Shown: positions 1 to 32,313 of the stretch, piece by piece
Layout of the letters: each line of letters opens with the position of its first letter
How positions within the stretch are numbered: position 1 is the stretch's first letter
IMG/VR virus record: IMGVR_UViG_3300037583_000020
Coordinates: 1-32,313 of that record
DNA: 32,313 nucleotides
From: a virus
Taxonomy: Duplodnaviria; Caudoviricetes
Strand: one strand, 5' to 3'
Made by a program: the position numbers and the translations under genes
The notes under the pieces: generated by a model
What the model saw: only the letters and a program-made list of their open reading frames with translations
Database searches by the model: none
Told to the model about the DNA's origin: nothing

Positions 1-27
1 TGCCTGGAAAAGGCGAAAATAAATTGT

Positions 28-114
28 GCCGAAGTGGTGGAATTGGTAGACACGCTAGCTTGAGGGGCTAGTGAGCACATTTCGCTCGTAGGGGTTCGAG
101 TCCCCTCTTCGGCA
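28..114 (+). tRNA. tRNA-Leu(GAG)
   Basis: Acceptor stem GCCGAAG/CTTCGGC, D region TGGTGGAATTGGTAGACAC, anticodon stem CTAGC/GCTAG around loop TTGAGGG (GAG at 62-64), long variable arm, T arm AGGGG-TTCGAGT-CCCCT, discriminator A114. CCA is not encoded and a T-run follows. Confidence 0.96.
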
Positions 115-208
115 CTCTTTTTTTATACTTTATTCCCCCGTAACCGACTGAAAACAAAATGGTTATAGAAACAATTAGAAACATTAAGACAAAACAAAAA
201 ACAAAAAA

Positions 209-251
209 ACTGCCACAAAAACGACCACACCGCCACAAAAACTGCCACACT
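209..251 (+). repeat. Four ACnRCCACA units (imperfect 20-bp tandem repeat); candidate integrase arm-type sites
   Basis: ACTGCCACA 209-217, ACGACCACA 221-229, ACCGCCACA 229-237, ACTGCCACA 241-249, about 100 bp from the tRNA 3' end. Confidence 0.6.
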
Positions 252-257
252 TTACGA

Positions 258-336
258 TAAAAGAAAAAAAGAAAAGAAAAAAGAAAAAATCCCCCCTGCA
301 CCCCCCTTTAAAGAAAAAAGAAAAGAAAAAAAGAAA
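258..336 (+). repeat. A/G-rich imperfect direct repeat flanking a C-rich core
   Basis: Two AAAGAAAAAA(A)GAAAAGAAAAAA(A)GAAA tracts flank CCCCCCTGCACCCCCC (291-306). Confidence 0.6.
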
Positions 337-368
337 TAGCCCGTATCAGTAAATAAATTTATCTATAA

Positions 369-974
369 TCAACGAGATAAAATGAGATATTTATCAATTA
401 CAGAGATAATTTTTTTCATCATAATATTTATACAAGTATTATTTCTAGACTCTATAATAGACTCTGCATAGCATATTAAAGTATTATTTCTATCCATTAA
501 GCCGATGGAGAAGGAATAATCAACATCTCTGAGCGGGTATAGCCCGCCACCCACTGACATTGCCGAGTAAGTCGCACTATTCCCACTTGCCGTCATTTGA
601 CCAATTGTAAAAACACTGCCGGGAAGGTAGAAGGTGTTTTCTCTTGTCCCCTTCAGATAAAAAACAAGAATACCGTCAATATTGTTCTCATCTAGGATCC
701 CCACAAACTCATCTTGGCTATACTTTTTGAATGGAGAGAAAAGCTTAAACCCTTGAATCGCTTCACCGCCCCGCTTCCGGATCTCCACCACGCCTTGAGT
801 CTCTACCCTCTTAATGAAATCCATATCATCAATAATAGCCACAACCATGATCTTCTTAAATTTTACACCCGAATATTCAGGAATAGTCACTACTGACTTA
901 ACTTTTACACAACTCCATAATAAGAAAAACACGATAATTAAAAACAATAACTTGTTTCTCATCTTTACCCCCAA
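369..974 (-). CDS. Predicted lipoprotein, hypothetical (real start probably the ATG of MRNK at 962)
   Basis: MRNKLLFLIIVFFLLWSC has a basic N-region, hydrophobic core and lipobox-like Cys. An alpha/beta periplasmic-type domain follows. Confidence 0.75.
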   Translation of the reverse strand: MGVKMRNKLLFLIIVFFLLWSCVKVKSVVTIPEYSGVKFKKIMVVAIIDDMDFIKRVETQGVVEIRKRGGEAIQGFKLFSPFKKYSQDEFVGILDENNIDGILVFYLKGTRENTFYLPGSVFTIGQMTASGNSATYSAMSVGGGLYPLRDVDYSFSIGLMDRNNTLICYAESIIESRNNTCINIMMKKIISVIDKYLILSR

Positions 975-1009
975 ATAAAAAAATAAATTATTAATATAAA
1001 TTAGTCAAC

Positions 1010-1041
1010 AAAAAAGCCGGGGATCCTAGCGGTCCCCGGCT
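1010..1041 (-). terminator. Intrinsic terminator for the leftward genes
   Basis: AGCCGGGGA (1015-1023)/TCCCCGGCT (1033-1041) stem, followed by a U-tract on the minus strand. Confidence 0.8.
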
Positions 1042-1069
1042 GAAAAGCTATATCACCCCCCTTCTGTTA

Positions 1070-1360
1070 TTATGTTTCCTTTCCAATATGTTCCGTTGGT
1101 TTTCCGTCAGGATCTCGTGAAACCGATGCAACCCCATAAAATTTAAGCTCACCGCAGTTTTTAATTACAGGAAAATATACCCTTTTCTTTGTCCAAGCAG
1201 TAAATGGCCTTCCTTCTGGCCCATATTCCGGATGATATATCTCACTGAACGTCTCATCTAATTCTCTTTCTGACAATGTTATGTATTCCATGTCTTTCCA
1301 GCTTTCATTATTTTTCACCAGGGCCTCAGTTATCAATTCACGCCAACTTGTTTTTGCCAT
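1070..1360 (-). CDS. Phage hypothetical protein (96 aa)
   Basis: RBS AAGGA upstream. The G-x-PFTAWT-x2-RVYFPV segment resembles a recurring phage hypothetical family (recalled, not searched). Confidence 0.75.
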   Translation of the reverse strand: MAKTSWRELITEALVKNNESWKDMEYITLSERELDETFSEIYHPEYGPEGRPFTAWTKKRVYFPVIKNCGELKFYGVASVSRDPDGKPTEHIGKET

Positions 1361-1394
1361 TGCGTTATTCCTTTAGTCCCTGGTTTCGGATGTG

Positions 1395-1580
1395 TTATGA
1401 TTGGGCCAGTTCTTTATATGCTTTTTCTGCCTCTTCCCAACTATTTTCTTTTACATCACAAGAAGGATATTTTTTTAGGCCCTTCCTGGTTCCCTCAAAT
1501 TTTGTCCTAAGAGGAAGAGTGTAAACAGTTCTTCCAATCTGAATGACTCCATTTTCTCGTGAGAGAAGATACGCTTTCAT
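1395..1580 (-). CDS. Small hypothetical protein (61 aa)
   Basis: ATG preceded by GGAGGG on the minus strand. Co-oriented with its neighbours. Confidence 0.7.
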   Translation of the reverse strand: MKAYLLSRENGVIQIGRTVYTLPLRTKFEGTRKGLKKYPSCDVKENSWEEAEKAYKELAQS

Positions 1581-1619
1581 TTTATCCCTCCATATTAGTA
1601 TTTTATTTTTTTTGTTCCA

Positions 1620-1656
1620 GAAATGCTAGCCCGGGCTGAGAGGACCCGGACTAGCA
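1620..1656 (-). terminator. Hairpin, probable terminator after ORF 1704-2105
   Basis: The minus strand forms a UGCUAGUCCGGGU/GCCCGGGCUAGCA stem with G-U pairs, followed by a short U-run. Confidence 0.55.
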
Positions 1657-1703
1657 AGACAAGCCAGAAACCGAGAAAACCAAATAAACTTAAGTCGCCC
1701 ATT

Positions 1704-2105
1704 TTACACCCAATATAGCAGTTCGCCACCCAATTTGTCGATGTGATCGTGAATTTCAGTAATCATTTTTTGAGCGCGTGGAAAATCAGCCTTTCTGTAT
1801 CTTTCTATTAAGCGGACCAGTTCCTCGGAATAGCAAGGGATCACAGCGTCACAACTGAAATTTAAGACTTTTCCTTTCAACCTTTCAACCGGCACGCCTT
1901 CATTGATCCGAACGCCATATATCTTTCCCCACTTTTCTTTTAATATTCTGATCTTTTGACGCTGGATCTCATTGAGCTCGGTATCAAATTCAGTTGGGAA
2001 AAACTCCCCCTCTCTCCAAGCGTTTACGAAAATCTCGTTTTCTTTTTGCCTTATTTCTTTTAAGCCTTGTATTTTAACCCCCTTTATTAATGTTTTACCC
2101 GTCAT
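1704..2105 (-). CDS. Hypothetical protein (133 aa)
   Basis: Strong RBS AAAGGAGG, with a TTGACA element directly upstream. Confidence 0.8.
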   Translation of the reverse strand: MTGKTLIKGVKIQGLKEIRQKENEIFVNAWREGEFFPTEFDTELNEIQRQKIRILKEKWGKIYGVRINEGVPVERLKGKVLNFSCDAVIPCYSEELVRLIERYRKADFPRAQKMITEIHDHIDKLGGELLYWV

Positions 2106-2127
2106 TTTTAACCTCCTTTCGCTTATC

Positions 2128-2156
2128 TATTTAGCACAAATTGTCTTTTTTGTCAA
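2128..2156 (-). promoter_or_regulatory. Leftward sigma70-type promoter
   Basis: TTGACA (2156-2151), 17 nt, then TAAATA (weak -10, preceded by TG-n). Confidence 0.55.
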
Positions 2157-2473
2157 TTCTTTTTTTTATTTGCTTTTATTCATTTTCTACTCAATTAATG
2201 AATAAATCCCTATTCATGGTGTATGTATCTTTATGGTGTTATCTATGATCTAGAGAATATACTGGAGTAGTGTTTTAGTTTTATTGATTATTGCTAGTAT
2301 ATATATTATAATTACTAGAGTGATAACTATGTTAGTAAATAGTGTTCAGTTTCTTAACATTCTTATTCACTATAAATGGTTAAAAAAATAGAACATGGCA
2401 CCTTTTACTATTAATCACTATCGTAATACTAGGATTTTCTATGTGGTTCTAGATAAAGAAGATAAAAATACAT

Positions 2474-2501
2474 GGTTCGTATAACTAATCTTATGTTAAC
2501 T
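2474..2501 (+). other. dif-like XerC/XerD recombination site
   Basis: GGTTCGTATAA-CTAATC-TTATGTTAACT has the 11-6-11 layout. Against E. coli dif (GGTGCGCATAA-TGTATA-TTATGTTAAAT) the arms match 9/11 and 10/11. Confidence 0.85.
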
Positions 2502-2524
2502 TTTATCTTTATAAGCATTTTATT

Positions 2525-2547
2525 ATGATTTTTCCATGAAAAATCAT
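2525..2547. promoter_or_regulatory. Perfect 10-bp inverted repeat, candidate protein-binding site
   Basis: ATGATTTTTC-CAT-GAAAAATCAT. Confidence 0.45.
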
Positions 2548-2594
2548 GCTAGAATAGTCACAAAATGTCCAGAAATTGAACAATTTTTCCGGGA

Positions 2595-2646
2595 GATGGG
2601 GGGTCCCATAGGGATCCCGGGACTCCCGGGCCATCGACCGGTCGAT
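2595..2646. repeat. GC-rich palindrome cluster (candidate packaging or end site)
   Basis: GGGTCCC-ATA-GGGATCC, CCCGGGA-C-TCCCGGG (2616-2630) and the perfect palindrome ATCGACCGGTCGAT (2633-2646). The first two are enclosed by GATGG/CCATC. Confidence 0.5.
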
Positions 2647-2731
2647 ATACTTATTACACGAGAAAACACACAACTTCCCTATTTTTCTCTTCCATAAGAG
2701 ATTCCTTCTGCCGAAATATTACTATCTAGCA

Positions 2732-2760
2732 TTGACAAAAAGCCATTGATGTTTTAGCAT
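2732..2760 (+). promoter_or_regulatory. Rightward sigma70-type promoter P1
   Basis: TTGACA (2732-2737), 17 nt, TAGCAT (2755-2760). Confidence 0.65.
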
Positions 2761-2766
2761 AATATC

Positions 2767-2858
2767 AGCCTCGTAAGGCCTACGGGGAAGGCGAGGCCGA
2801 CCTCCTCGTATATCCCCCCTTAAAACCTCCTTTCACATAGGCCTCGCCTTTGGGTTTT
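2767..2858 (+). ncRNA. Candidate small RNA with anti-Shine-Dalgarno loop
   Basis: Starts at the expected P1 start site. A 7-bp hairpin (2769-2787) is followed by an 11-bp stem AAGGCGAGGCC/GGCCTCGCCTT enclosing a 41-nt C/U-rich loop, then a U-rich tail. Confidence 0.5.
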
Positions 2859-2867
2859 AAATAAGAC

Positions 2868-2896
2868 TTGACAAAAAAGCAGTGGCAGATTATATT
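2868..2896 (+). promoter_or_regulatory. Rightward sigma70-type promoter P2 for the late operon
   Basis: TTGACA (2868-2873), 17 nt, TATATT (2891-2896), about 50 bp upstream of the scaffold gene. Confidence 0.7.
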
Positions 2897-2946
2897 ATTA
2901 GTGAGGTGTCTATTATGACGCCCAGTAGTGTGTTTGGAGTTTAGTT

Positions 2947-3813
2947 ATGAGTGAGAAGAAAAAGTCCTCCCCTATTACTGGACAAGAGGACGGGCTTCAG
3001 GACCCTTCTGTCTTCAGTTTAGAAGGAGAGGGTTCTAAGGTTGGGTCTGGTGGATCTCAGGATAAAGCTCAGGAGACCAGCCCTCAGAGTCCCCCTGTTA
3101 CGGACAAGGATGATGAGGTTGTGGAAAGGCTCTCGAGCCTCATGAAGAAGAAGGGGTTCAAGAGCGTTTCCGAGCTGGTTGAGTGGGCGGAAAACTTAGA
3201 GAAGAAGAACACTGAGTTATCTCAGGACGTCCAGAGGTTGGCTTCTGTGGTTCCTCCTGGTGTTCCTCCTGTGTCTCCGGCTCCTGCACCTGGCTATGTT
3301 CCTCAGTTTATTCCGCCTCAGCAGGAAGAGGAGTTGGATTTACCTGAGAACCCTGTGGATATTGTTTCTGACAAAGAGAATTTGAAGCGGTTTGTGAAAA
3401 AGTTTAAGTCGGCTGTTTTGAATGAGGTTCGCAAAGAATTTGAGATGCGAGAATACAACCGGTATTTAGCGGAGCTTCATCGGGTTAGAAGCAGGAACCC
3501 GGCTGAGTTTGATAATTTGAGGCCGTTAATGCTTCAGATTCACAATCAGACCGGTATTCAGGATGTAGAGACTTTATACGACATGGCGAAGAAAGCTTAT
3601 GATCAGCAGATGGAAGTCTGGGCTAATGTTCTCAAGAAAAAGCTGGGATTAGATGCTGTTGACACTGAGAAGCTGAAGGGGCTTGTCTCCAGGATTCGCC
3701 AAGCACCTGTAACGTCCTCCGCCACCGAGGTAAATATGCAGGAGAGAGACATAGAGAGGGAGTCCAGAGAATTACAGAAGGCCATCATGGACGCTGAATT
3801 CTACAGCGAATAA
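2947..3813 (+). CDS. Putative capsid scaffolding protein
   Basis: Acidic, disordered N-terminus, KFKSVxEL-like motif (KGFKSVSEL) followed by a coiled coil and a Pro-rich stretch. Lies immediately before the capsid gene. Confidence 0.75.
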   Translation: MSEKKKSSPITGQEDGLQDPSVFSLEGEGSKVGSGGSQDKAQETSPQSPPVTDKDDEVVERLSSLMKKKGFKSVSELVEWAENLEKKNTELSQDVQRLASVVPPGVPPVSPAPAPGYVPQFIPPQQEEELDLPENPVDIVSDKENLKRFVKKFKSAVLNEVRKEFEMREYNRYLAELHRVRSRNPAEFDNLRPLMLQIHNQTGIQDVETLYDMAKKAYDQQMEVWANVLKKKLGLDAVDTEKLKGLVSRIRQAPVTSSATEVNMQERDIERESRELQKAIMDAEFYSE

Positions 3814-3824
3814 GGAGGACAGAG

Positions 3825-4967
3825 ATGGCCAATATTCGTGGTGCTTTCACCACTTCGAACTTTGAACAATACATCAAAAAGTATGATGTTCGGGATATGA
3901 TTTTTCAGCTCGACCCGGACATCAATCCCTTTCTTTCTCTTCTGGGTAAACTGAGCAAATTAAAAGCTCAGGATGTGGAGTTTCATTGGTTCGAGGATGA
4001 CTACATCGGCCGTTACACTCAGATCAACAATGCTACTGGTTACGACAATGCTGCTACTGACCTGGTGGTGGATGATGCTGATATTTTCCAGCCTTATGAC
4101 ATTGTGAAAAACACCCGGACCAATGAGGTAATGCTCATCACTGCCGTCAACACTTCCACCAATACAATTACTGTTACCAGAGGATGGGGTTCGACTTCTG
4201 CTGCTGCTATTAATGACAACGATTATCTCTTCCGTCTGGGTTCAGCCATGGCTGAGGGATATACTGCTCCCGATGCGATGGTCACCGCCAAGAGCCGGAA
4301 GAGCAATTACATTCAGATCTTCTCCAAAACCGTAAAGATCACCGAGACTGCTAATGCCATTGCTACTTATGGTGGAAACCGGCGGAATTATGAGCGGAGA
4401 AAGAAAGCCAACGAGCTGAAGCGGGATATCGAGGTCCAGTTCCTCTTCGGTGAGCCCAAGCTCGATTCTTCCGGTCCCCGTTATCAGACTGGTGGAGTTT
4501 ATTACTTCCTGAAAGGCACCGCTCCAGAATTGGATGCTAGTGGTTCATCGCTTACGGAATCTGCCTTCTTAGGGCATCTTGAGGATGTTTTTGCCCATGG
4601 TTCTGATGAGCGGTTCCTGTTCGCCGGGCCGAGAATCATTGGTGATATTTCAGCATTTGCTTCCGACAAACAGAGACTTACGCCTGGTCTTCAGAAGAAA
4701 TATGGAATTTCGGTTCGAGAATACCTCTCTCCTTTTGGGGTAGTTAATCTGGTTCTGGATAAAAACTTTACTGGTCCTTATGCTGGGATGGCCTTTATTC
4801 TCGATGTCAAGGAGCTGGTTTATCGGTATCTCGATGGCTTAGATTTCAAACTTCTGGTAGATATCCAGCCCAAGAATGTTCACTACCTCCTGGATGAATA
4901 CCAGGTTCACTGTGGTCTCGAAATTCACAACGCCGAGCGACACGGCATTATCTACAACGTCGCCTAA
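3825..4967 (+). CDS. Major capsid protein, DUF5309/SU10-type
   Basis: Motifs PFLSLLG, FHWFED, NYIQIFSKTVKIT, ELKRDIE and SPFG, with an inserted ITVTRGWGSTSAAA domain. Strong RBS AGGAGG. Confidence 0.9.
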   Translation: MANIRGAFTTSNFEQYIKKYDVRDMIFQLDPDINPFLSLLGKLSKLKAQDVEFHWFEDDYIGRYTQINNATGYDNAATDLVVDDADIFQPYDIVKNTRTNEVMLITAVNTSTNTITVTRGWGSTSAAAINDNDYLFRLGSAMAEGYTAPDAMVTAKSRKSNYIQIFSKTVKITETANAIATYGGNRRNYERRKKANELKRDIEVQFLFGEPKLDSSGPRYQTGGVYYFLKGTAPELDASGSSLTESAFLGHLEDVFAHGSDERFLFAGPRIIGDISAFASDKQRLTPGLQKKYGISVREYLSPFGVVNLVLDKNFTGPYAGMAFILDVKELVYRYLDGLDFKLLVDIQPKNVHYLLDEYQVHCGLEIHNAERHGIIYNVA

Positions 4968-4993
4968 TCCAGTCAGGGGTTAGTCCAAAATGA

Positions 4994-5057
4994 TGGGGGT
5001 CTCGCATGAACCCGGTCATACCTCGGCCCCACGAAGCGAGACCCCCAAATTCTTTTT
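4994..5057 (+). terminator. Stem-loop after the capsid gene (partial terminator or mRNA stabiliser)
   Basis: TGGGGGTCTCGC/GCGAGACCCCCA 12-bp stem with a 30-nt loop, then AATTCTTTTT. Confidence 0.6.
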
Positions 5058-5068
5058 AGGGGGTAATT

Positions 5069-5548
5069 ATGGCTAATGCCGAAAAAGTTGAGTTTAGAGT
5101 AAATGCCCTGAGGTATATGATTGTTATCCGACCAGAGTCTCTTTCTCTTTCTCCGGACGGGAGAATTATCCAGGTTCCCGCAAAGATCGCTAAGTTCGAG
5201 AACGGGGTTTATGTGACGAGCAACCCGGAAGAAATTAAGGCCATCAGGAACTCCATTGCTTATAAAGAGGGTGTCATTTTTGAGATCAGCGAGGTGGACA
5301 GAAAGATTGTTGAGGCTTCAATTAATGCCAAGAAGCAGAAGACTATTAGGGGGTCAATTAACACTCAAACCATAGCCCAAGAAGCCGAGGTTCCTGAAGA
5401 GACGGTTAGGGCTGAAAAGTTACGCAATCCCAAAGTCAAGTTAGAGGAGAAAAAGGCCGGGCCGTTTGTTTGTGATGTTTGCAAAAAGGAGTTTAGCTCC
5501 GAGATGGCTCTTCGGGGACACAAGATTTCCCACAGGAGAGGCAAGTAA
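5069..5548 (+). CDS. Hypothetical protein with C-terminal C2H2 zinc finger
   Basis: FVCDVCKKEFSSEMALRGHKISH matches F-x-C-x2-C-x3-F-x5-L-x2-H-x3-H. Confidence 0.8.
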   Translation: MANAEKVEFRVNALRYMIVIRPESLSLSPDGRIIQVPAKIAKFENGVYVTSNPEEIKAIRNSIAYKEGVIFEISEVDRKIVEASINAKKQKTIRGSINTQTIAQEAEVPEETVRAEKLRNPKVKLEEKKAGPFVCDVCKKEFSSEMALRGHKISHRRGK

Positions 5549-6253
5549 ATGGGTATAACCTTTTCTGACATCATTAGCTCGGTGGAAGAAAAAGGAGACG
5601 GCCGTTCTTTTTCCACTAGCTGGCACTATCGCTGGGCTAATGAGGTCAGAAGACGGGTGGCTTTAGACGCATTGGCTGGGGGTTTCCACGGGCTTTATTT
5701 TCTTTACAAAGAAGCGACTGTCGATGGTGGTTCGGTGGCTGGACAATCCAGGTATGGGCTTCCCGATGACTTTATTGACGACCTGAATGTTTGGTATGAC
5801 GGAACACTTCTTGTCAAATCACCGCCCGGAGTCATTGATATAGGCCTGGGATTACCGAGCAATGATTCAGGGTTAAACGTTACACCCAAATGGGTTACCA
5901 TGCGAGGAAGAGAGTTTGAGATCAGGCCGATCCCCACTGAGAGCGGTAAAGAGATTAGGCTTTTCTACAATGGCCTTCCGGAAGAGATAAAGGACACCAG
6001 CTTCAGTGATTATTTCTTAACCCATTTTCCTGATCTTCATATCTACGGGATGGCGTTCAAGATGGCTTTGTATATGAAGGATATGGCTTCAGCCCAGGCG
6101 TTTAAAGCCCTTTTCGAGGAAGAGAAGCAGTCTCTTATTCTCCAAAACAGAAGGCACTATCTCAAGAATGCCAAGATGAGATTTCAAAGCTGGGATGAGT
6201 TTAAGGATAAAAAGAGGATTGTATTCCCCCAGTTTAATTACGAAGGCTTATAG
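5549..6253 (+). CDS. Putative head-tail adaptor protein
   Basis: Size and position fit. Motifs GQSRYGLPDDF, IRPIP and FPDLHIYG resemble podoviral adaptor proteins. Confidence 0.7.
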   Translation: MGITFSDIISSVEEKGDGRSFSTSWHYRWANEVRRRVALDALAGGFHGLYFLYKEATVDGGSVAGQSRYGLPDDFIDDLNVWYDGTLLVKSPPGVIDIGLGLPSNDSGLNVTPKWVTMRGREFEIRPIPTESGKEIRLFYNGLPEEIKDTSFSDYFLTHFPDLHIYGMAFKMALYMKDMASAQAFKALFEEEKQSLILQNRRHYLKNAKMRFQSWDEFKDKKRIVFPQFNYEGL

Positions 6254-6264
6254 GAGGCAGAGGG

Positions 6265-6702
6265 ATGAAACTTATAGGAGTTATTGAGCTTCATAAGATA
6301 GACGGAAAAACCAAGGAAAAGATTTTTCTCTTAAGAAAGAAAAACACCATTGTTAACAATGGACTAGCTCAGATTGCTTACCTTTTAGGTGAGGCAACAG
6401 CCGAGGCGTTTACTAAGGGTGCTATTGGCGATGATGGGACGACCCCAACTACTGCTGATACTGCTTTAGGTAACCAGCTTGACGAGCAAACTGTTTCCTT
6501 CTCTAGGGTCACCACCAATGTTACCAATGATACCGCTCAGTTTACTTCGGTTCATACTGCACCAGTTGGTGGCTGGACGGTCAGGGAATATGGTTTAAAA
6601 ACCGCTAGTGGGCTTCTTTTAAATAGGGTTACATTTTCCGACGTAAATCTTGCTGAGAATGACCAGATTGAGATCACTTACAAAGTTATAGTTAGTAGGT
6701 AA
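6265..6702 (+). CDS. Virion structural protein (tail-fibre N-terminal-like domain)
   Basis: KNTIVNNG...AIGDDGTTPTTADTALGN...VREYGL pattern typical of phage tail-associated proteins. RBS AGGAGG. Confidence 0.7.
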   Translation: MKLIGVIELHKIDGKTKEKIFLLRKKNTIVNNGLAQIAYLLGEATAEAFTKGAIGDDGTTPTTADTALGNQLDEQTVSFSRVTTNVTNDTAQFTSVHTAPVGGWTVREYGLKTASGLLLNRVTFSDVNLAENDQIEITYKVIVSR

Positions 6703-6714
6703 TTTCAATGGAAG

Positions 6715-6903
6715 ATGGTTCAAATTGTAATAGAAGAAACAATAAAGCTGAAACAGCTATGGATGGAGATGTATATCGATCACATTGCTACTGATGATAG
6801 GAATATTCTAGTCTATCTACCCAAAAGTTCTGCTTTTCGTTATTCAGACTTAACACAAAGTCGTTACATCATTGAGAAGACCATAGAGGTTAATTATGGG
6901 TGA
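6715..6903 (+). CDS. Small hypothetical protein (62 aa)
   Basis: Fills the gap in the operon and overlaps the next start. Confidence 0.55.
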   Translation: MVQIVIEETIKLKQLWMEMYIDHIATDDRNILVYLPKSSAFRYSDLTQSRYIIEKTIEVNYG

Positions 6904-7987
6904 AATTCTTATCAATAATAATTTCAGTAATAATTTAAACGGGTGGGTTAATGGTGTAGATGGTGGTTATGCGTTTGGGTGGGTAGATGGACAGGCTGAG
7001 GCAATAAGTTACAGCGATTCCACATCCAAAAAACCACATAAAATATGGCAGTTGCTAAGCATTGAGGCTGAAGTAATTAGTGCAACACTTGAGGTTTTTG
7101 CCAGGTGGGAGACCTATGGTGGGGATATAGTAGATGGGTCAGTTGAATTTGAGATTTACATTATAAGGCCTGATGGGGTTTATGATAAGTATTACCAAGT
7201 CACTTATACCGGCAGTTCTGAAGCAAAGATATTAAGCAATGTCAATGTCCTTCCCACTTTTCAGGCTGGTGGCATAGGAACATATAAGCTTTTGCTTATT
7301 GCCTCTCCGGCCTCAGCAAAGACAGGAAGTGCTTATATTCAAAGTTTTGGATATTACGACTGGGCAAGCCTTGTTGTTACATTTAGACACAAGAAGTCAA
7401 TAATTGAAAGCCTTAATTTCTCTCCAGCACCAGAGAAGGACTTTAGTAAAGCTATGTCCGAGCTGGTTAAGCCATCCGAATCGATCAGTCAGAAAGTTTG
7501 GTTTTTTAGGAGAATAAGTGAGGGCATCAATTTATCTGAGATATTAAAAAAGAGCAGCTTTAAAAGTTTTTCCGAGGGGGTGGCAAATACAGAGCAATTA
7601 TCTTCTACTTACTTTGACGTTATAAACGTAAAAAAAGAAAGCCCATCAGAGTCGATTAACATTTTAGAAAAATTATCTGACAGAGATGTTTCTAAAGGAT
7701 TGTCTGAGTCAATTATATTGAATGAATTAACAGATGTTTATGTTGGTTATTTTAAAAACATTGAAGAGTCGATTAGTCTGGATGAGGATATCACACCAAC
7801 ACATATTAAACCAAGAAGTATTGGAGAACAAATAAGTCTTTCTGAGAAGATTGTATCCATAATAAAGACTTCCGGGAATTGGATGATTATATACACCCCC
7901 GGGGGAACAAGGTATTCAGATATTTCCCCTGTAGATAATGAATGGGTAAGGAGAGAAGCCAGAATTGCCCATGATATAGAGGTTTAA
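6896..7987 (+). CDS. Putative structural protein with beta-rich N-domain and C-terminal repeats
   Basis: N-terminal LINNNF...GW jelly-roll-like start, then about 8 degenerate (S)E-x-I-x-L-x-E repeats. Confidence 0.65.
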   Translation: MGEILINNNFSNNLNGWVNGVDGGYAFGWVDGQAEAISYSDSTSKKPHKIWQLLSIEAEVISATLEVFARWETYGGDIVDGSVEFEIYIIRPDGVYDKYYQVTYTGSSEAKILSNVNVLPTFQAGGIGTYKLLLIASPASAKTGSAYIQSFGYYDWASLVVTFRHKKSIIESLNFSPAPEKDFSKAMSELVKPSESISQKVWFFRRISEGINLSEILKKSSFKSFSEGVANTEQLSSTYFDVINVKKESPSESINILEKLSDRDVSKGLSESIILNELTDVYVGYFKNIEESISLDEDITPTHIKPRSIGEQISLSEKIVSIIKTSGNWMIIYTPGGTRYSDISPVDNEWVRREARIAHDIEV

Positions 7988-9498
7988 TGATGGATTATCT
8001 TACACCATTAGCCGAGATTGTGGGGTTTGTAGGGATAAACACAGATATACTTGAGAAGATTATCCCACAACCCGATAAGCCTCTCTATTTATCTGATGCT
8101 GATGGGGTTTTAATTAAAGAAGGAAAAATTATGAAACAGAGGGGACTTAATTATTTTACTGCAACTCCCAAGGAAAAAGCATTAGGATTACCAACTTACA
8201 GGAAATATACAACCAACGAAAAGTTTTTGATTCTAGTTACAACAACAGGAGCTTACAAATATGTTGGTGGAGACACCCCTTGGTCAAGCATTTACACCAA
8301 TGCTTTGTCGTTAGATGAAAGGTGTATAGTTGTTAGCTCGGCCAATATAGATGACAAGATAGTAATTACTGATTCTTATTCTGGAATAATCAAATATTAC
8401 GATGGCATCAATTCAGGAAATTTACTTGACCCCACAACCTTAAAAGCAAGGTTTTTGTTGGAGCATAAGACTTACCTTATGCTTTTCAGGACAATTGAGA
8501 GCGGGACAGAGCATTACACAAGGCTTAAATGGTCTAATCCGGGAGCTATTACAATCTTTGATCCAGAAGATTCTTTAGATATTGCCTCAGAGGGAAAGAT
8601 TGTCAACGCCAAGAAGATGGAAGATTCAATTATAGTCTATTTCTCTGATTCTATTTACCGTGTTTTTTGGTCTGGAGAACAGACAGGGTTTGGTTCCTCT
8701 CCTCTTTCTGAGAGGATAGGTCTTTTAGCACCCAATACTTTATGCGGAGAAAATATTCACTACTTCCTTTCCCAGTCTGGGATGGTTCGGCTTATTCCCG
8801 GGCAACCCCCTGAGACAATATCTAAAAACAAGTTTAATAAACTAGTTTTAGACGGGATTGATCCTGTTTATTACGAAAGGGCGATAGCTTTTTACTTTCC
8901 CAATCTTGAATATATCTATCTTATTTACCCGGCTGTTGGAAACTCCCGTAATGACCAACTTGCTATTTTGGATGTCAGGACCGGAGAGCTGGTCGGGAAA
9001 CGGACTCTTCCTTTCGATATTACTTGTATAGGTGCTTTAGAAAAAGATACTGATAATGTAACTTTAAGTCCAGAGCAAAGAATTGCTGGTCTTAGCTATA
9101 TCCCATTAATTGGTGATGTCAATGGTTATGTATATCAAGAGATGTGGTCTGAATATGTTGACCTGGGAGCTAATCCTTATACCAGCTCGGCAGTTTTACC
9201 CGAGATTGGTTTAAAGGACAGGACAAGGAATAAAAGGATATTACAGGTAGATCTTCTTATTGAGAAACTTACTGACAACGACATCAACCTTGTTCTTGAT
9301 ATAGCAAATGAGGCGAATGAGAACTTTTCTTATAACTACAATGTTACCGGTTCGGGTAACAGCGGGGTTCGAAGATACACGGTTTACACCGATGTTTTGG
9401 GAAAAGAATTTAAGTTAAGAATAAGAGATTCCAGTAATATTTATGGTTTTAATCTGCACGGCTTAATTCTTAAGGGTTATATCACAACGATTAAGTAA
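7987..9498 (+). CDS. Putative tail nozzle / head-closure protein (P22 gp10 or T7 gp12 role)
   Basis: 503 aa and beta-rich, with RLKWSNPG and IGLLAPNT segments typical of propeller nozzle proteins. Lies between adaptor and fibre. Confidence 0.7.
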   Translation: MMDYLTPLAEIVGFVGINTDILEKIIPQPDKPLYLSDADGVLIKEGKIMKQRGLNYFTATPKEKALGLPTYRKYTTNEKFLILVTTTGAYKYVGGDTPWSSIYTNALSLDERCIVVSSANIDDKIVITDSYSGIIKYYDGINSGNLLDPTTLKARFLLEHKTYLMLFRTIESGTEHYTRLKWSNPGAITIFDPEDSLDIASEGKIVNAKKMEDSIIVYFSDSIYRVFWSGEQTGFGSSPLSERIGLLAPNTLCGENIHYFLSQSGMVRLIPGQPPETISKNKFNKLVLDGIDPVYYERAIAFYFPNLEYIYLIYPAVGNSRNDQLAILDVRTGELVGKRTLPFDITCIGALEKDTDNVTLSPEQRIAGLSYIPLIGDVNGYVYQEMWSEYVDLGANPYTSSAVLPEIGLKDRTRNKRILQVDLLIEKLTDNDINLVLDIANEANENFSYNYNVTGSGNSGVRRYTVYTDVLGKEFKLRIRDSSNIYGFNLHGLILKGYITTIK

Positions 9499-9508
9499 AG
9501 AGGGGTAA

Positions 9509-10966
9509 ATGAGTTTGTACAGGAAGTCGTTTAGAAAAAGTCGGACGGGGAAGTCTGAGATTGACCGACTTGTGCAGGGGATAGACGACGAATTAACGAG
9601 AATTCAAGATGCTTTTAATATTTTGGAAAGTCATACCCATCCGAGGGGGGAGATTCCTGATTTCTTTGATTCTCCGTTTTGGAGCAACATTCCTGATAGA
9701 CCTTCTACTTTCCCGCCGGATAGCCATCAACACACAAGAGGGGATATATCTGATTTTTGGGGTAGCCCTTTTTGGAATAATATACCTGATAAACCGTCAA
9801 CATTTCCCCCAGAGAGTCATACTCACCCAGGGAGTGAGATAACTTCTCAGGTATCGGATGCTGATAAGGTAGATGGCTATGACCTTGACCAGGATGTTAG
9901 GACATCAGCAAGCCCAAGTTTTGCAGGATTGTCACTTCAGGGTGCTTTAGAGATGGGGGATAACTTTGTAAAGAGAGGGATTCTTTTAGATTCACGAGAC
10001 TATTACAACTATGGACTTTCTCTTGAGGACAATGTACTCGCCCTTGCTGTTGAAAAAGGATATACAGTTACAGCAAGTAAATCTCCAGATGCAGGTTTTT
10101 TAAAATATATGTTTACTAGTAGTTTCCCTAATTATGCAAAGTGGGATGATAGTTTAACCACATATCCTTTGACAATAACGATTGAGGATTTTGGAACCAT
10201 ACATTATTCTACATATTTTTGGATTCATTTTGCTTGGAATAGAAAACCAGATTCAGGTTATAAAATTGAAGTTTATACTTCAAATGATGCATCTTGGCAT
10301 ACAGTAGCAGACACAACCTCTGCCTTTCAAACCAATGTACACTTTTATAGCGATAGCTATATAACAAAGTTAAGGATTACTATCAAATCCGGAAATTCTA
10401 CATATGGTGCAATACAGATAGGACAAATAGGTTTTGCAGCTCGTTATCGATATAGACGTGATTATGGTTGGTTGCTCTCTAAAGAAGGCGATACGATGTA
10501 TGGTGACCTGACAATGGCGTCAGGGAAAAAGATTTATTTTGGTTCTTATTATCTTGATAGTCTTATTGGAAATAATAAAGTTCCGGATTCAGATAAACTA
10601 GACGGATATCACGCTTCTGATTTTGCCCTTGCATCACAGGCTATTCCATCTGGAATGATAGCAATCTTCCAAGGCTCTTGCCCCTCAGGCTGGACAAGAG
10701 TTGCAGATTTTGATGGGAAATTTCTCCGTGGTGCTGCTACTTATGGAGGAACCGGAGGAAGTTCTACGCATACTCATACAATTGACCCACCAAGCACAAA
10801 TACAAGCGGAATTGTTAGTGATGATTGGTATTATCAGGATGCTACGTCTGGCGACCAAGATATTTCTTGGAGACACCATCATACAGTAGATATTGCTGCC
10901 TTCAGTTCGGGAAGTGCAAGTCATCTCCCCCCTTATATAGACGTTGTTTTCTGTAAGAAAGATTAG
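9509..10966 (+). CDS. Tail fibre / receptor-binding protein
   Basis: HxH repeats, IPDKPSTFPP repeats, DADKVDG and DSDKLDG motifs, a central beta-sandwich, a collar-like IPSGMIAIF...CPSGW...FLRG segment and a terminal HLPPY motif. Confidence 0.88.
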   Translation: MSLYRKSFRKSRTGKSEIDRLVQGIDDELTRIQDAFNILESHTHPRGEIPDFFDSPFWSNIPDRPSTFPPDSHQHTRGDISDFWGSPFWNNIPDKPSTFPPESHTHPGSEITSQVSDADKVDGYDLDQDVRTSASPSFAGLSLQGALEMGDNFVKRGILLDSRDYYNYGLSLEDNVLALAVEKGYTVTASKSPDAGFLKYMFTSSFPNYAKWDDSLTTYPLTITIEDFGTIHYSTYFWIHFAWNRKPDSGYKIEVYTSNDASWHTVADTTSAFQTNVHFYSDSYITKLRITIKSGNSTYGAIQIGQIGFAARYRYRRDYGWLLSKEGDTMYGDLTMASGKKIYFGSYYLDSLIGNNKVPDSDKLDGYHASDFALASQAIPSGMIAIFQGSCPSGWTRVADFDGKFLRGAATYGGTGGSSTHTHTIDPPSTNTSGIVSDDWYYQDATSGDQDISWRHHHTVDIAAFSSGSASHLPPYIDVVFCKKD

Positions 10967-10980
10967 TTTGAGGTGTAAAA

Positions 10981-11196
10981 ATGGACGAAATAAAAATTCT
11001 CAATCAAAAGAAAAGGAAAAGAGCATTAGTTGTGAATGCTCTCTATTCCTACATTGGGACATTAGGGACTTGGGAAGATATTGTTGGCTTTTTAAACTCT
11101 GTATCTCCAGGCACACTGAAAGTTGCTGTGAAGAATCATTTAATTGCAAATATAGAGGAACTGCAACAAATCTTGAAGGAGTTAGACAGTGTTTAA
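10981..11196 (+). CDS. Small helical protein, possible fibre chaperone
   Basis: RBS GAGGTG. Lies directly after the fibre gene. Confidence 0.6.
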   Translation: MDEIKILNQKKRKRALVVNALYSYIGTLGTWEDIVGFLNSVSPGTLKVAVKNHLIANIEELQQILKELDSV

Positions 11197-11449
11197 AGTA
11201 GAGGCAATAAAAGATGACCCCAAGGGAAGATTCAAAAAAGGAGATGTTTTCACCTGCTATGGATTTCACTGGGAAGTTGATTTAGTTGGAGCGTATATTC
11301 GGAAAGAAGAAGACTTCTTCGATATGCTCTTTTTCCTTATTTGGCTTCCAGACGAGGGGTGGAAATTTATAGAAAAATGTTACTTCAAACCCGCTGGAGA
11401 AGAAATGAATATTCCTGGAATCTGCGGAGAGACTTTAGAGGAGGGTTAA
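11189..11449 (+). CDS. Hypothetical protein (86 aa)
   Basis: GTG start with AAGGAG RBS, overlapping the upstream stop. Confidence 0.65.
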   Translation: MFKVEAIKDDPKGRFKKGDVFTCYGFHWEVDLVGAYIRKEEDFFDMLFFLIWLPDEGWKFIEKCYFKPAGEEMNIPGICGETLEEG

Positions 11450-11478
11450 TTGAAAAAATTATTTAAGGAGGTAAGACG

Positions 11479-11856
11479 ATGTTGATTCCTTATTTTAGAA
11501 AATTTTTAGATTCAGATGTAACTATTCCTATTAATACTACCCAGGTGGTTAGCTCGAATGAAATTGACCTGAGTGATGCCAAGTTTGCTTCTATTTCTGT
11601 TTACGTCAAGGGGAATAATGCTGGTGTTAGTCTGGATGTTACTTTTGCCTTTGTGGCTTATGATCCAGCAAGAGGTTCATGGGATACCGAACCATATCTT
11701 ACCATTAATGTGACTCCTAATGGGCTAAATGCAGTTCAGAAGACAGTTTCAATTACTCCTCACGTATCGAAGATTAAACTGTATTCTATCCAGAATCAAG
11801 AAACCTTAGATGGCTATACCATAGATGCTAATGCTTCAATTTTTAAGAAGGTGTAA
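11479..11856 (+). CDS. Putative beta-sandwich virion protein
   Basis: RBS AAGGAGGT. Rich in Thr, Val, Ser and Asn with alternating beta-strand patterns. Confidence 0.65.
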   Translation: MLIPYFRKFLDSDVTIPINTTQVVSSNEIDLSDAKFASISVYVKGNNAGVSLDVTFAFVAYDPARGSWDTEPYLTINVTPNGLNAVQKTVSITPHVSKIKLYSIQNQETLDGYTIDANASIFKKV

Positions 11857-11861
11857 GCAAG

Positions 11862-13226
11862 ATGAGCATAAAAAAGATTATTCTTTGGCTTTGGAATAGG
11901 TTTGTAGGCATCTGTAAAAGATTATTCAATAAGAAAGAAACAGCATTTTCTAAAGCCGGTGATGAGAGAGAAATAGTTAAGCGAGAAGAAAAAAAGAAAG
12001 AAGATAAACAGAAAGAAGAGAAGAAAGAAAACAAGAAAAAACCCAAGAAAAAATCAGTTACCAGAACTATATTTCCTTATTCGGTTTATAACTTTATGGT
12101 TGGTTATGTCCCCTGGGATTTAGATGGCTTTGTCATTCCCTTCCAGGATGGAACGAATTGGAATATGAACAGATTTGAGTTTGTAGGAGAAGAATCTGCG
12201 AAACGTGGCGTAAATGTAATCCGTTTATTTGCTTACTGTCAGGAGAGACCAGATTCTATTTATAGATACATTCAGCCACTAGAGATTCGCAACGATAGAT
12301 ATATCTATAGATTCAGAAATGGAAGACTTATTCTTTCTCCCGCCTATGTTAACGAAATGTCCCGAAGATTACGGGTCTTCCACGAAAGGGGAATTGTGAC
12401 AATTATCTGCCTTGCATCGGGTATTAAGGGCTTTCGATATCACTTCTCAATGTGGAACGGAAGAAACTCCAATATAAAATCCCCCTCGAGACCAAGAGCT
12501 TTTATTGAAGATGAGCTGGTTATAGCGATGTTCAAGGACTATTGCCAAGCAATGGTAGAACACTTTGATAATCCCTTGGTTATCTGGGAGCTGATTAATG
12601 AGCCACACGAATTTGAGCCCAAACCGCTAACCCAGTGGACTTATCACATGATTGATTATTTAACCAAGAAACTTAAGGTCCCACAGAAGAGAATCATGGT
12701 TCAGCATATAGACAGATCGCTAGATGGCGATGATCCCGCTGGTTATAAATGGCTGAAGAAATACAAGAAGATTCTTTATTCGCATCATGGAATTAATACC
12801 GCCTGGGCATTTATCCGCTATCACCGTCATGACCGTGATTTTTATAAATACTTTTATAAGCCCTTTGGACGCAGGATTGTTTGTGATTCAGATGGGGCCC
12901 AGACTTATGAAGCCGGCCTTATAGGAACCGGTTTAATTGGAAAAAATTGGAACCCGGAATTCAGGCGCCCCTCTTCCTTTGATATGTATCACGGCCTTGT
13001 TTATGACTATCGGAATGGTGGTGGTGGCTGGATAATCATGTCCGCTGCTGCCTGGGTAAGGAGCACAACCATTCCCAATATTGCAACATGGAGAAAATCA
13101 GCCCTTGAGGGACTCACAAGAGAAGAGTGTCGTAAATATGGTGTCAGCTTTGAGCTAAACAAGGAGCCGGAGTTAAGAGCGATTGAAAGAGCCGTCAGAG
13201 AAATAATCAGGGAGAGGCAGACATGA
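11862..13226 (+). CDS. Clan GH-A (GH5-like) TIM-barrel glycoside hydrolase-like protein
   Basis: GVNVIRLF, ERGIVTII and VIWELINEP (acid/base NEP motif). N-terminal hydrophobic helix followed by a K/E-rich linker. Confidence 0.7.
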   Translation: MSIKKIILWLWNRFVGICKRLFNKKETAFSKAGDEREIVKREEKKKEDKQKEEKKENKKKPKKKSVTRTIFPYSVYNFMVGYVPWDLDGFVIPFQDGTNWNMNRFEFVGEESAKRGVNVIRLFAYCQERPDSIYRYIQPLEIRNDRYIYRFRNGRLILSPAYVNEMSRRLRVFHERGIVTIICLASGIKGFRYHFSMWNGRNSNIKSPSRPRAFIEDELVIAMFKDYCQAMVEHFDNPLVIWELINEPHEFEPKPLTQWTYHMIDYLTKKLKVPQKRIMVQHIDRSLDGDDPAGYKWLKKYKKILYSHHGINTAWAFIRYHRHDRDFYKYFYKPFGRRIVCDSDGAQTYEAGLIGTGLIGKNWNPEFRRPSSFDMYHGLVYDYRNGGGGWIIMSAAAWVRSTTIPNIATWRKSALEGLTREECRKYGVSFELNKEPELRAIERAVREIIRERQT

Positions 13227-13687
13227 TTGACGAAAAGAGGATGAAGGATATTTTAAGGCGATATAAGTGCCCGCATTGTGGGAAATTGCCACCTGATCTC
13301 TATGATATTGGAGATGACGGCGAAACAATTATCAACTATGAGTTCTCAGTTCTTTTTAGGGTTTATGAAAGATTGGCAGATGAGCTGGGTTATTGGCCGA
13401 TTATTACCAGTGGTTACAGGTGTTTAGATCACCAAAAAGAATTGGTGATGAACAAGATCTCTTCCACCTATTGGTCGGTCCACGTTTTTGGACTTGCTTT
13501 GGATGTTGACTTTAATTCTGTCTCTGAAGTTAAAAGGGCGGTTGAGATTTTGAGGAAAGTAGATATCCGACCGAGAATAGGATGGAAGAGATATTTAGAC
13601 AAAGGAAAAACATTTGTTCATTTCGATTTAGGCTTTTTGATTATCCCAAGATACAGCCCAAAATTACATGAGGGAGCGGAATGGTGA
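13223..13687 (+). CDS. Endolysin, peptidase M15 family
   Basis: IITSGYRC, SVHVFGLALD (H-x6-D) and FVHFD zinc-ligand motifs. Confidence 0.85.
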   Translation: MIDEKRMKDILRRYKCPHCGKLPPDLYDIGDDGETIINYEFSVLFRVYERLADELGYWPIITSGYRCLDHQKELVMNKISSTYWSVHVFGLALDVDFNSVSEVKRAVEILRKVDIRPRIGWKRYLDKGKTFVHFDLGFLIIPRYSPKLHEGAEW

Positions 13688-13896
13688 GGGTCAGAGATGG
13701 GTTTATAAAGTGGATGGTGTCCACTAAGTTTCAGGTGGCGATATTGTCGTTCACGTTGATTTATTTAGCAATTCCCTTATTTATGCTTGAACCCCAGGTG
13801 GCCGTAAATGCCATAAGGGATATAGCTATAGCCTATATGGCCACAAGGGTTTTGGAGCCTATTGTTCAAATATCCATAGCGGGGAAGAAAAAATGA
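13681..13896 (+). CDS. Putative holin
   Basis: 71 aa with two hydrophobic segments and a basic C-terminus. Overlaps the endolysin stop. Confidence 0.55.
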   Translation: MVRVRDGFIKWMVSTKFQVAILSFTLIYLAIPLFMLEPQVAVNAIRDIAIAYMATRVLEPIVQISIAGKKK

Positions 13897-14507
13897 AAAA
13901 TTTACTTTATGGGGTTGTGATTGTCTTGCTGATTGGGGTGACGGTTAAGTTTTATGATGCGTGCTATACGGCCCCCGTAAAGGAGACCCTCGAAGTGTAT
14001 AAAGCAAAAGTTGAGGCGATGGAAAAGCAGAAGAAAGAAGATATTAAGAAATGGGAGAGAATTATTGAGGCTTTTAAGATTTATGCCATCCAAAAGGAAG
14101 AAGAAGCTAAAAAGATAAGAAAAGAGCTTTTAGAAACCAAGAAACGACTGGAAGAAGCCACACCACAGGAGTTAATTGAGGAGATTGGTTTCACGGATAT
14201 TGAATATTCTGGAAACAGGATATCTTTGGGTGTAGATACTTTTAGAGAGATTGCCTTTTTAGTTGCTGAGAATAAAGCCTTAAAGCAAGAGAATATTGCC
14301 CTGAAAGAATCATTAGAAGCGTGCAAAAATGCGTTAGCCGGAAGAGAGTCTGAGATTATTCTGAGAGAACAGGCCCTTTCCATAACAATAGAGAGGCTCA
14401 GAAACGAGCTAAAGATTCAGAAGGAAGAATCGAGCAGAAAAACCATAAGATATTTTTTATATGGCGTCTCTGCCGGGATTGTAGTCACTCTTATATTAAG
14501 GAGATAG
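13893..14507 (+). CDS. Coiled-coil membrane protein, spanin-like candidate
   Basis: Transmembrane-like segments at both termini around a long E/K coiled coil. Lies in the lysis cassette. Confidence 0.55.
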   Translation: MKNLLYGVVIVLLIGVTVKFYDACYTAPVKETLEVYKAKVEAMEKQKKEDIKKWERIIEAFKIYAIQKEEEAKKIRKELLETKKRLEEATPQELIEEIGFTDIEYSGNRISLGVDTFREIAFLVAENKALKQENIALKESLEACKNALAGRESEIILREQALSITIERLRNELKIQKEESSRKTIRYFLYGVSAGIVVTLILRR

Positions 14508-14511
14508 GGTC

Positions 14512-14853
14512 ATGGCTAGAAGGGTTACTGTTAAAGATGTTCAAGAAGAAATAAAGGCATTAAGGAAGGAGATTGAGAGCAAGATAGTTAATCAAAATAA
14601 CGGATGGGACAAGTGGAAGGAAATGGTCTTGTATAAACTTGACCAAAACTGTAAAGCCACCGAAAACCTTGCTAAAGGATTTGAGGAGTTTAAGGAGACA
14701 TACCAGAAAGAAAGACTAAAAATCGAAGAAAGGTTTGGTAAGTTGGATAAACGCATAACAGCGGTAGAGGTAAAGTCAGGAATGTGGGGAACCATCGGTG
14801 GAGCCTTATTTATGGTCATTTTTTACATAAAAAACCTAATTACGGGGAGATAA
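14512..14853 (+). CDS. Coiled-coil protein with C-terminal TM helix (XhlA/holin-like architecture)
   Basis: Heptad-rich body, then RITAVEVK followed by GMWGTIGGALFMVIFYI. Confidence 0.6.
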   Translation: MARRVTVKDVQEEIKALRKEIESKIVNQNNGWDKWKEMVLYKLDQNCKATENLAKGFEEFKETYQKERLKIEERFGKLDKRITAVEVKSGMWGTIGGALFMVIFYIKNLITGR

Positions 14854-14857
14854 GGAA

Positions 14858-15349
14858 ATGGCCGGTATTAAGAAATTAGAGAAAAAACCTGAACATCTCA
14901 CTTATGTAATACACAATCTTTTAAAACCTGATTGTCGATATTCCATGTTCGATGATATGGTCGGATGGAATGATCTGGTGGCTCTTCTTTATTCTCCCGG
15001 GACCGTTGTTTATGGTCTTTTTGAAAAAGGAAGACCCACACCGTTTGGTGTGGTCTTTTTTACAGATGTTAACCCCTATCGCAGTTGTTGTTTATGGGCT
15101 TGTATTTTCAATAAAGAAGACCGAGGAAAAGGCAAGATTAAGCCATTAGTGGATTTAATTAAAGCGGATATGGTTAACACCTATAAACTTCACTCGGTAG
15201 TAAGTCGGGTTATTGACGGTAACGAAGCCTCAATAAAGTTTCTTAAGTCATTAGGATTTAAGTTCGTTGGAAAGAAAGAAGAGTATATGTTTGTAAAAGG
15301 CAAATATGTAGATTTACTTGAGTTTTATCTTGTTTTAGGAGGGGAATAA
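14858..15349 (+). CDS. GNAT-fold protein
   Basis: EDRGKG and NEASIKFLKSLGFKFVG motifs. Its position before the ejection genes matches P22 gp14 / T7 gp13-like genes. Confidence 0.8.
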   Translation: MAGIKKLEKKPEHLTYVIHNLLKPDCRYSMFDDMVGWNDLVALLYSPGTVVYGLFEKGRPTPFGVVFFTDVNPYRSCCLWACIFNKEDRGKGKIKPLVDLIKADMVNTYKLHSVVSRVIDGNEASIKFLKSLGFKFVGKKEEYMFVKGKYVDLLEFYLVLGGE

Positions 15350-15903
15350 TGGGCGGAGAAAGCGGAGACATCAGAGTTCAAGCAACACCGGTTAAGACCC
15401 AGCTTCAGATGGCTGGTCTTGACCAAATGCTCAGGGCTGCCTTGAGGTCAATTCAGGGCTACCCGCTGGGAATGCCCTGGTTAGGACCTTATTTAGAGTC
15501 TTATGCACCGTATCATTTTACTTTAAGCGGTGGAAGGACTAAAGCATGGGACCCTTGGGCAAACAACAAAACAACAGAAGAAGTTGACATAACAGACCCA
15601 CACAACGAGAAAAAGAATCCGTGGAACAGAAGGCCACCCTTTAGAAGAGAGGAAGATACCGAGAGGGGTGGAAGAAGCGGGCTTTCAATGGTGGGGCAGT
15701 TTACCCCAACAATGGGCAGTCTGGGAACCCCCAGAAGTATTTCCCCCGTGGCGAGTAGTTTAATAAATTTCTATGCTAGTCCGGTAAGTAGATTGTTTAC
15801 AGCTCCCTTTGTGATGCCCTTCTATTATCCTTTATCGGGCAATTATCCCCAGTTAGGGAATGAACCTAGATCCAGACTCTTTCTCACTAGGGGAGGTGGA
15901 TAA
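15349..15903 (+). CDS. Putative internal virion / ejection protein 1
   Basis: MGG start, G/P/S-rich and low in predicted structure. Translationally coupled (TAATG). Confidence 0.55.
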   Translation: MGGESGDIRVQATPVKTQLQMAGLDQMLRAALRSIQGYPLGMPWLGPYLESYAPYHFTLSGGRTKAWDPWANNKTTEEVDITDPHNEKKNPWNRRPPFRREEDTERGGRSGLSMVGQFTPTMGSLGTPRSISPVASSLINFYASPVSRLFTAPFVMPFYYPLSGNYPQLGNEPRSRLFLTRGGG

Positions 15904-17573
15904 TGAACCCATTAACGAGAGCAATGGATGATATATATAAAAGAAAACCACAATCTATATCACCTGCCGGAAACCGGGAATTGTTACAAAACTACCGACC
16001 GACCCCAAAGCCGTTGCCGGCATTTTCCCCCGCTGGACAACAGCTTTTAGACAGAACGCCTGATTTGGGTATTAGCTATCGCTCAGAGACGATTCCAACC
16101 AAGACCCCCAGTTTTTCATTTCCTACGGAAGGTAAAGAATTATCCTTTTCACCCTTACGAAAAGCCCTCCTTCGGCTTCCCGGCAGAGATACAACTAATC
16201 GGTTACCTCTTCCCCAATCTAGAAGAGATACAATCAATCGGTTACCTAGAGAGCAGTCTAGAAGACAGACCCAGACAGAAGGCAGCGGGAAGATTATTAA
16301 GATACCCGATGAACCCCCGTTTGAGCATGTAGAAGATAAGGAAAGCGAGGAAGACACAACCGAAGACACAACCAAGGAAAAATGGGACCTGGAGAAATGG
16401 AAAAGACCATCCTGGTGGACTAGCTTTAGAAATTACCGGAATTTAGCTGGTTCGCAGGAATGGGAAGGGAGAGGTGTAGATCCTTCATGGGTTAAACAGG
16501 GATGGTGGCGTTCCCCTGATTGGCCTGATTATATCATTTGGCACCCTTACTGGGGATGGCAGAATTTTAATAAGGTGGCCGAGTTATATAAAAAAGCAGG
16601 GGGTCCGGTAAGCTGGCAAGATTTTATTAGCTGGCCATTAAGTCAAAATGTGGTCGGTCTTTGGGATCAATACTTTGATAACCTTCAATACACTAATCCC
16701 GAGAGTGGGAATGGTGATGGCAGTGGACGGAATGGTGATGGCAGTGGACAGACGCTCGTTTATGGTCCTTATGAACCCCCACCCGGTGTGGATATTCAGT
16801 TATTTAAACCGGGAGAGGCCACCTCAATGCTAGATATTTTTGGCTATACTGGGCCAATCCCCATTAATCCTTATGAGCAATCTGCCCTTGATTATATAGG
16901 CCAGATGTATCTTGACCAGCAACCACTTCAGACATTAGCTCCGGCCGAGAGCTTTTATAACTTTGCTTTAGCTGGTGGATTGTCCCCCACTGGAGCGATG
17001 TTCCGGAATGCAGTTTACAACGCAATTGCAAATCAGGCTTTCCGGGATTTACGAAGAGCCCAAAAGATGTTAGCCAGCAGGTTTAGTAATTTAGGTGGTT
17101 ATTTTGGTGGCAGACACGCCCTTGCCCAGGCATTACTTGCAGATGAGGTTCTGTCTAATCTTCAGAAGACCTTAGCTGATATAAATCTTGCAGGCTGGAA
17201 TCAGAATGTCGCCTCGATGTTTCAGGGTGCTGGTGGCCTTACAGGATTAGCGACTACCAAACAGGGGTTACAGAATCAAATCCTGCAGAACTTGTTAACC
17301 GGTGGAAGCCTGTTAACACAGAGAGAGGCACTTAATAGGGCCGAATATCAGAATGCTTTACAGCGAGCTTATGAGGATTGGCTCAGGGCAAGACAAGAAG
17401 AGATGGTGCCTTTCCAGATGGCATTGGCATTGATGGGTATGAATCCCATTGAAAATATTGCCCAACCGCCACAACCGAGTGCGTGGAGTTACCTATTGGG
17501 TGGATTAGGAAGCGGACTTGGAAACTTGCTGGGCTATTTTACGGGGGCAAAACTCTTAAAATTCCTTGGATGA
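15903..17573 (+). CDS. Putative ejection (pilot) protein 2
   Basis: Q/A/G-rich helical C-terminal half with GGYFGGRH and a terminal Gly-rich hydrophobic segment. The N-terminal half is disordered and contains repeats. Confidence 0.65.
   Translation: MNPLTRAMDDIYKRKPQSISPAGNRELLQNYRPTPKPLPAFSPAGQQLLDRTPDLGISYRSETIPTKTPSFSFPTEGKELSFSPLRKALLRLPGRDTTNRLPLPQSRRDTINRLPREQSRRQTQTEGSGKIIKIPDEPPFEHVEDKESEEDTTEDTTKEKWDLEKWKRPSWWTSFRNYRNLAGSQEWEGRGVDPSWVKQGWWRSPDWPDYIIWHPYWGWQNFNKVAELYKKAGGPVSWQDFISWPLSQNVVGLWDQYFDNLQYTNPESGNGDGSGRNGDGSGQTLVYGPYEPPPGVDIQLFKPGEATSMLDIFGYTGPIPINPYEQSALDYIGQMYLDQQPLQTLAPAESFYNFALAGGLSPTGAMFRNAVYNAIANQAFRDLRRAQKMLASRFSNLGGYFGGRHALAQALLADEVLSNLQKTLADINLAGWNQNVASMFQGAGGLTGLATTKQGLQNQILQNLLTGGSLLTQREALNRAEYQNALQRAYEDWLRARQEEMVPFQMALALMGMNPIENIAQPPQPSAWSYLLGGLGSGLGNLLGYFTGAKLLKFLG
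16708..16749 (+). repeat. Perfect 21-bp tandem duplication (in frame)
   Basis: GGAATGGTGATGGCAGTGGAC x2, encoding GNGDGSG/RNGDGSG. Confidence 0.9.
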
Positions 17574-17585
17574 GGAGAAATAGCA

Positions 17586-18914
17586 ATGGCAACAATAGTT
17601 AAACCAACCCCATCACCACTAACAATGCTTTTGAGTGGTCTTAGCAGTGGTATAAACCGAGCCTTAAACCAGGCATTGACATATAAAATGCTTCAGAATT
17701 ACCAAACAGGACTTATGAAAGCCAGAGCAGAGGAAGAGGCGATACAGCAGAGGGAGAAACTTGCTAAAGACATTTACAACGATTACATCACTGGAAAGCT
17801 GGATGCAAGAGTAGTTCTTTCTGAGCCGTTTCTTGCAACGGTGAGATATTATCAGCTTGATAAACACCCCATGATTCAGGCGATCCTTACGGATGCACAG
17901 CGGTGGAGAGGCCCCCTACCCGGAAGCAATGTTCAGCCTTATACGGGAGAAGATGTAACTAGACGGCCTCTTGCTATGACACTTCAGCAGATAAAGAGAG
18001 AGGGATGGGAAGAAGCTGGAAAAGAGGAAGCAACCAAGGGGGTTATTAAGACAGAGGAGTATATGAAGAAGCTGAGGGATTTAGGATTAAAGACCGGACC
18101 AGAAACAATAGAACAGGCATCAATTGGCCCCGGCGGGATTTCAGTTGACATAAGAACACCCATTGAAGCGAGAGAGACAGCAGAAGAAAAAGCAGAAAAG
18201 ATGAGAGAAAGGACAATTGAGGAGCAGGATAGACGGTTCAAATTTTATACCGGCCTGAATGAGCTACAACAGAAAGTTACAAACATTCAGATGAACATTC
18301 TGAAATATGTTAAAGAACCGGCCGGTAGCGAAGCGATTATCGAAAGCCTCAAAGGAATAAACATAAACGGTAAATCTCCCATCAGCCAGTCTTTGGTTCA
18401 GCGTATTTTGGGTGGCGAGACGGATAATTACAAAGTTAGGAAAAACAGGGCAAGGCTATTGGTGAAAACGATAAACAATCAACTTATTAAGAAGATAAAC
18501 ATAGCTAACAAGCTGAGAGCGAAGGATTTGGGTATTGAGTGGAGTGAAGACTTTGAGATTGAGCCAATCCCAGAAGATATACTTATTGATGAGATTAAGG
18601 TGGAAGACATTTCCAAGGAATCAAAAGAATCTGTTAAGAGGGATAAACCAATTACACCGGTAGTTCCCACAGCAAAAGTTGATAAAAAGATAGAAGAGGG
18701 AAACAAGAAGATATTTGAGAGAGTAAACAGGGCTTATACAGAGATTATTTCGGCAATTGAGGAAGTTAAGTCTGAAGGAAAGAAATTACTTCCAGCAGAC
18801 GTAATGAGAGAGGTATATGCAATTATTCCCGACTTAAAAGCAGAAGGCCTGACGGATGCGGAGATAAATCATCTCTTAGAGAAAGTTAGGGAATACCTCT
18901 CTAAGACGCCTTAA
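17586..18914 (+). CDS. Putative ejection protein 3
   Basis: N-terminal LLSGLSSGIN amphipathic segment followed by a charged helical body. Context supports the call. Confidence 0.6.
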   Translation: MATIVKPTPSPLTMLLSGLSSGINRALNQALTYKMLQNYQTGLMKARAEEEAIQQREKLAKDIYNDYITGKLDARVVLSEPFLATVRYYQLDKHPMIQAILTDAQRWRGPLPGSNVQPYTGEDVTRRPLAMTLQQIKREGWEEAGKEEATKGVIKTEEYMKKLRDLGLKTGPETIEQASIGPGGISVDIRTPIEARETAEEKAEKMRERTIEEQDRRFKFYTGLNELQQKVTNIQMNILKYVKEPAGSEAIIESLKGININGKSPISQSLVQRILGGETDNYKVRKNRARLLVKTINNQLIKKINIANKLRAKDLGIEWSEDFEIEPIPEDILIDEIKVEDISKESKESVKRDKPITPVVPTAKVDKKIEEGNKKIFERVNRAYTEIISAIEEVKSEGKKLLPADVMREVYAIIPDLKAEGLTDAEINHLLEKVREYLSKTP

Positions 18915-18916
18915 AA

Positions 18917-21900
18917 ATGAGTATATTCGAGAGACTAAAAGAATCGTTATTAAATACACAACCACAGACAGAGCCCGAGCCTGCTATTTTTGATAAATTA
19001 AAAGGCCGGCTTCTCCAGGTGCAACCGAGTCCAGAATCAATAGAGAGAGTTTTTGTTCCACCAGAGATTAGGCTAAGACCCCCAGAGGAAGCACATAAGG
19101 AAGCCGAAATAAAGATGCCGGTTTTAGAAGAAACAGCATCTAAAATTTATGTAGAGCCCCCAGAAGAGCCCCAGAAAACGCAACCTCCACACATAGATAA
19201 AGCACCACCAACACTTGACTTATTTTCCCCCGGGATAGACTTCTTAGTCACCCAATTAGGACTAAAGGATTATATTTCACCCAAGAAGATTAAAGAAGCC
19301 GGAGAGAAGCTTTCTGAGTTTAGCACAGGGTTTCTTGAAGGTTTGGCAGATGAAATGACCCTGGGGATGACCAAGAAGCCCTATAAATACGAGCCCAGGA
19401 CACCCATTGAAGCATTAGGAAATGTAATAGGGCGGTTTACCGGTTTCTTTGGGACACCGATGATGTATGGCGGTAGCTTGGGGAGTATGGCAGTAAAAGG
19501 TGGAGTAAGGGCCCTTGAGAAGGCTGGAATGCCAGTTTTTGCACAGATGCTCAGGGAAAGTGTTCCACTGGGATTTGCTTCCTTATTTTCTGACCTTTCA
19601 AAAGAAGGGATCGAACACGCTCCCCAACGTGCTTTACACGCATTTTTGTTTGGTGCAGTTCTAGGTGGAAATAAGTTTATTGATTTTAATAAAACACCAT
19701 TACTCTCCAAGTTTATAAGGCAGTTTTCATCCCGGGCATTGCTTAATTTACTCAATCAGTATGATCCACAGACAATTCGCAAGATTGCTAATGACATAGC
19801 GAGAGGAAAGATAACACCTGAGACTTCGCAGGCCTTTTTTGACGAGCTTCTTTTAACTGTCTTCTCTTCTCATAAACTTCCAGATTATATCCGGAATAAA
19901 CCGTTAAGAGAGATCTTCAGACAGTTAGATAATGAGGTGGCAGAACTCAGAAAGGCAGGAGCTGCACTTAAAGAACTGAAGCACTGGAGAGCCTTAAAGC
20001 ACTATTTGGTTACCCCAGAGAACATTAGGGTTCCTTATGAGTGGCTTAGACAGGCAGAAGATATAAATAAACTTCCTGACTTAATGGAGCAATGGAAAGA
20101 ACTAGGAGAAAAACACGAATACAAAAAAAGACATAGAACGTGGCAGGAGTATAGCTCTAGCGATCCGTTAATGAGCTTTATCAAGTTTCAATACGGAAGA
20201 ATTAGGCCAAATTCTATTTATTCGTATAAAGAACTCAAAAAGATATTTCCCGAAGATATGCTGGTTCGTCCAGAAGAGGCCAAGAAGAACCCCTATATTG
20301 GTGTCACTATGGATGAGCTAGCCTCGGAGTTAGCAACTGGCGTTAGAGAAAGAAACCAGACATTTATTTCGATGCTGGGAGATATTGTTACAAAAATTCC
20401 CGACAGCGGTTATTCTTCAGATGTTTTTGAATTTTTAGCAAAGAGAGCATCAAGATTCAGGCGAGGATTACCCCCGGATAGTTATACCCCTCACGAGTTA
20501 AGAAGAATGGAAAGAGAAAGAGCCCGAGATGAAGAAATAACACTTTTAGAAGATGAACTTGGAGAAGCATTTGATAAGGCCAGTGGTTATTACTTGGATT
20601 TTAATGACAAGGTTATTTTAAACATTGCTAAAAAAGTCTCAACTGGGCGGTTACTTAATAGAGAAAAAATTATTGAAAAGCTACAGAAGAGAGCTGAAGA
20701 GGCTGGTTTTAGAAAAACTGAAGAGACGGATCTCCAGCCCTTAGATGTGGCCTTAGAGAACATAAAAAGAAGAAAAGAAAAATTCAGTAAGTTACTGAGC
20801 GAGGAAGAGAAGCCCCCGGTTAAAACCGAGGTATCGCCAGAATTCAAGGAAGAGCTAGAAACGATAAAAAGATTAGCAGAGAAAGAGTTTGCCGGGGAGA
20901 GAGAAACGCTGGAAGACTTTCTTGAAAGACACGGAATTGAGATAGCCCGGGAAGAAAAACCCACAAGAGAAAAGACTGTCGAGGAAATGCTCAAAGAGCT
21001 AGAAGAGGCTGAGCCGGTTATGATGGAAGGTCTAACCGTTGGTCTTGTCCGGCCAGGCGAAGGGGAGAGAGCTATCCAGTTACTAAAAGAGAAATACCCA
21101 GATGCAATATTAGGGGTGGGACAGCCTGGAAAGGTTTCCAAGGAATTAATAGAGACAGCCGAGAAGCTAGTGGAGCGTGTTTCTACCGAGGATATTATAA
21201 AGAGTTTAGCTAATAGATATTACGAAGAGACAGAACCTAAAGAGCCGATAATTGGATTAGGCATTCAGAAACTAAAACGAGCATTAAAGGGAGAAGAGAA
21301 AACAGGAGAGATAAAGCTTTCTGATAGGTTTGAAAAAGTTTTCCAGACTTATAGAAAAGTCCCTCACGAGGGCATTTTAACTCAGATGAAGAAGGCAGTA
21401 AGCAAGATCTTTAGTGGCTTCAGGGCCTACCCCACCATGCCAAATAAAGCAGAATACATTGTCCCAAAGGAGGCCTTTAGACAAATAAAGGCTTATCGAG
21501 GCGTGGTTCCACAAGAGGCTTATGAGGCAATAAATGGAATTATCGCTGGTCTTAGTGATGCTGAAATCAGTAATTTCAGGAAATATGTGTGGCTCGCAGA
21601 CCTTTATCAAACAGCAAGAATCAACAAAGATTTAAAGCTTTTAGATTATGGGTTTACCAGAGAAGAGGTAGAGAGAGAATATAAAGAATTCTTTAATAAA
21701 ATCAAATCCCAGAAAAAGGTTTTAGAGGCAGTCAGGAGAAGGGCTGAGCTTTATAGGGCTATTCAACGAGATTTTATTAACCTGGGAAGAAGCTTGGGAG
21801 CCGATTTTTCTCATATATTCAATCGTCCTGATTATTTCAGACACCTGGTTATTGATTATGTAATTGAGGAGAACATAAAAGGAAAAGGGACGGGAAGGCT

Positions 21901-24136
21901 TAAAGTCCCTAGAGGCCGGAGTTATATGAGACAGAGAAAGGGTGGTTATACCAAGGGAGAGCTAGAAGATCTTCAGAAGCTGGGATTAGAGCCAAAACAT
22001 CATGCCTATATTACAGAATATGCGGTGGCCGAGCATGATGTATTAACCAGGTTATTAATGGACCTGAAGGTCCTTCGAGAGCTTAACCGCATTGCTCACG
22101 AATACGATGACCTGTTAGCGAACATAAAGCAAAAAGCTAAAGAGATGGGGGTTAAGAATTGGCACTTTTTAATTCCCAAAGACTTTAAGCTGTATCAGTT
22201 TGACCCCGGAAAGTATCTGTATAGCGGAAAGGTTATAACAGATAGAATTGTAGAGCAGGTCTTAAGGGATCCTACTTTAGTTGGGAAGGAAGAGACCGTT
22301 GAGAGAATCATAGACAAAGCAAGGGATGCACTCATTATAGGACAGGATAAGCCGTATTTCCTAATCCGGGAAGGGACAGAGAGAGCATTAAACCAGTTCT
22401 TTAAGAGAAGCGATGATACCCTAATTAAAGAAGTCTGGAGAAAGTTCCACACCAATGTGAAGCGATGGTTTTTGCTTAGCCCGAGATATGTAACAAAATA
22501 CAACATAAGAAACTTTACAGGTGACGCCCAGGCTGTATTTATCGGAAACCCCCGGGCTTTTAAGTATTTACCGAAGTCAATAAAGGACTTATACGAAGCA
22601 TTTGTTAGAAAAACAGGAATGTCACCCGAGCTGAGGGAATTCTTTAGACTGGGTGGTGTTAGGAGTTCATTCCATATCCAGGAGCTAGGGGATTTAGGAA
22701 GGCTATATGAGCAAATAACCCAAGGCTCAATTGCTAAGAATGAAAGTGCTTTCAAGAAAATAGTTGGTGGTTACTTTAAGAAGATGGGAGCGGTTTCTGA
22801 GGTTAGAGAAGCACTTCTTAGATATGCCAATTACTTAAGCATTAAGGACGAAATAATCAGGAATGGTGGAAAGCCGAAGAGTTACTACGCTTCAATTAAG
22901 GGAGAAATTGACGCCCTCCCCTCAATTGAAGAAAAGGCCTACAGATTAGCAAATGAGCTTCTGGGTAATTATGAGGAGTTATCAACTATAGGAGAGGCAT
23001 TAAGAGGTTCAATATTTCCCTTCTGGAGCTGGCAGGAAGTCAACACTAGAAGATATTACAGGCTGTATAGAAATGCCATAGCTGAGGCTAAAATTATCCC
23101 GGCCTTAGCCAGAACAATAGCTGGCACGGCGATGTTTAAAGCACCTTATTATACATATCTATTAGGAAGAATAGCATTAAAGGGATATCTCTTGTATGCA
23201 ATTTATAATGTTCTGAATAATATTTTCTATGGTGAAGCAGAACAATCTTTAAGCGAAGAGCAGAGGGCAAGAACCCACCTGTTTCTTCCTCCGTTTATCC
23301 AAAAAGAGCTAAGAAAGGCTTTTAATATCCCCGAGGGAAAAGTTATTTACTTCAACCGTTTGGGTTCTCTTGACGATTTGATGTCTTGGTTTGCTTTAGA
23401 TTCTCTCCCGATTTTTATCCACAGGTATAAGACGGGGGAGATGTCTCTAAAAGAGATTTTAAAAGAAATGGCTGAAGCACCAATTGACAAGGCTTACCAG
23501 CTCCTTCATCCTGCGATGAAGATTCCACTTGAGCTTGCTACAGGAATGTCTATTTTCCCTGAATTCGATGAACCCAGGTTAATAAAAGATAAGACCCTCT
23601 ATTTGGCTAGATCGGTCGGCTTAGAAGAGCTTTACAGAGCCCTGAAAAAAGATGTTCCTGATAAGCCAATTGGTGAGACAATCCTTAATTACTTGTTTTA
23701 TGTTGCTGATGGTGATGCCTCTGCTTACTACGATATTTTTGACAAGGAGACTATGTTCCTTAAGAAGCTAGGGAAAGATTACACGGGTGGCATTATAACT
23801 AATAAGACCCCAATTCTCTACCACATGGCCCAGTCCTTGAGATTTGGTGATAAAGAATCATTTAAGATCCTGCTGTCTCAATATATCGAGGAAGTAATTA
23901 ATTCCTCACTGCTAAAGACAGAAAAAGAGGTTAGAGACTCTATCAAGAAAGGGATTACTCAATCAATTAAGAACCTAGCCCCCCTATCAAGGTTAAACAA
24001 AAGAGAGAAGGCTGTATTTTTAGCCACCCTAAGCTCAGAGGACTGGGAAAAGCTTGAGCGGGCTAATAGGCATTATCAAGAATTAGTAGAGACCCTTCTT
24101 GAATGGGTTAACGAATTAAAGAAGGAAGGTGAATAA
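18917..24136 (+). CDS. Large internal virion / ejection protein (1739 aa)
   Basis: Mostly helical. C-terminal YNIRNFTGD, ELLGNYEEL, IFPFWSW and KIPLELATG segments resemble the C-terminal regions of large podoviral ejection / polyvalent proteins. Confidence 0.7.
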   Translation: MSIFERLKESLLNTQPQTEPEPAIFDKLKGRLLQVQPSPESIERVFVPPEIRLRPPEEAHKEAEIKMPVLEETASKIYVEPPEEPQKTQPPHIDKAPPTLDLFSPGIDFLVTQLGLKDYISPKKIKEAGEKLSEFSTGFLEGLADEMTLGMTKKPYKYEPRTPIEALGNVIGRFTGFFGTPMMYGGSLGSMAVKGGVRALEKAGMPVFAQMLRESVPLGFASLFSDLSKEGIEHAPQRALHAFLFGAVLGGNKFIDFNKTPLLSKFIRQFSSRALLNLLNQYDPQTIRKIANDIARGKITPETSQAFFDELLLTVFSSHKLPDYIRNKPLREIFRQLDNEVAELRKAGAALKELKHWRALKHYLVTPENIRVPYEWLRQAEDINKLPDLMEQWKELGEKHEYKKRHRTWQEYSSSDPLMSFIKFQYGRIRPNSIYSYKELKKIFPEDMLVRPEEAKKNPYIGVTMDELASELATGVRERNQTFISMLGDIVTKIPDSGYSSDVFEFLAKRASRFRRGLPPDSYTPHELRRMERERARDEEITLLEDELGEAFDKASGYYLDFNDKVILNIAKKVSTGRLLNREKIIEKLQKRAEEAGFRKTEETDLQPLDVALENIKRRKEKFSKLLSEEEKPPVKTEVSPEFKEELETIKRLAEKEFAGERETLEDFLERHGIEIAREEKPTREKTVEEMLKELEEAEPVMMEGLTVGLVRPGEGERAIQLLKEKYPDAILGVGQPGKVSKELIETAEKLVERVSTEDIIKSLANRYYEETEPKEPIIGLGIQKLKRALKGEEKTGEIKLSDRFEKVFQTYRKVPHEGILTQMKKAVSKIFSGFRAYPTMPNKAEYIVPKEAFRQIKAYRGVVPQEAYEAINGIIAGLSDAEISNFRKYVWLADLYQTARINKDLKLLDYGFTREEVEREYKEFFNKIKSQKKVLEAVRRRAELYRAIQRDFINLGRSLGADFSHIFNRPDYFRHLVIDYVIEENIKGKGTGRLKVPRGRSYMRQRKGGYTKGELEDLQKLGLEPKHHAYITEYAVAEHDVLTRLLMDLKVLRELNRIAHEYDDLLANIKQKAKEMGVKNWHFLIPKDFKLYQFDPGKYLYSGKVITDRIVEQVLRDPTLVGKEETVERIIDKARDALIIGQDKPYFLIREGTERALNQFFKRSDDTLIKEVWRKFHTNVKRWFLLSPRYVTKYNIRNFTGDAQAVFIGNPRAFKYLPKSIKDLYEAFVRKTGMSPELREFFRLGGVRSSFHIQELGDLGRLYEQITQGSIAKNESAFKKIVGGYFKKMGAVSEVREALLRYANYLSIKDEIIRNGGKPKSYYASIKGEIDALPSIEEKAYRLANELLGNYEELSTIGEALRGSIFPFWSWQEVNTRRYYRLYRNAIAEAKIIPALARTIAGTAMFKAPYYTYLLGRIALKGYLLYAIYNVLNNIFYGEAEQSLSEEQRARTHLFLPPFIQKELRKAFNIPEGKVIYFNRLGSLDDLMSWFALDSLPIFIHRYKTGEMSLKEILKEMAEAPIDKAYQLLHPAMKIPLELATGMSIFPEFDEPRLIKDKTLYLARSVGLEELYRALKKDVPDKPIGETILNYLFYVADGDASAYYDIFDKETMFLKKLGKDYTGGIITNKTPILYHMAQSLRFGDKESFKILLSQYIEEVINSSLLKTEKEVRDSIKKGITQSIKNLAPLSRLNKREKAVFLATLSSEDWEKLERANRHYQELVETLLEWVNELKKEGE

Positions 24137-24507
24137 TGGCTGGAGCTAAACACCTTCAAAACATGAAGAGGAGAAGCCCGGGAAGGCCCAAAAGTCCCTT
24201 CAATGAGATTGTGGACCTTTCTGATGAGGATTTAAAGCAAAGGCTTCCGAGAAAAGTTTACGAGACCATGTATTGTGCTGTCTCTCTTTTGCTGAATAAG
24301 TTTTTGAGGGACAAAAAAAGCAAGTCCCAGTTTGAGGCTGCAAAATTTGTTGTCGGACTAATGGGAGACGAAAAGTTTATGAGAGTGGTCAAGTCAATTG
24401 AAGACAGTATAGGGAATTCATCTGGAGTAGTTGAATGGGGAAAACCAATGCCCGTGGCAGATATACCGAAACCTAAAAAGGAGAAGCAAGACACAGAGGG
24501 AGAATAA
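24136..24507 (+). CDS. terS: Putative terminase small subunit
   Basis: 123 aa with an N-terminal PGRPK motif. Directly abuts terL. Confidence 0.6.
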   Translation: MAGAKHLQNMKRRSPGRPKSPFNEIVDLSDEDLKQRLPRKVYETMYCAVSLLLNKFLRDKKSKSQFEAAKFVVGLMGDEKFMRVVKSIEDSIGNSSGVVEWGKPMPVADIPKPKKEKQDTEGE

Positions 24508-25875
24508 ATGAGGCTTAAATACGTTCCTCACGAGAAGCAGTTGATGGTTCACAAAGCTCTTAGTCCGCCCTATCGAGGTGTAGTTGTTATGGTTATAGCT
24601 GGACGGCGGTTCGGAAAGACGGTTTTAGCAGTCAACGAGATTATTAAGAGGGCAATAGAAACACCCCACGCCAGAATTTGGTATTTAGCCCCAACCAAGG
24701 ACCAGGCCTACAGAATTGCCTGGCGAGTGATGCTGAAATATTTACCGGCTGAGCTCATGAGAAAAAAGAGAGAAGATAAACACTATATTGAGCTTTACAA
24801 CGACAGCCTCATAGAGTTTCTTGGAACACAGGAAGAGATCTTCTTGCTCGGTGCTGGGCTTCACTTTGTGGTTTTCGATGAGTTTCCCACCATCCCCTAC
24901 TCTGTCTGGTTTGATACAGTTAAGCCAATGTTAGCTGACCACAACGGGGATGCATTATTTATTGGGACCGTTCCGGATCCAAAGATTCACAACATCACGC
25001 TTGAATTTCTTGATATGTATGACGAGATTTTTGCCACAACAGGAAACACGGAAGAGCCGAGAGCCTTTAACTTTTCCTCGTTTGATAACCCTTATATAAG
25101 CCACGAGAAGCTTAAAAAAGACATTGAGGAATTAAAGAGGAAAGGAAGAGAAGCTGATGCCCACAGGCTTTACTTTGGGAAATACACTAGGGAATATGGG
25201 CTGGTTTTCCCGTTGTTTTCCCATAGGCAACACGTTGTTCAGCCCTTTGAAATTCCCAATACCTGGACAAGGGTTATGGCTATTGACCCTCATCCCCAGA
25301 AGCCGATTTATGGATTGTGGTGTGCAATAGATCCGCGAGGTCATCACTGGTTTTATAGAGAGGTTAAGTTTGAAATGGATGACGGAAGACCGATGACCGT
25401 GCCGGAATCAGCAATGGAAATTATCAGGATTGAAGGACAGGCAAAAGAAAAGGTTAAAGCCAGATTTATTGACCCAACTCATGCCAAGGTAGAGCAAAAG
25501 ACACTAGGAATCAAGTCTATTCATGAGCTTTATAGAAGACAAGGATTGTTCTTTAAAACGGCTAATAGAGACTTTAATACCTTCTTCCATCGTTTCAGCG
25601 ATATGCTTGCTGAGGTTCCAGAACCCATGGTTCATATCTTCCAATCGTGTCCGGAATTCATTTTCCAGCTAAAGACTTATACCTGGGATAGCTGGGCTAG
25701 TCTGAGGGCAAGAGAAGAAAAAGGAAGAAAAGACAGACCGAAGAAGGTAAATGATGATTTTATTGACTGTGCTAAATACATAATAAACGCCAACGTGAAG
25801 CACGTTGAGTTAGAGGACATAAAAGCATATAGGGCCCAGTTAGAAAGACGCTGGGCAACAGGACAATTCCTATAA
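24508..25875 (+). CDS. terL: Terminase large subunit
   Basis: PHEKQ adenine-binding motif, Walker A AGRRFGKT, YLAPT, Walker B VVFDE, IGT, nuclease motifs AIDP, FIDP and NDDFIDCAKY. Confidence 0.95.
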   Translation: MRLKYVPHEKQLMVHKALSPPYRGVVVMVIAGRRFGKTVLAVNEIIKRAIETPHARIWYLAPTKDQAYRIAWRVMLKYLPAELMRKKREDKHYIELYNDSLIEFLGTQEEIFLLGAGLHFVVFDEFPTIPYSVWFDTVKPMLADHNGDALFIGTVPDPKIHNITLEFLDMYDEIFATTGNTEEPRAFNFSSFDNPYISHEKLKKDIEELKRKGREADAHRLYFGKYTREYGLVFPLFSHRQHVVQPFEIPNTWTRVMAIDPHPQKPIYGLWCAIDPRGHHWFYREVKFEMDDGRPMTVPESAMEIIRIEGQAKEKVKARFIDPTHAKVEQKTLGIKSIHELYRRQGLFFKTANRDFNTFFHRFSDMLAEVPEPMVHIFQSCPEFIFQLKTYTWDSWASLRAREEKGRKDRPKKVNDDFIDCAKYIINANVKHVELEDIKAYRAQLERRWATGQFL

Positions 25876-25881
25876 GGGGGT

Positions 25882-27627
25882 GTGGCTATGTATCTCGAAG
25901 AAAGAGCCGTAACAAGAACCCAGGAAGAACTTGATTTGTTAAAGAAATGGCTAACAAGGTTTAAGCACTCTGAGGATGCCTATAGGCAGTATATGGACAA
26001 GGGAAAGGAGAATTATTACCTCTACAAGAGCTATATGAAGGGAGAAGAGAAGGTCTATAAGCACAGTATATTTGTGCCCTATACATTTGCCTACATGGAA
26101 GACTATATAGCCTACATCATGCTATCAATCTTCTCCCAACCATCGATATATTCAATCCACCCTAGGCTGAGCTCGATTTCAAAGGAATTGTGTTCAGAGC
26201 TGGAAATCATCCTTAACTGGGTCATGAAAGACGAAAGAACTGAATTTATTTTAGAAATAGAGGACCTCTTGAGAAACATAAATCTTTATAATGTTGCGTA
26301 TCTAATCAATTTCCCCGTTACAAAGGAAATCCAAAGGATTCTATCCACTGGAGAGACAACGAAAAGTGATGCCTTTGATTATATTTATCTAGAGTCCCCT
26401 CATACATTTTCCATGTTTCCAGAACCCGGCAGAAAGAGACTGTCAAGAGCCAACTGGATAATCAGAAGGGGGTATTCAACAATAGAAGAGCTACTTGAGG
26501 CCCAGGAAAAAGGCATATATGAAGGGGTAGAAAGAATTGGAACCGGCGGATATGGGACAGATGAGGACCCGGTTAAGAAGCTCCTTTCAGAGATTGGAAT
26601 TTCCATAGATACCCCCCACGAGAAGAACAAGATTGAGATTCTGGATTGCTTTGAGGATGGTGATGTTGTAACCATTGCCAACAAGCAGTTTATTATTAGA
26701 AATACAACGAGATATGCAATCAAGCCTTATCCATTTCCCCTTCCGGTTTTAGACGCCAGAACCGGCGGTGCTCCTGGTGAGTTTTTCGGAATAGGGCTGG
26801 TAGAGTCGCTGAAGCCTATCCAAAAGGAGTTAAATCTTCTGAGATCGCAAAGAAGGGAAAACGTGTCGCTTGTTTTGAACAAACTATTTATCTATGACAT
26901 GACCGCTGGAGAGGTGGATCTAGCGACCTTATTCTCGGCTCCCGGAAATGTAATTGTGACCACAAATAGAGATGCTATTGAAGAACTACCGATAGCAGAT
27001 GTTACATCTTCATCCTATAAAGAAGAGCAATCGCTTTATTATGACTTCCAGAATGTTTCTAGTTTCTGGGACTACACAAGAGGTGCAACACCGAGAAGGA
27101 GAGAGACGGCTACTGGAATTATCCGGCTCCAACAGGCCAGCCAGGGAAGACCCGAGTTTTACTTAAAGAAGCTGGACTTTTATATCCTAACCCCCCTTGC
27201 CAAGAGAGCACTGGTTTATATAAGAGAGACAATTGATAGAGAGACCTACAAAGAAATTGTCGGAGAGCCAAATCATGCTGACCAATTCTTTGATCTCGAC
27301 ACGGAACAGTTAAAGCGTGGCATCGGTGTGGTCCCCATCACAGAGAGTCTGTCACAGGTTAAAGAAATAGACACTAATATCTTTATCCAGGCCTTTGATA
27401 GGCTGATTCGGTTTCCCGAAGTTAACCGGGTGGCCTTAATAAAACAACTTTGGCTGAAGCTAGGGAATAAGAATCCCGAGGAAATAGTCCAACAGCTCTC
27501 TCCTCCTGCCCAGGAAGCCACAAGGGCTGGAGCAAAAGAGGCTTTAGAGGGCCCTCAATCCAGGGCAGTAGCTGAGGGGATGGGAATACCCGTTCCCCAG
27601 GAATTCTTTGAAAAGTTAGGAGAGTAA
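25882..27627 (+). CDS. Portal protein (P22/SU10-like)
   Basis: 581 aa, following terL. Motifs IFVPYTF, PGEFFGIGLVESLKPIQKELN and ETATGI. Confidence 0.9.
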   Translation: MAMYLEERAVTRTQEELDLLKKWLTRFKHSEDAYRQYMDKGKENYYLYKSYMKGEEKVYKHSIFVPYTFAYMEDYIAYIMLSIFSQPSIYSIHPRLSSISKELCSELEIILNWVMKDERTEFILEIEDLLRNINLYNVAYLINFPVTKEIQRILSTGETTKSDAFDYIYLESPHTFSMFPEPGRKRLSRANWIIRRGYSTIEELLEAQEKGIYEGVERIGTGGYGTDEDPVKKLLSEIGISIDTPHEKNKIEILDCFEDGDVVTIANKQFIIRNTTRYAIKPYPFPLPVLDARTGGAPGEFFGIGLVESLKPIQKELNLLRSQRRENVSLVLNKLFIYDMTAGEVDLATLFSAPGNVIVTTNRDAIEELPIADVTSSSYKEEQSLYYDFQNVSSFWDYTRGATPRRRETATGIIRLQQASQGRPEFYLKKLDFYILTPLAKRALVYIRETIDRETYKEIVGEPNHADQFFDLDTEQLKRGIGVVPITESLSQVKEIDTNIFIQAFDRLIRFPEVNRVALIKQLWLKLGNKNPEEIVQQLSPPAQEATRAGAKEALEGPQSRAVAEGMGIPVPQEFFEKLGE

Positions 27628-27630
27628 GCC

Positions 27631-27969
27631 ATGTTCAGAGGTCATATAACAAGCAAAGAAGAAGATATTTTTACTGAAGGTTACAACGAGTTCATAAGAC
27701 GGGAAGAGGTAAAGATAAACCTAAAGAGATTTAAACCGGTGGCCCTAGCTGTAAGAGAGATGACAAAGACAAAGGGCTGGAAAGATGTAGTAGAGCCCTT
27801 TCTTAGACAGAAAGGAAATCCGGCGATTCTGTTTAATCTGATCAACAAGAAAGAGGAAAATTTTGCCAAGAAGGCAGCCGAGATTGAGGTTTTTTACAGG
27901 TTTCTTAAGTGGATAGAACAACTATGTAAGATAGCAGATCAAGCCTCTAAAATTCCTGATGAGGAGTGA
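27631..27969 (+). CDS. Small helical protein following the portal
   Basis: TKGWKDVV motif and size resemble small genes found between portal and scaffold in related podoviruses. Confidence 0.65.
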   Translation: MFRGHITSKEEDIFTEGYNEFIRREEVKINLKRFKPVALAVREMTKTKGWKDVVEPFLRQKGNPAILFNLINKKEENFAKKAAEIEVFYRFLKWIEQLCKIADQASKIPDEE

Positions 27970-29024
27970 TAACAATGACAAAAGTAAATTGGACCCCAGA
28001 GAAGGTGGAAAGGGTTATAGAACTTATAATGAGCGGATTCACCTATTCCAAAATAGCCGAAATCTTATCTAAAGAGCTTAAGACACAAGTGACAACAAAC
28101 ATGGTAGAGAGGTTAGTATATAGGAAAGGCCTAAGAAGGATAATAAAAAAAGAAGATAAAGACAGTGAGATGAAATACTTCCACCCTCCCCGACTTCCTA
28201 TGGATGATTATCTGATTATATGTGATGTCCATGCTCCTTACTATTCTGAAAAATGGGTAAACAGGGCAGGAATAATTTCACACCTTTTAGATGTTAACAA
28301 GATAATTATCGTCGGGGACTTATTTGATATGCACTTTATTAGCAAGTATTACTCAGAATACAGACCAGAAATGGGAGAAGAAATAGAATGGACAGAGCCA
28401 TTTATGGATTGGCTGGATCAGTTTGATTTTATCTTCCTTATTCAGGGAAACCATGAGAGGAGAGCCGGAATATTCTCAGATGGCAGAATTCAGGCCCGGT
28501 TTTTTCTCCGGATATTTGGCAACTTGGTTATGAAGAATAAATTTAAATTCACGAATTATGACAGTTTAGAAATTGGAGAAGATTGGCTTCTTACACACGC
28601 GAAAGACTATAGCCGAATACCGACCAGGATGGCCACTCGATTAGCCTCTAAATATCACCGGAATTTAATCAACGCTCATGGGCATTTCTTTGGAATGACT
28701 TATGATGTTTCCGGGAAGTTTCTCTGCATTGACTTGGGGGGATTATTTGATATTAGTAAGATTGAATATATTAATCTCAGAACAACCAGTTATCCCTTCT
28801 GGAAATCTGGTTTTGGTGTTTTAAAGAATGGCTTTATATATCTTTTTCATGACGGCACAGATTGGGATTTTTGGTTAAGTTTATACAAAGGGGGTAAATA
28901 TGCCAAAGGCACTAGAAAGAAAACTAAAAAGGATGGCAAGAAAAAAATTTCCGGGAGACAAGGAAAGACAAGACAGGTATGTTTACGGCACCCTCAGGAA
29001 AACAGGCTGGAAGCCTCGCCGTGA
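27966..29024 (+). CDS. Calcineurin-like metallophosphoesterase with N-terminal HTH
   Basis: DVH, GDLFD, GNHE, LTH and HGH motifs. The N-terminus WTPEKVERV...TYSKIAEIL resembles a GcrA-type HTH. Confidence 0.88.
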   Translation: MITMTKVNWTPEKVERVIELIMSGFTYSKIAEILSKELKTQVTTNMVERLVYRKGLRRIIKKEDKDSEMKYFHPPRLPMDDYLIICDVHAPYYSEKWVNRAGIISHLLDVNKIIIVGDLFDMHFISKYYSEYRPEMGEEIEWTEPFMDWLDQFDFIFLIQGNHERRAGIFSDGRIQARFFLRIFGNLVMKNKFKFTNYDSLEIGEDWLLTHAKDYSRIPTRMATRLASKYHRNLINAHGHFFGMTYDVSGKFLCIDLGGLFDISKIEYINLRTTSYPFWKSGFGVLKNGFIYLFHDGTDWDFWLSLYKGGKYAKGTRKKTKKDGKKKISGRQGKTRQVCLRHPQENRLEASP

Positions 29025-29043
29025 AAGAAAAAAGAGGAGATAA
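28900..29043 (+). CDS. Small basic protein (47 aa), not in the ORF track
   Basis: MPKALERKLKRMARKKFPGDKERQDRYVYGTLRKTGWKPRRERKKRR, with RBS AAGGGGGT. Overlaps the phosphoesterase 3' end in another frame. Confidence 0.75.
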   Translation: MPKALERKLKRMARKKFPGDKERQDRYVYGTLRKTGWKPRRERKKRR

Positions 29044-29049
29044 GATGGA

Positions 29050-29457
29050 TTGAAAAAGGTTTTGGTGGGAATAGCCATTGTTATTGTGCTTTTACCGGCC
29101 CACCTTAACCTTAATTCACAGATTCAAATATATATTTCAGAAGGTAATATTTACAAGTCGGTTTTCAAAGAACCGTTTGAGTCAGTTTACATCCAGCTTT
29201 GGAATGGTGATTTTTTCGTAATCACCAATCGGATAGAGCACCGCATTTTGGTTCCCGTTGAATATTTAAGAAGCAAGTTAGCCAAGAAGGGAAGCACAAT
29301 TAAAGACATAATTTTGATTATTCACAACCATTATGCGAAACCATATTTTTCTTATTCAGATCGGCTGATGTATAAAAAGCTGAAGAGAGAGGGTTTTAAC
29401 GGGTTATTTATGGTTTACATCCAGGCGACTGGAAACGTGATTAAATATAATCAGTAG
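29050..29457 (+). CDS. JAB/MPN-like (RadC-type motif) protein with N-terminal signal peptide
   Basis: ESVYI upstream Glu and IIHNH-x6-S-x2-D. N-terminus MKKVLVGIAIVIVLLPA. TTG start with GAGGAG RBS. Confidence 0.65.
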   Translation: MKKVLVGIAIVIVLLPAHLNLNSQIQIYISEGNIYKSVFKEPFESVYIQLWNGDFFVITNRIEHRILVPVEYLRSKLAKKGSTIKDIILIIHNHYAKPYFSYSDRLMYKKLKREGFNGLFMVYIQATGNVIKYNQ

Positions 29458-29481
29458 AGTGTTCAAAAACTGAACACCCTA
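29455..29481. terminator. Hairpin between convergent operons
   Basis: GTGTTCA-AAAAC-TGAACAC core, extendable by several pairs. Weak U-tracts. Confidence 0.4.
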
Positions 29482-29498
29482 TAATTTATTCCTTTTCA

Positions 29499-29870
29499 TT
29501 ATTTTTTCTTTTTCACTAACTTTGGTATGACATAGTAATTCGGTTCCCGGAATTCTTTTCCTTCACGCGTTTCGAAATCCACTCTTAAACCAAGGAAATC
29601 TAGCAGTAACCACAAAAGCTCCCCCAAAGAAATCACTCCATTATTAACCCTCAGAAGAATTTTATTAAAATTTGCCAATCGTCCCAAGAAACATACATCT
29701 TCAGTTATTTTGAGATTATCAATCTTGGTGTTGATCTCCCCAGAAACCTCTTTTAACTTGTTGATTTCTGCCGTATTCATCTCAACTTGGTTTTTAATAT
29801 CATTTAACTCATTTGTTAGTCTCAAAAGAGAGGATGTTAATTCAACAACAAATTTTTCTGTATTTAACAT
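29499..29870 (-). CDS. Hypothetical coiled-coil protein
   Basis: GGGAGG RBS, heptad pattern, overlap with the upstream gene. Confidence 0.7.
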   Translation of the reverse strand: MLNTEKFVVELTSSLLRLTNELNDIKNQVEMNTAEINKLKEVSGEINTKIDNLKITEDVCFLGRLANFNKILLRVNNGVISLGELLWLLLDFLGLRVDFETREGKEFREPNYYVIPKLVKKKK

Positions 29871-30064
29871 TGTTTCTTCCTCCCGTTATCATAATGAGCA
29901 CACCAAAAATAAGTTAAACCGGGAGCATTATATTGACCCCGGCAACCGTTTTTTAGTTGTAAGCATTTTTTACACTGCTTAAGTAAGCCAAATTCTTTAA
30001 AATTTTCCTCTATTGACTCTTCCAAGACCTTCCTTATTAGATCGGCACAGGGAGTTCCCTTCAT
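29864..30064 (-). CDS. Small Cys-rich protein
   Basis: CKKC...C...C pattern. ATGA coupling with the upstream gene. Confidence 0.65.
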   Translation of the reverse strand: MKGTPCADLIRKVLEESIEENFKEFGLLKQCKKCLQLKNGCRGQYNAPGLTYFWCAHYDNGRKKQC

Positions 30065-30282
30065 TTTTCCTCAGCCCACTTTAATTCAGCGAGAAAGTCT
30101 TCAATGGGATATAGAGGACAAAAAGAAGGTGGTGACATATTCTCTTTAAGATCTCCCAGGTATTGCTTTAGCACTGAGCAGTAGAGATATACCTTTACTT
30201 TTTTTGTTTTATCAGACTCGTAGAAAGTGGTTACACTAGATCCCGGGCATTCGTTGCAGTTTCGAATAACTCTTTCACTCAT
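30061..30282 (-). CDS. Small zinc-binding-like protein
   Basis: NCNECP...LYC...PSFCPL, a pattern common in phage hypothetical proteins. Confidence 0.7.
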   Translation of the reverse strand: MSERVIRNCNECPGSSVTTFYESDKTKKVKVYLYCSVLKQYLGDLKENMSPPSFCPLYPIEDFLAELKWAEEK

Positions 30283-30703
30283 CTGTCTTTTCTTCCTCCT
30301 CTAATACAGAAAGTTTTTTAAAGGCTTCTGATGTTAAAGGAACATAAAGAACCTTTTCCTTGTAACTCCAAACAGCTCTGAAACGTTTAGACTCTTTGTT
30401 TTTGAGGAACCCCAACGTGACAATCAAGCCAGTGGTTTTTAAAAACCCCCTTACTGTTAGAGATGCATTTCTATTCTTATTAACAAAAACCCTATATGTA
30501 TTTTCTGTTTCAACCGGAGATGGTTTTATTGCTATTATCTTTAGCTTGGGATTATAGAACAGCATTACATTTCTCTGGCGTGAAAGATTCATTTTTTCTA
30601 CCACGTGTCTATTGAACGTAAGCAAGACAGGAGATATTGTTACCATATTAAATTTGACCCTTTTTCCCTTTCCTGGTTTTATCAACTCAAACCCCGATTG
30701 CAT
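30275..30703 (-). CDS. Basic beta-rich hypothetical protein (possible DNA-binding)
   Basis: RBS AGGGGG, 142 aa, VTIS...FN...VMLFYN...IAIKP pattern. Confidence 0.75.
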   Translation of the reverse strand: MQSGFELIKPGKGKRVKFNMVTISPVLLTFNRHVVEKMNLSRQRNVMLFYNPKLKIIAIKPSPVETENTYRVFVNKNRNASLTVRGFLKTTGLIVTLGFLKNKESKRFRAVWSYKEKVLYVPLTSEAFKKLSVLEEEEKTDE

Positions 30704-30732
30704 TGTTCCCCCTAATTTTTAGATCTTTATGA

Positions 30733-30871
30733 AGGGCACCCGGCAGGATTGGTTACCTGCAAGGGGGTAGCGGTTTTTGTCGATATAACCCCCAGCCGGG
30801 GACCAAAATACACGTCCCCCGCACCTTACGGGGAAACCGCCAGAACCCCGTTGTTCAGTCACGGATGCCCT
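30733..30871 (-). ncRNA. tRNA-like structured RNA candidate
   Basis: Nested stems on the minus strand: closing AGGGCAUCCG/CGGGUGCCCU, T-arm-like GCAGG-UAACCAAU-CCUGC, long central helix GGGG..UGGCGGUUU/AAACCGCUA-CCCC and apical GGGGAC/GUCCCC. Confidence 0.6.
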
Positions 30872-31110
30872 CTTTTTACCTTAAGCGGAGGTTTTTCTTC
30901 AAACCTGGGACATTCCCACACTGGAGTTACCACGTTTAGTAAAACGTCCATTGCATAATTCAGGTTAGCAATTGAACAATTCTTCACCCCATCTTCGGGG
31001 TGAAATTTCGCACAACGGAAACATAGACAATATTCCCTATGTTTGCCTTTTAAATCTTCATCTACATAAACCATCCTTCCATGATGTTTATATCGAATTA
31101 TTTTACCCAT
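30859..31110 (-). CDS. Small Cys-rich protein (83 aa)
   Basis: CLCFRC...NC...WECP pattern. GGAGGG RBS. Confidence 0.7.
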   Translation of the reverse strand: MGKIIRYKHHGRMVYVDEDLKGKHREYCLCFRCAKFHPEDGVKNCSIANLNYAMDVLLNVVTPVWECPRFEEKPPLKVKRGHP

Positions 31111-31301
31111 TGTGTTCCCTCCATTTGTCTGATAGTCCTTTCTAGAGCCTTAACATTAGCAAGGGCTTCGTTTATAAGCTCTTTCACCTCATCATCATTC
31201 CTACAAATAACCTTTCTCCTCCAAACAGTTCTTCTTGTTGGCTGGGGAAATTCAACCAAATACCCATTCTCCACACACCTGATGAGGATTAGGCCACTCA
31301 T
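31098..31301 (-). CDS. Hypothetical protein (67 aa)
   Basis: IRCVENGYLV motif, AGGAG RBS, ATGA coupling. Confidence 0.65.
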   Translation of the reverse strand: MSGLILIRCVENGYLVEFPQPTRRTVWRRKVICRNDDEVKELINEALANVKALERTIRQMEGTQWVK

Positions 31302-31609
31302 GTTTGCTTCTCCTTTTTAATAATCTCTACTCGTTCCGGAAAATACTTTACTTCTAAACCAAAATGATCAAGTAAAAGGTTAATTACGTGTTTAATAGAG
31401 ACTTCTCGACCAGGATAAATATAGAAACACCTGCTATCATTAATATCCCTCTTGATCTTCTCGATCTCAGTTTTTAGGTCGGTTACCAGAAAACACTTTA
31501 CTTTAATATAGAGCCTTCCCACAACAATCGCCAAAATCAATATAAGTAACAGAAAAACCACAGAAAAACCAATTAGGTAATTAATCATTTTTCCCCCCTG
31601 TAATTTCAA
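31298..31609 (-). CDS. Membrane-anchored hypothetical protein (real start probably the ATG of MINY at 31588)
   Basis: N-terminal TM segment. A GGGGG RBS precedes MINY. Confidence 0.7.
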   Translation of the reverse strand: MKLQGGKMINYLIGFSVVFLLLILILAIVVGRLYIKVKCFLVTDLKTEIEKIKRDINDSRCFYIYPGREVSIKHVINLLLDHFGLEVKYFPERVEIIKKEKQT

Positions 31610-31922
31610 ATTCTTCCCCTTTATCCCTTTGGGTAAACCCTATATCCATATGCTTAAGCCACCAGATAAAGGCGTAAACAGCTATTTTGAAGAAGTTGAC
31701 TTCTTGAGGTTTCTCACCGGCCTTTTTTGCGTTTATAATCTCCCCGGTGTATTTCATGATGTTTCCACCAATCCAGTCTTCACCCACGGCCTCACAGATT
31801 AGGTCCGTAAATTCCTTGTCTTCTGTTAAGGCATATCTTTGTCCACCACACTTCCATTGAGATTCACAGGCTTTGATAAATGTGGGCCAGAATTTAGCTT
31901 TGAGTTTTACTGAAGTATTCAT
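31581..31922 (-). CDS. DUF3310-like protein
   Basis: RY...EFTDLI...GNIMKY...NFFKIAVY resembles the HY...E.ID...GN..KY...DL.KA..Y pattern. Confidence 0.55.
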   Translation of the reverse strand: MNTSVKLKAKFWPTFIKACESQWKCGGQRYALTEDKEFTDLICEAVGEDWIGGNIMKYTGEIINAKKAGEKPQEVNFFKIAVYAFIWWLKHMDIGFTQRDKGEEFEITGGKND

Positions 31923-32313
31923 GGTTTACCCCCTTCTGGGATTTTTTTAAATCAACCAAATCTTCAAAAATTGGAATCCCCCTTTCTTTAGCAAACTCAA
32001 TTTCTGCGAGGGCCCCCCTTGATTTTTCCCAACCCGGACACAAAAGCATAGCATCACACACCTCTAGCCAATCTATGCTATATCTTTTAATCATGGGGTC
32101 TGTAATTTGCTCTCCAAGATCACGCCTGAGCAACAAGAAGAACAACATATCTAGAGCTGGGCAGAAGGGAACAAAACCAGCAAAGAAAACCTCAAGAGAA
32201 ATCCTTATCATATCCGAGGCGTTATATAGAAAGTCGATAGCTGGATATTGGCTTTTCAATCCGGTGGGCCCAAGAGGGCCGGCAATATACACTCTTTTTA
32301 TCTTGTTATTCAT
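31894..32313 (-). CDS. DUF1937/DUF4406-like protein (nucleoside 2-deoxyribosyltransferase-like fold)
   Basis: RVYIAGP, PFCP, WLEVCDAMLLCPGWEKSRGALAEIEFAKERGIPIF. The start lies at the window edge. Confidence 0.8.
   Translation of the reverse strand: MNNKIKRVYIAGPLGPTGLKSQYPAIDFLYNASDMIRISLEVFFAGFVPFCPALDMLFFLLLRRDLGEQITDPMIKRYSIDWLEVCDAMLLCPGWEKSRGALAEIEFAKERGIPIFEDLVDLKKSQKGVNHEYFSKTQS

Follow-up and report, generated by a model that had tools for sequence, protein, structure and literature searches.

The window, a 32,313-nt stretch of viral DNA, carries on its minus strand a structured RNA of 141 nt (30732..30872, closing stem to closing stem, as delimited by an Rfam match and mapped stems). 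The RNA is real, and it is a stripped-down relative of the manA RNAs, not an uncatalogued kind. In our preferred reading, it is predicted to have a class II tRNA-like body locked by one loop-loop helix of 8-9 bp. It would be a stable non-decoding RNA that outlasts the operon transcript, with copies joined through this helix, a picture for which we see an even balance of belief and doubt.

The single match that Rfam returned on the stretch is the manA RNA (RF01745), at 30733-30888 on the minus strand, covering model positions 1-192 with 44.3 bits and an E value of 2e-8. Since the gathering score of the family is 55.2 bits, the RNA fails formal membership. Both conserved core words flank P3, and P2, P3, P4, P8 and P9 stand in family order and spacing; the stem spacing equals that of a canonical member (L001 compared with L300). 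The L3-L8 pairing is also present, with 8-9 bp. Three family features are missing. P1, the 5' hairpin, has 2 of its 6 model pairs non-standard and amounts to -2.3 kcal/mol; a 10-nt loop stands where the P5-P7 multiloop with its L5-L7 pseudoknot (published SS_cons_1) should be; and the L8-L9 pairing (published SS_cons_2) is absent. Below the cut-off and without these three features, the window RNA is the most reduced manA variant among the members compared. The sequence-only reading had taken it for an undescribed non-coding RNA, and the outcome which that reading had set against itself, a strong hit to a known family, is found here in a weakened form, full-length and sub-threshold. ARAGORN and Rfam detect no tRNA and no tmRNA on the stretch, which rules out a tRNA or tmRNA gene; here the expectation of no canonical hit was borne out with ARAGORN, and with Rfam for tRNA and tmRNA, the exception being RF01745.

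We number the helices as in a cryo-EM preprint (10.64898/2026.07.01.735769), and deduce the assignment from the Rfam consensus, in which L5 is complementary to L7 and L8 to L9, and L6 is of the GNRA type. All features lie on the minus strand. The two strands of P2 (30862..30872 and 30732..30742) form 11 bp including a terminal G-U, 30872-30862 with 30742-30732, at a pair probability of 0.97. Here the closing stem of the sequence-only reading reappears with its inner 7 bp as quoted. P2 is followed within the molecule by P3 (30829..30850, loop L3 30834-30845), which lies between the halves of the core word, and then by P4 (30798..30819), whose plain 10-nt loop replaces the multiloop. P8 (30763..30793, loop L8 30769-30787) contains one mismatch at its base. 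P9 (30743..30760) is a hairpin of 5 bp with an 8-nt loop, stacked on the 3' strand of P2 at a pair probability of 0.98, and corresponds to the T-arm-like hairpin already recognized from the letters (30760-30743). P1 (30873..30888) is a weak remnant or absent, and lies inside the upstream ORF.

The folding stability of the RNA exceeds that of shuffled sequences (z -3.13, 1 of 200 as stable), and it is the most stable of the 920 windows of 141 nt within the whole stretch. Because the plus strand folds too (z -2.53), folding alone leaves the strand undecided; the Rfam match and the gene direction decide for the minus strand. The earlier minus-strand assignment stands, on these two grounds and not on folding alone.

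The nested minimum-energy fold is a long helix, which lies 8-11 kcal/mol below the family fold when the latter is counted without its loop-loop helix. As the loop-loop helix is worth approximately -10.6 kcal/mol, the two folds are close and may compete. The long helix is an isomer, nested in topology, that arises when P3 and P8 exchange strands about the L3-L8 helix, and it is possible because the two stems here carry interchangeable G and C runs. Swapped pairing of P3 and P8 with at least 4 bp on both sides occurs in 1 of 19 lineages, the window itself, with P8 called by a script and seemingly miscalled in a few. The modeled family fold is P3, P4 and P8 around a junction, together with the loop-loop helix. 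The interrupted helix of about 85 nt proposed from the sequence is therefore a folding-program isomer of these three stems, and the 12-nt unpaired linker in place of a D arm belongs to the nested fold; in the family fold it is the 5' half of the D arm.

L3 (30834..30841) pairs with the 3' side of L8 (30769..30776) in a helix of 8 bp and -10.6 kcal/mol, matched by 274 of 20,000 shuffles; it reaches 9 bp if the top pair of P8 is sacrificed. This helix is the longest among the 19 lineages. We assessed covariation by partner-swap permutation tests in place of a covariance model or an R-scape-type count, MAFFT having misaligned the window sequence. For L3 and L8 across the 19 lineages, own partners score 11.2 and swapped partners 8.1, a difference that none of 200,000 permutations reaches. 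The own partner is best or tied in 12 of the 19, and two control regions are flat. The pairing was first spotted by eye in several relatives and tested afterwards, and the lineages are uncorrected for kinship. Because our searches gave no close homologue of the window copy, its covariation is borrowed from distant relatives. The homologue check proposed with the sequence-only reading thus comes out positive for L3-L8 over 19 lineages by the swap test, and empty for close homologues.

On the other hand, the L9-L8 pairing is a family trait (p 0.001 in 17 lineages, L015 and L044 being excluded for an uncertain P9 register) that the window RNA lacks: its own score is 3, against a swapped mean of 7.3, and a 4-bp option exists only by giving up the top of P8. 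According to the accessible text of the cryo-EM preprint, manA RNAs assemble into pentamers, decamers and a 60-subunit cage, and in manA_pho34 the L3-L8' pairing is intermolecular (10.64898/2026.07.01.735769). Of the loop-loop contacts in these cages, the window RNA keeps only L3-L8; both interfaces of the 60-mer are absent. By analogy with pho34, L3-L8 may form between molecules of the window RNA and would then give small rings or chains, not the 60-mer cage; we hold this to be about as likely as not.

To collect relatives, we ran pattern scans of viral, genome and metagenome collections, with a script requiring both core words, the 3' hairpin and the closing stem. The matches listed include at least 111 distinct sequences; four with a weak P3 (L124, L009, L127 and L033) were judged chance and dropped, leaving 107 of manA type. 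Among the matches listed, the window RNA is the shortest of the 107, with a span of 129, followed by 148, and canonical members span 164-177. The 19 lineages consist of the window, 15 from the list and 3 further Rfam matches, and L300 and L285 represent approximately 90 near-identical canonical members in the swap tests. Sixteen of the 19 match RF01745, 6 above the cut-off and 10 below, which indicates that the Rfam cut-off misses part of the family; L014, L054 and L091 give no RF01745 match at E 0.05. Sequences whose core words are joined to another kind of 3' part (the L028/L063-type group, L036, L041, L059, L105 and L107) were left unused.

By DNA, 60 relatives hold no close homologue of the window copy; the searches as a whole gave only identical copies of this prophage. 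Among 300 other genomes of the class, two carry the core pattern, and by eye neither shows the family stems; a loose pattern gives 28 matches against 25 in a reversed control in five genomes sharing a neighbor gene. An RF01745 search of 96 genomes yields no match, but it misses the window's own copy as well, so that its negative outcome carries no weight. Comparison with phages by blastn finds chance matches only, and scans with the portal and the 142-aa protein find only this prophage. Two DNA runs contain the RNA stretch unchanged and may be its source.

The scans also brought up neighboring types of RNA. L091, L054/L081, L094 and L102 are enlarged manA-type RNAs, 215-330 nt in length, whose P4 region contains long inserts, and the closing stem of L091 is 15 bp. 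L028, L042, L045, L063, L065, L115 and approximately 20 similar loci encode RNAs of about 180 nt with both manA core words and a 6-bp closing stem. Their 3' hairpin is of another kind, and they often directly adjoin a tRNA; among those scanned, only L115 matches manA (29.8 bits). L520:228-330 (+), at 103 nt, is smaller still than the window RNA. Its closing stem has 12 bp, its 5' core word comes without P3, and besides two small hairpins it has the same hairpin at the T position. A ribosome-binding site and a start codon lie directly behind it, and Rfam gives no match. It has the look of an intermediate between tRNA and manA. Situated among the tRNA genes of large phages are L432, L442, L447, L462, L480 and L517 (about 120-140 nt to the pattern match), in which the 5' core word is closed directly by its partner and the T-position hairpin follows immediately; three such loci scanned give no Rfam match. 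L510, L538 and L456 have tRNA-like ends, an 8-nt T loop and long inserts, and in the L510-type scan TCG or TCA are the three variable loop letters in 57 of 119 loci.

Reduction could mean decay. The window RNA might be a monomeric or decaying manA remnant that has lost its assembly modules and either folds on itself, with L3-L8 inside one molecule, or no longer works, an account that we judge improbable. A weak P1, the loss of P5-P7 and of L8-L9 complementarity, the mismatch at the base of P8 and the competing fold all suit it, and no second lineage of the exact window layout appears among the matches listed in any scan. Decay would not produce an RNA in which all core positions are intact, P4 is cleanly closed, P2 is lengthened and L3-L8 is the longest of 19, and these features speak against it. 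Seed members without P5 and P7 exist as well.

We then placed the RNA in a tRNA register set by stem positions. P2 takes the place of the acceptor stem, the core words that of the D arm, P3 that of an insertion in the D loop at the G18-G19 site, P4 that of the anticodon stem, P8 that of the long variable arm, and P9 that of the T arm. The 5' half of the core word (30851..30861) is predicted to hold U8, G9, D stem 10-12, G13, A14 and A15, and the 3' half (30822..30828) U20, A21, A22, D stem 23-25 and G26. In this register, U8, G9, the 3-bp D stem, G13-A22, A14, A15, A21 and G26 fall in place, followed by U48 (30761, preceding P9), G53, U54, A58 and Y60. The letters of the class II tertiary core, including R15-Y48, are thus all found. 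The list of invariant tRNA letters is established knowledge, and we checked it against 122 tRNAs. The elbow is missing: P3 is inserted in place of G18 and G19, and A55, A56 and C57 stand where U55, C56 and R57 are expected. A 10-nt loop replaces the 7-nt anticodon loop, and an 11-bp stem the 7-bp acceptor with its free N73-CCA.

Against a class II profile (25 long-arm tRNAs, 20 positions including the misses at 55-57), the window RNA scores 6.8 bits, reached in 22 of 200,000 random draws; real long-arm tRNAs average 25 bits in-sample. The class I profile gives -6.0 bits. With the class II profile, positive scores are obtained for 16 of the 19 lineages. The constancy of positions 8-15, 20-26, 53 and 54 is not evidence, because the search filters fixed them. 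Among the filter-independent positions, U48 is kept in 107 of 107 sequences, and A58 and Y60 in 106 of 107 each, counts that include approximately 90 near-identical canonical members; across the 19 lineages they are kept in 18, 17 and 17. The 3-bp D stem forms unprompted once P3, P4, P8 and P9 are enforced. In approximately 89 rows of the manA alignment that accompanies PMC2864571 (supplementary file 5), its pair 12-23, read by eye, appears as U-G, U-A, C-G, A-U and G-C, and some rows break it. The published manA structure, in the part of the source available, marks only two D-stem pairs (PMC2864571).

Direct sequence tests of tRNA kinship give modest to weak support. The core words share 11 of 15 letters with the D arm of tRNA-Ser (two Ser tRNAs compared), a 15-letter match of this kind is reached by 122 of 3,000 shuffles, and the best single match is an Asp and not a Ser tRNA. 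A profile search with tRNA-Ser finds nothing significant, and ARAGORN at its normal threshold calls no tRNA even in copies with P3 deleted. Taking structure and letters together, we consider it somewhat more likely than not that the manA core is a class II (Ser-like) tRNA body. Shared ancestry and convergence both fit this likeness. We regard it as possible, a little short of an even chance, that the ancestor of manA, and in permuted order of the ROOL core, was a class II (Ser-like) tRNA in which the D, anticodon and T loops and the variable arm became kissing-loop modules.

The RNA keeps the letters that hold a tRNA body together and has lost the ones that the ribosome, synthetases, RNase P, EF-Tu or SmpB would recognize. 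This pattern suggests a scaffold for loop-loop modules and not a mimic. A true mimic, acting as a decoy for anticodon nucleases or SmpB or as an RNase P/Z processing signal, was the function suggested by the sequence-only reading, and we now find it distinctly improbable. The tRNA-like core positions and topology speak for a mimic, as do the T-position loop of 8 nt, the shortest among the lineages compared and shared with L102, the plain loop at the anticodon position, and the relatives that lie flush with tRNA genes. Its difficulty is that G18-G19, U55-C56, CCA and G3-U70 are absent and that a 10-nt loop occupies the anticodon site. P2 varies from 4 to 15 bp among measurable lineages, so there is no 7+5-bp ruler; the anticodon loop, elbow, CCA end and 7-bp acceptor are surfaces that the family does not keep, which is what weakens the decoy and processing roles. 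ARAGORN and Rfam are negative for tRNA and tmRNA, and the host has its own tmRNA. The tRNA-likeness first noted from the letters thus holds at the level of the scaffold, in the mapping of the core to a class II body, and lapses at the elbow, anticodon and CCA end; the absence of a UUC T loop, CCA and G3-U70 was seen correctly.

The window is most of a prophage. Its left attachment repeat (38 bp, 89..126, plus strand) lies at the 3' end of a tRNA-Leu (28-115), and the prophage extends beyond the window to a second copy approximately 42.4 kb away on the same contig, which an integrase and a Cro/C1-type repressor adjoin. The plus strand of the window carries the head, tail, terminase and portal genes, and the minus strand the manA-type RNA, within a long leftward early operon. 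The ribosomal protein L31 of the host belongs to a 90%-identity cluster in which 2 of the 15 members listed are Ca. Aminicenantes/Aminicenantales and the others carry no taxon. Elsewhere in the window, 29050-29457 (+) encodes a protein of 135 aa that has a hydrophobic stretch near its N terminus, a motif containing HNH, and no Pfam family. Of 300 other genomes of the class, 7 have it, and it is 32% identical to the product of L013:772-1233, a gene 260 nt upstream of the L013 manA-type RNA. GC-rich hairpins and repeats occur at 2600-2830 (+), in the gap ahead of the late genes.

The RNA lies between two phage ORFs on its own strand. The upstream ORF (83 aa, 30859..31110, function unassigned) reaches with its last codons into the 5' strand of P2, and its stop codon (30859-30861) supplies the first three letters of the core word. 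The downstream ORF (142 aa, 30275..30703) starts 28 nt past the RNA, behind a ribosome-binding site at 30708-30713; no Pfam or PHROG family was found for it, and its look-alikes are unnamed phage proteins. Downstream of two homologues of the 83-aa ORF (55-60% identity), the RNA is missing. The window, L008 and L013 make up a mid-operon type with a long P2 (11, 8 and 9 bp), a gene 23-28 nt downstream and no clear P1 by eye.

This arrangement raises the main rival to a stable RNA, namely a cis-acting mRNA element, in which the folded domain would bring the end of the 83-aa gene close to the ribosome-binding site of the 142-aa gene and so couple the two in translation, or would stabilize the downstream message. 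We regard it as unlikely. In its favor, the upstream stop lies inside the RNA with the next start close behind, 7 of the 19 lineages have a gene with a ribosome-binding site 19-40 nt downstream, and the accessible part of the original description files manA as cis-regulatory (PMC2864571). Folding with the family stems enforced predicts a paired binding site on naked mRNA (5 of 6 letters below 0.1 unpaired), a more open one (0.32-0.91) when the upstream region is covered, and renewed pairing with a ribosome at the stop. Unconstrained folding, in contrast, leaves the site paired in both states, and the models cannot represent the loop-loop helix. By eye, neither L008 nor L013 has in its 5' flank an evident strand that would sequester the site.

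The wider family bears on the same question. Three of the 19 lineages abut tRNA genes, L300 and L285 begin directly after a consensus promoter, and L363 and L332 end at a terminator-like hairpin. The genes downstream have nothing in common by eye, and where a member lies in a tRNA array or ahead of a terminator there is nothing for it to control. Contexts as mixed as these suit an RNA made for its own sake more than they suit a ligand switch.

For the stable RNA that we prefer, transcription upon induction from an early promoter approximately 10 kb upstream, with the RNA left over after ordinary mRNA decay, is a step that we lean slightly towards accepting; survival would follow from its paired ends. 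A 10/12 promoter match lies beside the repressor at that distance, such matches being overall at chance level. Further points count against the preferred reading. A promoter and terminator scan found neither flanking the RNA, with counts at chance level, its sole terminator-like call (30835-30815) falling within the RNA and overlapping P3/P4; and a ribosome halting at 30859-30861 must open P2. As to its use to the phage, an abundant structured RNA could soak up host RNA-binding or RNA-sensing proteins in lytic growth, a suggestion that we consider rather doubtful.

Reduction as such is not new, since seed members without P5 and P7 are already present in the 2010 alignment (PMC2864571), as far as that source was available; its extent here is new among the rows compared. 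The occurrence of manA beside tRNAs is likewise in print (PMC10832533, in the part consulted). A term search of the main text of the cryo-EM preprint (10.64898/2026.07.01.735769) finds no mention of tRNA. We found no statement of a tRNA-like manA/ROOL core or of a minimal manA in the accessible parts of the literature searched, which included PMC9964418, PMC11109978, PMC12990946, PMC12968392 and 10.1101/2020.02.04.933952, the subscription papers on ROOL/GOLLD structures lying outside this scope. If the tRNA mapping is true, it accounts for the conserved letters of the family, for its occurrence in tRNA arrays and for the resemblance to ROOL. If descent is also true, RNA-only cages are built on a tRNA body, and the window RNA, with a single interface kept, is nearest to the bare scaffold. 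As a natural manA with all reported interfaces but one dropped, it offers a ready minimal construct with which to ask which of the contacts drives assembly, and if assembly is of any consequence.

Compared with manA (RF01745; Weinberg et al. 2010, PMC2864571, as far as available), the window RNA shares both core words, the order and spacing of P2, P3, P4, P8 and P9, the L3-L8 pairing and a phage location. It differs in its P2 of 11 bp instead of 5, the loss of the L5-L7, L6 and L8-L9 contacts, the 10-nt loop for P5-P7, the weak P1 and the score below cut-off. Its setting is mid-operon in a temperate phage, with a host placed by L31 near Ca. Aminicenantes, and not in a marine cyanophage or gamma-proteobacterium.

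With class II tRNAs (tRNA-Ser/Tyr/Leu; RF00005) it is predicted to share the arm order, the 2-nt and 1-nt linkers, a 5-bp T stem stacked on the closing stem, and the tertiary core (3-bp D stem with G13-A22, U8, A14, A21, R15-Y48, G53, U54, A58 and Y60). Unlike them, it has a hairpin in the D loop without G18-G19, an 8-nt T loop without U55-C56, an 11-bp closing stem, and neither an anticodon loop nor CCA.

The tRNA-like domain of tmRNA (RF00023), to which the topology had at first been assigned, resembles the window RNA in its closing stem with a stacked T-arm-like hairpin and in having no anticodon. tmRNA has no D stem, whereas an equivalent is predicted here, and the window RNA lacks G3-U70, CCA, the UUC loop, the tag frame and the tmRNA pseudoknots, so that this assignment is not supported.

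Just upstream of ROOL, we notice tmRNA-like genes of about 80 nt with the tRNA-like domain only (L012:782-862 and L007:2095-2176). ROOL itself (RF03087; PMC12286853, in the portion consulted) differs from the window RNA in its length of about 600 nt and in a permuted order, with the hairpin upstream of the core word. All four ROOL loci matched (L006, L007, L012 and L019) carry the same 5' core word, together with a 5-bp hairpin whose 8-nt loop has the same frame, a U before it, and behind it a strand whose pairing partner adjoins the core word.
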